This document shows, in pieces, positions 1 to 64,000 of a DNA stretch of 64,000 nucleotides; within the stretch, counting starts at the first letter, position 1; each line of letters starts with the position of its first letter. Position numbers and translations under genes: made by a program. The stretch spans positions 30,196,001-30,260,000 of the forward strand of contig OZ076409.1 in assembly GCA_964187785.1 (NCBI GenBank). The letters are read 5' to 3'. Source of the DNA: Amphiscolops sp. MND2022. Its lineage: Eukaryota. The notes beneath the pieces are model-generated. The model was given only the letters and a program-made list of their open reading frames with translations, made no database searches and was not told the DNA's origin.

Positions 1-3000
1 TGTCAATTCCTCACCCGCAGTTTCTGTTTCGCTGGGGCCAATTATGGTTGTTACAATTTCGGTTTTCATATCAGATAGCCCACGAATTCCAGGTGCTGAC
101 ATTACAGATTCTTTCCCTTTCAATTTCAAAAGGTCAACAAATGTTTGTCCACAAACGATACAGTGGAACCGGTATCACAGACACCTATCGTCTCAACGCT
201 TCTTATTTCCGATTGAAATTGGTATCAACTGTAAGAAACCATCACCTCCCGCTGTGAGCAGTGAAAAACTCCCGGCCCTGTTTTGAGACAGGGATTCTTG
301 GGATTTCTTGTTCTTTTCTGTTTTGGTGAGAGTCCAAATGCAAATGCTTGTTATGTTTCTTAGTGCGTCCACTTACTCCACAAACTCTTTCCGATTTACA
401 GTCTTTCATCCAATGCGAGTTCGAGCAAAAAAGGCAAAATTTCAATTTCCTCAAGGATCATTAACTGAGGAAACAAAAGGTAACACTACACGCTGAGTGA
501 TATTTTGCGGACTTTTTTCGCTAAGTGCTCCAGATACTTGCAGACAATCTTTATCGAATATCCACTCCAGACATAGAAAAGGATATGATTCTGCGGTAAG
601 CCTGAGTTCGTTCGCTTCTAATCGATTTCTACCGGGATAATTTGTAAAACTTCCGGACAATTGCTAGCCCATTTCTTCAATGTGAACCACTACGTTTTAG
701 CGTTTTCACCAACTCTTGTAACACGAGATAGCAGCCTGAGGGCTAGCAACTCTTCTAACAAGCTTGTCCATTTAGAAGTGTCTGTCAAAGGTTAACAGTG
801 TTGAAGGAAAATCAACTTTATTCTCTTCCTCCTTGTTCGAACCCGTACTTTGCACAGGTTGGAGAATTTTTTGCCCGAACACGTGCCTGTTATACTCAAA
901 AACTCCAATATTGTCGTCATGATCATCTCCAATGAAGACGAAGTTCTTTCCTATGTTCTTTGGAAACCGCTACGCGCAAAAACATGGACTCACTATCAGC
1001 AGTTATCGCTATTTCATTTTCTCTAAACCTGAAAACAATTCCCACTAAGTTGTGCAACAAATGAGATCCGCTGAGAAGTTTGTCATTCAGCCAAACGCCT
1101 CTAAACTTTGAAGCTGCATTACAAACTCTTCTGATCTTGCCTGGCTTGTGTGGATGCTCGACAGGATTATGACGTGAATACCATTGCATATCACTCTCTG
1201 TACTTACCACTTTTTTCAGTTTTCGTACAAAATGACTTTCGAAGTCCTGAATGATGGCTTTGTAAGCGTCTTTCAAATCTGGATCCTTGCCTAATCTTTT
1301 ATCCATTGACAGAAACTGTTGGTACGCAGAATAATAGTTATTCGGAAAATTGGGATTGTCGTCGGCCCGGAGACGTCCCACTTCATAAGGTTCGCCGTTA
1401 TGTCGTGTTGTGTTTTCCAAGATCCCTTGAGCTTTTTTCTTCCTTAGATCGTCCTGAGACATCACATACAGACGCGTAAGTCTGCATGTCCCACCATTTT
1501 TAATCTGATATGCTAAAGGATCAGATGGCACCGAAAGATTACAAGAAACTGCCATACAGTTTTGGGTGATTGTCTAATGAATATCTTTCATTAACACTTA
1601 GTCGTTTCAACATAGTACACATTAAAGTTTTTTGACAGCCATCCTTCAATGGACTTTGATTAGTGGGCGCTGAAGTTGTTTTTACTTTCATCATTCGATA
1701 TGAATGTTGAAGTCTTCACCTTTTCTGAAGAACTCTTGTTGTCTGAGGGTGATCGGAATAGTACCGTCATCTCATCGTGAACATAAGCAACTTCGTTGAG
1801 CCATTCGGTGAACTTACAATGATTACAACGGATTCTGAATACAAGTCTCCTGTGAAACCAAAATGTTTGAAAACATTGACCTAAGTAGTGGTTACCTGAG
1901 CGTACTTGATAATAGGCGCCGAGTCAGGCGACTTGATGAACGGGCTCAATTTAATTTGCTTAATCTGAGCACTGACAATTGTTTGTAAACGTCCGAAATT
2001 AGTAACCAAAGCATTCCACGCTGCACTGTAGATTACGCCTGATTCTCCGAGACCCGCAATTACCGCCTTGGCTTAGCCTTTAACGAATGTTTTTAAATGA
2101 CTCATTCTAACCTTGTCGTCTATTGGTGCATTATGGATCGTCGCTGTAAATAAGCTAGACCACTCTGGCAACTCTAACCGATCTCCATAGAATTCAGATA
2201 GTTTGTTGTGGTAATTTTTTCTGCACAAAGTGTACAGGTCGTTGTATGGACAATTCAAGCCTAAAAGAGGGAAATCGATTTTCAACTTCGAATGACAGTT
2301 TCTTGAATTCATGTTCAGGCTTTGGCTCGTCATTGCCTTGGAGGTAAATTTTTGGTTTCGGAAAGTGATACCAGGTTATTTGCGCGTGCCTCTGCTTCGA
2401 GGTTGCGATGATGACAGCGGTAGATTTTTCTGATGAGAGTTTGGAACCTCTGAGGCGGTCTACTCGCACCACCTTTGTTTATTTCTCTACTAGACTCTTT
2501 CGGTTGCGAGAAGCCCTTTTCGAATTTCCCATCACTTTGATCTAACCAACTTTTGTCCCTTTTGTGTCATCATCAAGTGCTAGAGACATCAAGCTGTGAC
2601 AAATTGGCGAAGCACGAAGTGACCACTCAGCCTCTTCTATTTGTAAGCGCCATTGCTGCTTCTTATTGCTCTTTTGCTTTGCAATTCTGCGATTTCAGCT
2701 TGTAGTTTTTTGACTCTCATCTCCATTTCCATACGTGTTTTCTCCAGCTCCAACTCACGTTCTTTTCTTTTGGTTTCCATTGGTGATTTTTGATCTATCA
2801 GTTCCGCCTGGAACTCCAAGCGTCTTCGCTCGCTTAGACTTGAAACATTGGATCCTTTTTTAACCATCTCTTATCTGGTTGACTCAGAGCAAATGTTCTC
2901 AATGGAGCGTTTTCAGCTATTGAAAACCACTCACGCGAATCTGAAATTGCAGATGGAGGTTGACGAACTGGTCCATCCAACCGGTCGTCAATATTACGAA

Positions 3001-3700
3001 GTAGTTCTGATTGGTTTGTTTCTTTAAGCAATTTCAATACTATAAGCAACGTCTGATTTGCCTTTTTCGCTGAAGCGACGTTGCCTTACACCTGTGAACT
3101 TACATTACCCGACTCATTATGTACTTCAGGCTTAATCGTAACCCTATTTTCTGTTTGATCAAGTCTTTCCTCGGGATTTGGAAAGATTGTTTTATGATAT
3201 AAGTCTTGGAACGTGACTTCAAGTCCTGCGCTCATTTCTTCTACATAAGGATTCAAAGGCTCCACATATGACAAACAATCATGTGTTACTTCGTATAATA
3301 GCAGCATAGCATTTTCAAGCTCCTCATCCTTTGGCTTCAAGAAAATTTGATGACCTGGTTGTAAAACACTTTGTTGGCTTAAGATTTCTTCCAGCTTTTG
3401 CTTCACGTTTGGAATTTCAGGTCTAGCTGATTCAATTTTAGTGGCTCTCGCAACTTTAACCATCAATTGTTGGAGTTTTTTTGCTTTCGCTTGGAAACCG
3501 TCCATTATTCAATGCCTCTTGTCAGCTGCTCGACAATATTTCAAGAAATCCTCTTTACTGTTTGCAAACTTCGCAAGTAATTTTTTACCGTCAAATTGTG
3601 GGAACACTTCTGTCCAATTTGAAAGACATTGATCGACTTTTTTAAAAGATCTGCTTTACCTCTCGGCGGCCACTGTGGTACCTGGCTTTGCGCATAGGCT
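1..3700 (-). mobile_element. Degenerate, internally rearranged Bel/Pao LTR retrotransposon (continues beyond window start)
   Basis: Gag DUF1759-like (FYGDRLELPEWSSLFTATIHN), Zn-knuckle (CSNSHWMKDC..VCGVSG..KKHNKHLH), protease-like DTGST, Pao RT (KPGKIRRVCNAASKF..LNDKLLSG..LL.NLVGIVFRFRE..IAITAD.E.MF); many stops and frameshifts. Confidence 0.92.
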
Positions 3701-4263
3701 GGTCAAACTCTAATTCTTTTTCCAAGTTGTCTCTCACTTCCATGAATTCAAGATACAAGTTTCCCGGGACATATCTCAAAGTTGAAGAACCTTTTCAACA
3801 GTTCCAAGGCAGGACCGACGTTGTCTTTTATCGCATCTATTTCCAACTGTAATAATAGCTACCAGTGACTTTAAACAAGTTTGCGAGGTCCAGCGAAGCA
3901 ATTACTGCATCTGAAACCACTTGTGGACTTGTTTAGAAAACCTAAAAATTACTGACTTTAAGATCTTTCTCATAAAACTCACTAAACAGTTGAATCGTCG
4001 ATGAAGTTGGGGTGTAACAGATCGAAGCTGAATAGTTTTACCTGAAGATCGCCAGCCTTCTGTATCAAAACCTCTTCAAGCGAAAAATTGCCAAAAACGC
4101 AATAATAATGTATTATTGTCGGAATTCCGAATCCAATTTTAAAACGAATAACTTGGAAACCTTAACTTGAATACTTAACTATAAAGTTCCAAGCAATTAC
4201 TTTCTTGGTTGCTTGAAAAAGGTTTATCAACCGCTTTCTATCTCACTTTTTGGGGTCTCTCTT

Positions 4264-4726
4264 AACAAGAAGTTAACTTGGGTTGTTTAACGTTTTTGCG
4301 CGCTAAATGGGGGACACTTCCGAAATCGTCAACATTTTTGTCGCAGTTGATGGGGGCACCCTTTGGAGAAAAATTTTCGAAAAAAAGTCTCTCAATGCCG
4401 AAAAAGTGAAAGGGGCCCTTTGGGATTTTCCAACATCCTTTCTGTCGAAAAACAGCAAAAAATTGAAGGGGGGACCCTTTGGGGAATTTTTTTTCCGAAA
4501 AGTCTCGCATTGCCGAAAAAAATTGAAAGGGGGACCCGCCCGGTATGGTATGTTACGCGGGAAAACAGGAAAAACCTTTTTGGTTCAGTTCGCTAGACCA
4601 AATAGTGCAATTTGGTGCATTAATATTTTGTAGAAACTTTTTAAGAACTATTTTGTCGTGTGGATTGAAAAAAAGAAAAGCCACTATAAAAGTCGCGTTT
4701 CACTTCATGAACCGCCGACTAAAAAA
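4264..4726 (-). mobile_element. HINE/DINE-like non-autonomous element, family A
   Basis: Ends in ccgccgactaaaaa (reverse of the TTTTTAGTCGGCG 5' terminus) and begins aacaag (reverse of the CTTGTT 3' terminus); internal gggggacccttt/tgccgaaaaa sub-repeats shared with other copies. Confidence 0.75.
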
Positions 4727-5062
4727 TGGATCAGAAGGGAAAAAGTTTCTAATTCAATGCAATCAATCAAAAGATAAATGTCTATTTGTCAAAGAAACGT
4801 TCTTTGAGATTTTTTTTGTTGTAAGATGCAGAATACAAATAAGACAAATATAGTAATATCATATTTTCCTCTTTTTTTTTACCGAATTATTCGAAGATAA
4901 TTAAAACCTTTTCTCGAAGTGATTCAAAAACCCTGACTACGTTTTTTGTAAGAAACATATTTGAGTAATGTGCAGATTAGAACAGTAACCCCTTTGAGTT
5001 GTTTTTTGTAGCATCGATACTCCTGTATTTCACTGGCCTCTTTTCAGAATAAATTTTTTCAG

Positions 5063-5135
5063 TTACAACAAACGTCAGCTGTCCAGAATATACCCAAAAG
5101 GAGGCAGAGTTGAATCCAGTAATTATCAGCCGCAG
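5063..5135 (+). CDS. PLCB4: Phospholipase C-beta (PLCB4/norpA-like) exon, catalytic Y domain; first exon in window, gene starts upstream
   Basis: ttttttcag acceptor and CAG/gtcagt donor; translates [24 protein letters not shown], the conserved PLC Y-box (SRIYPKG.R..SSNY.P). Confidence 0.95.
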
Positions 5136-5238
5136 GTCAGTGAGTTAACGTTATATAGTTAGTTGCTGCCATTATACTAGCAATGCCGAAAGAAGCCGAG
5201 CACTTCCTTATCCTGGGTATTACTTTTGCTTTTTTCAG

Positions 5239-5445
5239 CTGTTTTGGAATGTAGGTTGCCAGCTGGTGTCTTTGAATTTCCAAACCAATGATCTAGCCAT
5301 GCAGCTGAATCTGGGCAAGTTTGAGTACAACGGCAACACTGGCTACTTGCTCAAACCAGATTTCCTTAGACGCTCCGATCGCAGATTCGACCCCTTTGCC
5401 GAAGCTCCAGTGGACGGAGTCATTGCTGCCACTTGTTCAGTTACA
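5239..5445 (+). CDS. PLCB4: PLC-beta exon, end of Y domain and linker to C2
   Basis: tttttcag acceptor, gttagt donor, 207 nt, phase 0; [40 protein letters not shown]...[20 protein letters not shown]. Confidence 0.96.
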
Positions 5446-5756
5446 GTTAGTATCTTAATGGCTATCCTCTGATCGAAATATTTAAAGTTCAGATTACGTC
5501 ATTTTAACGTCTTTGGGGGTTTTACCGTTATTGCCAGGCTAAACAGTCAAGTGTTGGATGTTCCTTCTAGAAGTCCGTTGCATAAAAAATGATCTGCCAT
5601 GTTTTTCTTTTGGTGCTTTTCCACATCAGTATTAAATGAAAAGTTTTTGATTAGTATACTTAGCATCAAGTTGGAAAATGAATGGTCAGGAAAACATGAT
5701 ATGCTGCTCAAACAATTCTGACAGAGTCATGTAAAGGTGATTTTGCATATTTCCAG

Positions 5757-5933
5757 GTGATATCTGGGCAGTTTTTGTCTGAGAAAAAAATTGGGACGTA
5801 TGTGGAAGTGGACATGTTCGGATTGCCAGCTGACACAATTAGAAAGGAGTTCAAAACAAAAACTGTTCTCGTCAATGGCCTCAACCCCATCTATTCGCAG
5901 ATTGGATCTGCTGAGCCTTTTGTTTTCCGCAAG
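5757..5933 (+). CDS. PLCB4: PLC-beta exon, C2 domain N-terminal half
   Basis: ttccag acceptor, AAG/gttggt donor; [35 protein letters not shown]...NGLNPIY...FVFRK resembles the PLCB4/NorpA C2 domain. Confidence 0.96.
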
Positions 5934-6258
5934 GTTGGTGATATACGTTCCAGAGCTGTCGTGTTAAAAGCCATGTGTTAATACAGCGTCGTTGTTTCTA
6001 GATTTTTAACGTTTTCAAGATCTCATTTTATCCTGCTACATACATTTTAACATACAACCTGCAAACGTGCAAATGCAAGAGACGTGACTTGAAATGGTGG
6101 ATAACAACACGAATGGGGAAGCATGTCACAAAAAATGATTGCTGTGTGGATTACACCGGTGATGACTGCTGAGTCCAAAGGCGTTCATATAGCGAATTTA
6201 TATTCGTTTCATTCGACTACAAGACCACATACCCACCCATTGTGCAACTCGGTGGAAT

Positions 6259-6405
6259 GATTACCAGAAATGCAACACACGAAAACTCAACACAAGAAAA
6301 TTCAACACACGAAAACTCAAAACAAAAAAAAACGGAAACGTTTTCCGTTTTTTTTGTTTTGAGTTTTCTTGTGTTGAGTTTTCTTGTGTTGAGTTTTCCG
6401 TACCC
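6259..6405. mobile_element. Foldback/Mutator-like MITE with 9-bp TSD
   Basis: Near-complete palindrome built from 15-bp GAAAACTCAACACAA units; flanked by identical CGGTGGAAT (6250-6258 and 6406-6414). Confidence 0.8.
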
Positions 6406-6479
6406 CGGTGGAATACTTATCAGGAAAAACTGTGTTAGGAAAAACTGGGCAAAAATGGCCGATAGTTAAATCATGTAAA

Positions 6480-7070
6480 ACATTCCACCCTTGTGTTTAA
6501 TCGAACAATGGAAGAAATGAGTCTTAAGCGGGCAGTTGATGATGTAATCGAGTTTGTTGAAGTTCTCGGAAGTTATTTGTATTCTTTGAAGAGAGATACC
6601 TGTTCGTTGTCGAACAGTTTTGAGCTTTAGAAAGCGGACGTTGATAAAGCGCCCGATAACCTTGTTGAGATGGTGACGACGCGGGCATCCATGGCACTGA
6701 CACCGTTTGGAAACGCCGCATTGTTCCCAAGTAAAATAAGCGTTGCAGTTTCACGTTAAAAAGAATCATACGAATCAGATGTAGTCCCAGCTTTATTAAA
6801 AACATTGCTGAAATAGTTCCGTACGAAGCCCAGTTGTTGAAGTGATTTTAAAGGCCTATCGGCATACTCGTATAGAAGAGTGGACTTCGCATGGGATATG
6901 ATCCAACGTTGGTGGATCTTGTCTGTTCCTTGTACACGCTGTTTCCTCACCTACGGACAAGCTGTGTTTTCCTACAGTGAGTCTCCCAGTACTGGAAATC
7001 GAGGAGCTCTATTGGAGTGGAAGAAAGCTGGGTAGCTATCCTTTTTCCTAGCGAGTTGAACCGTTGAAAT
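6480..7070 (-). pseudogene. Degenerate ORF with weak SGNH/GDSL-like motifs; probably the distal part of the unit at 12890-13560, split by the LINE
   Basis: Minus-strand PVLGDSL near 7000 and PSQQGYRALYQ near 6650-6675 resemble SGNH blocks I and V; frameshifted. Confidence 0.35.
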
Positions 7071-7377
7071 TAGATCGATATATATAAAAATTCTAATAAG
7101 CCCCGGTTTACGGGCTGGCTTTTATCAATAAACATATAGCATTTAATTATTGTACAGTTTAGTAAAACTTGGATTTTATGTCCATACAGTTTCAGTCCGT
7201 CCAGGCTGTTGTGTTATAAATGAATGACTTCAGGTCTTCAACATCGTCCTCATTGTAGACGTCCTTCATTTCAACACAGTCTGGTATTTTATGCAGGATA
7301 CACTCGAAGAAGAAGTGATACGGAGTTTCTTCTGATCTTTTACATTTGCAGAGGGGAGACTCACTTCTGCTGAGTTT

Positions 7378-9071
7378 TCATTTGTAATCTGCAAGTTTCA
7401 TGGTGTTTCCGATGAAGAATTCACATAGCTTGTTTGCAACATAACTGTCACCGTATACCAAGGGTGATAATTTTCTGTTTGATGGTTGGCTCGATTGGAA
7501 ATTTTTTAGGAAGCAGTTGTTGCAGGAGCTGTTCCATCTATTTCGCCAGTGACTTGTTATAAATGAATTGATTTCTGGAGGCGAATATTTCAGTCTTGTG
7601 TTACTTGGGTAAAGTTGGAAAAATCTTTTCAGGCTAGCTTCTAGGAAATTTGCTTTGCTCGAGGGTCTACAGAGAACGGATTGATGACGGTTGAGAACCA
7701 GATCGTTATTTTTCTTTAGCTTAATTGCAAATTTGATGGCAATACTTTCGCAAAGTATGTCTACAGGAGGCTGTCCAATCAGCGCTTGGCTTGCTTGAAT
7801 GGATGGAGATGGGCCGTGTTTGAAAACAGATCTAATGACGGAATTTTGAAAAGTCTGTAGTTTCTCCACATTTTTGTGATACCAAATGGGCGCTCCGTAG
7901 AGTAGTTGTGGTAAAATGATGGTTTTGTATAGAAATACTTGAGTAGTAATTGACAGTGAGTACTTCCTGGTGCATTTACAGGCGATAAGATTCCAATTTC
8001 TCTTGGCTTTGGCAATGCTCTGCTCTGTTTGTTCACGGAATTTTAATTTGTCGTCGATTTGGATGCCTAGGGATCTAGTAGATGATTTTATTTTACAGAG
8101 ATGCCCGTTCATTACAATAGCTGGTTTTGAAAAATTTCCTGCATTAAAAACTATTATCTCTGTTTTGGAACCATTGACCACCATCCGCCATTTCCGGCAC
8201 AAATTTCGAACTGCATCTGCAACTTCTTGTAATGTTGATTCGAGCGTACTGGGGATGGATACTTTGACGAGTACGGCTGTGTCGTCTGCGAATTTGAAGC
8301 GGGGAGAAAGCGTGCCGATGAAGTCATTTATGAACAATATAAATAAGGTTGGTGAGAGAACGCTACCCTGCGGGAGACCACTTTCAATCTTAAAAGGCGG
8401 TGAGTTGAACTTTCCTACTTTGATGAAGGATTCGCGAAAGAGCAAAATTGATTTAATAATGTAAAACATCCGACCCGTGATTCCCACTTGGTTGAGTTTC
8501 AAGAGGAGGCCATCGACCCATACGCTGTCGAAGGCTTTCTCTAGGTCTATATTAAGTAACGCACCACAGGTTTTTGTTCTCAGGACTTCTTCAATTGGAA
8601 GTTGCATTCGATAGAGAGATCGTACTGAGCTACGTTTCTCCCTAAACCCTTCTTGTTCCTCCTCTATGAGTAGGTTATTCTCGAGAAATATTTTCAGTCG
8701 TTTATTCAGAATTCTTTTGAGCAACTTACCGACATGGCTGGATATCGTAAGTGGTCTGTAGCTCGAGCTCGATGTATAGTTTGCCGTGCCAGCTTTTTTA
8801 ATGAAGATTACCTTCGATGTTTTCCAGGGCCAGTTTGCACTCCGGTAGCAATCATTGAAAAAATTTAGCGGACTTTGCTTAATTTTGGGTCCATAATGTT
8901 TCAACATAGACACATGAATGTTATCTGTGTCAAAGGCGGTCGACCGTGGGAGATTCTTGATTTCTTTTTCTGATTCAGGCATCGTAATTTTATCGTCGAG
9001 ATGATGAACATTTTCTACATCAGTGCCGAGCTTTTTGCCTGTAACGCTGACCGTTGCAAAGTGTTCCTGGT
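7378..9071 (-). pseudogene. LINE ORF2 reverse transcriptase (3' part)
   Basis: 566-aa ORF with all non-LTR RT motifs; joins the 10247-10706 segment in frame (QVF-D-QEHF) once 9072-10246 is removed. Confidence 0.93.
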
Positions 9072-10246
9072 TACACATGCGATAAGCAAGTGTTATGGGA
9101 AAGTGCGGGTGCTTTTTTTTCCGCGCGACAACTCTCTCATTTCACGCGGCAACTCGCACGTTTCACGCGTTCGTGGTCTAGTGGTAAGATGCCTGCTTTT
9201 CAACCCAGCGGTTTCGTGTTCGAACCCGTGGGTATGCGCTAATTTTTTTACAAGTCTTCCGAAGCAGAAAGTTCTCACATTTTTTGGCACTATGAGACTT
9301 TTCGGCTTTGTGAGACTTTTTTTCGAAATTGTTTTAATGTCCCCAAAGAGTCCTTTCAATTTTTTTGATATTTTGCAACAGATCGAATGGTAGAAAATTC
9401 CAGAAGGGCCCCTTTTTTCAGAATTTTCGGTACTATGAGACTGTTCAAAATTCTCATTTTTTTTGCAAATTTTTTAAAGACTCCCTTCTTATTTTTTTCC
9501 AAAAATTTTTAATGACAAAGGGTCCACCCTTCTCTTTGTTTGATATTTTGCAACAGAACGAATGTTAAAAAATCCCAAAGGGTCCCTTTCTCCAGATTTT
9601 TCGGCACTATGAGACTGCCATTAAAATTTCTATTTTGTTTTTTTTTTCGAAATTTTTTTAAGACTCCAAAAAGTCCCCTTCAATTTTTCGAAATTTTGCA
9701 ACAGAATGGGTATTAAAAAATCTCAAAGGGTCCCCTCTTTCACAGTTTACGGCATTGTGAGATTTTACAAAAGGAATAATTTTCGTGTTAAAATTTCGAG
9801 GTTTTCTCAGGCCCAGCACGCTATATCCGATTTTTTTTTTAAATAAAAAAACACCAGTTTTCTATGCGACTTTTTTAAAAAAATTTTTAAAACGAAGCCC
9901 CTCCTCAAGTTTTGCCGGAAACGAAAAGTTTTGCGAGAGTTAAGGACTCCTCAAGGTTTTCGCCACTATGCGACTTACCGGAGACCATCAAAAATATTTT
10001 TGGAAAATATTTCCCTCATTTTTTTGTTTTTTTAAAAGGTTTTTCGTTGAGAAAGATGGTTTTTTGCTGTTTTCAGTTGGGGAAGAATGGTTCTCGAGAC
10101 TTATGCGTATCCCTTCGGGTATTTTTGGCGCTGTAAAATTGATGAAATTTTAATGTCCTTTTACCCTTGGTTCTTCGTATGATATTGCTTATTTGGTTTC
10201 TTCATAAGTTCGCAAGTGTTTGCGAAGCACGGCTTCGCCTCTGTGT
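9072..10246 (+). mobile_element. HINE/DINE-like element family B with tRNA-like head
   Basis: 5' hairpin ACAC(A/T)TGC-GATAA-GCAAGTGT, 3' sub-TIR TCGCAAGTGT plus hairpin GCACGGCTTCGCCTCTGTGT; no TSD; near-identical copy at 62295-63469. Confidence 0.85.
9165..9241 (+). other. tRNA-derived (Glu-like) Pol III promoter segment inside the HINE
   Basis: A-box TGGTCTAGTGG and B-box GTTCGAACCC at tRNA spacing; stems imperfect, so probably not a functional tRNA. Confidence 0.6.
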
Positions 10247-12889
10247 CAAAAACTTGTTCCTGAAGATGACGTCCTTCGAAGAATGTTTGTTGCAGCTCTT
10301 CCGCTATTTCGGTTTCAGTGATGGCCAGTGCTCCATTTGCCTTCTTCAGTGGGCCAATCGGACTCTCTTCTGGTTTAAAAATCGTTCTATAGTTCTGCCA
10401 AAAGGATTTTCCTCTGTTGTGATTTAGGAACGTAAGTTTTTCTTGCATCCATTCAGAGGCCTTTTCTGCTAGAAGTTTCTTGAAATCCATCTTGGCAGCT
10501 TCTAATTCGTAACCGTTGCTGTAATTCGAGTGAAACTTGAACTTCTTGCGCAGTTTCCTTAAATTTGAGCTTTTTTCAGTGAGCTCTTGACACCAGAACG
10601 GTTTGCTATGTCTGGAGGTGACTTTCAAGGGAATGCATTTGCTAGTTACTTCATGTATTGCAGCCCTTATTGTGTCCCATCTTGTGTCGAGATTATCAGC
10701 ATCCAAGGTTTTGGCAATAGATTCATCGCATTCCTCTTCTAGGGCACAGGACCTTTTATTTCAGTCCGCTTTTTCGAGCCAAAGTTTTGTCGAACTTCTT
10801 ATTTGTTGATCAGGGACTTGACTGGTAACAAAAACGGGCACGAGACCGCGTTGCGGTGCACCGGTGAAAAGTTCAGTCTCAGTGTCTGTGGTGAGCTGAA
10901 ATTTATGTTTTTTTTTCAAGTGATCCGGTTACAATACAAAGATCTATTACGCTGGAGCCGTTACTGGCTAGGAAGGTTTCTTCTCCATCGTTAACTATGA
11001 TGTCATCGCTTGCGATATTTTCCACCAACATGTCACCATTTTTATTACAAGATGAGTCACCCCAATAGTAGTGCCTGGCATTGCAATCCCTCATGAACAA
11101 CATACCATCCAGGTCAGGTCATGTTTTACTATGAAGTTCGCAACGTTTTCCTTTTGACGAAGAAAACTCGTCATCTGTTCAGTCTGATTAGGTCTCAAGT
11201 AGGTCGTTCCAACGACAATTTTGAGTCCAGCAATTGAGGTTAGTATCCAAGCATTGTCAAAGTCCTCCGCTTCAAGATCACTCAGTCTTGTATTAAAAAT
11301 ATCGTTTCTGATGACCAGTGCTATACCCCCATAAGAACTTTTGCAAGTTGGTTCAGTGTAATAATTGGTGAAAGCGTTCTTCTCAAGGATCTTTTTAGTT
11401 TCATTTAGACAACAAATCATTGGTTTGTGTGTGTTCATGTAGTTGTTCAAAACCACTTGACTGCGGTCACTAATGCCACAAATATTAATCTGCAAGAAGG
11501 ATAAGGTTTTTTCAACCATTTCTGAGAGTCTATCCACTGCATGAGGTGGATGCATTCCTCTCGAGTTTAAAACTAAGGTTAGTTGACGCTGGTACACATC
11601 GCATAATTGATAACTTGCTGGATGGTCGCTGCCGCAATTTGAACATTTTGGCGTCTTTGTTTTGTTCTCGCAATCCTGGAATGAGTGTTCCCCACAGCAA
11701 TGTCCACACTTGGTTTCTGATTTGCAATTTGCGCTCACATGTCCGAACTTCTGGCACTTGAAGCATCGTATGATTTGAATCTCTTTTTGAATGAATGGTG
11801 ATGCGGAGTAATAGATCATATCGATAAACAGACCGTGTTCCAGTGCTTTCTGGACGTCGCCATCCGTTTTAAGCACTAACTTCACTGTTCCCAGGACTGT
11901 TGAATCCCTCTTTACAAATCGAGTTCCTTTCGATCCGTCGAATTGTTCATTCAGTGAATTTTGAATTTCCTTGTCAGTTAATTCTTTTGCTACGCTTTTA
12001 ATGATAACAGCTCTTTTGGGTTTTTCGGTGTTAGTAATTTTTCTCACAATGGACCCCTCCCCCAAGTCTTTCGGTTGCCAACTATCATACACTTCATCCG
12101 CCTCTTCCTTTGATGCAAACTCTAGATGGATATTTCCTCTTGTGGTGTTGAAAGCCTACATTAGTCGTTTCAACGGGTAGTGTTTGGCAAAATCTTTTTT
12201 AATCTGAATACTGCTTGTGAATTGTTTTGTTTTCACAACTATGAGGATGTTTTCAGGTTTTCGTTGTCGTTGTTTTTCAGCTGTATGAGTTTTTGACTTT
12301 CGAGGATGACCTAATGCACTAGCATAGGAGGCATGGTTTGTCTGCGGTGCGAGCACTCTCGACTCTTGCCCTGCCAAATTCTGCTGTATAGTAGAATTCG
12401 TTTCGGTGCAAATGTCTCTGAGTTCGTCAAATCGATTTGAGGTCTCCGTAATCAGAGCTTCATTTCGGGTGATGCTTTGAGACATGGTCTCTTTGATAGT
12501 TGTCATACAGTTTTCTATGTTAGCTTTTATGTTTGCAAGTCCACATTGGAGTGTTCCTTTTATTGTTGGATGACATGATGTGCAGAACCACATTGCTCCG
12601 TCTGTTTGCCCAAGTAGTTCAATTTTTTTCGAAAGTTGTGCACATGAACCATGAGTCAAATTTCCACATGAATCACAGAAAATAGAGGGATGAGAACCAA
12701 CGGGAGTGGAACATGAACCGCAGAGTCTATTTTTGTTGACTTTCCTTTTATTTCGGTCACTCATTTCGGTTACTCAATACAAAGCTGAAGGATATGTGAC
12801 ACTTACAAGACCAAGCACTATAACCACGGTAACAAAACCAGGTCACTGTGCTTAGTCTCAAAGGTCACACAAAGGAGACTGAAAGACAC

Positions 12890-13482
12890 TTACTGGTTCC
12901 GACTTTTTTTCTGGCTTCTTCGGCTTCTCTTCGACAGCCTCTTGTTGGGGTGCCGCTGTTGCGTAAGTCTTTCAAGGTTCCTCAGATTGTGAGATATCAC
13001 TCGAAATGTTTTGAGTTCGACGTTGGGTTTCTGATGAAGTTGAGAATATTCAGCAAAAATTTTGGGGAGTCGTCTTTTATTCTTTGGCAGAAGATCTCTG
13101 ACAATATTGATGATGAGGATTCCAGATTTCTTCAGCTGCTGATAGATGTGTTCAGTGTTTGTCTTTTGACAGTAAACGATGGCTACAATTTGATTCCGAT
13201 ATAATGACAGGTTTTGAAGGAGTTCATCCAACGAAAGAGGCCTGTTGTTGTTAGTAGCGTGCTCGAAAATTGAATTGCTTATAATTCATGCCAGATCAAA
13301 ATTTCATGATGTGGCAGGAACTTTGATAGTTGATATTGAACTGTTTTGCGTGTGTTCACTGAATGAGTGTTGAAGCTCAAGCCGGGTATAGCACGAACAC
13401 GTTGAGATAGCTGTTGCTGCTGTTGTTTCGGTAGATTTCTCAGGGCGTGATGAAGGGAGCTTGCGCCAAGGATGAAAAACAT
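12890..13482 (-). pseudogene. ~197-aa ORF with one frameshift (possible SGNH-like fold), preceded by a leader-like motif
   Basis: MFFILGASSLHHAL...AIPGLSFN...ILIWHE / ISNSIFEHATNNNRPLSLDELL...IVAIVYCQ...EYSQLHQ...basic tail; two ORF-track fragments join across a frameshift near 13280. Confidence 0.55.
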
Positions 13483-13534
13483 GTACGAAACAATCAATCA
13501 AGTATCTGAAATCACACGTGATAAACTTATTAAA

Positions 13535-13560
13535 TTTAATAAGTTTATCACAACAATTAG
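13535..13560 (-). other. Spliced-leader-like motif (relic) with inverted partial duplication
   Basis: CTAATTGTTGTGATAAACTTATTAAA on the minus strand; shares a 20-nt core with 43869-43899; 13518-13551 is a perfect 34-bp palindrome. Confidence 0.6.
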
Positions 13561-13718
13561 ATCGAATCTAACAATTTTTGGACATGTTTTCAATTTTAAA
13601 ATGGTAATTTACATGTTGTTTTTATCAGCTCAATATGAATGCCTTGATGTATTCGAAAGTCTGTTGGAAATGGTTGAATTTTGGATTGGATTGTTTATAT
13701 TGATGATTGTTCGTGCAG

Positions 13719-13923
13719 ATAGTTCTTCCTGAGTTGGCCGTATTGCGCTTCGGGGTCTACGACGAGGGAGGCAAGCTACTGGGCCAGAGGGTGCTGCCCC
13801 TGGAGGGCCTGCAGTCCGGCTACAGGCACATCTCACTGCGCACCGAGGGAAACATTCCGCTCTCTCTTCCTGCCCTCTTCTGCCACATCGTCCTCAAGAC
13901 TTACGTCCCCGAGGGATACTCAG
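13719..13923 (+). CDS. PLCB4: PLC-beta exon, C2 domain C-terminal half
   Basis: tgcag acceptor, CAG/gttaca donor (phase 1); [70 protein letters not shown]-rich relative to flanks. Confidence 0.96.
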
Positions 13924-14446
13924 GTTACACTCTACTCTCTTAAACCCAATCTCATGCCAAGACTAAAATTATTGGATTGTCTGGAAGGAATGACACTCAC
14001 TTCCACTCTATTGTATAATTGAGAAGCTATTTCATTCATATCCCTAAATTTTTTGTTCCTATCAAAGTTTTGACACCGCTTCTCGTGAAGTGTAATCTTG
14101 CTTCATCTATTGTTTAATGTCTCGATGTGCCGCAAAGCTGAGAAGACGCCAATGTCATATTAGCAACTGGTGCTGATGTTACTAATCTCGAAAAGTGAAA
14201 CAGAAACAAGAAATATCAAGTGTGGAACAAACCAAAGTTCTAAATTATATAATGTTTTTGTAGAAAATTTATCACGAACTTTTGAAAGTTCCGTTACATA
14301 ATCTGAAGATTGACAGTCCTAATCAGCGGCTGCGCATGAGTTTTTCGGCAATTTCACTACCCATTCAAATCAGCGCCAATCGGAATAGGGGTTTTGAAAT
14401 TATATGTTGAGCGATTAGCGTATCTTTAACCCTAAGCGATTTTTAA

Positions 14447-14970
14447 CCCTAAGTTGACCAGGAAAATTCTGGATCCATCCAAAAATCGATTGCTTAAACT
14501 TTAAACCGCAATATCTTCTAAACTATTCAAGTCCGACAAACGATTCATAGCGCGCTCAAAAGAAGGCATTCAGAGCTTTCAATTTGATTTTTGAACTGAT
14601 GGGCTGGGGGCCCGCACTGGCTCCGAACTTTGCGCCAAAACTTTGCACGCGTCGTGTCTCTGATTGCTTTTCAGCATGTTTCAAAACATGCTGGGGCCGC
14701 TTGGACGCAATTTTGATACCAGTGCGATAAAAGGGCCACAAACGAAAACAGGAAAAACGGAAGAAAAGCTGCGCTCCATTTTTTTGATTTTTTGGTCCTA
14801 TTTTCTTGATTTGGAAGACATCATGTCAATATTCCGTGAAAACGTTCGGAATGCTATGCAATATCGTCTGAAAATCTTATTCAAAGTTTTTTTACCATAC
14901 AATCAGCTACTGCGTTTAGAAGTTTGCAGAAACTTAATGTGCCGAATTCGTACCATTGGTCAAGTTAGGG
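14447..14970. mobile_element. piggyBac-type MITE
   Basis: TTAA on both sides; TIRs CCCTAAGTTGACCA / TGGTCAAGTTAGGG; related 5'-truncated copy at ~37470-37887. Confidence 0.85.
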
Positions 14971-15257
14971 TTAAAAGTGTCGACTCCCTTAAAAGAGCCC
15001 CTCCCCTAATAGTGGAGCATGTCTTCACTGACCATGTTGCGATGTATCACCATAATGAATGTACAGACCACCGTTTATCAAGATCCCCTGTGTATTTTTT
15101 CAATCAAACCCTTTCCCATTACTACCCTCGGCAAATTCAAGAACCAGAAAAATGTAGTCCTGAATATTTTCAGCTTGTGTTTTCAATCACGGCCAGATTG
15201 CCCAAAGAGCAATGATAACAAAAGCTTCTTAATGATTTAGATGCTACTTCATTTTAG

Positions 15258-15587
15258 ACTTCGTGGACGCCCTGTCGGACCCACAAGCTCAGTCACGACT
15301 CAACTCATTGGCGGGAGCAGCTAGCATTCACAACTCATCAAGTGTCTCGTCTTCGAATTACGGCGCCTACTCACACCAGGACTCCTCGAACAGCGAAAAC
15401 CCTGCCTTTTCATCTTCTACAGCATCCTCCTCCACTGTGACTGCCTCCTTGTGTCGCACCTTGAGCAGGACGGCCTCCAACGCCCAGAATGCCATGGGCA
15501 TGTCTTCAGGGATAGGCAGTGGCGCAGTTGGGGCAGGTATGGGAGACAAGTCACAAGGTGCTGATGGCTGTCCTCCACTTTCTGTAG
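15258..15587 (+). CDS. PLCB4: PLC-beta exon, proximal C-terminal domain (DFVDALSDP) plus Ser/Gly-rich linker
   Basis: attttag acceptor in phase 1 gives DFVDALSDP, matching PLC-beta after C2. Ends at a phase-1 AG/gcaagt GC donor at 15587 or an alternative CAG/gtatgg donor at 15536. Confidence 0.85.
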
Positions 15588-15891
15588 GCAAGTTTAATCA
15601 AAACCTCAATCAAACTTTTAATGGCAAAGATGGGTCAAAGTTAGATGTGTTTTTCATGCTATCTAAAGTGGGGCATTCAAAAACCTGCAAAATGACACTT
15701 CGAGCATTCGATAAATTCAGCATTGTGACTTGAGATCATAAGAATGACACTGACGCAAAAAGTCCAAGTGTTTGTCTGTTTGTACCAATATTCAGTTGAA
15801 AACCTGCATTTTAACTTGTTACTTATTTTGTTACTTGGAACCATTGTTACAAAAACGTAGAAGCAGGGTTTTATTTTGTTTGTTGCTGTAG

Positions 15892-16016
15892 TTGTAGACT
15901 TGCCGAGTGACTCTGACACAGACACAATAAAAAACAACAAATCATATCAGCAGTTGCTCAGAAAGCACGCCAAGGAGATGGACGCTTTCGACAAACAAGT
16001 GGCAAAAACCATCGAG
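15892..16016 (+). CDS. PLCB4: PLC-beta exon, start of distal C-terminal coiled coil
   Basis: Two in-phase acceptors (exon start 15892 or 15898), GAG/gtaaca donor; ...TIKNNKSYQQLLRKHAKEMDAFDKQVAKTIE resembles the PLC-beta K.Y.K..KK..KE helix. Confidence 0.85.
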
Positions 16017-17079
16017 GTAACAACTTTTTTCAGTTGACCTAATGCATTTGTTCTGTCGCATTATCTATTCAATCAAAGTTTAATTTGGTTTATTTCGTTC
16101 CGAGATCAGAAACTGGACACCAACACCCCGTAGATTAAGAAACATAATTTGAACTGTTCAGTCAGTTATGCGATAATGTGTAATTGGCATATTTCGGAAT
16201 TCGAAGCCTATTTCACACGCGCTAGGAAATAACTTGAAACCAATGAAATTCCAGCACCTATGCGAACCCAATGATCTCAAGATCCTACAGTGACCAGTTC
16301 TTTCTCCAGCTTCACACAACTGTCCACTATTTTGTGTTCAATTTGTTCAGCCTCACATCTATCTGAAACAAGTCTGAAACGCATTCAATATGCGTTCACG
16401 CCGTTTACGGTCCCCCTTTTGTGTTTTTCACTGATGTTTTGCAGATTTAAGAAACAGTTTAGCTTTTTTTAAAATAAAAAACAGTTCTCGCTCTTTTCAA
16501 CCTTCCGCCTTTGTTGGTTTATTACGACCGAGGATTTTTCCTGAAGGTGTTTCTGTTAGCTATTGTTAGCAATTTTTTGTCCTTTCAAAATGGAGAACAT
16601 TCAAACGGTCAAACGTCAAAATGGAAAAATTTCTTCCTATTGAAAGAAATTCTCTCACAAAGTTTTTGCAGTGTTTGGCTTTCAATCAAACTTTTTCCGG
16701 AAAGCTTAGAATTATTTGAGTGAAGCCCATTTTGGCGTTTGTATTCATTGTCGAGAAATAGTGGTCCAAAAGAAGCACTAACTGCAAAAGTGTCCAATTT
16801 TGACAATTCTCGAAATTTCACATTTTTCACTCTATTTCTTTGGCTGTGAATCATTTACGTTGTCAGATGGTGTTTAGAAAATGAAGATACTGGCTCTCTA
16901 TTTGACTTTCTCCAAAAGATTACCCTCTTTTATATTCTGAAGTTTTTAAAATTGAAGAATTTTGTGAAAATGAATTATTACTATGCGCTTAATATATTTT
17001 AAACGCTGAGTATAATTTTGAACGCTTGTTTAACTGTTTTGAGTTTTCTAAAAGTTTTTGTGTTGAATTTTGTGTTCAG

Positions 17080-17236
17080 GCTGGCTCCTCGAGTGGGGCC
17101 TCACACTACTTGAAGAGATTCGCGGCTTCTACCAGGTTCAGTTTCCGCAAAAAGAAATCTTCTTGTTTCTCCAACATCAGCACCGTCACCACTGCTGAAG
17201 GTACCGCAACTGCTGGTCATACCACAACTGCAGAAA
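17080..17236 (+). CDS. PLCB4: PLC-beta exon, CTD linker (probable)
   Basis: gttcag acceptor in phase 0; open and GC-richer: AGSSSGASHYLKRFAASTRFSFRKKKSSCFSNISTVTTAEGTATAGHTTTAE; phase-1 donor a/gttcgt matches the next exon (an earlier GAAG/gtaccg donor is also phase 1). Confidence 0.7.
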
Positions 17237-18170
17237 GTTCGTATCATTGATCCATTTCATCTTCACACGTTGCATTATCAAGGAAGGCGTCAATTCTTAC
17301 AAATAACCTCATGGTATTACCGCGCATTTTAGTATTTGTAGCATCGATAGAAACCATTGTACTCATAATTCTACCACTGCCGTTCGGGGGGTTCGTTCAT
17401 GACAATTAAGCAACAAACAGAAAGGGAATTGTTGCTGTCGGATAACAATCCGACAAAAAGTACTCATTTCTGTTCCATTTTTTGTCGTCCTTTTCCGGAG
17501 ACAATGCATGGATTTTATAATGGCTAGTTTTTTCTTCAGTGCACCTCGTTCAATGTTTTCAAAAGAAAGCCTTTAGACATATATCAGCATACAGCATGTA
17601 TACAGTACTGCGATTAAGAAATCGTCCCCCTATGCCCTGAACGTCGTTATCAACCAATTAAAGTTGCTTATTTGCTTTCACTTTCACTTTTAAGTTTGAT
17701 TAGCGCATCAAGTGAACTCTCAGGCGCAGAAAGAACACTTCCGTCATTTTCCCGGATTTTAGCAGGTTTCTGGAATTTTTTTCTAAAAATTTTATATTCA
17801 TCGGATTTTGCAGATTGTATAGATTTCAATGATATATTTTTTGTTTCAGAAACATTCTAAATGGAAAAATAATGCCATTTTTCACCGCTAAAACTCAATT
17901 TTCTATCTTAATACATGTAAATCGATAAATCTTTACCTCCCGAGCCTGATATTTGGAAAACGGTTGATAATTTTTGAAATCGAAAAAATCCATAGATTCA
18001 GTAGATTTGTAGATTTGTGGGAGTTTATTTGAGCATAAAATTTGCCAAAAACTATGGATGAAACGGTCAAACTTTGGAAAAACGGAAAAAATGTCCCAAA
18101 TTTGCTCAGAATAAGCTATTTACAACTCAATTTTTATCCTACAAATTTTAAAAGAAATACTACACCCTGT

Positions 18171-18523
18171 TTTTTTAGTCGGCGCTTTTCGTAGAAAAGG
18201 CAGACTATTGCAGTGACTTTTTTAAAGACCAACGAAGTGACAGATTTTATAAGCTTTATAAGCTGACTTGAACTAACACTAAATGCCACACTACTTCTAG
18301 TGGCACTTGAGATAGAGGTTAATTAGGCATTTTTGAGGTCCCCTTTTACATTTTTCGGCACCAGGCGACTTACCGGGGACCAAACAAAATTTTGAAAAAA
18401 ATCGATTTTTTTCAATTGTTTCCTCATGTGGGTACTGTAGCAGAGAATACTTGACACTTTGAAGTCCTTTTGCTATTTTTGAGCCTTAGATATGGCGCCG
18501 ACTTGGGCCGTTCCCGGCGTGTT
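18171..18523 (+). mobile_element. HINE/DINE-like element, family A
   Basis: TTTTTAGTCGGCGC 5' sub-TIR with hairpin, GCGCCGACT 3' sub-TIR followed by a GC-rich hairpin and GTT; near-identical inverted copy at 57971-58320. Confidence 0.82.
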
Positions 18524-18819
18524 TATAAGAACGCCAGCATCAAAAAGTCAAAAAATTAAGAACATTTTAAGAACACTACCGAGGCTCAAATTGAAAATCA
18601 ATTTCAAACAACTTCTAATTCCATCAAAGAAATCAACATCAGCACCTCCAATTCCAGAGGGACTAATATAGTCAATTAAGTTATCCAATTTTATATTCTA
18701 TCCGGTTTCTGTTGTAGTATAGATTTTTTTAAAATACTGTAATGTAAACTAGATGAGATTCTGAGAAACTTTCATTTCGGACGTTTTTCAAAATTTTCGA
18801 GAAATCAATTTCGAAAAAA

Positions 18820-19414
18820 TCGAGCCTAAAATCGCCCCGCTCAAGGTTCAAAAAAGTATAGATTTACATATGCAAAGTACTTTTGATAAAATTTCATACA
18901 TTTTACAGTGCCAAATTATACCTCAAGGGATACACATAAGACTCGAAAATCACTTTTCCACAACTGGAGACAACAAAACCTCTCAAAAAACTACAAATTG
19001 AGAAAAGTTTTTTCCGAAATTTCGAAAAAAAAATTGAAGTCTTCGGTAAGTCGCATAGTGCCGGAAAATGTAAAAGGGGGGACCCTTTGGAATGTTTTGA
19101 ACATCCATTCTGTTGCAAAATATCAAAAACTTCAAAAACTTGAAGGGGGAAAACTTTGGAGACATTAAAAAAAATTGCGAAAAAAGTCTCAAAGCCGAAA
19201 TAACATACACAAAAAAATTGGTCAAGGGCGAGACTCTAACCCACGTCCTTCTGCTTCGCAGACCTCAAAAAATCCTGATTAACCTCTATGCCAAGTGGCA
19301 GTAGAAGTTACGAGTTTAGTGGCAGCAACAGCTTGTAAAATCTGTCACATCGTTGGTCTTTTAAAAAAGCCAGTGCTATAGTCTGCGTTTACTACGAAAA
19401 GCGCCGACTAAAAA
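18820..19414 (-). mobile_element. HINE/DINE-like element, family A, with partial tRNA-like segment
   Basis: Ends gcgccgactaaaaa; same internal sub-repeats as other copies; B-box-like GGGTTAGAGTCTC on the minus strand near 19230-19242. Left boundary approximate. Confidence 0.7.
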
Positions 19415-20486
19415 TGAAATCAATTCAGTCATCATAAATCTATAATTTCCACAGCAAGACTGGTTGTATGACGCGGCCTTCCTCCTTCCGGGGCACGGGC
19501 TTCGCGCCCCTACAGTACGGCCTTCGTCAAAAGTAGTCTCTAGACCGGTTGCGGCACGTCGCTCCGCTTCGCTCTTGTATTTAAGTCACTAAATCAAAAT
19601 GGTATTAAAATTGAATGGTAATAAATATCAAAATGATATTTTTGTGGGAGGATTCATTATTTGCAAACCTATAGCTCAAATGCCCAACTAAATTGTAGAA
19701 TGTTTGTTAACTTGATTTTCGAAAACCCTTCATGATAGAAGAAGTTGTTTTTATCCAATTTTTTTCCAACATTAAAGCTGTTTATTTCTTATATTATTGT
19801 ACGTTTAAAAGAGTGTTATTAGCAACCATAACTACGGTTGTGCACAAATACAAGCCAAAAGTCAGCTCAGTTCTGAATTAATATTACCTGAAAATGGCCC
19901 TTCGTTGACACAAAATTTTGAAACATTTTTGTAGACTAGATAAAAATTCAAGAAACTTTAATTCTTACTTGTTTCCAATGGTGGCGTTGCTTTTTTTGCG
20001 AATCGTGGTCAAAATTACGTTATAATTTCTGATGAGTTATAGTACCTTACGATATTATAGTATTATAGTAATTTACGCTAGAAATTTACATTATCAAACA
20101 TTCGCAATCAGATTTGTTTCCGTTGAGAGAAAATGAAACTGTTTGGTGAAACTAATTTGGTTTTTTGTGTTACTTGCTCTTATTGTATTTGGAAGTCCAC
20201 CCTGAATTTTTTTGGCGATCGTGAGTTGACTCGAGTTCTAAAATATTCTCTGAGAGCTTTTGAACTCATTAGAACAATATTCTTTCACCTTACTGGTAGC
20301 ATTCTTTTGTAAAAAAAAACAAAACACTAGATTCCGCTTGTTAAATAAAAATCAAAACAATTTCATTTACAAGAGGTAGTGTACCTAACAATAGTAACAA
20401 ATTCAGTTTTAAGCTTTAGACAGCGCAGCAGGGACAATTTACGGCAAAGGGTATTTTTTTGAAAAAATATGATAGTTGTCTGTTTC

Positions 20487-21424
20487 CAGGGCCTCCGTAA
20501 AAATAATTGGCATACTATGTTGTATGTTCCCTCAATTATTTCCATTAATTAGGCTGTGAAATAAATTACTTCCATAAATCTTGGTTAAAAATAAATAATT
20601 GCAATAATTGTAAATTGGCAAAAACTAATTCACAAAATTTTTTATTCAAGTTCGGCTTTCAAAAAGTCTTAAGGAATAGAATTTTAGTAGTGTACAAACT
20701 TTGATTGGATGATGCAATACAATACGTCAGCCACAAGATAAACAAACTACTGCGTCATGCGTCTGATGAAAGGAATACCCCAAACATGGCGGGGGCTTCC
20801 CACGAAGCAGAATATTCACTAAGCCGAAAAAACGAACGTATTCAGTAAGCCGAAAAAACGAAAGTATTCACTAAGCCGAAAAAACGAAAGTATTCACTAA
20901 GCCGAAAAAACGAAAGTATTCACTAAGCCGAAAATTACGTAGCACTGTATAATTTTTTGCAATCTGATTGGCTGACGCGGGCGGACCGGAACGAAGTCCG
21001 TTCCAAAATTTTTTTAAAAAATGAAATTTTCAATTTCCCCCAGTCAGCTATGTTCACATACTCCTAGTGCCCTAAATGCAGGAGCGAAGCGAAGCGGAGC
21101 GACGTACCATTTGGCCATGCCTCAATGTTGCTACCTGGAGAAGGGAGCGAAGCGACCGAGCCATACAACAAATATTCTAACCTATTCAAATAAATCAAGT
21201 TCCATACATATTGGCTGTAACAGTATACATTTCATTGTATTTTTCGGCTTAGTGAATATTCTGCTTCGTGACACCCCACCAACATGGCTGAAATGAAAGT
21301 ACAATTATTCCGTAAATCATTTCCATATTAAAGGTCTGAAAATGAATTATATCCATAATTAGTTACATGAAATAACTTATTTATGGCAATTTTTCACTTA
21401 GCAATTATTTTTACGGAGGTCCTG
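20487..21424. mobile_element. hAT-type MITE with 8-bp TSD, containing a nested MITE
   Basis: TIRs CAGGGCCTCCGTAAAAATAATTG / CAATTATTTTTACGGAGGTCCTG; TSD TCTGTTTC at 20479-20486 and 21425-21432. Confidence 0.9.
20801..21270. mobile_element. Nested MITE with 30-bp TIRs and a TIR-derived 26-bp tandem array
   Basis: CACGAAGCAGAATATTCACTAAGCCGAAAA and its exact reverse complement at 21241-21270; ~4.7 copies of GTATTCACTAAGCCGAAAAAACGAAA at 20813-20935. Confidence 0.8.
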
Positions 21425-21679
21425 TCTGTTTCCTATTCAGCGGTGGATTAATTTTAACAATCGCGTCGTTAAGTGTTATTAACAACGTTAACACGTGTTA
21501 GAAATGCATGTTCGAAGTGATTTTCAGAAATCGTCCGCTCAAATTCAAGCAACTAGTAATAATTCCATATGTACTAGCTGCAATATGTAAATTTTGTATT
21601 GCTTTCAGATAATGTATGGCCATAAACGTGATGCAGTTTGGAGTGAATATTCAGAAATAGCACTCGGAAGAGTTAAATG

Positions 21680-22162
21680 CAGAGCTGGCAGTATTTCACG
21701 GAAAATATCTAAAGTTACACGCGTTATTTCACAGAATTTTTGAAACATTTATACGCTCATTTTCAGGGATTTTACTTGATTACACACACTGCTTTTTCAC
21801 GGAGAAATGAAAACAAAAATGATGACAAAAATTTATAATTTTTTGACGTTGAAGTATAAAAACAAGATTTGTTCTAAATTTTCTTCACCAAAAGATCGCC
21901 TGTCGTCTGACAGAACATTGTTGAAGTGCGCAATTACTTGCTCAACATCCGCGGAAGCTCATTTTCAATGTTCTTTCTTTCAATTACATTCGCATTCAAA
22001 TTTGTTAAGAAACTTCTTGATTTTTGAGTGATCAAATTGACCAATACGCGCGCTTCATCGAACAAGTTGACGAATCACACGCAGCGCGTCACGGAATTAA
22101 CCAATCAAACGAATACACGCAAATTACACGAAATTTCACGCCGTGAATAACTGCCAGCCTTG
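21680..22162. mobile_element. hAT-type MITE inserted in the BED-finger coding sequence
   Basis: TIRs CAGAGCTGGCAGTATTTCACGG / CCGTGAATAACTGCCAGCCTTG; TSD GTTAAATG at 21672-21679 and 22163-22170; removal restores RVKCIHC. Confidence 0.9.
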
Positions 22163-22241
22163 GTTAAATGCATCCATTGTGATTATGAATCATCCTCAGG
22201 ATCCCAAACTCAGGATCCAGGATCCCAATCCTCAGGATCCA

Positions 22242-22410
22242 AAACTACGGTCCCTGTTTTGGGTTTTGATAATTATATTCGCATGTTTTTTGTTATAATG
22301 TTTCTTCATCCGATCAGCTTGAGAGGCTCTCAAGCTGATCGGATGAAGAAACATTATAACAAAAAACATGCGAATATAATTATCAAAACCCAAAACAGGG
22401 ACCGTAGTTT
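22242..22410. repeat. Perfect 169-bp palindrome (84-bp arms, 1-nt centre)
   Basis: 22242-22325 is the exact reverse complement of 22327-22410; the arms consist of BED coding sequence plus the inner hAT TIR tip. Confidence 0.95.
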
Positions 22411-23870
22411 CATGCGCGCCTCTAAAATCACATAATGAGCGCGTAAACGGACATTTTTAAGAATGTGCATAAAAGCGCATAATCGAGGCCATAATGCAGG
22501 GTTAAGATCACACCGAAACGAAGGACTCTCGTTTTCAACTAGTACACTGTACAATTGGCAATTTGACAGTCTTTCGTTCCGGTGCGCCCCAAATCCAGCA
22601 ATTTTTTTGGACAGCAAAATACTTGTTAGTGATGGAAAGCACAGATTATATTTCAAACAAAGATGCCAAGAAGTTTTTAAATTGAATAAATTTCAAATGC
22701 ATCTTGTTTCAATTTCCAAATGAGTTTTTATATATTTTATATACCGTTTTCATCGAATTTCTTGATATTCCTATCTCAAGTGATGCGGAAATTACAGAAG
22801 TTCCTTCAGTGTTGCATGGCAGAAAACGGAAACACGTTAGAAAAATGTCTGCAAAAGAAAGCTCAACAAAGGGGTAACGAATGTTTTTATGCTGATAGTG
22901 ATATTTTCTTTTGCCGAGCCTATGCGAAAGCAGTGGATCACAGCCGCCAGAGTGTTCTGAAGTTGCACTGTCAGTCGCAAAGTCACATGAAAAACATGTC
23001 AAAAAAGACTTTACCCTAGCAAAAAACGCTCACAACAATGTTTGCTTCGAACAATGACTGTCGAAAACATTCAGCTTATAACGGATTTCGTCAGATGGCT
23101 TGCGGCCAATAAAATCCCATTCAATGTTGCGGACAGCAAGACCACAGAATATTTAGCAAAAACCCATATTCGTGCGGGTGGAGCAATTCCGGAGTCGAAG
23201 GCACTGGTTCCCTACTTTGAAGACTGCGCTAAAGTAGAGAAAAATTGAAAAAGCTAATGTCGGCAAGAAAATAAACATCTTCGATGAAACGTCGGATCCG
23301 TGTGGCAGATTCGTTTGTTCCATTTCATTCACATTTTAATAACCGAGCGTCAACAAAGCCTACAATAAAATCATGAAATAGTTCTCTGAAAATGATGGTT
23401 CTCACCGTGCTCGGAATTTTGATATTGAATACTTTCATCCTGTCAAGAGCCCCAGTTTTCAAAATTTGCTGGAACTTATGGCGTTGCAGTCTGCCACAAA
23501 TGTCTACAATAAAATCATGAAATACTTCTCGGAAAATGATGGTTCCCACCCTGCTCGGAATTTTGATATTGAATGTTTTCATCCTGTCAAGAGCCTCAGT
23601 TTTCAAACTTTGCTGCAACTTATGGCTTTGCAGTCTGCTCTTCTACCGCAGTAGAAAGTGTTTAGTTACTTCAATTAACTTTTTACCGACCACAGACATA
23701 ATTCAGGCTTAAAGACAAAGAGTTGATGTTTCTGTACATAAATGCCAGTTTCTTTTGTTTTAAAGAACCAGAATACATTGCCAACGGGCGCATATTTTCC
23801 AAAAACTGAGCAAGAGCCTCTAAAAATGCATAATTTGCCGAATAATCTGCGCATAAAACTGCGGTCCCTG
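22396..23870 (+). mobile_element. Internally deleted hAT element with CGGBP1-like transposase N-terminus
   Basis: TIRs CAGGGACCGTAGTTTCATGCGC / GCGCATAAAACTGCGGTCCCTG; FFCRAYAKAVDHSRQSVLKLHCQSQSH, then LITDFVRWLAANKIPFNVADS...HIRAGGAIPES, then IFDETSD. Confidence 0.8.
23361..23639 (+). repeat. 144-bp tandem duplication inside the hAT transposase remnant
   Basis: tacaataaaatcatgaaata... begins at 23361 and again at 23505; two diverged copies. Confidence 0.9.
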
Positions 23871-23964
23871 CTCCAATGCAAAGCGAAGCATGCATCAAAG
23901 TCACTAATATTAAACAAGACGCCCGCTGAGCACCGGAATATTTTCCCCTAAAAATGTAACGCAT

Positions 23965-24026
23965 AGCACAATTTGGAACCCACGACCTTGTGCCTGCCAA
24001 GCAGCCGCACTACCAACTGAGCCATA
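23965..24026 (-). other. tRNA-derived SINE-like head (Ala-like)
   Basis: Minus strand TGGCTCAGTTGGTAGTGCGGCTGCTTGGCAGGCACAAGGTCGTGGGTTCCAA: A-box plus degenerate B-box. Confidence 0.55.
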
Positions 24027-25371
24027 GTAACTAAATTAGGTGCTAACTGATAGCTATTTATTTACTTTAATTACCATATGCTATCGTCCATAGCTATTTT
24101 AGTTACTTGACTAGTAACTAAAATAGTCAAGTAAGTAGTTGAAATAGTCAAGTGATGGAGCGTGGAGATTTGGCAGAATTGGTAAATACAAACGCAACAC
24201 AGCTTATGATTTTCCTCCCCGATTCACAAATAAATTTGTGGGGGCGCAAAATAACAATTTCTTGTGACAACCACGCCAGAAATGACAGAATCGTTTGACT
24301 TAGCTGTTGACAACTTTGCCATTGCGGAAATTATGAAGAAGTGATGGAGAAACTGCACCCGGGCTATGACCCTCCGTCAAGGAAGCGCCTAGCAAATGAC
24401 AAACACTCGATACATAAATTTTGTTTTTCAGCGGATTCCCTTCATCTCCGATATTTCGGTGAACATCTCACTCAATCAGAATGGGAACAAGCCAATAATT
24501 TAATTGAGGAAGAATTCCAAGATGCGTTTGCTGATTCTCTCAATTTCATTTGCGGTGATAATTTGCGAGTGAAAGAAGCGTACGAAAAATTTGGAGATCA
24601 CAACAAACAAAAAAATGAAAAAATTCATGAAATCCCAGAGTATTTGTGGAAATTTGGCACATCCACTTATGAAGGTTGCTGATATTCTGAATGTTTTAGT
24701 TCCAAGCTCAGCTGGACTCGAGCGAATATTTTCTATCATGGGTTTTATCTGCGATAGCAAAAAGAAGAGACTCGATCCAGAAAAACATAAACTAGTTTTT
24801 TGTTATAAATTGCTGCAGGAATTAACTTTTTCAACATTTTATACAATTTTAACGTTAGAAATGAAAATTTTGTGGTAGAAACCTATCACTGTTCCTATTT
24901 GAAACGATGTTTCGGTTCTTTTGTTTGATCCTTTGTTCAAGTGTAGGATCATAGTTCTTCATTCAAGTAACAATTAGTTTCGGAGTTTGAATCTTTTCAG
25001 TGAAACTCGTCTGGTTTGCATTTTTGCAAAATTGAAAAATTACCATGTCCTGATGATTCTACCTTGAATTGAAATCAGCGTGGTGTAAAATGATTTTCAG
25101 GGAAAAGAACGCGCACCATCGAAAGAGTCGTCTGCAAATTTCTATGGAATGAGATTTCATCCCAAAAATGCTATGGACTTTTTTTGAAAATTTTTGCAGT
25201 TGCAGAAATATTGTCAAGCCCCGAAGAGGTCGGCTTCACTGGGAAAACACTGAGCTCATTGGTTTACTAGATTTCAGTTTGGTGAAAAAAGTTGAATGAT
25301 TGGAAGAACATATTCAAGCAGTCAATACTCCAGTTGAATGCGTTTGTTGCAATTTGGAATACTATTTGTAG

Positions 25372-25612
25372 ATGAAGAAGTGACTGGAAATGGCGACCAT
25401 TACAAGAAGCATTCTCTTAACGTGGAGGCATCGACGTCAGACTCGGCTAGAGATCAATCAAGCACAGATGGTACTAAAATTGATCACCAGTTGCAGTACA
25501 GAAGAATCGAAATGCTCTTAACCCAAAAACGCGCCGAGGGTGCATTGCTAAAAGACTTGCTCTGTAAACTACACGAAAATCAGCGAACCACTATTGAAAA
25601 TACTTTCAAACA
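25372..25612 (+). CDS. PLCB4: PLC-beta exon, CTD coiled coil
   Basis: tttgtag acceptor phase 1, CA/gttagt donor phase 2; ...QLQYRRIEMLLTQKRAEGALLKDLLCKLHENQRTTIENTFKQ; phase fits both neighbours. Confidence 0.78.
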
Positions 25613-25774
25613 GTTAGTATTACAAACTGTCACTCTTTGTATTCGTTTCATTCGGTCCAGTTCTCGGGAAAGTTGTCAATAGCAGAACATCTCATTTTAC
25701 TAAATCTCTTCTAGCTCACTTTCAACAATGTTTTTCAAGAAAAGTTGGACTAATTTTTAGGAGTCGGAAAACAT

Positions 25775-26510
25775 TTTCGACTACTTATGCAATCGTGTCG
25801 TTTTCTTTTTTGTTATTTTTTCTCCCAACCTTTCAATGAAAATTTCAAATTTCTCAAAAACTGTCATACGATTTTCATAAAATTTTGCACAGTCATTTTA
25901 CACCCAAAGGGGCCCCTGCTAGCGCAAAGGCATCAAAATCGTATGACTGGGATGTGAGAAACATAGCCAAAATTATTCCAAAAATGGCAAAACAGCCATT
26001 TTTCGACTTTTTCCGATTTTCTTAAACTCTCCATACGATTCGAACGAAATTTTCTACAGTCATTCTACACCATATTATGGTCCTTTGTGCAATTTCATCT
26101 AATTCGTATGACTGGGATTCGAGCGCGTCAGAAGAAAAAAGACCTAAGTCGACTCCTTTACCGCATATGTGGCTCTGGTTCTAAAAGCGAAGTGACCATA
26201 AACGTGCTTATTGCCAAAATGACAAAATCAAAGCGTCCTCGTGTTCATTTTGGGTCCTCCTTTTTTCTTCCAAACTTCAATGAAAATGCAAAGTTTCTCA
26301 AAAAGTGTCCATACGATTCGAATGAAATTTTTACATTAATCCTTACACCATATTAGGGTGTTATGTGGGCAGTGACATCAAAATCGTCTGTGTGTGGTTT
26401 GAGAAACAGCCAAACTTAGTCCAAAAATGAGCAAAAAGCAATAAAGTAGGTGATTTTTTTTTAATATTTTAATCCGTTTCCGACTCCTTTACCGGACATG
26501 TGGCTCTGGT
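25775..26510 (+). repeat. Two tandem copies of another HINE-like family (ends CGACTCCTTTACCG(C/G)A(T/C)ATGTGGCTCTGGT)
   Basis: Repeated blocks catacgatt...aaattt...cacc and catcaaaatcgt; same terminal motif at ~26150-26180 and ~26481-26510. Confidence 0.6.
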
Positions 26511-28109
26511 AGCAATGGTCTGATTTCAGGCTCTATTTTCAGCACTATGTGACTTTTTGGAAAATTCTTACATTTCACAAAATGTTTTCACCTTTGATTT
26601 TCAAAAACTTTCCAGTGAGAAAAAAGCCGTTTTCAGCTCGAAGGGGATTATTTTTTGCTTTGTGAGCCTTCAAACTTCCCATGAATACAGCCATTTAGTA
26701 TTTTGACAGGTAAAACAGGTTTTTCAAGCCCAAAGAGATTTCCTTCTAGTTGCTCTGGTTACTATTTCTCTCAATATCGTGATTTTTGTCTTGACTTACT
26801 ATTGAGTTTGTTGGCTATTGCTTCCAGTCTAATTCTCATCTTCGTTATTCAGCCCAAGGGGCTTAGTAATGCTTCAAGAACTTCTGAAGTCCAAATTACT
26901 GATTTGAAAGCGAAAAGCGGACTCTAATCAACAAATATCAATATCCTTACGAATAAGAAAGAGAAAATAAAATGGAGAAGACTGACCCTAAGACTTGTGG
27001 TCCCTGTTCGGATTAAGATTGGATTTAGCTGGATTTCTCTGGCAGTTTCGCCTGTGGGCAAATTGTAGCAGGTCAAGTTCTACTTGTTGGCGATACTTGG
27101 GCTCATCTTGATGCTCTAATCCGAAAGATTTTGATATTATATTTGTTTCTCTTGATCACAAACTGCATCAAGCTAAGTTAAAAGCGGTTAAATGCTTCTG
27201 TGTTCATGACCATGACCCGGATCTTATTGCTTGAACTACCACGGCGTCTCTAGCTAGACATTTCTAAGAGGGGAGTCGAAATGAATCTTATCAGAGAAAA
27301 ATCGTGCATGTATATGTAAATTTTGAAATTCGAAAAATGGTAGGTTTTTCACTACCGAGAAAAAATGAAAACACTTCTGTCTCTCCACCCCACCATCAAA
27401 ACTTTAGGAACATTAGAGGAAAATAATTTTAAAAAATTCAAACTGGGACGATTTGAAAAATGTTCAACTGGTTTGTCTAATGAACATTTTTTGAAGGGGA
27501 TGCCGCACGGTCGCCTCCCCCAAAAGACGCCACTGGTGTTCTAAAACGCAATTTTTTGAGCAATTTTCATTTAGATGCTGATTTTACGCGATAACGCAAT
27601 TTTCACCCATTCCTCAAAGAAATGATTGGTAATTCTCAGGTAGAAATCAAATTGACTGCAATCATTGACAACTATAAGGCTCGGATGAGCGGTCCTTTGC
27701 TACAACGTTCCAAGTGCAAATGAATCAACCTTATTTTGACAAATATGACAATCCTTCACAATGACACATTTGGAATACTATTCAGCAGTGTTATGTAATA
27801 CCGATTGTCAATTCATTTTTATCGGCAAAAAGATACATCCTTTTTTACAGTCGCAATTTTTAACGCAATTTTGGTCGAATTTTAAAGCATTGTTTTGCGC
27901 ACTTTCATTGAAATGATGCAATAAAAATCCAAGCCTCTAGATAACATTACAATTTCTAAAATACTTGTAAACAATCTTCATCATTATTCACTATGCTTCT
28001 TGAAGCACAAATTATCTCTATTATTCTAAAATGTTTTAATGAAAGGTTTTAATTTAGTACTAGCGCGTTCTGAAATTGAGAAATTTCTTGAATCGAATAC
28101 TCTGTCAAG

Positions 28110-29740
28110 GTGATTTACGCGCTTGCACTTTAAGCGCAAAATTAAGTTGTAAGTGACGTCATTTTCAGGTAAGCGTCAGCGACTTGCAAATGCAGGTGCG
28201 CTCAATACTGCAAAATTATTGGCTCAATAAGGTGGACCGGAACAGAGATCTCAAAGCATTTTTGTTGAACTCATTTCTTGTGACATTTTTGCTCACAGAA
28301 ATGTCGTTTGATTAGGAGGCTATTCATTGAGTCGAAATTAAAATATTCAGAGCGTCGAAATTAATAATACCTATTCATCGCTTCGAAAAATTTCATATCA
28401 GCGATTCTTTTCAGATTATGATTTGAAGCGGTTAGCATATTTGTTCTATGACTCGATCGCTTCGCTCCCTTCGCCAAGTAGCAACAATGAGGCAGGGCCA
28501 TATAGAACGTCGCTCCGCTTCGCTTCGCTCCTGCATTTAGGGCGCTAGGAGTATGAACACAGCTGACTACGTTATAATATTAATTTTATTGACTGCTAAT
28601 CTGACGAAATATTTAGTTCAAATCTGAAGTTTCAACTGATAGGAATCGAGTCTGCTCATTAGCACGAATATTACTTAATGCTATTTGACTGGTCTGCTTG
28701 TTAGACGCACTCCAGACGCATTATTTGAAGTGTACGATGCAAGCGACGTGTTTCCGTCTGGTTTAGTGCTTTAGTGAAGAGTCACAGAATTTAATACTGT
28801 TTTCTAGAAACTATTGAAATACTTTGCAGAACGATAAATTAAAGCGTTAAAAGTAAATTATTTTTTAATTTTTTTTTGCAATTATTCAAAAATGAAGTAT
28901 TATTTTAACATCCCTGGTCCAAATGGTGTCATTGAATGTAATATGGATATATGGGGTATACAAAAGTTTTTAAAATCAAATGTATACATTTGCATACGGG
29001 AAGCGGCTCGTTATCCGTAATTCAGCATAGTTTTTTAGTTGAAAACGGGATCTTTCTGGTGTTTGCACTCATTTAATAATTGAAGATTGTTCAGATACTG
29101 TTTTTGAGCAAGTATATTCCAATATATTGCTGAACCAGTACATTGGAGAAATGGGAATTTTTAGATATTCTGAAAAGATCTCAAGTTTTGCTTTTATTGC
29201 CTCTTTCTGCTCAATGTTTTAGCAGTACAGTGTTATTCGGATATAAGATGGCCTGCCTAGTTCAGGTTTAAATGATGGCTTTTTAACCGAAGGACTCCAT
29301 CCACCAGTGATTTACGCGCTTGCACTGTAACCGCAAAATTAAGTGTAAGTGACGTCATTTTCAGGTAATCGTAGCAAGCATCAGCGACTTGCTAATGCAG
29401 GCGCGCTTAATACTGCAAAATGATTGTCTGAATTAGGCGGACCGGAACCAAGACCTCAAAGCATTTTTGTTGAACTCATTTCGGTGCCTATTCATAGAGC
29501 AGAAATGAAAATTTGATCCCATACAGCAGAATTCGAATTGCTAGATTTTAGTGCTGTTACAGCCAATATGTTTAAGCTTGATTCGTTTGAAAAAGTTTGC
29601 ATATTGTATGGCTCGGTTGCTTCGCTCCCATCGCCAAGTAGCAACATTGAGGCTTGGTCATATGGCACGTCGCTCCGCTTCGCTCCTGCTTTTACGGCTC
29701 TGTGAACATAGGGGTTTGTAAACATAGCTGACTCCATTAT
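28110..29740. repeat. Diverged direct duplication (~1.2-kb spacing) including a GAGCGAAGCG-type repeat
   Basis: gtgatttacgcgcttgcact...ttgaactcatttc at ~28110-28277 and ~29307-29482; gcttcgctccc...cgtcgctccgcttcgc at ~28440-28570 and ~29600-29735; the same family lies inverted at ~21045-21230. Confidence 0.75.
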
Positions 29741-29999
29741 AATGATAATTCCGACAAAATTTTACACGAGTTTTCAGCTTAGTGAATTCAATTTCAAATT
29801 TCAGCCATTCAGATTGCAACATAAAGAGTTATTCTGCTGTTTGGCAGTTCGGCTGTTTGGGAATTCCCCCTCATTTCTTGTGACATTTTTGTTCACAAAA
29901 ATTTTGTTTGATTATACAGAAAATTATGATTTTCTTACACCAAAGAATGCTCTGACAGTCACATGTATATTATGCTCTGCTTCCATAAAGTTTATGTGA

Positions 30000-32060
30000 A
30001 GATCAAAATACAATTTGAGTCAACATTATAATTTTTCGCACAAAAATGAGTACTGTACGCTCTGCACGATTTGAAGTTGGTGGAATCCATTTCAAATTTC
30101 CTCAAGATTCGGGTTTAGAAGCTTTTTGAGAAAGCTTCTGGCAAATTGTTGGAAGCCTTGGTCACTATTGCTACCGATAACGTCAAGCATTCTTTTACTG
30201 CTATCTTGCCCGCTTACAACTCGATAACTGATCCATACATTGCCCCCACTACTCCATTCTCAAAGTCTTCATTCTCAATAATTTTGGAACTTTTCGACAG
30301 ATATTTTCCCGTTTTTGGGAAACGAGAAATCACATCGTAGAACAAAACACGAACATCGTACATATAGATGTTGTCTTCTTGAAGTTTCATGGTGACTGAT
30401 TGATTGTATCACTGCCATTTCTTTTGCAAGAATTGTTTTTATTGCACATGACGAAGTCAATGTGCATTGCAGTCCAGCTAAGAAAGTTTTTTTTCCACAA
30501 TAGTCAACTTCATAATGAGCGCCTTTTAGACAAAAGCCAAAACCCCTGAGAGATTCGAACCTGCAGCCTCCCGATTGCACGGCATAAGTGTTTGACCTCT
30601 GTGCCATAGCGACGTTATTGAACAAAGTTGAACTGTTGATTATATACGTATGCGATTAAAATAATATATATACGCATATTAAAATAATGTCTTCGTCATG
30701 TGTTGCGAAGCACCGCTTCGCCTCTGTGTTTGAATTTCTTTAGCGTTTGGTAAAAAAATCATAATAATCACTACCCGCATTGTCAATGTAATCTTTGATT
30801 TCAAGAAACCTCGTTACAAGGCTGAAGTCTGCTGACCACCGTGTTGTTCAACGTAAAATTGGCTTATTTAAAGTTTAATCCAACTCAAAACAATGAAGTT
30901 GTGGTCACGTGACTAGAATTTTTTACTTCTCACAACCTGGTTAATCTAGGGCATAAAATATTGTTTTGGCTTGCAATAAATAATCAATATTTTATAACCT
31001 AAAAATAATAATTGACATGGTGTAAGTCAAAAAAATAAAATTTTTTGATAATGGATTGCAATTATTTCAGAAGCAATTTATTTTTGGGATGCCTGACTGT
31101 AAAGCAACGGTGATACGCAAACAAAAGCAATTTTTTGATAATCAAATGAAAACTTCAGCTCCTCCTTATCTGAAGCCGGAAAATTACCTTTTCTGTTGTA
31201 CAAAAATAAATCGAAAAAGGAAGTGTACAGATCACAATAACAACTTCGCCTTGGTTTATCAGCTTCATCAACGATGTTGATCCGCGATATAAATGTCCTT
31301 CGTATGCTCAAATAGTGAAAAACGCAACGGAAATCTGACGCTTTCCGCTCTGAAATGGTACAAACTCTGAACACCCTGACATACAGTATAGCTATCGATG
31401 GATTCGAATCAATGGGACATCCTTCATTGGCTGCACTTACATTGACTTTCCATCTTCGCAGGTGATTTCTAAAATGGTATTCCTACGGGAGCTTCTACAA
31501 GGACCGAGTGCTGTAGAAATTTTGAGCGCATTGAAAAACAAGTTCTCGGTGCCGTTCTCAATATCCACTGATAATTGCAGCACCAATAAAAAAAGCTTTC
31601 CAATTTATCACAAAAACGGACTTCATGAAATACTGTGGAGTTGAAAATGAGCAGCTGGAAGAAGTTTGCATTGTTGAACATCAGTCCGAAACTATTCTTC
31701 CTGCTGAATTCATCAGCTGGATTGGATGCGCCGTACAAATTTTGCACCTCTGTTTCTGATGGACTGAAACAATGACGTAATTATATCGCAATGCGATAAT
31801 AAAATGCTGCAAAGTTGCTCAACTCGATCATCGTTCCACGCAACTCAGCGCGCACCCTATTGTCGTATAAAGCTGAACAACAACGTTCGTTGGAATTCAA
31901 CAATGTTAATGATAAACATATTTTTGGAAAATAAAGAACAATTCAATTTAAAAGACCAGCGTCGAAACTCCGGAATGATTATTTTTTCTCGCTATGATAT
32001 TACTAATTTTCAAAATTAGAAATTGAGAAAAAGATACCCAGATACACGGCTGGAAACTGG
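30000..32060. mobile_element. Decayed hAT-like transposase remnants
   Basis: Plus strand IAIDG (~31390), ISTDNCSTNKK and KLNNNVRWNSTMLM; minus strand WIPPTSNRAER (~30060-30090). Confidence 0.6.
30538..30612 (-). other. tRNA-derived head (TGC, Ala-like) next to a family-B HINE 3' end (30703-30730)
   Basis: Minus strand TGGCACAGAGG...GTGCAA...GGTTCGAATCTC; adjacent gaagcaccgcttcgcctctgtgtt terminus. Confidence 0.5.
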
Positions 32061-32101
32061 AGAATCATGTTTCATGCTTTTCCTAAACACCAGGTGGCCT
32101 T

Positions 32102-35100
32102 CTGGATTCTCTTCCGGAGTCGTCGAGTTGGTGAAGATAAGAGAGTAGACTTCAATTGAAATTATGCAGAGAGTGGGAAATTTCATTCAGAAGAAATTAA
32201 ACTTGGCGTCTTTGATTTGGCTTAAGAGAAACAGTGAGTCAGCTTTTGATCACTCATAAATGTGTGTCAATTTAATTTGGAGTTCACGACATACTCCCCA
32301 CTGGCAGATGTTCTTTTTTGATCAGATTTTCATCATCGTCCAAAGTATCTTCAAGGCGTTTTAAAGCTTTAGTGAAAGCTTTTCGCCGTGGTCCGCATTC
32401 ACTGCTCAGATTTATCTCGATGTCTTCGGGTTCTTCAATGTGCGGTAATGTTGAGAGGATTCATGCATTGATGAGATGTGACGGTGTCACTGCTGTTCGT
32501 GTTATAGGTGTTGCGTCGCTTTCCACGTATGTTTGGGGTCTGTTGTTGACTGTGGTTTCGGTTTCTTTAGGATCGTCCGTAGTTCTGTTTGTGTCAGTAA
32601 AGCCTCTAGGAGAATTTTTTGACAATAGCGACAAGTCTTTCGTACAATTCCTCCCATGCCCGTGATCTTCCAGGATTGTGTATCCATTTGATTTGGTGCT
32701 TACTGAAGTGTTGTTGATAGCGTTCTTCCAGAAAAGTCTTGATTGCTGATTCTCCTGCAATGAATCAAGTTGCATTATCCGATTCAACTGTTGTTGGAAT
32801 GGATTTTCCCGCGCAGTAACGGCGGAACGCGAGCAAAAGTTTTTCGGCTGTTAGATCTGTCACAAGTTCGAGATGTGCTGCACGCGTGATGCAGCAGGTG
32901 GAAATTGCGAGGTAGCTTTTGGAATGTTTTACGGTGTTGGATTTGACGAAGAGGTGTCCTGTATATTAAATTCCGACAGCACAGGGTGGTGCTGAGTTGA
33001 TGCGATAGCTTGGTAGCGCTGGTTGGTTCGGGTATCTTTAACTTCTGCTGTCTATGCAGCGGCAGGTGTTGCATTTCCTGAGAATCTTCTGGGTCAAGCT
33101 TCCTCCTCTGGGTATCCAAAACTGTGTTCTTAAGTGTATTAAAGTTGCTCTTGTTCCGAAGTGTAGAGTTCACTTTTGGCAGTCTTCCACAATCAGCTTT
33201 GCGAAATGATCCTTGACATCTTCGGGTTTACCCTGTATTGCTGTGATTGTTACTGCGTTGAGTTTGGTCTGTGTTAAGGATATCTTCGGGTCTACCAAGT
33301 CTTTCAGTATAGGTTCCTATCTGTTGAGTTTTTGTTTCGAGGGTATCGTCGAGCTTACCCACTGTTGATTATTCTTGCTTTCTAGGGATGAAAGTTGCGT
33401 TTTCCAATGGTTCCGAGATGTCTTGATGAGTTGTCTTCAACTTCTCTAAGACCCTAAGTGATGGGCATGCCACCAAAGTTGTTGTCGGGATTCTTTCGAC
33501 TGACTTATGCGGGTAGCAATGTCGGCTGGATTGAGGTCCGTTGGAATGAAGAAAAAACTACATCTGTAGTTATTGATCATGTTCACTCGGTTGCGACCGA
33601 AAGTCTTCAGTGTCTTGGTTGCTTTGAGCCAAGCCAGGCAACCTTGTGAATCGCTCATTCTGTGGTTTCAATTTGTAAATCTGAGAGCGAGCTATCCAAA
33701 TTTGTTCAGGCGCTTTTTCTCTGTAATTGGTATATGTCTTGGTCTTACGAATAATGCCTAAATCGACAGCAATTGATTTCCATTTTTTCTTCTGTTTTGG
33801 TAGTTCTTCGATGTCCAATTTTCTTTCCAAAGGTCTCTCATGAAGAGTTTGGCTTTGAGTTATGTTGAGGCTGTCCATCCAAAAGGGTCAAAATGTGTCG
33901 CAAACTGGCTGAAAATTTTTTTTGTCCAAACGATTCCGAGTGTTGCTTGAATGGTTCCAGTGATAACTGATCTTCTTCGGTGGTCCACTGTAGTCCAAGG
34001 ACGTATCTCGTTTTCCGGCAATTCGTTGCTGTTCCACGCGATTCATTATGTTTGAATGGTTTGAAGTCCATTCGCGAATGTTCAGTGATGCTTCGTGAAA
34101 GAGCTTTCTGGTCCTTTCAGAGTAACTTTTTGCTTTTGTGTCGGTTCCCGTGACCAGGTTGTCCACAAGTTTGTTCTTTCCAATGTCCAGTGCTGTGTGC
34201 TCCAGGTTGTGTATCTGTAGATGGTGCTGTAAAACGGCTGCGAGGATGAAAGAAGTTGCTCGAGATGGTGGACAGCTAGTTGTCCAGTTCCTTGATCTTC
34301 GTCTTCGGGATTGCGTAGTTAGTAGAATCTCAAGTTTCTTCGGTCTTCTTCTTTGTTTTCACTTGGAGAAAAGCTTTTTCGAGATCTGGTGTCCAGGCAA
34401 TTCGATTTAGTCGGAATTTGAAGAGTAATTCAACTAGGCTGTTTGTTAAACTGGGTCCTTCCCAGAGAAAGTCGTTGAGTGACATTCCCAACCTTTTGTC
34501 TCTGCAACTGGCGTCAAAGACAACCCTGACTTTGGTGTGAATCGAGTCACCTTTGTAGACGGCATGCCAGGGCAGATAGCTGCACTTGTCGTCTTTTTAG
34601 TTCAGGCTGTTGAATCCGCATCTTTGGTATTCTCCAAAAATGTCCTTCAGCTTCTGGAAGAGTTGTTTGTCGGTTGAAACTTTCCCGATCATTTTTCTTG
34701 CTCTGTAATATCCTATGTGTCTCTTTGTCGGGATCTTTCATTTGTCACATTCGGGTGTCCATGGTAGAGATGCTGTATATTGTCCTGTTTCCGGGTTCTG
34801 GACTAAATTGTGAAAAAAGTCATCTTATTGAATAACTTGTGATCGGTAAACGTTGGGCCCATCTAGTATCCATTCGAAGAGCTGCTGTTGTTCTTTGATG
34901 TGTTATTTGTCTGTAACAATGAGAGCTGTTTGTGCTGTTGTGAAGTAACTGTCAATCTGTAGAGCATTGTGTTGGCCACCACTGACCAGATATCCAAATT
35001 TGGCTTCTACTGCGGCTGTTTTATTGTTTAGATGGAAGATTCCGTCTTTTTCCACTGAGTATTGAAAGTCTGATGCGATGAAGTGGTCGATTTCTCTTCC

Positions 35101-36677
35101 TTCGTTGACTGGTTCCACAACAGGCTAGTCCTTCAGTTGTTCTTCTTGTCAAAGTTTCGGTCTACAGAGCTTCGGTGCAACAATTGCTTTCAGTTGAACA
35201 TGTCCTTTGGCTTTGATGTGATGTTGCTTATGTTGTACTATCTGTCCGTTTTGTCTTCCGATCCAATTTGTGAAATGCTAAGTCGTTAATGTGATGTTGT
35301 AGGTTGCTGAAGGTTCTGCGCTAGGTTGAGAGCGCAAATGGTGTCGGAGTTTCCGTCGTCCAGTAGAAGTGCTGCTCTCACGGTTTTGATTCCACTTGGT
35401 GCCGTTGCCATAAATGTCTTTAGGATCCCGCTCTGAATGTAGTAGGTGAAGTCTGATTGTATTTCTGTTGTATTTTGCTGTGTCTTCTTTTCTCCGATGC
35501 TGAAAATGCTTTTCTCCGATCCTCAAGAAGTGCTGTGTGGTGTTTTTGTTTAGATGCAAAAAACGATCCATTTTGGTGTTTTTGAGATAATTGAAACATA
35601 GTCCTTTCCGTTTGGCTACTTCGAGGCGATCTTTAACGTTGGTGCATTTCAGGCCGTCGCTGGCGCGATGCGATGATCCACAGAAAGAACACTCCGCAAA
35701 TGGTTTGGTTTTTTCTATGTAGTCTTCCGTTCTGTATCCAGTTTCGTGTTGTGTTTTTGAATTTTGTGTTTGGTAGGTGTAAAGGCAGTAAGATGGGAAG
35801 CTCGAAACATCTTTAAACGGTAGCATCTCTAGCTTCGGGACTCTTGTATTCGTTTGTTGGAGGGTGCTGTTTCCACCGGAGTTTCTTCTTTGCTGTGTTG
35901 ATTCATCTCTGACTGTTGAAAGTCTTTTTACCATCTAGTTCAAAAAGACAATTGTCAATTCTTCGACGGTAATAGTTTTTTCCCATGGCTTCAATTTCTT
36001 CGTTTTTCTTTGACGGTCTTCAAGTTATGCCAGGGCTTTCAGTGTTGTATCTTCATTTGGTAGAAATTCTAATAATAACCGGCTATTAATAACCGTCGCA
36101 TATAACCCTTGTGAGTTTCAATCGCAGTTATTGCGGTTCGTCAATGATGCTTCCTGTTGGCTGTATGGCTTCCATTTGATTTACACCTGTTGGAGATCAT
36201 GGTCTGGACACCATTGTATAATTTTACTCGTCGAGAAAATAATCGTTATAAATGAAATATTGCGTTGTGTTGAGTTTTGATAAAAATGGGAATTATGTTC
36301 GATTTGAAATGCAGGGTTTAAATAATGTTAACTAAATGGTAGAGCTGATAAAGGTTGTCGTTCAAGAATTAGGGGGTTTGTTGTAATCTTACTCTATTCA
36401 AGGAACTTCTATCCAAATCCTTTTGTGGCACTTGTTGCCCAGAAAAATTATGTGGATCTTACTTTGGAAAACTGTTGAAATTCCTTGTGGATTCCCTTCT
36501 GGAGTCGTCGAGTTGTTGAAGATAAGAGAGTAGACTTCAATCAGAATTATGGAGAGTGAAAAGTTTCATTCAAAAGTAATTAAACTTGGCGTCTTTGATT
36601 TGGCTTTAGAGAAATGAGTCAGCTTCTGATCACTCATAATTGTGAGTTTATTCTCAATTTGGTTGGAGTTCACGACA
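32102..36677 (-). mobile_element. Degenerate Bel/Pao LTR retrotransposon with both LTRs (3' LTR truncated)
   Basis: LTR repeats ending ttggagttcacgaca at 32291 and 36677; PPT GGGGAGTA before the 3' LTR; TGGTG PBS-like at 36213 downward; gag knuckle CSFCGSSH..C..VKDRL...KGLCFN; RT RVVFDAS, LNDFLWEGP, WTSNH; FIPTDLNPADIATR. Confidence 0.92.
36215..36677 (-). repeat. 5' LTR (TGT...ACA, ~463 bp)
   Basis: Begins TGTCGTGAAC on the minus strand and ends ATACA, 1 nt before TGGTGTCCAGACC; about 190 bp match 32102-32291. Confidence 0.8.
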
Positions 36678-36864
36678 GTCAATGTTGATCTTAGGGATGA
36701 AAAATTAAATGTACTGGTTCATTCCAATTGTTTTCCCCATCATTGATTCAGGAGGTTTGTTTGAAGATCCATAGTGAAAGTTACTGTTTTCAGCATGATG
36801 GAGTTTATTTCCTGCAACAAGTGCACTATGAAGGAGGTTGTAAAGTTTTTCTCTTGCATTTCAG

Positions 36865-37021
36865 GAAGCTGAAGGACGTTTCGCTGAATCAAACCAAACA
36901 TTCAATCAGTGCCACAAAAAGCATCCAAAAGGACAAATCAATTCTGGCCAAAGAGAAAAAACGTCAAGTAAAAGAGATCAGAGAGAATGTAGTGAAAAAT
37001 TGCATCGCCGAAAGAGAGAAG
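36865..37021 (+). CDS. PLCB4: PLC-beta exon, CTD coiled coil
   Basis: catttcag acceptor phase 2, AAG/gtgagt donor; KLKDVSLNQTKHSISATKSIQKDKSILAKEKKRQVKEIRENVVKNCIAEREK resembles PLCB4 (Q.K.S....K.I..DKSI..K.E..R...E). Confidence 0.88.
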
Positions 37022-37469
37022 GTGAGTGAAAAGGAGTATTCGGCTATAGTCGATTGCATATCAATCCATCACTTGCATCAGCGCTGTTCATTGGTTCTAT
37101 CGAAAAGTGAGTGGTGTGACTGTAAGTTCTTATCCACCAAATGATGCCACAAATATTTTCATTTGCCTCACCACTGGTTCAAAAATTGACTGCTGTCGAT
37201 CATTTCATTCTACCTAAACATTTTTGTTAAATCTGTTACTTTAAAGTGGTCTTCAAAAAAGTCACTACTATGGTCTGTGATTTCTATTAAAGCTCCGATT
37301 GTTAATGAAACCAAAATTTATTCAACTTAACGAGTTCTGAAGAAAACACAAGGCAGTGTATTGTACCTGGAATACAGCGAGCGTGATTGACCACAACGAA
37401 ACAGAATCAATTATATTGGGCCTTTAAAGTCAAAAATTGGTTACAATCGAGTAATCATGAACTGAACTT

Positions 37470-37887
37470 AGGGCTTTCAATTCAATTTTTGAACTGCTGG
37501 GCTGGGGGGGGGGGGCTTGTGCGGAAAGTTTTTTTGCGCGAAGTCCTTTGCAAAACTTTGCACGCCTCGTGTCTCTGACTGCATTTCAGCTTGGTTCAAA
37601 AAATGCAAGGGCCATTTTGACCCAGTCTTGTCCTCAGTGGGATAAAGTGGCCACACAAGAAAATAGGAAAAACTGAAATTTTGCACTCATTTTTTTGATT
37701 TTTTGGTCCCGTTTTGATTTTGGAGACATCAAGTAAACGATCCGTGAAAATGCGTGCAATGCTATGTAATAGGGTCTGAAAATCTCATTCAAGGGTTTTG
37801 GTTACCATACGGTCATACTGGCGCCTTTAGAAGTTTGCAGATCTTAACCAAAAAGTTTGCAAAAAGGTTCCACGGTGCTATTTAGGG
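37470..37887. mobile_element. Truncated piggyBac-type MITE related to 14447-14970
   Basis: Shares gctttcaatt..caaaactttgcacgc..gtgtctctga..ttagaagtttgcaga; right end TAGGG-TTAA. Confidence 0.75.
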
Positions 37888-38013
37888 TTAAACAATCATT
37901 TTTCGCATCTTCAATTATAGAAACTAAAACGTTATCGACGAAGAGACTGTTTAGAAAACACAATTGATTCCGAACGATCAATGATAATATTAATTTTATT
38001 GAGTGTATTTCAG

Positions 38014-38100
38014 TTGCAAGTTGAACAGAGAAAGAAAACGAATCAGCTACGAAAGCGCCAAGAAAAGGAAATGACTTTCCTGGAAAGAGAAACAAACCTT
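38014..38100 (+). CDS. PLCB4: PLC-beta exon, end of CTD coiled coil
   Basis: tatttcag acceptor, gttagt donor, 87 nt, phase 0; LQVEQRKKTNQLRKRQEKEMTFLERETNL. Confidence 0.82.
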
Positions 38101-38427
38101 GTTAGTTATAAACTTCATTTTCTGCAATTCACTTTCAATTTTTAGTTGATTTTGGGCGGTGATGATTTTTTGTTCTTGGTATTTTGGTATTATTCAGTTA
38201 GTAATCTTGTTCAAAATTTATCAACTCATCGATGTAATATTGTGTTTCCTTTCAGCATCGATACATATTGTAAAATTTTGTGCGGCTTAAATGTTTTTAA
38301 AAAATTTTCTTGAGACACCGTGGATAATAAATAATAATAAATTTATTTATCCTGTTTTCAATACAAAAATTATTCAATTTATATGTTTCTCGAGCTGGAG
38401 ACTGAAGTTAAGTTAGGATGTCATTAA

Positions 38428-38975
38428 CCCCAATTGACCTGGGCGTTTTTTAAACTTTTCAAAAAAAATTGACAAAAATTTTTCAATCATCAATATCTCC
38501 CCAACTACGCGTACCAGAGGAACGAACTATAGCGCGTTTGAAAGCTCTGATATTGGGCTTTCATTTTGGTCAGCTGAGCCCCTGTCATCGCGCGCCCCTT
38601 CCTTCAGAATTTTAGTCTCTTTTCCGCACTTCCGCGGTAGTTCCGCACTAACAATATTTTAGGGTTTTGTTGCACCAGGACTTGTTGTGGAAGGATATGT
38701 GGTTGGTTTTTTCTACTGATCAAAGACTTTTGAGAAAACTGGATTTCGTCAAAAACTGAATTTTGAGAAAATATAACTATTTTTGGTGCAAAAAAAACAT
38801 TCTTCTCAGCTTTGGAGACATATTCCCTTTTTCTAATGCTTGTGCCATTCAAATCAATCTAGGTACCAATTACTTGTTGAAAAAAACTGTGCTAGAGAAA
38901 ATGGGCTACTGGCAAAAGGAATCAGAATTTGGAAGAAAGGTAGGCTGCTTTAAAGCACCACTAGGTTCATTGGGG
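38428..38975. mobile_element. piggyBac-type MITE (second family)
   Basis: TTAA-CCCCAATTGACCT ... AGGTTCATTGGGG-TTAA. Confidence 0.82.
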
Positions 38976-39469
38976 TTAAGATGGAGTTCAGAGGTTAGAA
39001 ATTTTCTCAAAACGCCTCCACAGGAGACATTTTTTGAACTAGTGTGAACATTTCTGTACAGCCTTCCGATTACACGTTTAACTTTGACGTAGCGCACAAG
39101 AAGGCTCTCTGAAGAAATGAATTCGTTGAGAAATCGGCCTAAAACGAGCGAAAAACGCAGAAATCCCGGATTTTTCTACAATTGCCTTCAAATATAATTC
39201 TATTCTCTTTCCTCTTCACATACACTTCCATTCCTCCATCTGCTAACTGCGAATTGTATAACCCTGAGGAAGGGCTACATCGGACATGGACCGTCCAATT
39301 GAGTACAGGCAGTTAGAAATGCAGGTGAAAAGTAGAGATGGTAGAGCACCTTTTCTTTGAAAAAATGACCCCAGCCGTTTTAAACTCTCGGGAATTTTCT
39401 TGACGACTGGATTCACCACATCTAGCCATACCGATACTTTAAATTAGTTGTAAGTCGGGAAGCAATACG

Positions 39470-39953
39470 TTTTTAGTCGGCGCTTTATCCTTTAAGGAAA
39501 AATGCCCGACTATAGCAGTGACCTTTTTTCTCTTGAGACTACAATCCTCACACTGATCGGTCCACTTTTTAGAAACAATCCTGAAACCAACTAAGGCCAA
39601 GTCCGGCCCAGGCAAACTTGCAAACTTAATTCAAAGGGTCCCCCTTTCATTTTTTACTTTTTCAAGGGAACATACACATCCAGACGTGCCTGAAGGGTCC
39701 CCCCCCCACTTTGGATTTTTTTCGGCACTGTGCGACTTTTTTCCGAAAATTTTCAAAGTCCCCCTTTCAAGTTTTTTGATATTTTGCAACAGAATGTATG
39801 TTATAAAATCCCGAAGGGTCCCCCTTTTACATTTTCAGCACTATGCGACTTTTTGTGAAAGAAAAAATTTCAAAACTTTCAGTTTTCTCCAAAATAGTTT
39901 TGCGCTTTTTGAGCTTTAGATATTGCGTCGACTTTAGACGTTCTCGTCTTGTT
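39470..39953 (+). mobile_element. HINE/DINE-like element, family A
   Basis: TTTTAGTCGGCGCTTTATCC ... GTCGACTTTAGACGTTCTCGTCTTGTT; close copy at 59231-59713. Confidence 0.82.
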
Positions 39954-39959
39954 AAATAT

Positions 39960-42900
39960 AAAGCTATTCCGGAATTCTATACTCAATAAATTCAAGATGT
40001 GATCAATCAAAAGTATTTTCACTTTCCAGACCTAAGTGTCACTCTTTTATTCAAATCAAAGAGAGAATCAACTGGTTCTTGGTTTCTAGAAGGAAAGTAT
40101 TCGTTAAAAAATAGTCATTGATCCGAGTGAAAAATTTTTAGGCAGATTTCCCCGAAAATTCAGTTCATTGAAAAACGTCGGCACTGTGTGATACAGAATT
40201 CTTACAATGCTTGTTACGGGTTATTGGCACTTGTGCTCTTTCTGCCACCCGTAGTTCGTAACAAGATGTAGTTTGTTGGGTTATCATCGAATTAAGAAAC
40301 TCAAGGCAATGTTCTTTTTTCAGGCATTTCAGAATGATTTTTGTAATTTCATACAAATGAAATTCATAAACAGTATGAATTTTATTGCTGTTCATCACTT
40401 CCCTGACACTAGCTGAGAAGCTCAGGTGAAAGATACATCTAATTCTTTTTTGCATCTTCAAAATGGGTTGCAAATTCGAATACATGGTTCCTCCATATAT
40501 GAGCACTCCATACTGAATTATTGGTTTGACATGAGTTTTATAGTAGATCAACAACGAAGATTGCGTCAGCACTTGACGTGCCTTCAACAAAACATGGAAA
40601 CATTTATTCTATTTTTTCTTACCCAATTCAATGTGGTCCTTAAATGTAGGTTCATCAACTAGAACTCCCAGTTCTTTCACACTTGAAGCTTTTTTCAATG
40701 CAATGCTTTCGAACTTCAAGCTTTCGAGTTCGTGTTCTTTGTTACCGAAGATTTCCGGCTTTGATTTTTCAAGATTGCATTTTAATTTTTTGTACTTCAT
40801 CCATTCATCAATCGTGTGAAGTGAGTTGTCCAAAGATAATTGATCTGACTGACTTAAATTTTCAAGAACATTGGTGTTATCGGCAAATTTCGTCACTATG
40901 GCGCTAATGCGATACGGAAGGTCATTAACATGAAGCATGAAAATTAGACGTCCCAATTACCGAACGCTGACTTATAGTGACTTCCACAGTTTCCGAAAAT
41001 TCATTTCCAATTTGCATGTATTGAAATCGGTCGCTCAAATAAGCATGTATCAGTTTGATGATAGGGTTGAAACCTAAGTTGTACAACTTCTCCAACAAAA
41101 GCCTGTGGTTTCTGTATCAGTGGCTTTTTTGAGTTCCAAGATACACATTTTCCTTTCTACTTATTGATGATATGATTGATTCTATCACATTCAAGCGCAT
41201 CGATTGTTTGTCTTTTTCGTCTAAATGTGAATTGATTTCCATCAAGCAAACAAAAGGTATGTGAAAAAGAAACGATGCAATTGTAAATTACTCGTTCAAA
41301 AATTTTGCCAATCCAGACAACATTGAGACATGTCTATAAATGTCAAATTTATTTTTATCTCCGTCTCTGTAGATTGGAATCACTTTAGCTATTTTTAGGC
41401 TTTCCGGAAAATTTCCTTCGCGCGCAGGCATCGGTTGATGAGTATTCGGAGCGGTTCAATATAAGGACCTTATCACTAATTCCATCGGGGCCAAACGAAA
41501 TCTTGTTCTTGTGTTATTGCACAAAATTACAAAGTTCCAAACCAATGACTGGTAGACGAAACATCGATTGCACTCTCGGGGAATGTGGTAGACTCATTTT
41601 TTTAAGGTCAATCGTCTTTTGATTGTTTGAGCCACCTGCTACAAAATAGTTGTTGAAATCATTTAATTTTTTTCTCGATAGCTACGGCATTGTTCGTTCA
41701 TCTCTTTTACCTAGTACTTCATTCAAGTTACTGTGAAATGCTTTGCTATCGGCTCCAATGACCTTGAACTTTCCGTTGGTAAAGACATGTTTTTTTTCTA
41801 TTTATCAATTTATTACGATTTCTCTAGTCTCTAAATCGCTGTTTCAAATTTCCATCATCGGGTGAAAGGCATACTTTCTTATACAACTCATCACGGGGCC
41901 TGATTAGACGTTTACTTCTGTTGTCCACCCATGACTTGTGTATTTTAGTAACCGGACTCTCCGGAGCAAAATGAACCAGAGCAGGATAAATTGGTTGTTC
42001 GCAGTAGTTCCTCGCCATCGTTTATTTCAATGCTCTCTTAGTTGACTGAAAGCAGAATCGATTCTTTATGACTTTTCCGAGGACTTGATATTTCACGAGC
42101 TTCTTCATGTTACGAGTGACAATTTTTCTTTCCGGGGGAAAATTAGTTTTTCGAACCTGACCCACGCCATGAAATTGTCAGTGAATGTACTATGATAAAC
42201 GTGATTTTCAAAGACAGGATTATCGGAGTAGATGTGATCCAAACAAGTTTTGAATTCCTTTGAGCTCTCGTCACTTCTAAAGGGCTTCTGAGTTCAAGAT
42301 TCTTATTTCTCATAATCTGTAATTCTGTCGAGTGAATAGTTGGGACCGAAAGTTCGATTTTGAATTTTCCGGAGACGGAAATTTTGCCATTGTTCGCTCG
42401 CAATCTCATTTATTCAAGTTCCAACCATTCACAATATTGAGATTTAAAAACCTTTCTGACTCTGCGGTAGGTGACGCAAACGATTCCTTCGAAGGATTAC
42501 ATAATTCTCACTATCAACCCTTCATGAGCAGTATCTTTCAGTTGTACTTGGTAGGCAAACCTTCTATCATTAAAGAGGCCCACTACCTCTCTTTTCCCGT
42601 CAGACCTTAACTAATTTTAAGTTACTAATTTGTGGTCACCCAATTTGTTTGGATTGCTGTTTTGTTTTCAGTAACGCACGTTTCGGTGAACGCTATTATG
42701 TTCGCATTGACTGTTTTTGTCTTTAGATAGACTTCAAACTCATCGAAGTGATTGTCTAGTGATCTTTTGTTCGTATTTAGGATTGTTCTTAATGGTTCTT
42801 GGGTTTCACTGCGTTTGCATTGTAAGAAAAATCAGAATTATTCAACGATCTAACATTGTGTTTTTGACAGTTCGTGGAAGAACTAATAATCTCAATTTCA

Positions 42901-43899
42901 GGTTTCTTCTCCAGTTTCACCCCACAAAAGCTGCCCCGTTTGAAGCAGGCCATCACATCATGTAAACTGTAATTGAGAAAAATACCACCATCATCTTATC
43001 CATGTATTCTGCAGACCTTCCACTCGTTTTTCCATGTGACAAAAAATTGTTATTTCTCGGATCCACACTTTCTCCAATCGTGAATCTCTCTTCATCATGT
43101 TAAAGAATTCAAGCCTCGTTCGGGTGAAATTTTCACAGTTTTCGTTGTTTCATCGGAGAATAGTTCCTTCTTTTTCAAATTTATTTTCGCCATCCCTCTG
43201 GAGAATCAATCGAACAATTATAGGGCGCGTTATTCCATTGCGGGCGCGTCAGCGGTGTGCAATTGAAATGATCTCATCTAAACCAGCTTTAAGTTTATTC
43301 CATACTTGAATAACATTTTCGATGGACGTCTCGTATGTTTCCCCTGTATCAGTAGGTGACGTTTTTGGTTCCTCAGGCAAACCCAGTATCCTGACATTGT
43401 CTCTGCGGTTATAGGAATACTGGAATTCAGCCTCTGGTAGCGTTAATAGTGCAATTCAATTTTCACTGGAGGTCACTGTATTTTGAATGCGACTCGTCAA
43501 TTCAACTTTCAGCGACTGTCTGTACTGTATCATTCACCATTTCTTTGATCGACTTTTTCAATTGCGTGGTCAGGTTTGAAATGATATGCGGAACAACTGC
43601 TTGTATGGATTCTTGAATTGTGAGTCGAATGTTTTCAGTCATTTCGTTCGTTTCGTTCGGAGACTCGATACAGCTCATCCACGTTTGTCGTTTGTCTTCG
43701 GCATACGTGTTTGGTATTGGACGCGTAGTACAGGTAAACCGCCCTCTTCAGCGTTAATAATTGCCGTCATTCCGTAATCATCAAAAATTTCACCAGAGAC
43801 ACCCACTTCTGGATGAGATGTGACTTCATTTGAGTTTGCAGTATTGCCATTTTTCACCATATCTAAAACTTTTAAATAAGTTTATCACAACAATCAGGC
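39960..43899 (-). mobile_element. Full-length but decayed CR1/L2-like LINE starting with a leader-like motif
   Basis: ORF1 remnants (ATG at 43860; NRRDNVRILGLPE..ISIAHR); ORF2 remnants (endonuclease GDAN, RT FMLHVNDLP..KFADNT, YYKTHVKPIIQYGVLIYG). Confidence 0.85.
43869..43899 (-). other. Spliced-leader-like 31-mer at the LINE 5' end
   Basis: GCCTGATTGTTGTGATAAACTTATTTAAAAG, ending in AG, 8 nt upstream of the ORF1 ATG (43860); second copy at 13535-13560. Confidence 0.62.
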
Positions 43900-43921
43900 T
43901 AGCTAGTGGATAACCCTGGTA

Positions 43922-44073
43922 CAGTGGATCCCGGATATAATGAACGTCAGCGAAACAACTAGTGGTTTTTCTTACAATCAACGTTCTTATATGCGTGTTT
44001 GAAACTGATTAAATTGGCAGTCTGTGCCAAGATACGTATTTATAAGCGTGTTTCTTATATCCGTGATCCACTG
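43922..44073. mobile_element. Tc1/mariner (pogo-type) MITE
   Basis: TA-CAGTGGATCCCGGATATAA ... TTATATCCGTGATCCACTG-TA. Confidence 0.88.
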
Positions 44074-44201
44074 TACTTGAAATTTACGTTTTTTAAAGAA
44101 GTTCTGCGACTACTCCTCTGCATTTCTTGTCAATCTAAGCAACCATTCTAATCCAAATGTCTCAGATACCGAAATTTAGTATAATTGGATTGTTGTTTCA
44201 G

Positions 44202-44529
44202 GAGATAGATAGCTTGTTGCGTAAGTTAGAAGAAATGAAGTTTGGAGATGGAGGCATTGCAAATGCAGCTGCTGCAGGTGGCCCTGCTACGTCATCACTG
44301 GCATCTGTGCTAAAAACACCCTCGCCCACAACATCTGCACCCTCTTCATCAGTCACTACTCCCACAATCGCCCCAGTGACGTCATCCACTTCTATCTCTA
44401 TCATTGGAGTGACGTCATTGAACGTAGCTGCCTGCTCAGCTACAACTAACACAAATGATAACTCTTCGAAAAGCGCGACGGTATTGTCATCAGACTCCCT
44501 CAAACTCTCGTCCGATTTAGTTTCACAAG
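44202..44529 (+). CDS. PLCB4: PLC-beta exon, low-complexity Ser/Thr/Ala C-terminal extension
   Basis: gtttcag acceptor phase 0, AAG/gtttgt donor phase 1; EIDSLLRKLEEMKFGDGG... open for 109 codons. Confidence 0.75.
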
Positions 44530-44969
44530 GTTTGTTGAATTTCCATTATTGGGTTTGATTGAAGGCTGCTGCAATAACTTTTCTTCTTGAACTCATTGAT
44601 GAAATTTTGAGAACGAATATTGGCCAAAACTTTCTACTTATAGATAAACTTGAACCTCCTCAAGAGAACTTGTATCCTGACTCTTTAAGCCATAGTCGGT
44701 GTAAAGTTAACTGAAAAATAGTTTGTACATTCAATTGCATAATTGATTGCCAAGGTCACTATTTCGCAATTGGTTGATTGCAAAGAAGAAAATATTCGCA
44801 ATTAATTGCAGATAATTTTCCTATACTCCTGATCTTAACACTTTTTGAGACAGTTTCATCAATTATCTGATTTGTCCTCCCCGCAGCTAAACTGAATTCT
44901 AAAAACAACGCAAAACAAAATTTGCTAATCAATTGTTCCTAAACAACATCAATTACTCGTTGATCACAC

Positions 44970-45494
44970 GTGGCATATAAGCCGGCGCTATACCTGAGGC
45001 TCAAAAAGCGCAAACGTTTTGAAATATGCCCAAGACGTTTTTTAAGAAACGTCATTAAAACACAAAATTACATATGATATAACGTCCAAACTTCGCATAT
45101 AGCGTGCCTGGACAAATGGGAGCGTTTTTATCAGACAAAAAATGAGAAATTTCGAACAGTCTGATAGTGCCGAAAAAATGTAAAAGGCGGACATCCAATT
45201 TGTTGCAAAATATCATAAAATTGAAAGTGGGACCCTTTGGTGCAGTCAACAATTTTTCGAAAGAAAAGTCTCAGTGCCGAAAAGTTAAAATCACCATGAA
45301 AGCCAAAGTGGGGATCCTTAGTATGTTTTTGAGGAGGCTCTGACGTGGATTTTGTTTTTGACGAGGTTCTGACGTTTCCAGTATGTTTTGGATACCCGTA
45401 GTACAAGTTGAAAAAATTTTAAAATGGACTTCACTCGTATAAAAAAACTACCCACTGTAAGAGTAGGGATTTTTTAAGAGTCGCCTATTAAAAA
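44970..45494 (-). mobile_element. HINE/DINE-like element, family A (decayed)
   Basis: gccggcgctatacctgaggctcaaaa end; shares actaaggatcccc and cagtgggtagtttt blocks with 59714-60230. Confidence 0.7.
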
Positions 45495-45659
45495 CATTTC
45501 CACATTTCCAGCGATCACGTTCTGCAATCACAGGACTGACAACTAAGATGCTAACCATAACAAAAACAATTATGAACAAAGATAAATAATAAAACGAAGT
45601 GACAGTCTAAGAAATAGCCGATTTAGGAGTAAAACAAGCGAAACAGAACCTCTCAATGC

Positions 45660-48078
45660 AGCATTTTGGTGCAGATCCCAGATACAGGCCAAGAAGTACA
45701 AGATGAGCTCATCCCTGCCTTTGAGATTCATTGTAAAATGTCATTTGAGCTTAGAAAAAGTAAAACATCTGTCCTGAAAATGCTAATTTTACATCAAAAT
45801 GTTACGTCAAAATGCCTAAGTTCAATCTGCCATGTTTTGATTTTTATAATGAATTGGACATTATTAGAATTGGACGCCATTAACAACTCTTGGCATCTGT
45901 GGGGGGTTCCACAACAATATCAGACAGAAAATCAATCACAAGTCCTTTACCGTGGGCGAAGCAAGCTTCACAACTCATTTCTTATCTACCTTTGCCAAAC
46001 ACGAATTACAAAACCGCATTGACGGTTTTGATTGATCATTATGATAATCAAAGACTCTTAGTGTTAGTGAACACTCGTTTGTCAGTGTTTGAAAGCACTT
46101 CAAGGTGAATCAAGAGTCAGAATTACCGAACATCAATGTCGCCTTCGAAGAGAGTGTGATATCAATTCAGACTCTGAAGGTAGACATATTTGGTGTCTAC
46201 ACAAACTCAAGTGAATTTGGGTTCATATTCTGATCAAGAAGCTGAATTCAGAATCCAGACGACAATTCGGGCAGACGAAAAATTCTAGAGCAACTTGCAG
46301 ATTCAGCTACAGTGCAGCAACTTGCGGGTTTCATCAATAGACGATCTCGAGCTTTTGAAATCGCTTATGCTTCTAGTTATCGAACTAAAATGAGAAGGCT
46401 AATTCTAATACAGGGCGCATTCCTCCTGAACAGAACTTACGGAGTCCATTTTATAAAGCTACAAAGCCACAGTTGAAAAATGCTGCCTATATTCATTCGG
46501 CAGATCACCAAAATTTTCAAACGTGACAAATTTTGAGCATTGTATTCCAAGGCCAAGGTACACTCGGTTCCAATTCCAAATTATTTCAATTCCCTCCGTG
46601 TAGGGCTTCTAACAATGGATTGCAATCCAAAAGCACATGCAAAGTTTGCAATGGCAAACTAATTTATTACATCACAACCTCCAGTATAGGTATTTTGTCA
46701 ACAGAGCTGGTCTCTATTGAAGATGATTCATGCCAGGCCATCAGTTGCCTTGCCCTTTTGGTTAGTATTTCACAGATGAGTCTCATATCTGAGGATGCAG
46801 TTCAACGCATGAAGTTGTAACGCCATAAACATTCACTCACGTTTAACGAGATTGGAAGCGTTTACATAGTCTACAGTTCCGGAAGACTATAGACGAAATC
46901 CAAATTGAACGCATGGAAACAAACCCACCCCCAGCATTTACGCAACAAGTCTTTGAAAATTCTATGCGGGCTGTATTTGAAGACAGTAGAACTAGATGCC
47001 ATTTTCAATGAGTAAAAATTATTTGGTTTAATTCTTGGAGCTGACGTATTCCAAGAAATTCTCTTGAATGGGTCCTTCAAAGAAGACGACGGACTGCACT
47101 TCCGTAACTCTATTTTTGAATGAGTTGTGTTTGGCAAACAATCCAACCAAGAGTCATCTAGTCTCACTACGAAACTTTGTATCAGGGGAAGTTTCGATTT
47201 GAGAAAATTTTGAGAATTGTAAGAACCTCCCAAAGCACGCCAGCTCACAGATGAAGAGCTTGCTGATGAAAATGATTACAGAAAACAACCAACATAGTAG
47301 AAAACATGTTTCAAGTCTCAATGCATTTCAAACCAGACCCAAAGCGTTTGCAGGACATATTTCTAGGCCAGACGTCGCTGTGTGAATTTGGAAAAATGTT
47401 TGAATTGCAACCGCAACCTCAAGCAATGTTAAATAGGCTTCATCGACGACTTCATCTCTCTGCAGCATTTCAAACATGTTCCCTGATCGGAACAAGACAA
47501 TCCAGATTGTCACCAATTTTATTCCACATCACTGTGTGCACAATAAGGATTCAACTACCGCAAAATTGAGGGTTGTATTAGATGAATCCCTCAGTTCCAC
47601 GACTGGTAATGCACTACTCGGGTCTCTGATGATCGGACAAATTGCGCAAGAAGGTATTTTTGCGGTTGGGATACTATTAAGGTTCCACAAAGTTGCCCTT
47701 TTCCCAGATATTGCTAAAATGTATAGGCAAGTCGCTTCAGATGAAGCCCCGGTAGACTTTTTTTCGGGCGCGATTCCACATCAAAGCCTGTGCTGCAGTA
47801 TCGCATGACTCTGTGTACTAATCGCTTAACGCATGTTCATGTTTCAATGTACAGAAACTGTTCAAAAGGTCGGACGTTTGTGTGGTGATAAAGATATTGT
47901 GCATTCAATGAAGATTGACCTCCACGCTGATGATTTTTTCAAGTTCCAATTCCATAGCAGAAGATAAAACCAAGGTCGCAAAAGTTGAAGTCTTCAAAAA
48001 ATTTGTCATGCTGCTTGCTTCATAGGTTGGCCTTCAAGTCACTACGAAGTCACTACAGAATTGCCTGAGTAGTTTTGT
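45660..48078 (+). mobile_element. Degenerate Bel/Pao element, 5' part (gag, protease, RT)
   Basis: Knuckle SKSTCKVCNGK, LILGADVF, FIPHHCVHNKDSTTAKLRVVLD, LRFHKVALFPDIAKMYRQV. Confidence 0.85.
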
Positions 48079-48135
48079 ATCTAGCTAACAGATCGGCCGG
48101 GGGTATCAAAAAACTTCATTTCTACCAAAGACTAT

Positions 48136-48207
48136 GAGTCCCTCCCAGGACTCGAACCTCGCCGGTTGAAATGATTGTCCAGCGACCGAACCACTATGCC
48201 TGAGACC
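48136..48207 (-). other. tRNA-derived SINE-like head
   Basis: Minus strand GGCATAGTGGTT...GAGGTTCGAGTCCTGGGAGGGA; A- and B-boxes at tRNA spacing; no clean anticodon loop. Confidence 0.55.
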
Positions 48208-50461
48208 ATCTAAACCAGTACATACAAGTTCTATATAAACCCAATAAGTATCCAGTGAGCACCCCCCTCCACACTCTACATGCAAAAATTGAAAATTTTC
48301 GAAAATCCTAGAAAAAAACCGGAAAACGTATGGGACAATGAAAATCAGAACGAAATGCATAGTTGACATCAGAAAACAAGAAAAAACTGTCAAAAATGTA
48401 AACACCCCCGCAATCCACATGCAAAAAAGTCGAAAAATTTAAAACATTTTTTCAAATAACCCAGAGATGGTGTGAAACATTCAAAAATTTTGTTAAACGC
48501 GTGCAATCATCAATCATGAGGGGAAAAGGTCCCAGTAAACACTTCCTCAGAACATCTAAAATCTCAAAACGAACAAAAACAGAAAACGGATACTTGCTTC
48601 AACTTGGGAGTTTTGCAGCAAGTTTTTTGACCGTGGAAGACAACTAAAACTTAACTATTAGAAATATTCTTTATGTAAATCTTCTTTCCTCCGACAGTCA
48701 TTCATCGGAAATAATAAACCCAACTTTCAGAGTGCCCATGACTGACTTGTAAACTTATTCAATTCCGCTGGTTGGATAACTATGAATGGATTCTACGCCG
48801 CATTAAGCGGTTTGGTACGAAGCAAGTTATGCATTTTAGAGGAATCCGTATAACTATAGTCATTGCTGCCAGTGTTTAAGCTTAACGAGGATAAACAGGA
48901 GTATACACCAGCAAAGCCGGTAAAATTAAGGCTCATGCTTACCAAGTTCAATTGAGCCTCATTTTATCTGCAAATCAATGACAAATGTATAATACTTACA
49001 CCTTTTGACCGTGATCATAAAAGTCTTAAACGTCTGAGCTCTTTTCAGCGAAGGGTTTTTAAAACTTAGACGTCAAACATTTTGTTTAGTTTTAGACTGT
49101 AAATGACAAGATTTTTGTGCCCATCAAGGGAGAATTTGCCAGTCTGCTATCCATCACCAATAATCTCAATTTGGTTCATCTCAATTTCCAAGCTTCCAGG
49201 CGTTTAGTATTTCAATTAATTAAACTAAGTGATCAAAGATATCCCCTTGTGGAATCACCGAGTTTTGCGTTTTCAAGAGAAACAATTTACGCTATGAAAA
49301 CTTCCAACCCTTGTCCTGCTTCTCATCTCAATTCTTGTGTATCGTGTGGCTCAGTGTAACAGTGTGAAATCAATTGCAGGTCTAGTTTACATCCACTGGG
49401 TCATTTTCAGTACTGGATTTCCAAACAAACAGTAAAACAGATTGCATTCAATTAGACTTAGATCAAATTAATTAGAATCAAATTAGGTCATATCATGTAA
49501 ATCAAGCGAAGATATGTCAAGTTTTCTGATCTTTGAAAAAGCTGTATCGATACTTTTTCAAAATTGAAATCTGCATCTCGGACTGTACTGTCCTACAATG
49601 TTTTCGCCTAACTGGAGAAAATATTCCATTTTCCTAGGGATAGTGGGTTTCATTGTGTTCAAGTATTTTAGTGATGGTCGAAAAAGACGATAACTTCACC
49701 ACTCCAAATATATGCTTTCAGGTAATTTAGACTTGTATCAGAGAATAGATGAAATAGACATTTCAGCAACTTTTACAACAAAATGTCATGCAAACGGGGG
49801 TTTCCTTTTGATCACCTGCAAACTAGAAAAGGTACTAGTTGACAGGTAGAAAAAAGTCTGCAAATTGAGAGAATTGCACTCCAGTGAGGAGTTTTGTTTT
49901 ATGAAAAGGTTGACTTGAAATGAACAGAAATTGAATTTTTCAGAAAAAGGATTTTAAACAATGTAAATTTGTGACCAATCAAATGTATGATCTATACCGT
50001 CTCAAACATTATATCATAACCGTCATAGCTTGACGGTAGATCACCTAGATCTTTTCTCTAGAATACTTCATGTTTAAGTATCTCCCAATGTTTAGAGCTG
50101 TAGAGCTGTACATATTCACGTACTTCCCATTTTCCAGAGTGTAACGTTTTCTGCTAAAATTTTCTATCCCTTGATGCCCAGAATAACGTGGATCGTTTTG
50201 AATATTAATCTTTGCTACTTTCAAAAGTCATGCAATCTCAACAACATGAGACTGACAACATTTGTCAGTTTTAGAAGCAACTCTGAATTGAGTAAGATTG
50301 AGTACGCAAAAGCTCCACTGGAGAAGCTGAGGCACGTTCAACGGCTGTGCTGAACATTCACACATACTTTGTCGGTACCGCTTTTGAGCTTATCCAGCGA
50401 CGCGCTCTGCAGTCTGTTTGCCTAATTTTTTTTCAGATTGTTTGACTCAAGTTAAAAACAA

Positions 50462-50722
50462 ATGCCACTGGAGACACGCCTATTGAAGCTACTGTTTAAT
50501 GATTAATCACAAGTACAAAGGGCCGACGTCGCCTTCATGTTTACACAACGTGATCAATCTGGAATTTGTAACTACAGAGATCTATATGCCACTCGGCACA
50601 CGCATATTGAAGCTACTGTTTAATAAACAATCATTGAATACATAGGGCCGGCGTCGTTTTCATGTATGCACCGCGTGTCGCTTTATTTAATCAATATGGA
50701 ATTGGCAACTACAGAGATCTAT
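50462..50722 (+). repeat. Diverged ~125-135-bp tandem duplication
   Basis: atgccact..cacgc.tattgaagctactgtttaat...aactacagagatctat at 50462 and 50586. Confidence 0.85.
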
Positions 50723-51099
50723 TGATCCAATATCAATCTTGCATCCGGTTTGCTCAACCAAAACATAAAATCTATACAAAACTTGTTGACAATGAACTAG
50801 CTGTTGGTAATGGTTTTGTTAACTTTGAGGAGGTCTTGATTCTCTTTCAAGCATTGGTATCTGTTACAAAACGTTCATGAATTTTTGCAATTGAAAAAAA
50901 GTAGAAAGCTACTTTGTAACAAAATTTTGTGCAAGTTGAACAGTTTAGTTTTGTGAAGGAGTCCGTTTTGTCAAATGTAATTGAATTTAGGTTTTTATCG
51001 AGTATCTTCTCAATTATTGCAGTTTTTCCTGATTATTGTATTGAAACCATCGGTAGCACAGCATAACACAAGTGAAAATCTTTTTAAAACCAGCTATGA

Positions 51100-51405
51100 C
51101 TTTCAGCTCTCTCATCCTCAAAAGATCTCGAGTTCGGAGATGCCCATATTGACGTTGCATCACCACATGATAAACTACTTGTTCGCGTGACCACAAACAC
51201 TTATAGGAACAGTGGAATCACATACATCAACATCAAATTGTTTAAGAAAAAAGAGAATCTAGATGAGTATCACCTGCAGTATAGAGTGGGACTCACTGTC
51301 AAGGAATTTCAGGGAATGGTAGCGAATGTGGAAAACATAAGCATGGGCCCTCCCAATTCAGGAAGTTTAGGGGAGGAAAAAATCAAGAGGATTGCTCCAA
51401 GCTAA
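51100..51405 (+). pseudogene. Small ORF with PC4/Pur-like ssDNA-binding pattern (start ATG at 51096 is out of frame)
   Basis: Open for 101 codons: ...KLLVRVTTNTYRNSGITYINIKLFKKKENLDEYHLQYRVGLTVKEFQGMVANVENI...; the hydrophobic pattern resembles PC4 (V.V......IDIR.......I.L..EQW..L...I). Judged by eye only. Confidence 0.4.
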
Positions 51406-54400
51406 ATGGAGGCTGCTGAGATCAAGAAGCAAAAAACTGCTGATAAGAAGGAATGAAACGTTGTACAACTCATTCCAAAAGTAATTACAGCATACCAATT
51501 TCGTTAATGTTTCTAGGTTTAATCTGTTTCATATCCAAGAATCGTAGTAAAGTAGGTTTTTCGAATGTTTTGTTTCTATTTAATTTTTCTTGCATCGGTA
51601 CGTCCCATCTTCTCAATCGTTTTTTGTTTGATGTAAACTGTGCTATAATGCGTTCGTTTTGTTTGCCGCTGTATTTGTCTTTTCATCAATCTACACTTTC
51701 TATCATTGGTTGTTTTTGTCATTTAGCTTGTTATTGTTTCCATGACAAATTTTCCTCTCCTCATTTACGGTCTATTGCATCTTATTCTGTAAGGTATCGA
51801 TTTGAGTTCACTTCTGATGAAGTGTTGTTCCCTTCCTGTGGTATCCGATCTTTTATGCAATCTTCACCTCTTATACGTTTAAAAATAATTACTTGATATA
51901 CCTTTTTAATGTGCTTTATTCTATTTCTATTTAATCCTGTCGTTGTTTCAAATCTGTACGGTAATGAAGTTTTCAATATGTATCTTCTTCGCACGATTTT
52001 GTTTGTTAGTGTGATGCTTTTGTTTATTCTTCAAATCCAGTGAAGTAATATATAGTGGTTATATACATTTTTTCACCTCGTGGGTTTTTAAATCAGTTTC
52101 ATCATCCCGACTTTTTTGTGGTTGTGATTGTATTGGGTATTGAAAACACTTCGTGAATAACTACCCAAAGACTTTTTCACAGCTTTTAGTTTCATATCAA
52201 TTTTGATGAAAAAAAAAATAATTTTCCGAACGTTTTCGTGTAAAGGATTCGTTTCGGTGGCGTTTCTCAAGATTGTGCAAGAACCTTGAAACTCGAGTTG
52301 TCTCATGCAACTGTGAAACCCGTGTTCCAAGCAACTTTTTTTGTTTTTCTATAGTCAATGTGAAGTAATTGTATCAACTTTCATTGACAGTTTTTTGTAG
52401 ACGAAACATAGTGTAAGCAAAGCATGAACAAAATCCGGACTTTTTCAAACAATATCGGAAAAATTTTCGGTACCTGTTTATAGAAAAATAACCAAGGATT
52501 GGGCTTGACATTCCCTCAGGATCAAAATACGCATTTTGAGTTCATTCTTCTACCTCTGATTATCCTTGCGGTTTCGAGAGACAACCACACTACCATGTTC
52601 TTTCTGAGTGCGATTCCAATATTAGGAAAGGTTAAAATGTACCCTGCCTCTATTCAACTTTCTGTCTACTGTTGGCGGATTGTTCGAGTCTCGTCATGCA
52701 AGGTGAAATTATGAATCGTCTGCAGGTTGCAATGAAGTACAGCGTAAAAGAGAACAAAACGTTTCTAGCGCGGGGTGGACGTAAAGTTCCTGTTGTTCAA
52801 ATCAGATGAGACAAAAGTTTTCGAACTGGTTTTTACCGACTGCCACGTTTGGTCGATTTCGGCAGTTGATTCAAGGCCGATCGGCGGCAACTTTGTACAG
52901 AATCTTAGATATTCTCCATGACGGATACGGAATCATCGACACTACTAATTTGTATTTTTCGATTGACAATTCCAATACTTTGTAACATTACGATACATTT
53001 GCCGGAACGAACTAGCAAGATCGTGCTACTTCGATTACCAGCCAATAAAAACACGGTCTTATTTCAGGTACGCATTACAAGTTTTGCTCGGTACACTATG
53101 TGATTTGGCGTTACGCGTATGGATCAAAATACAGTGAATGACTACTTTACACTCTCTACAATTACGTACTTTGACTACTTTCCACTACACACACGAAGAC
53201 GGAAGTTGATTGTTTTACACATTAACCTGCTACACATTTTGAGTGGAATTCACTTTCAAAGTGAAAAACAATCAAAGTGTGTAAGTTAATGATAACTTTA
53301 ACTGTTTTACACATTGAAGCATTCATCATTTTCTTTCTAACCTGGTACACATTTCGACTGGAATTCACCTTGGCAAAGTGTGTTAGTTAGTGATTTTTTT
53401 CTTCAAGGTCCAATATTGGATAAATGATTGACATTGAATAGCGCAAAACAAGTCTACTTTTCTCAACCCTACACCCAAGGAAAAACATGATTCGAGGAGA
53501 ACAGACTGTATTACAATGTCGCCCCACATTTGCTTCGATTTTCTCTAATTTCATTTTCTCTCAAATCATTTCAGCGAAAAGTTACCACAGCTGTTTTATC
53601 TTCTTAAACGTGGCCATGTTAGAAAAAACGCAACTGAAATGAAGCAAGCACAAGTTTTGAGTAGTTACCAGCTACCACAATATTAGGAATAATTAGATTT
53701 GCTTAGGCCGTATTAAAAGCTTGAATTTGAGAAAAGTTTGGTACACATCGTAAGTAAAAATAACTCCGAACGATGCTTCCATCGCTCTTACAATAGTTAA
53801 TAGTAACCTTGTATTGTTAACAGCGGCGGCGGCTCAGCCGACTGGCGCGCAGCTCTAGTGACCACTACAAAAATGTAACAAATTTTTGTTTTCATTTTGA
53901 CGCCTGAATATGTCTTACAAAAAGGACGCTTACCATTCGGTTGAATCTGGGACAACCGCCCAGTCACTCAATTAGAATACTCAATTATGTGGAAGTATTT
54001 AGTTGTTGTTGCAATGTGCGAGGTTTGTGCGAGGACATCTATAAATGTATAATTGAAGCAACTAAAACTTGGAGAACATCATCTCCGAACTACTGAATGA
54101 AAAGAAAACTCCGGGTCAACATTCCTATTCTGTTGTTTCGTTTCAACAACTTGATTAGCAAGTGCGGAATCAGTCTAAAGCTGTAGGTGTGATTTAAGTG
54201 CAATATTTCATTGAAATGATTTAGTTGTTCAATGTGTTCAATTTGTTTCAGCCTTGGATATTCAACTGAGGCGACCTCTCAGGCGCGAACAACTTGAACC
54301 GCCGGTTGCATTAGTGAGATCAAATCCCAAATATCTTACGATGTTTCTAAATTGAAACCCAACCCAGTCTTTTGAACTTTTAAATAAAACTTCCCAGTTA

Positions 54401-54743
54401 TCATTGCTGTATTATAAACACTTACATATGTATCGTATATTGTCCAACATACCCCTAATCATAAAATAATCTCAATCATTACACAATATTTGTTTCACAT
54501 TACACAAAACATAATACATTAAGGCTCTTTCCTGTTCCTACCCATGTGAATTAACGCATGTAATTATGTAAATTAGCCAAATGAGCCTAAACCAGTCAAA
54601 GGGAATAGTGTGAAGCAGTCAAACCAATTACCGACTGCAATTACAATGTGAAGCGTTTTTGCTAAATAAGAAAGCAATAGGATGTATCGTTTGTTTAGTG
54701 TAAAGTAGTCAAACTTTGATCACTTTCCCCGTTTTCAATGAAT

Positions 54744-54852
54744 GATATTTCTAAGTACTCGAAAAGCGAATTCTAGTCAAAGATTGGCTAATTTAGGTGG
54801 TAGATATTTCTAAGTAGTCGAAAAGTGAATTCTAGTCAAAGATTGACTAATT
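54744..54852 (+). repeat. 59-bp-period tandem duplication
   Basis: gatatttctaagta(c/g)tcgaaaag(c/t)gaattctagtcaaagattg(g/a)ctaattt at 54744 and 54803. Confidence 0.9.
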
Positions 54853-55449
54853 TCCGCTTTATACACGTTACGGAATTGAGCCAATTGTAGGTTGAAAATT
54901 CTTGACTGGTTTCCACTTTTCTCTAATTACGCTCAATGACCACAATCCGCAATTTCTGATTACACTGTGCATCAAAATACACGATGAACACACTGCACTG
55001 TTTGACTAGAATACGGTTCGCTCTCGTTTTACGGAAAATACACTTTACACTTGACAACTTCCACTTTTGCGGCATAGGTATCGTAATGAAAGCTTGTATA
55101 GTTTATGAGGAATGAAATGTGGCATGAATACAATCTTCAAACCAGTCTTTCCTTGTCAACGTCTCCCAGTGTTTGACAGCAAAATTTTTCCAGGAATAAA
55201 ATTGAGCACTCAGGTGTAAATAAATTGGATCATTGTGTACTGACAAGTTTGCACTATCAATGTTTCATCTGAACGCTGGTCACATTAGTAGTAAAAATTG
55301 TTTACATGAAGAAATTGTGCCGTTAGATTCAAACAAATTGGATCATTGAGTAGTGGCATTTTAACGCTGTCAATAATCCATCTGAACGCTGCGCATATCT
55401 TGACAGTGTGACGGAAGCTGTCAATTCTTTAAAAAGTAGGACTATCAGA

Positions 55450-57360
55450 TTCACGACACTCGGAAACGTGAGCTGAAATTTCATGCATGTAATATAGTTC
55501 TATACATGTACTGGAGCAATGGAATCAGATGCGAATAGAAATGAGATCTTTCATGTATTTCACCTTGTAACGATGCATGGTTCATCCAACGAAAATTCAA
55601 ACGGTCCAGTTGTGTTTATTCATCCGAGCAAGCTTATGTCGCTCTTCAATGCACAAATTACCAACGCGAATGGCTTTGTGTCTGTCAACCTGGTGCCAGA
55701 AAAAATAGAGTGGCACCGATCAGAACAGTGTTTTTGTCGTTTTTGAAATTGTGTGGTGGCTCATTTTGGTGTGAAAGTCTTGAAACTTCAAAGAAGTTCT
55801 CGTCCTAACGAATCTATTGGAATAAGTTTTCGGGTTGACCGGTTCTACAATTGTGCTTCAATAACTAGCGCAACTTCCGCAAACTTGGACATTTGATCCA
55901 GACTCTGAAGTTCAAGAGATTGTGCTGAGACATCACGTCGCTTCATCAACTAACCCTGTTGCTTTTTCGTCACGTGCAACAACACTAAAGCTGTTTCAGT
56001 CCTCAAGTCTCTTGTGGGATTGACCCTAATGACAACCAAAATTCCATGATTTGTGGTCAAAAATCAAGTTGCAGCTTAGTTGAAGTGACTGAAGTTGAGT
56101 CATATTTCAAAATGAACATCACAGCCTGTTTCCTTAACAGTCCCACAATCAACTCTCTTTCGAGATGATTAATATTTAAGGTTCTCTAAACTCATTCGTG
56201 TAGCCGCAACAGTCCTAATCGCTGTCGACAAGTTCAGAGGAATGAACCGTACTTCAGTCGTCCTAATTACGAAAGAGCCAGTATCTGCAAAATGAGAGTG
56301 AGTGGACGATTGTCTTGAAGAACTGAAAAAGTTTCCATTGCTTGTCAGTCGAAATTCGTTGCTCACACTACTATCCGTCATCACTTTCATGAAGCTACTC
56401 TTCATGGCGTAGTGGAGCTGATTGTGAACTCTAGCGCGATGAATTTTAAATGTCATAGTTTCGATGATTGAGGTCATCAAGTAGTGGATCAAATGTTGAT
56501 TCGGAAATAAAATAACACATCAGTTGATGAATGATGTACCAGCTGAGGGGAAAACCCCTGCAGAGCCCTTCGAGACTTGTTTGGATTTGAAAGTCCAGTT
56601 TATACTACACCAGCAGTTGAATCCTTCATAGCCGTTTTCGGTTGCTTCGTGATTACAGCTTTTCCCATTCACTGGGTTACATCCAACGGAGGAACCACGT
56701 CTTTTTATCATCAAAGGATTCATCTACAAGCGCAATCTACCCGAATAAAATTCTCAGCGACAATGGAAATGATTTCTCAAAAGAATGGGAATTCAATGGG
56801 ATGTTTCATGTCCTATGAAATGATCGAATGGGGAATGATCCCTCCAAGGTCACCGCACTTTGGAGGATTATGGAAGCTTGAAACGTCATCTACGCAGAAC
56901 GGTCGATCTTCAATTCTTTTCATTCGAAGAGCTCAAAACCTTCGTTGCTCGAGTAGAAGGAATTTTGAATTCTCTACCAGTCAGCAACGTCCAGCGACCC
57001 GAATGACCTCAGCCGATTACCACTGCTCTATTCCTTCTGTGCCAATCGGCAGGAGATCTGCATAGAGCTCGTCAATCTGATGAAAAATTGCTCTCGGACA
57101 AAGATTCAAGAAGTCATTTTGGAAGGCATGGTGTCGTGATTGCCTTATGACCTCACATACACCAACGATGGCTTCAATCCGGTCCTAGTCGCCAACTGGA
57201 TGGCTTGTTTTTGTTGCAGAGGATATTTTGACGCCTTTGCGATGCAAAAAGGCAAGAATGAAGCAGTTGTACTGTAGAAACTATGACAGAGTTGCAAAAC
57301 GCAGAACAAAACTGTTCATATAGCGCCAATAGTTAAGCTCAGAAAGCTTCCTGAAGATGC
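55450..57360 (+). mobile_element. Degenerate Bel/Pao element, 3' part (RNase H, integrase); likely continuation of 45660-48078
   Basis: WTFDPDSE, FIAVFGCFVITAFPIH, IEWGMIPPRSPHFGGLWK (Pao integrase PP..PH.GG.WE), FWKAWCRD, RPIVKL-like end. Confidence 0.85.
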
Positions 57361-57970
57361 TTCGCCGAATAACGACCATTTAAATCCCCTATCAGCAGCA
57401 ACTTTGAATATATCTTTTATTTCCATGACTGTTATTATCTAGCAGTGGATTTTTTACTTCTCGACTTTACCCTAATCACGCGAAAGTCACAAAAATGCGC
57501 GTGAATGTGTGATGATCATACACCAATCAGTTGAAGACTATAACTGTGAAGTTATTTTAGAAAAATCAAAATCCCATATTCCCCAGTCTCTCACAAGCAA
57601 CTGTTGACCGAACAAAACTCTATTCGATATACATACTTTTCGACTAGCTGGTTACGGGTACTTGCATTCGATGCAGAATTGTCAGCTCCACGAAGTGATT
57701 GGTTTTTTTTATTTTAACGGCTACTTCTACATTTGTCAAGCTTTGCTGTTTACATGTCAGAAGTAACAGCGTTCCTCAATAGGCGACGAAACAGTTCTCC
57801 ATTTATGCTTTTACATTATAGCATTTTCATGGTTTCATTCGGCGCTGAAAAGGCTCTCCCACAAAATGTTTCAAGTGTTTCTAAGATTTTTCTTCATATT
57901 CCGATACTTCAAAGACTAACCTCAGTGTTCCGAAATTCTACATGTTTGTGCATTTTACAGATCTAAGGTC

Positions 57971-58320
57971 AACAAGCCGGGAACGGCCCAAGTCGGCGCC
58001 ATATCTAAGGCTCAAAACTAGCCAAAAAAACTTCAAAGTGTCAAGTATTCTCTTCTACAGTACCCGCATGAGGAAAAAATTGAAAAAAATCGATTTTTTC
58101 AAATTTTTTTGTCCCCGGTCAGTCTCATAGTGCCGAAAAATGTAAAAGGGGACCTCAAAAATGCCTAATTAACCTCTATCTCAAGTGCCACTAGAAGTTG
58201 TGTGGCATTTATTGTTAGTTCATATCAGCTTATAAAACTTATAAAATCTGTCACTTCGTTGGTCTCCAAAGTCACTACTATATAGTCTGCGTTTTTCTAC
58301 GAAAAAGAACCGACTAAAAA
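57971..58320 (-). mobile_element. HINE/DINE-like element, family A
   Basis: Reverse complement of 18171-18523 with few differences. Confidence 0.85.
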
Positions 58321-59230
58321 ACTACCGGTAAGGACGCAATATGCGTAGAGGAGGTTGTATTAAAACATCACCGAGTTAGACCAACTCGCGTAAATTAGCT
58401 CCAATATGTTCAGCAGGAAACCAAGGACCCGTTACTGCCAAACGATCCTTGGAAGTCATTGATGTAGTCAGGGACAAGGGTAACAACATTTCTGAAGAAA
58501 GCGCAAATGAAAACGTTTTGCTACTTTAAAAACCTGGAATGTCGAAGCTTTCGCTACAGTTCTGAATTACAGCTTCGACAGTTTGTTTGAAGTATTGAAA
58601 AGAACTTGAGAACCAGACTTTCAGGCTTATTAGCAAAAAGTGGTATCATCGGAAAAAATACCAGCCTGTTCAGCATAAGAAAACCATAACTGGTAGTACT
58701 CCCCTCCTCCACCCCTTAAGATCGCAATTCGTTTCTGCGTCCTGGAACATTTCCTCAATTTTTCTTTGAATTGGCACTTCCGGGAGTACCCACTCGTCTT
58801 CAATGCCTCAGGATTTTCTTCGCATTTGCTTCTGAATATCTTGAAGAATATCCTGTACTCTTGTTGGACGCATCGCCCAGAATGTTGTGTCACAAGTAAA
58901 AGCAATGGTAAATTCAAATTTTCTAATTTTCAATCCATTGTGTTTTAAATAGCACTAGTTAAATACCCATTGTTTCTACATTGATATCTTCAGGTATTCA
59001 ATTCATTCATTTTTCTCCAGTGTATAGTTGCTGCCAATCTACTGAAAACAATAAACGTCAATCGACAAAAGCCACTGTTGCTGTCTTGGAATCATGATAG
59101 TCCAAACACTGGTTTTCTCTTATTTTTCGAGTATCCTACCCTTTAGTCCAATATTTTTGTTTACAATTCTTCTGCAAAATTCGAATAATTTTCCAATATT
59201 TCTGCGTAAGCGGAATTGCTATAGATGCCA

Positions 59231-59713
59231 TTTTTAGTCGGCGCTTTATCCTTTTAAGGAAAAATGCCCGACTCTAGCAGTGACCTTTTTTTCTTTTTTC
59301 TTCAGACTACAATCCTCACACTGATCGGTCCACTTTTTAGAAACAATCCCGAAACCACCTAAGGCCAAGGCAAACTTAGTCCAAAGGGTCCCCCCTCTGA
59401 TTTTTTACTTTTTCAAGGTAACCTACAAAACCGGACGGGACTAAAGAGTCCCCCCTTTGGATTTTTCGGCACTGTGCGACTTTCTTTAGAAAAAGTTTTT
59501 GTCGCCAAAGGGTCCCCCTTCGAGTTTTTTGATATTTTGCAACAGAATGTATTTTAATAAATCCAAAAGGGTCCTCCCTTTTGAATTTTTCGGCACTATT
59601 CGACATTTTCCGAATGAAAAAATGTTTTAAAAATTCCAAGTTTTTTCCCAAAAAAATGTTTAGCGCTTTTTGAACCTTAGATAAGCGCCGACTTAAGACG
59701 TTCTCGTCTTGTT
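59231..59713 (+). mobile_element. HINE/DINE-like element, family A
   Basis: Close copy of 39470-39953 with both termini. Confidence 0.85.
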
Positions 59714-60230
59714 AGTAGAAAGTGAGCTCGACTGTTACAGTGGGTAGTTTTTCAGACACGTAAGGTTCACTTTTTTTATTTGTTCAACAACATCGACTTG
59801 AGCTACGGACGTCCAAAACATACTCGAAACGCCAGAACCTCGTCCAAAGCAAAAACATCGACGTCCAGAACCTCGAAAACATACTAAGGATCCCCCTTTG
59901 GTGTTTTTCACTCGGATTGTTTTCGGCACTATGCGACTTTTTTGAAATTTTTTGGATTGCACCAAAGGATCTCGCCTTCGTTTGTTTCGATATTTTGCAA
60001 CATAATGGATGTCAAAGGGGCCCCTTTTACATTTTCCGGCACTGTGACACTGTTCAAAAATCTCATTTTAATTTTATTGTTGCGGAAAATTTTTAAAATC
60101 TCCCAAGGGTCACTCTTCATTTTTTTTTCATATTTTGCAACCAACCGGAGTTTCACAAAGCCCAAATGGTCCCTCTTTCACAATTTTGAGCCTTAGATAT
60201 AGCGCCGACTTTGGCTGTTCCCGGCTTGTT
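59714..60230 (+). mobile_element. HINE/DINE-like element, family A, abutting the previous copy
   Basis: Ends AGATATAGCGCCGACTTTGGCTGTTCCCGGCTTGTT; 5' terminus missing. Confidence 0.8.
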
Positions 60231-60388
60231 GAATGTTCAATACGCACACACCTTTACTTTTATTTGTTATCATTTCCTGGTCTTTTTTGAGATGTGTTAG
60301 TAATTCACGAGCCTCGCACAAGTGTATGCACAGCGCTGTGTGGCCTCTGTAATAAATCTGGTTTCATCAGTCCTGTTTGTTTCACCAG

Positions 60389-60468
60389 GCGTTTGTGGCG
60401 TCGCCGATAAGACCCTCAGAGAATCATCTGCGACAATTTCACCTCAGAAGAACAGCGATTACCAATGA
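60389..60468 (+). CDS. PLCB4: Candidate terminal coding exon of the PLC-beta gene
   Basis: Polypyrimidine ctgtttgtttcaccag acceptor in phase 1; (G)VCGVADKTLRESSATISPQKNSDYQ-TGA; unique non-repeat sequence; AATAAA near 60615. No homology support. Confidence 0.5.
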
Positions 60469-60778
60469 AAACTGAGGGGCGACTGTGTTTTTACTTGGAA
60501 AAACGGCTGCCAGTTCATGTACCTCATCAGCATTTCCACCACAAAATGATGAAGACAAATTGCCGTCAACTCCAGCTCAGAGATACAACAACCTACCAAC
60601 AGCTTTATCCAGTAAATAAATTGTTATCTCAGCTGTTATCTAAGTTTTGTCTTTTCGTTACCCAAGGGATCACTTGACGAGTTTTGGAATGTGCATCGTG
60701 TATAGTAAACTGTAACATTAGCTGTTGCAGTAAAATCTCTACCTCAGAAAAGATTTGTAATTAAACAGTGGTTTCGAA

Positions 60779-61222
60779 CAGGGGCGGAAATAAAACACGA
60801 AGTGAAATCGTGTGAAATTCAATGTAATTCGACTAATCAAATCACGCCGTGATATAGCATGAAATTACAGCTCAGTAAGTAAAATAGCGTGTAAAATAAC
60901 AATTTCCGCCATCGTATACTCCTTTTATCGTTAATACATACTAATTTAATCACTTATCATCTGATTTATTTTTTCCCTCGCCTTCTGCGTCGGAAGAGCG
61001 AACATTCTCGTATTTCAATAAATTACTAAGCGAAGAAAGGGAAAATATGGATGAAACTACCATAAAACATCTTTTTTGAATAAATATGTCCTAATTGATA
61101 TTTTTTGCGTGAAAAAGCGCGTTATACATTTTCTGTAATTTTTCCGTGTAATTTGTTTGAATCTAACGTGAAATTTTCCGTGATTTTTCAGTTGTCATGT
61201 CCGTGTAATATTACCGCCCCTG
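60779..61222. mobile_element. hAT-type MITE with 8-bp TSD
   Basis: TIRs CAGGGGCGGAAATA / TATTACCGCCCCTG; TSD GTTTCGAA at 60771-60778 and 61223-61230. Confidence 0.9.
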
Positions 61223-62294
61223 GTTTCGAAGAGCTGTGCATTTGATCTGCACAGCTGAAATCACGTGCAATCGCATTATCGTGCAGTTTTTAAACGTATC
61301 TTCCCTCTTTTGTGCTCTTTTGTTACTCTTGCAGTAAATGACAGCAATAATTGACAGTCCATACTTAATCTAAACCAACTTACAGGATAGATTACGAAAC
61401 CGAATCTAGCAAATATTCATTTCGTATAGTTCCATCTGTATATTCTAATTCTATCAAATCGAACCATCTCCGTTTCATTGATAGCGCACTGAAGTAGAGC
61501 TAACTTCACATGCTAAATTTATCTTCTATTGATGTGTTTGTTATTTTTGAATCAAAGTTATACCATTTGTTTTGTTTTCAACATTTTGCCATCTTTTTCA
61601 GTAACAACTCTGCAATCCAGAAGGATTTATCACTCCTTATTCTAATGAATTTGAAATACCCTAATTTGATTTGCTTACCATCAGCTCATTTTGATAGTTT
61701 GCATGCTTTGAATTTTGATTAATTTTACATTGAATTGCAATAAAACTTTTGAATCATCTTCTCTTGAGCTGAATTCGCCCAATCCGAACAGAGGTGTCAT
61801 GGGGTGCACCAAAAAGATCTGTGTCCAAATAGATGGAATTTTTCCCCGAACGGAAAGTGCCGGCTAGAGCTCATCTTGATGAAAAAGCACAGTGTTTTGA
61901 TGGCTGCAACCAATTATGGCGTTTCTGGATGAATATAAATATGAAATTGGGAGGGTGGAAGCCAGTGGCATCAGAGTGTTGTGCGAGTGCAATACGTACA
62001 GTGATTACAGATACAGTTTTCTGAGCTGAGCCTCGTTATCAGCCACTTGAAATTTTTAATTTGCTCTCATTTTTAGATTTGATGGACCCATTTTCGAAGT
62101 AGAAAGCACATTCGATCATTTTCCTAATTAGACGTAATTTTTTAAAACTGCGTCAAAATTGTCTTTTTTTCACGGAATTGTCGGATTTGTCTAGATTGAA
62201 ACAGAAAAAAACGATGCAAAACTTCAATTTCGATAAAATCTAGTTATCTCAAATTTTTCTAGCAGAAACAAAAAGATCACAAATGGACGTTTTT

Positions 62295-63469
62295 TACACT
62301 TGCGATAAGCAAGTGTTATGGGAAAGTGCAGGTGCTTTTTTTCCGCGCGACAACTCATTTCACGCGGCAAGTCGCACATTTCACGCGCTCGTGGTCAAGT
62401 GGTATGATGCTTGCTTTCCAAGCCAGAGGTTTCGTGTTCGAACCCGTGGGTGTGCGCTAATTTTTTTACAAGTATTTCGAAGCAGAAGATTCTCACTTTT
62501 TTCGGCACTATGAGACTGTTCGGCTTTGTGAGACTTTTTTTCGAAAATTTTAAATGTCCCTAAAGAGTCCTCCGTTCATTTTTTTGATATTTTGCAACAG
62601 ATCGAATGGTAGAAAATTCCAGAAGGGCCCCTTTTTTCAGAATTTTCGGCACTATGAGACTGTTCAAAATTCTCATTTTTTTTGCAAATTTTTTAAAGAC
62701 TCCCTTATTTTTTTCCAAAAATTTTTAATGACAAAGGGTCCACCCTTCTCTTTGTTTGATATCTTGCAACAGAACGAATGTTAGAAAATCCCAAAGGGTC
62801 CCTTTTTCCAGATTTTTCGTCACTATGAGACTGCCATTAAAATTTCTCATTCTTTGTTTTTTTCTCGAAAATTTTTTAAAGACTGCAAAGAGTCCCACTT
62901 TATTTTTTTGAAATTTTGCAACAGAATGGATGTTAAAAAATCTCAAAGGGTCCCCTCTTTCACAGTTTCCGGCATTGTGAGATTTTTCAAAAGAAATAAT
63001 TTTCGTGTTAAATTTATGTTTTCTCAGGCCCAGCGCGCTATATCCGATTTTTGCTTTTTTGAAAAAAAGACCGGTGTTTTTTCTATGCGACTTTTTTTGA
63101 AATTTGTTTCACCGAAGCCCCTCCTCAATTTTTGCCAGAAACGAAACATTGCGAGAGTTAAGGACTCCTCAAGGTTTTCGGCACTATGTGACTTACCGGA
63201 GACCAAAAATATTTTCGAAAAATTTCGAAATTTTTTTCCTCATTTTTTTGTTTCAACGTTTTTCGGGGAGAAAGATGGGTTTTTTGCTGTTTTAAGTTGG
63301 GGAAGAATGGTTTTCGAGACTTATGCGTATCCCTTCGGGTATTTTTGGCGCTTTTAAATTGATGAAATTTTAATGTCTTTTTACCCTTGGTTCTCTCCGT
63401 CTGATATTTCTTATTTGGTTTTCTTCAAAAGTTTGCAAGTGTTTGGGAAGCACGGCTTTGCCTCTGTGT
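62295..63469 (+). mobile_element. HINE/DINE-like element family B with tRNA-like head
   Basis: Colinear close copy of 9072-10246; perfect 5' hairpin ACACTTGC-GATAA-GCAAGTGT; T-run flanks. Confidence 0.87.
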
Positions 63470-63830
63470 TGCAAATACCCAACCTTTTTTTAGTCATTCA
63501 AGTCTAAAATTGCTTTGCCGACCATTCATACAGTACTGTGGCAGATAAATCATCGAAAAATGCTTTGGGAAAGCATGGGCTTGGAAGAAAATTTGGATGT
63601 TGAACGAAATTCTAGCGAAGGTTGAAATAAGCAATCGCTGAAACCAACTGTGAAATATTGCAAACTGCTATCCCAGTGTAAAAACTCTTGCAATTCTTGA
63701 CAACAATCATGGATAATTCTGGATTTCTTGGTAAGAATCTTGGCAAAATTCTTACAAAGAAATACACGAATTTGCAAGATCGTGCCAAGAAATTCAAGAG
63801 ATGAGCTGACAAAAGTGAATGAAAACAAAC

Positions 63831-64000
63831 AACAAGCCGGGACCGGTCCAAGTCGGCGCCATATCCAAGGCTCAAAAATAGCAAAAATACTTCCAAGTGT
63901 CAAGTATTTCCTTTTACAGTACTCGAAAATCGAAAATTTTTGGAAAGAATATTCGAAGAAAATAACACACTCAAAAAAATGGACCAAGTGGCGCGCTAAA
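63831..64000 (-). mobile_element. HINE/DINE-like element, family A (runs off window end)
   Basis: aacaagccgggaccggtccaagtcggcgccatatc is the reverse of the family-A 3' terminus. Confidence 0.8.

Follow-up and report, generated by a model that had tools for sequence, protein, structure and literature searches.

Many LINE families of the Amphiscolops genome begin with the host spliced leader, and the leader of one heads a portable cassette encoding a predicted SGNH-fold protein

The window, a stretch of 64,000 nucleotides from Amphiscolops sp. MND2022 (contig OZ076409.1, positions 30,196,001 to 30,260,000), contains a LINE lying antisense within an intron of a phospholipase C-beta gene, between two of its exons (Table 1). 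It is the decayed copy of an autonomous three-ORF LINE that occupies 7079-13560 on the minus strand. When the segment 12890-13560 was searched against its own genome at the DNA level (46 matches from 40 scored of 70 candidates), it continued unbroken into the LINE at 94-95% identity in six of 29 other fetched loci. Three copies read from 10-kb stretches (L063, L064, and L065) are intact: the match spans 13560 to 7078 except for 9072-10244, and three open frames follow the leader in the order ORF0 (195 aa from its ATG, with a predicted SGNH fold), ORF1 (about 419 aa), and the APE-RT ORF2 (1065 aa). Their target-site duplications measure 15 bp, 11 bp, and 14 bp, respectively, while that of L082 is weak; L082 and L066 are 5'-truncated copies. 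No LTR is present, and the 3' end is a (TA)n tail. In Pfam, ORF2 of L064 matched Exo_endo_phos_2 (E 7e-12) and RVT_1 (E 7e-34), and the ORF1 domains are PHD (E 1e-6) and zf-CCHC (E 8e-4, just under the curated cut-off). Possessing an AP endonuclease together with an RT, target-site duplications, a simple tail, and truncated copies, the element is an APE-type non-LTR retrotransposon. An RNase H at the end of ORF2 is the mark of the I clade in the strict sense; as the 1065-aa ORF2 gave no match to the RNase H family in Pfam at E 0.05, membership in that clade was rejected, and the label 'I-type' is not established though the CCHC ORF1 fits the I/Jockey group; among the 120 ORF2 homologues listed, 119 bear uninformative names.

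Table 1. Features of the LINE insertion and of its flanks, in window coordinates
Feature	Position	Strand	Remarks
Phospholipase C-beta exon before the host intron	5757..5933	+	
Decayed hAT-type transposase fragment	6313..6807	+	Flank, outside the element; source of most of the claimed second ORF
Target-site duplication, 3' copy, 11 bp	7068..7078	-	
(TA)n 3' tail of the LINE	7079..7086	-	
ORF2	7196..11513	-	AP endonuclease 10912-11513, RT 7993-8868; broken in window copy; ends approximate
Later repeat insertion	9072..10244		Missing from other copies
ORF1 (PHD finger, CCHC knuckles)	11510..12764	-	Premature stop 12156-12158 in window copy; low end approximate
CTTCAG, candidate acceptor ahead of ORF1	12785..12790	-	Last position of the shared cassette is 12779
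Predicted long hairpin between ORF0 and ORF1	12793..12871	-	z -7.8; conserved in 11 relatives
ORF0, basic C-terminal tail	12890..13482	-	195 aa intact; one-base frameshift near 13286 in window copy
TTTCAG, host-type trans-splice acceptor motif kept in the element	13506..13511	-	Candidate in window family
Anti-leader arm, reverse complement of the leader's 3' part	13518..13535	-	
Spliced-leader remnant, 25 of 32 nt	13536..13560	-	8 nt lost, which include the leader's end and the loop of the hairpin
Target-site duplication, 5' copy, 11 bp	13555..13565	-	Last 6 bases are the leader's first bases (microhomology)
Next phospholipase C-beta exon	13719..13922	+	

The preliminary description had interpreted this region as a leader-capped unit without an RT, holding two SGNH-like ORFs and interrupted by the later insertion of a LINE at 7075-12881. 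Several of its observations hold: the minus-strand leader at 13560-13536 is followed after about 50 nt by the ATG at 13482, and the ORF given as about 197 aa (195-197 codons) has its single frameshift, the quoted motifs, and a basic tail. However, the target-site duplication encloses leader and LINE together and the intact copies are colinear from ORF0 through ORF1 to ORF2, so what had been taken for a unit and a LINE inserted into it is a single element. Far from lacking an RT, the segment runs on into the APE-RT ORF2 in the intact copies, and, as ORF0 belongs to an autonomous three-ORF LINE, both a host retrocopy of a trans-spliced, possibly bicistronic mRNA and a non-autonomous family of leader plus esterase-like ORFs were rejected. 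The two sides of the supposed unit, moreover, were never joined in 49 other loci containing ORF0 DNA. Although its leader and one SGNH-fold ORF are real, we give a split RT-less unit practically no credence. A Helitron/Helentron or DNA transposon, as might be read from the terminal palindrome, was also rejected: the palindrome consists of the spliced leader (SL) and an anti-SL arm, and tail, target duplication, and RT are present.

The left part of that unit, a supposed second decayed ORF at 6480-7070, proved to be mostly hAT debris. The motifs VLGDSL and PSQQGY do lie in minus-strand frames of this segment, but in different ones, and a profile built from 199 ORF0 relatives, which detects the real ORF0 at E 4e-48 and 2e-26, found nothing there on either strand (best domain E 0.63). 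The plus strand of 6313-6807, in turn, matches hAT-type transposases (tblastn E 2e-12), and the matching proteins are 555-557 aa long with DUF659 and a weak hAT dimerisation match; 6808-7067 lies outside this assignment. One other genomic match, at 68%, was found for 6400-7090, and 6400-7067 was matched in none of the 49 other loci holding ORF0 DNA. Elsewhere in the window, near-perfect palindromes occur at 6281-6398 (59-bp arms), where one interrupts the flank of the hAT fragment, and at 22242-22410 (84-bp arms). A weak match to the ORF0 profile (E 0.009) lies at 32671-32790 on the minus strand, inside a stretch of skewed composition (32000-36000), possibly a further decayed element. The repeat inserted in ORF2 is built of internal 150-175-nt units and recurs at 62354-63469, near the window end, and inside the ORF0 DNA of L025.

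The ORF0 product is predicted to adopt a flavodoxin-like SGNH fold. Its structure model has a pLDDT of 90.9 and resembles GDSL/SGNH structures; the best Foldseek match is a GDSL-like lipase (E 3e-4, TM 0.46), and the best Z is 10.7, with an rmsd of 3.9 over 154 residues. Among 199 sequences, S8 is conserved in 160, G34 in 173, N70 in 183, and H150 in 174, SGNH blocks I, II, III, and V being assigned by motif position rather than by superposition. The Asp of the DxxH word is missing, as position 147 is commonly S, L, Q, or K, and the conserved D66 might substitute for it. The SGNH likeness noted earlier is thus borne out for this one ORF at the level of predicted fold, whereas a profile match is lacking: none of 68 ORF0 members matched a GDSL family in Pfam at E 0.1, and a PDB sequence search with ORF0 gave no match. 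Atlas rows at 0.89 carry Lipase_GDSL_2 on 21-23% of members, which serves as a lead only, and the absence of the ZfL2-1 esterase among the structural matches listed is evidence neither way. ORF0 is under purifying selection, with dN/dS values of 0.22, 0.22, 0.25, and 0.36 in four comparisons with L064. Its family is also large: all 150 relatives scored of 3309 genomic candidates match, as do 1005 clusters (at 50% identity) of the protein library, and Pfam misses this SGNH-fold family. Ten ORF0 relatives looked up among the clusters came with neither name nor taxon. Gag-like frames lie downstream of many genomic relatives (about 47% identity), and one such locus has DUF5641 nearby, which we take to be a BEL/Pao-associated domain, hence our label BEL/Pao-like. 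The esterase-type protein of the element ZfL2-1 binds phospholipids, according to the part of the source consulted (PMC3905857); by analogy with it we infer, with less support, that ORF0 could be a positively charged helper that handles RNPs or membranes and has little or no esterase activity.

The leader and ORF0 form a cassette that is shared between distant RT lineages. The sequence 13560-12779 is common, at 85-93% DNA identity, to four loci (L068, L069, L070, and L074) that then continue into another ORF1 and whose RT shares just 30% identity with the L064 RT. In a third lineage (L077, L263, and L264; RT 29%), the head of SL and anti-SL is the same and ORF0 is 41% identical, and relatives with a similar ORF1 carry either a different ORF0 (L229, L191) or none (L221, L225). 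The cassette represents a dated example of LINE clades exchanging a 5' module. Decayed relatives of the cassette also occur (L071, L072, L075, L076, and L081); the rejection of an RT-less element applies to the other copies. Regarding translation, an acceptor-like CTTCAG lies ahead of ORF1, and the cassettes of L063-L065 contain 5 ATG versus 16-17 CAT; internal ATGs are depleted, but the presence of three of them speaks against pure leaky scanning to ORF1.

Two predicted hairpins accompany the cassette. At its head, the intact copies would fold into a 19-bp hairpin with a GAAA loop (z -4.8), represented in the window copy by a 34-bp palindrome at 13518-13551. The combination of SL and anti-SL was found at 27 places in the genome (44 strand hits; control 0), and two other families show a 13-bp predicted version covering the AG of the SL; in these and in the window family, the hairpin is predicted to bury the A or AG at the end of the SL, mimicking how, within the SL RNA, the SL pairs with its own intron. 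In the second hairpin, between ORF0 and ORF1, 93% of cells pair across 11 related sequences and four of 28 pairs change on both sides. Its covariation support is modest, since 40 of 500 shuffles reach the same.

The leader motif, correctly recognized as such in the preliminary description, is a true SL: its sequence is identical to the published SL of the acoel Symsagittifera roscoffensis, as far as the source was consulted (PMC9911081), and SL RNA gene arrays were found. A 19-mer of the SL occurs 2069 times in the genome (reversed control 0), including a tandem array of SL RNA genes on contig C1 at 16.23-16.41 Mb (L045-L062), whose pure part repeats every 904 bp. A GT donor and a U-rich motif, labelled 'Sm-like' by us, come after the SL in each of the 18 array loci read; a few genes of the array carry variant leaders. 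Apart from these, 642 dispersed loci are SL-headed, defined as carrying the SL's final 20 nt and then any base except G. From 100 of them listed in genome order, 70 were fetched and two duplicates dropped, and in 53 of the resulting 68 an AP endonuclease lies within 1.5 kb of the SL, as detected with a profile built from ten of the same SL-headed loci. ORF0 was found in 5 of the 68, and many of the remaining loci show PHD or knuckle frames. The RTs of SL-headed elements fall into several deep lineages (a tree of 25 rows from this genome, broken frames excluded). Many unrelated LINE families of the Amphiscolops genome begin exactly with the SL.

This holds for a family that was retrieved independently of the leader, using as query the 349 nt behind the SL (67 candidates, 40 scored, 30 fetched). 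Of the 30 copies, all carry 23 nt or more of the SL's 3' end and 18 carry the full 32 nt, two of these being a tandem pair; the flanks are unrelated, and no upstream sequence is shared among the 30. Furthermore, in 55 of 93 loci the 12 nt outside the search word match the SL gene, most of the others looking 5'-truncated, and no family-specific SL variants were seen. Private changes in the genomic SL occur in the copies L006, L009, L019, and L292. A target-duplication search at 20 further SL-headed loci returned mostly 8-12 nt, indistinguishable from chance, and nothing at two of them. Upstream of the SL, some junctions carry extra bases that copy part of it, inverted at L064:374-382 and direct in L274, L281, L009, and L036, resembling fold-back or re-priming of a cDNA end.

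The sequence just behind the SL bears on how these 5' ends arose. In 47 of 68 sampled loci, the SL continues with TTTC. The host parent gene (L304) of an SL-headed retrocopy has TTTCAG exactly where the retrocopy has the SL, and since the two junctions coincide, TTTCAG is a host acceptor, as judged on one gene. Retrocopy L128, which is the same locus as L303, is 100% identical to this parent over the first 402 nt; the gene is presumably eIF2A-like. Ordinary trans-spliced RNA drops TTTCAG, yet SL-headed LINEs retain it behind the SL. Three families hold both a long form, in which the SL is followed by TTTCAG and then by the element body, and a short form, in which the SL is joined directly to that body (L188 versus eight copies; L138, L139, and L202 versus five; L182 versus L242), although the sample had been enriched for short forms by the preceding search, so their share cannot be derived from it. 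These genomic junctions show that LINE RNA of three families other than that of the window is trans-spliced in cells that transmit insertions; what the short forms prove is the use of TTTCAG as acceptor, whereas they give no such proof for the AG of the SL itself. Within the window family, no copies were found with a junction at the family's own TTTCAG or at the acceptor ahead of ORF1 (one unrelated match, control 2). Tandem relic leaders were likewise not found, the single match being an SL gene.

One might suppose that SL-headed copies are dead ends, namely processed products of a rare source copy that has an outron and a promoter. The host retrocopy did arise in such a way, and the independently retrieved family was examined in 30 of its 67 candidates; however, all 30 bear the SL and none shows an alternative upstream sequence, a processed product would have lost the acceptor that is retained behind the SL, and many divergent families with open frames could not multiply sources in this manner. 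Hence, we consider dead ends quite improbable.

Instead, we lean, if only slightly, toward the hypothesis that host trans-splicing, and not a promoter of their own, gives SL-headed elements a new 5' end in each cycle. A genomic copy would be transcribed by read-through from flanking DNA, and its old leader would serve as the acceptor, with a branch-point-like CTAAT and the first AG 25 nt later at the leader's end, assisted by the TTTC(AG) just behind the SL. A fresh capped leader would then replace the old one, and the RNA that is reverse-transcribed would keep the 5' end of its parent. Splicing at the downstream TTTCAG would yield the rarer shortened copies and, with less support, the anti-leader hairpin may tune the choice of AG or protect the 5' end. 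Reuse of the SL's own AG on read-through RNA would fit several sequence properties. The SL contains a single branch-point-like CTAAT with no AG between it and the SL end; many families have just 8-13 nt from the SL to the first ATG, and several lack any AG in between (TTTCCGG, TTTCCTA, TTTCATA), leaving little room for a promoter or another acceptor. The predicted hairpin that buries the A or AG of the SL's end, in contrast, should hinder its use as an acceptor and counts against renewal. So do families that start with A directly behind the SL, without TTTC (clusters 5, 10, and 12), and the negative searches for internally spliced copies of the window family and for tandem relic leaders. In C. 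elegans cis-splicing, an AG upstream of, and within 18 nt of, the consensus UUUCAG is favoured in the germline, in the part of the report available to us (PMC10946429), and in Hydra the SL is found on about 30% of TE long reads, as given in the portion of that source consulted (PMC12220107).

The principal rival would have the SL captured once per lineage and inherited as DNA, with SL and TTTC forming an internal promoter for transcription from +1, while the hairpin prevents renewed trans-splicing. As a rule, LINEs have internal promoters, and in Ascaris the SL exon serves as a promoter element. To this background can be added that the hairpins mask the AG of the SL and mimic the SL-intron pairing of SL RNA, and that TTTC words are kept in many families even without an AG. 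In trypanosomes, L1Tc sets a precedent with an internal promoter that produces unspliced RNA, according to the part of the source consulted (PMC1874656). Independent inheritance, however, would allow family-specific SL variants, none of which was seen, and the 55 of 93 loci identical to the SL gene outside the search word argue in the same direction. Moreover, the outron would measure just 38 nt in the families with TTTCAG splicing, and the copies sit in random flanks without the upstream elements that snRNA-type promoters require. We regard an internal promoter as unlikely, albeit less so than dead-end copies.

Renewal by trans-splicing could be extended to a broader and more tentative picture, whose chances we place somewhat short of even. 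Dozens of unrelated LINE families would be promoterless, with the deposited SL as a complete acceptor by which read-through RNA is recapped, and the cassette of SL, anti-leader hairpin, ORF0, and intergenic hairpin would be swapped between distant clades, operon-like. The usual answers to how a LINE obtains its 5' end and its transcription at new sites are an internal promoter or a ribozyme; host trans-splicing, if true, would be a third route and would explain the near-absent 5' UTR of many families. It would also predict a germline-specific choice between two adjacent AGs, and the genome offers natural tests in the two junction forms per family, the AG-less variants, and the hairpin variants.

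Elements inserted into SL RNA genes are known: NeSL, CRE, SLACS, and CZAR are RLE elements with this target. As in these, SL sequence adjoins the 5' end of the element, but the LINEs described here are of the APE type and lie scattered in unrelated flanks that contain no SL gene sequence. SL-tagged retrogenes have been described in dinoflagellates (PMC5585692, PMC12014239), in which, as we suppose here, a trans-spliced RNA was reverse-transcribed and the SL left in DNA. The Hydra case (PMC12220107) resembles ours in that TE RNAs are trans-splicing substrates, although the Hydra data concern transcripts and not genomic 5' ends. In the portions of these reports consulted, both differ from the present LINEs, where the SL is the regular 5' end of autonomous elements with a retained acceptor and no tandem relics. 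R2 and L1Tc/ingi carry a 5' HDV-like ribozyme (PMC3185411, PMC3383444), and the working proposed here would be similar insofar as a device at the head cuts the 5' end from a longer co-transcript; the accessible parts of those sources describe a ribozyme, whereas our proposed device would be the host spliceosome, and an Rfam search of 6900-13700 returned no ribozyme.

Esterase-type ORF1 proteins are carried by CR1, L2, and RTEX non-LTR elements, for example ZfL2-1 (PMC3905857). ORF0 resembles them, as portrayed in the part of that source consulted, in being a basic protein with an SGNH fold encoded upstream of ORF2 and keeping the active-site Ser and His. There, however, ORF1 itself contains the esterase domain, in most cases preceded by a coiled coil, whereas here it is a separate ORF of about 195 aa preceding a complete PHD/CCHC ORF1; unlike those esterases, ORF0 starts at block I, is without the DxxH Asp, and has no Pfam or PDB sequence match. 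In bdelloid rotifers, GDSL ORFs are common to LTR elements and Athena PLEs (PMC5408684), and one SGNH ORF type likewise extends here across retroelements, namely three LINE RT lineages and the BEL/Pao-like elements. The rotifer GDSL ORFs, as far as the source was consulted, are ORF3s with intact catalytic residues, whereas ORF0 is the 5'-most ORF and is accompanied by the leader and two hairpins. The element belongs neither to the rotifer SGNH-ORF elements nor to the ribozyme-headed LINEs. Among titles and abstract openings, a set lying outside Repbase reports and most subscription papers, we found no animal LINE families with the SL as genomic 5' end and no separate SGNH ORF preceding ORF1.

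Several further SL-headed loci are of note in their own right. A second SL-headed LINE occurs in the window, from 43897 down to about 40600 on the minus strand, with three mismatches in its leader, which is followed by TTTTAG and then an ATG; RT fragments lie at 40612-41422, and its ORF1 is presumably L1-like. Other SGNH-like frames, more canonical by eye, stand 300-1200 nt behind the SL in L133 and L193, the former holding GDS, ND, and DxxH words, again by eye. The frames behind the SL of L134 and L196, likewise judged by eye, resemble proteins of LTR elements and not of LINEs. L184-L186, L190, and L197 form a family that starts with A directly behind the SL and is without TTTC, and its frame, in our estimation, resembles a PHD finger and the start of an RLE-type ORF. 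The intact copy L063, finally, is likewise antisense and adjoins an exon of a host gene (L063:3780-4178), which we take to be chaperonin-like.

Follow-up and report, generated by a model that had tools for sequence, protein, structure and literature searches.

Non-LTR retrotransposons must recreate their 5' end in each round of replication, a problem for which the known solutions are use of an internal promoter, of a ribozyme, or of a transcribed target as the insertion site. The 64-kb stretch of acoel DNA analyzed here (the window) contains a decayed CR1/L2-like LINE, designated element 1, that begins with a sequence resembling a spliced leader (SL). This raises the question of whether a LINE can obtain its 5' end from host trans-splicing. 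The motif was found where the initial annotation had placed it, on the minus strand, terminated by AG, and 8 nt 5' of the ORF1 ATG (43860). Its 19-nt core is, as reported there, present twice in the window. Only 0.08 occurrences are expected and none of 100 shuffles gave two, so chance was rejected as the origin of the motif. The motif had been described as a 31-mer. Its identity as a leader stood, but its length is 32 nt because it begins one base earlier, at A43900. The same initial A precedes the motif in those SL-RNA genes of the array that were printed, and the full 32-mer is present at 41 of 60 dispersed chromosome-1 sites.

These 32 nt are the acoel spliced leader. They correspond to the published leader of Symsagittifera (PMC9911081), with an offset of one base at each end. 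The 19-nt core has 2069 exact copies in the genome, compared with 0 for a reversed control. The SL-RNA genes for which a search had been suggested exist, with a donor GT and an Sm-like site. Many of the core copies are in tandem arrays of 904-bp units, each of which also includes a 5S gene. The SL-RNA unit comprises the exon, an AG/GTAAGT donor, two stem-loops (z -3.6), and the Sm-like site AATTTTTG, and 56 of the 59 copies counted in the array are identical across exon and donor. The first 32 nt of element 1 correspond to the SL exon up to the donor and include none of the SL intron.

The leader is also present at the 5' ends of unrelated mRNAs, as expected if it functions in host trans-splicing. 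For example, a leader-headed retrocopy of eIF2A lacks the first intron of its parent, and the parent has a pyrimidine tract and TTTCAG exactly at the position of the retrocopy's leader junction. A TRPM-like locus (89% identical; it may be a paralogue) has TTTAAG at the leader junction. TTTCAG is the host acceptor both in trans and in cis. A scan of metagenome contigs, which come from other samples, yielded 54 leader matches. The leader opened 39 of these contigs, which were transcript-like, and 33 of the 39 had diverse ordinary host Pfam domains. Three further matches were SL-RNA genes, and 12 were leaders preceding LINE-like ORFs. The 12 LINE-like contigs had no nucleotide match to the loci studied here and thus come from other organisms; 8 of them continue with TTTCA, CTTCA, or TCTCA, and two have the anti-leader hairpin described below. 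The genome paper on S. roscoffensis reports that 30.2% of genes are trans-spliced, and the available passages and supplement of that paper never link the leader to LINEs (PMC9911081).

Several other features of the SL-RNA and related loci were observed. Variant SL-RNA units (L209:5679-5850, L211, and L022) carry an extra 130 nt 3' of the donor, terminated by a second GTAAGT. At 16.23-16.28 Mb of chromosome C1 (L013-L030), several L1/Tx1-like families, with RT and zf-RVT domains, interrupt the SL exon within the SL-RNA/5S array. The insertion point invariably follows exon nt 17, and these 17 nt are duplicated. The families resemble SL-gene-specific elements of a non-RLE type, and their position is directly behind the SL promoter. 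Leader-headed pieces of host mRNA, derived from eIF2A and, in three copies, from a TRPM-like gene, lie between common flanks (L088:1362-6000, L200, L255, and L256). These flanks are 97-99% identical and switch at the same base before the leader, possibly reflecting a candidate LTR-type carrier that captures trans-spliced mRNAs via the leader. A tandem array of at least 46 U2 snRNA genes is located on chromosome C4 (81044275-81083745), and its upstream DNA is unlike that of two dispersed U2 copies on C6.

The limits first assigned to element 1 (39960-43899) were too short; its extent is listed with the other features of the window in Table 1. The membership of element 1 among non-LTR elements is indicated by a simple-repeat 3' tail and a target-site duplication, with 5 extra bases on the 5' side between the duplication and the leader. 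Two later insertions (about 39475-39944 and 38385-38976) interrupt it. The ORF1 of its relatives has a weak match to an L1-type RRM (Transposase_22), and a PDB search with one ORF1 gave no useful match. The window copy is decayed, but ORF2 of relatives L129 and L130 contains Exo_endo_phos and RVT_1, indicating an APE-type element. The L1-type RRM ORF1, the ORF2 with APE and RT, the simple-repeat tail, and the short duplication are all shared with LINEs of the CR1/L2 group, a label that here denotes architecture, as the RT tree took in elements of this genome only. LINEs of this group typically have an internal promoter. Element 1 differs in that only 8 nt of 5' UTR follow the leader, which leaves no room for the usual internal promoter, nor for an HDV-like ribozyme fold.

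Table 1. Features of the window, with coordinates as positions in the 64-kb stretch
Feature	Position	Strand	Remarks
Host phospholipase C exon (PI-PLC-Y)	5239..5447	+	Pfam match
Further probable phospholipase C exons	13719, 15258, 44202		read by eye
Element 2, I-group-like LINE	7079..13560	-	PHD 12159-12773, zinc knuckle 11094-12155, RT 7381-9141
TTTCAG acceptor hexamer of element 2	13506..13511	-	
Anti-leader arm pairing with 3' half of leader	13518..13534	-	hairpin, z -3.8
Second leader relic, 5' end of element 2	13535..13560	-	lacks first 3 nt and terminal AG
3' copy of 8-bp target-site duplication, element 1	38320..38327	.	
Element 1, whole CR1/L2-like LINE copy	38328..43900	-	about 84% identity to three relatives
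(TTA)n 3' tail of element 1	38328..38340	-	
Decayed ORF2 of element 1	40050..42900	-	limits approximate; APE endonuclease and RT matches in relatives
Decayed ORF1 of element 1	43000..43860	-	lower end approximate; ATG 8 nt past leader
Retained downstream (distal) acceptor hexamer of element 1	43863..43868	-	host acceptor is TTTCAG
Spliced-leader relic, exact 5' end of element 1	43869..43900	-	32 nt; compared with exon of SL-RNA genes
5' copy of 8-bp target-site duplication, element 1	43906..43913	.	

The family of element 1 was gathered by its body sequence. Of the other copies, four extend to the 5' end, each beginning at the same A. Thus, 5 of 5 full 5' ends consist of the leader, starting at the identical base with unrelated flanking DNA; one further copy is 5' truncated. 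The leader relic in the window has 3 substitutions relative to the SL-RNA gene exon, and the hexamer after it is TTTTAG, with TTTCAG in 4 of 4 relatives. Insertion of element 1 into an SL gene, in the manner of CRE, SLACS, or NeSL, was rejected because the five copies have unrelated flanks and no SL intron; the family also has two ORFs and an APE endonuclease. The window copy is a dead member of its family, located antisense in an intron.

The initial annotation regarded the match at 13535-13560 as the head of a unit with no other similarity. It is instead the 5' end of a second LINE (element 2) with I-group architecture, including an ORF1 with PHD and zinc-knuckle domains. Element 2 is bounded by an 11-bp duplication (7068-7078 and 13555-13565), which the first 6 nt of its leader relic overlap. 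Its 5' end is ordered as the leader, an inverted copy of the 3' half of the leader, and then TTTCAG. Elements 1 and 2 both lie in antisense orientation within a phospholipase C gene, between exons of which one was identified by Pfam and the rest by eye. Element 2 (12890-13285) and the elements at L126, L079, and L122 contain an additional ORF (200-280 aa) that separates the leader from the PHD ORF and for which there was no Pfam match in the two that were scanned.

The association of the leader with LINEs extends throughout the genome. There are about 640 dispersed exact leaders, 592 with A, C, or T as the next base and 48 with a G that is not part of GT, as counted with patterns of slightly different length. 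On chromosome C1, all leaders followed by A, C, or T were evaluated, and 53 of these 56 sites had sense-strand ORF1 or ORF2 homology within 5.7 kb. The three exceptions were the eIF2A copy and two sites without class. A controlled count of 81 distinct sites, made with queries from leader-headed elements and with self-matches removed, found a sense match in the next 1.4 kb at 69 sites and in the upstream 1.4 kb at 14. The 12 sites that were missed consisted of 2 host mRNAs, 6 sites matching other leader-headed elements as DNA, and 4 without class.

The leader is not the 5' UTR of a single LINE family, and that source of the motif was rejected. Ten lineages with long open ORF2 frames are only 22-49% identical to each other in ORF2, and RLE-type elements are headed by the leader as well. 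The architectures include a PHD or RRM ORF1 with an APE-RT ORF, a zinc-knuckle ORF1 with an APE-RT ORF, and a single-ORF RT type. The last of these has C-terminal CCHC and PD-(D/E)xK-like motifs, is CRE-like as judged by eye, and is dispersed. The clade names used here (CR1-like, I-like, and CRE-like) denote architecture rather than placement in reference trees.

A search independent of the leader gave a similar result. From the 150 endonuclease matches listed of 2548 candidates, 20 loci with open frames of at least 900 aa were selected. Eight of these had the leader, one had a 9-nt remnant of it, six were truncated members of leader-headed families, three had an HDV-like fold, and two were without class. 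Thus, the 12 determinable 5' ends were 9 leaders and 3 HDV-like folds. A further set of twelve 220-nt segments, chosen where the 5' end was expected, contained 7 leaders and 5 blanks, which are probably truncations.

Automatic searching for target-site duplications over 56 elements gave mostly chance 7- to 9-mers, with 2 convincing duplications of 10-12 bp at the expected distance; duplications are claimed here only where both ends were inspected. The stacked relic leaders that the initial annotation anticipated were not found in complete form, as none of 103 sites had a second leader 3' end within 150 nt. Partial duplications of the first bases of the leader were present at 4 of the 103 sites. 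One element (L226) is chimaeric, with the leader and first 30 nt of one family on the body of another, and L228 has a 9-nt leader remnant.

The sequence following the leader differs between LINEs and host mRNAs. The first base was a purine in 37 of 39 host-type RNAs represented by metagenome contigs. A pyrimidine followed the leader at 49 of 60 chromosome-1 sites versus 2 of the 39 mRNA-type contigs (Fisher p 1e-14), which indicates that the usual LINE junction is not the product of an ordinary acceptor. The commonest hexamers after the leader were TTTCCG (17) and TTTCAG (16). Genome-wide, 306 leaders were followed by a hexamer of the TTTCAG/TTTCCG type, with a pattern that could not match SL genes, and the canonical leader end was present in all 100 matches listed of the 306. 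Other families have a TTTCAG-like site further downstream, at a distance of 27-43 nt and preceded by a pyrimidine tract or a hairpin. A TTTCAG-like acceptor was present within 45 nt of the leader in 15 of 30 distinct 5' types, compared with a mean of 1.5 in windows from the element bodies and 2-6 in upstream DNA. Most leader-headed elements have TTTCAG, or a version of it without the AG, directly behind the leader, and the variants of several lineages lack the AG and keep the pyrimidines (TTTCCG, TTTCAT, and TTTCCT). Ordinary trans-splicing would remove the acceptor signal, and thus its retention requires an explanation. In some CRE-like families the leader is joined directly to a purine, and these families may persist without a retained site. 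One transcript-like contig (L334) starts with the leader and TTTCAG and has no LINE or Pfam match; it is possibly a proximal join, at the first AG, on a non-LINE RNA.

Copies that lack the retained site provide information on its function. In one family, the hexamer is retained in 45 of 55 leader-headed copies, and the other 10 lack exactly those 6 nt. No other spacing between 0 and 8 was found in the 55 copies. In a second family, 24 of 28 copies have the proximal junction, and 4 lack exactly 27 nt, ending in TTTTCAG. Both forms of junction are present in two more families, and each of the first two sets of distal copies includes a tandem pair. The tree of the first family, for which 9 of the 10 distal and 17 of the 45 proximal copies were taken and 3 rearranged rows among them then dropped, was largely unresolved, with one starred branch. 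However, two linked sites mark a subfamily of 4 distal and 5 proximal copies, another site marks 1 distal and 5 proximal copies, and a single clade of distal copies was rejected (AU p 0.00017). The distal copies of the second family likewise belong to different subfamilies. A leader substitution common to two non-sister copies was within chance and was not counted as evidence. Distal copies thus arose repeatedly, which implies that LINE RNA has been trans-spliced again and again and that the products integrate, as the initial annotation had proposed in suggesting trans-splicing onto LINE RNA. At the DNA level, these copies demonstrate that the downstream AG occasionally serves as the point of leader addition, with loss of the retained signal, and that the retained site functions as an acceptor.

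In at least four lineages the 3' half of the leader, including its AG, can form a hairpin with a downstream arm. In an alignment of 8 hand-picked rows, 96% of the cells were paired, with G-U changes and one two-sided change. These anti-leader hairpins are 14-20 bp, are often closed by a tetraloop, and occur in unrelated lineages (element 2 at 13518-13560, L073, L092, L196, L202, L183, L150, L122, L079, and L302). The hairpin covers the proximal AG and should hide it, yet 24 of 28 copies of one such family have the proximal junction. Conceivable roles are to place the distal site close to the branch point, to shield the product from further splicing, or to imitate the stem of SL RNA. Leader-less families had an HDV-like fold at the 5' end at three loci (E 3e-4 to 0.12, all under the gathering score). 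These folds (L227:417-482, L231:2428-2493, and L282:668-740) head two single-ORF, ingi/RTE-like families. In leader-less families the fold seems to be another promoter-free device, and the leader and ribozyme strategies seem to coexist in this genome.

The observations to be explained are the identity of the leader, its exact 5' position, its spread over lineages, and the retained acceptor with its repeated use. They suggest that leader-headed LINEs renew their 5' end through trans-splicing and do not carry a promoter. We consider it likely that these LINEs define and cap their 5' end via host SL trans-splicing, with each round rebuilding the parent. A copy located downstream of a host promoter would be included in a read-through transcript, in which the spliceosome would be recruited by sequence near the element's 5' border, either the retained TTTCAG or a pyrimidine tract. 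The leader would be spliced to the first AG past the branch point, namely the one that terminates the DNA relic. Between nt 3 and 30 the leader is devoid of AG, and about 25 nt before its end it contains CTAAT, which resembles a branch site; a scan for the first AG would therefore stop at the relic's AG. In this way, the old relic would be lost together with all host RNA 5' of it and replaced by a fresh capped leader. The resulting RNA, consisting of the leader, TTTCAG, and the ORFs, would be translated and copied back by target-primed reverse transcription, generating an identical promoter-less copy. Only an element that keeps the signal downstream of the junction could repeat this cycle indefinitely, and an element that lost the second AG but retained the pyrimidines would have its self-renewing junction locked in. 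Splicing of read-through RNA at the relic's own AG, with the element rebuilt each cycle, is probable judging from the DNA copies.

The germline of C. elegans favors an AG located 6 nt 5' of TTTCAG, and the tandem 3' splice sites (NAGYYYNAG) described in passages of PMC4484395 have the same arrangement as the LINE junction. The C. elegans sites function in cis-splicing of host introns, whereas the acoel sites would function in trans-splicing onto a transposon, with a hypothetical germline preference. By analogy with this nematode precedent, we infer that such a preference could extend to trans-splicing here. We lean slightly toward the broader view that most acoel non-LTR lineages (CR1-like, I-like, and CRE-like) converged on, or have long shared, a promoter-free cycle in which the relic is its own acceptor, the retained TTTCAG drives germline-type proximal joining, and the 5' end and cap are rebuilt from host SL RNA every generation. 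The interpretation of the initial annotation, that SL trans-splicing underlies the leader-headed LINEs, is supported. The promoter-free cycle that it also proposed is less certain, since the relic might have a promoter role. Three results would have contradicted it: absence of the motif from unrelated mRNAs, lack of an SL-RNA locus, and restriction to the UTR of one family or to random positions. Each was evaluated, and the opposite was found.

Alternatively, the relic could be an internal promoter. The leader would have been captured by trans-splicing, and transcription would start at +1 of the relic, with unspliced RNA as the usual template and TTTCAG used only sometimes. Nematode SL genes, which have a promoter element within the exon, offer a precedent. 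Such a promoter would account for the exact starts at +1 and fits the hairpin that hides the relic AG. A promoter role for leader relics has been proposed for dinoflagellate retrogenes, according to passages of PMC5585692. Comparison of the DNA upstream of SL and U2 genes gave a best local score of 7, which 465 of 500 shuffles reached; no upstream element common to the two was found, leaving room for an exon-internal promoter. However, this explanation leaves the match between the retained motif and the host acceptor, and the motif's activity as an acceptor, unaccounted for. Because each distal join eliminates the motif permanently, its erosion would be expected unless it is needed. The exact leader is common to lineages 22-49% identical in ORF2, although this exactness is partly due to selection by the search pattern. 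The conserved block upstream of the SL genes is absent from LINE copies, and there is no cap-derived G: an extra G preceded +1 at only 2 of 41 sites, with no enrichment. The lack of an extra G is weakly consistent with a cap that is unable to pair, and the enzymes may not copy caps at all. On balance, an internal promoter is unlikely.

Trans-splicing of the leader-headed LINEs might also be incidental. Unseen master copies with their own promoter and outron would produce RNA that is trans-spliced like 30% of host genes, and the leader-headed copies would be dead ends. Host mRNAs are retrocopied together with the leader, and a master copy could have been missed because only part of each family was sampled. 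However, ordinary splicing would remove TTTCAG rather than keep it, and the subfamily structure indicates that several leader-headed copies served as sources. Furthermore, no full-length copy has an outron in place of the leader, either among the 5 of 5 ends in the family of element 1 or among the 12 determinable ends (9 leader and 3 HDV-like). We regard such passive tagging as improbable. Even less plausible is template switching by the reverse transcriptase onto SL RNA or an SL-capped mRNA, with the 6- and 27-nt variants arising as microhomology deletions. Jumps do occur at these 5' ends, as seen in the partial leader duplications (4 of 103), the chimaeric L226, and the 9-nt remnant at L228. 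Nevertheless, the joins lie exactly at the exon donor end and at host-type AGs, with no other spacing in 55 copies, and intron sequence, expected as a frequent by-product of switching onto SL RNA, was not seen. Renewal of the 5' end by trans-splicing is thus the explanation that we favor.

Leader relics on retrogenes, SL-gene-targeting elements, and ribozyme-headed LINEs are already known. R2 is an example of a LINE headed by an HDV ribozyme. In these elements, which include L1Tc and ingi, the 5' end is likewise cut from a longer host transcript by an inherited internal signal, but by self-cleavage without a cap, whereas the acoel LINEs would rely on spliceosomal addition of a leader and, presumably, its cap. 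CRE, SLACS, CZAR, and NeSL are likewise SL-linked non-LTR elements, thought to be co-transcribed rather than self-promoted (passages of PMC3636483). However, they insert into SL genes, whereas the acoel elements are dispersed, have the whole exon and no SL intron, and are mostly of the APE type. SL-gene-targeting elements are present separately in this acoel genome.

The acoel LINEs also carry a leader relic at the 5' end of a retrocopy, the characteristic of SL-relic retrogenes. In dinoflagellates, DNA copies of the leader are similarly found at the 5' end of reverse-transcribed RNA, and both the AG of the relic and a promoter role have been discussed (passages of PMC5585692 and PMC12014239). 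The dinoflagellate relics, as these passages describe them, are on host genes and are truncated and stacked, with stacks of complete relics typical (PMC12014239). In contrast, the acoel relics head autonomous elements of multiple lineages and consist of one complete leader with the acceptor kept downstream and no stacks in 103 sites. No publication on dispersed LINE families headed by a leader was found in literature that largely excluded subscription journals and Repbase reports, and a retained tandem acceptor on leader-headed elements was not found in print within the same scope.

If correct, renewal by trans-splicing would be a further solution to the problem of recreating the 5' end, used by most of the LINE lineages sampled in an animal genome. 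LINE activity would depend on the supply of SL RNA and on germline splice-site choice, and sense insertions would truncate host genes. The leader junctions would provide a DNA record of the choice between proximal and distal AGs in the germline, and the leader would be a marker for full-length insertions. The acoel LINEs would also permit leader relics to be evaluated as promoters versus acceptors, a point also at issue for dinoflagellate retrogenes.
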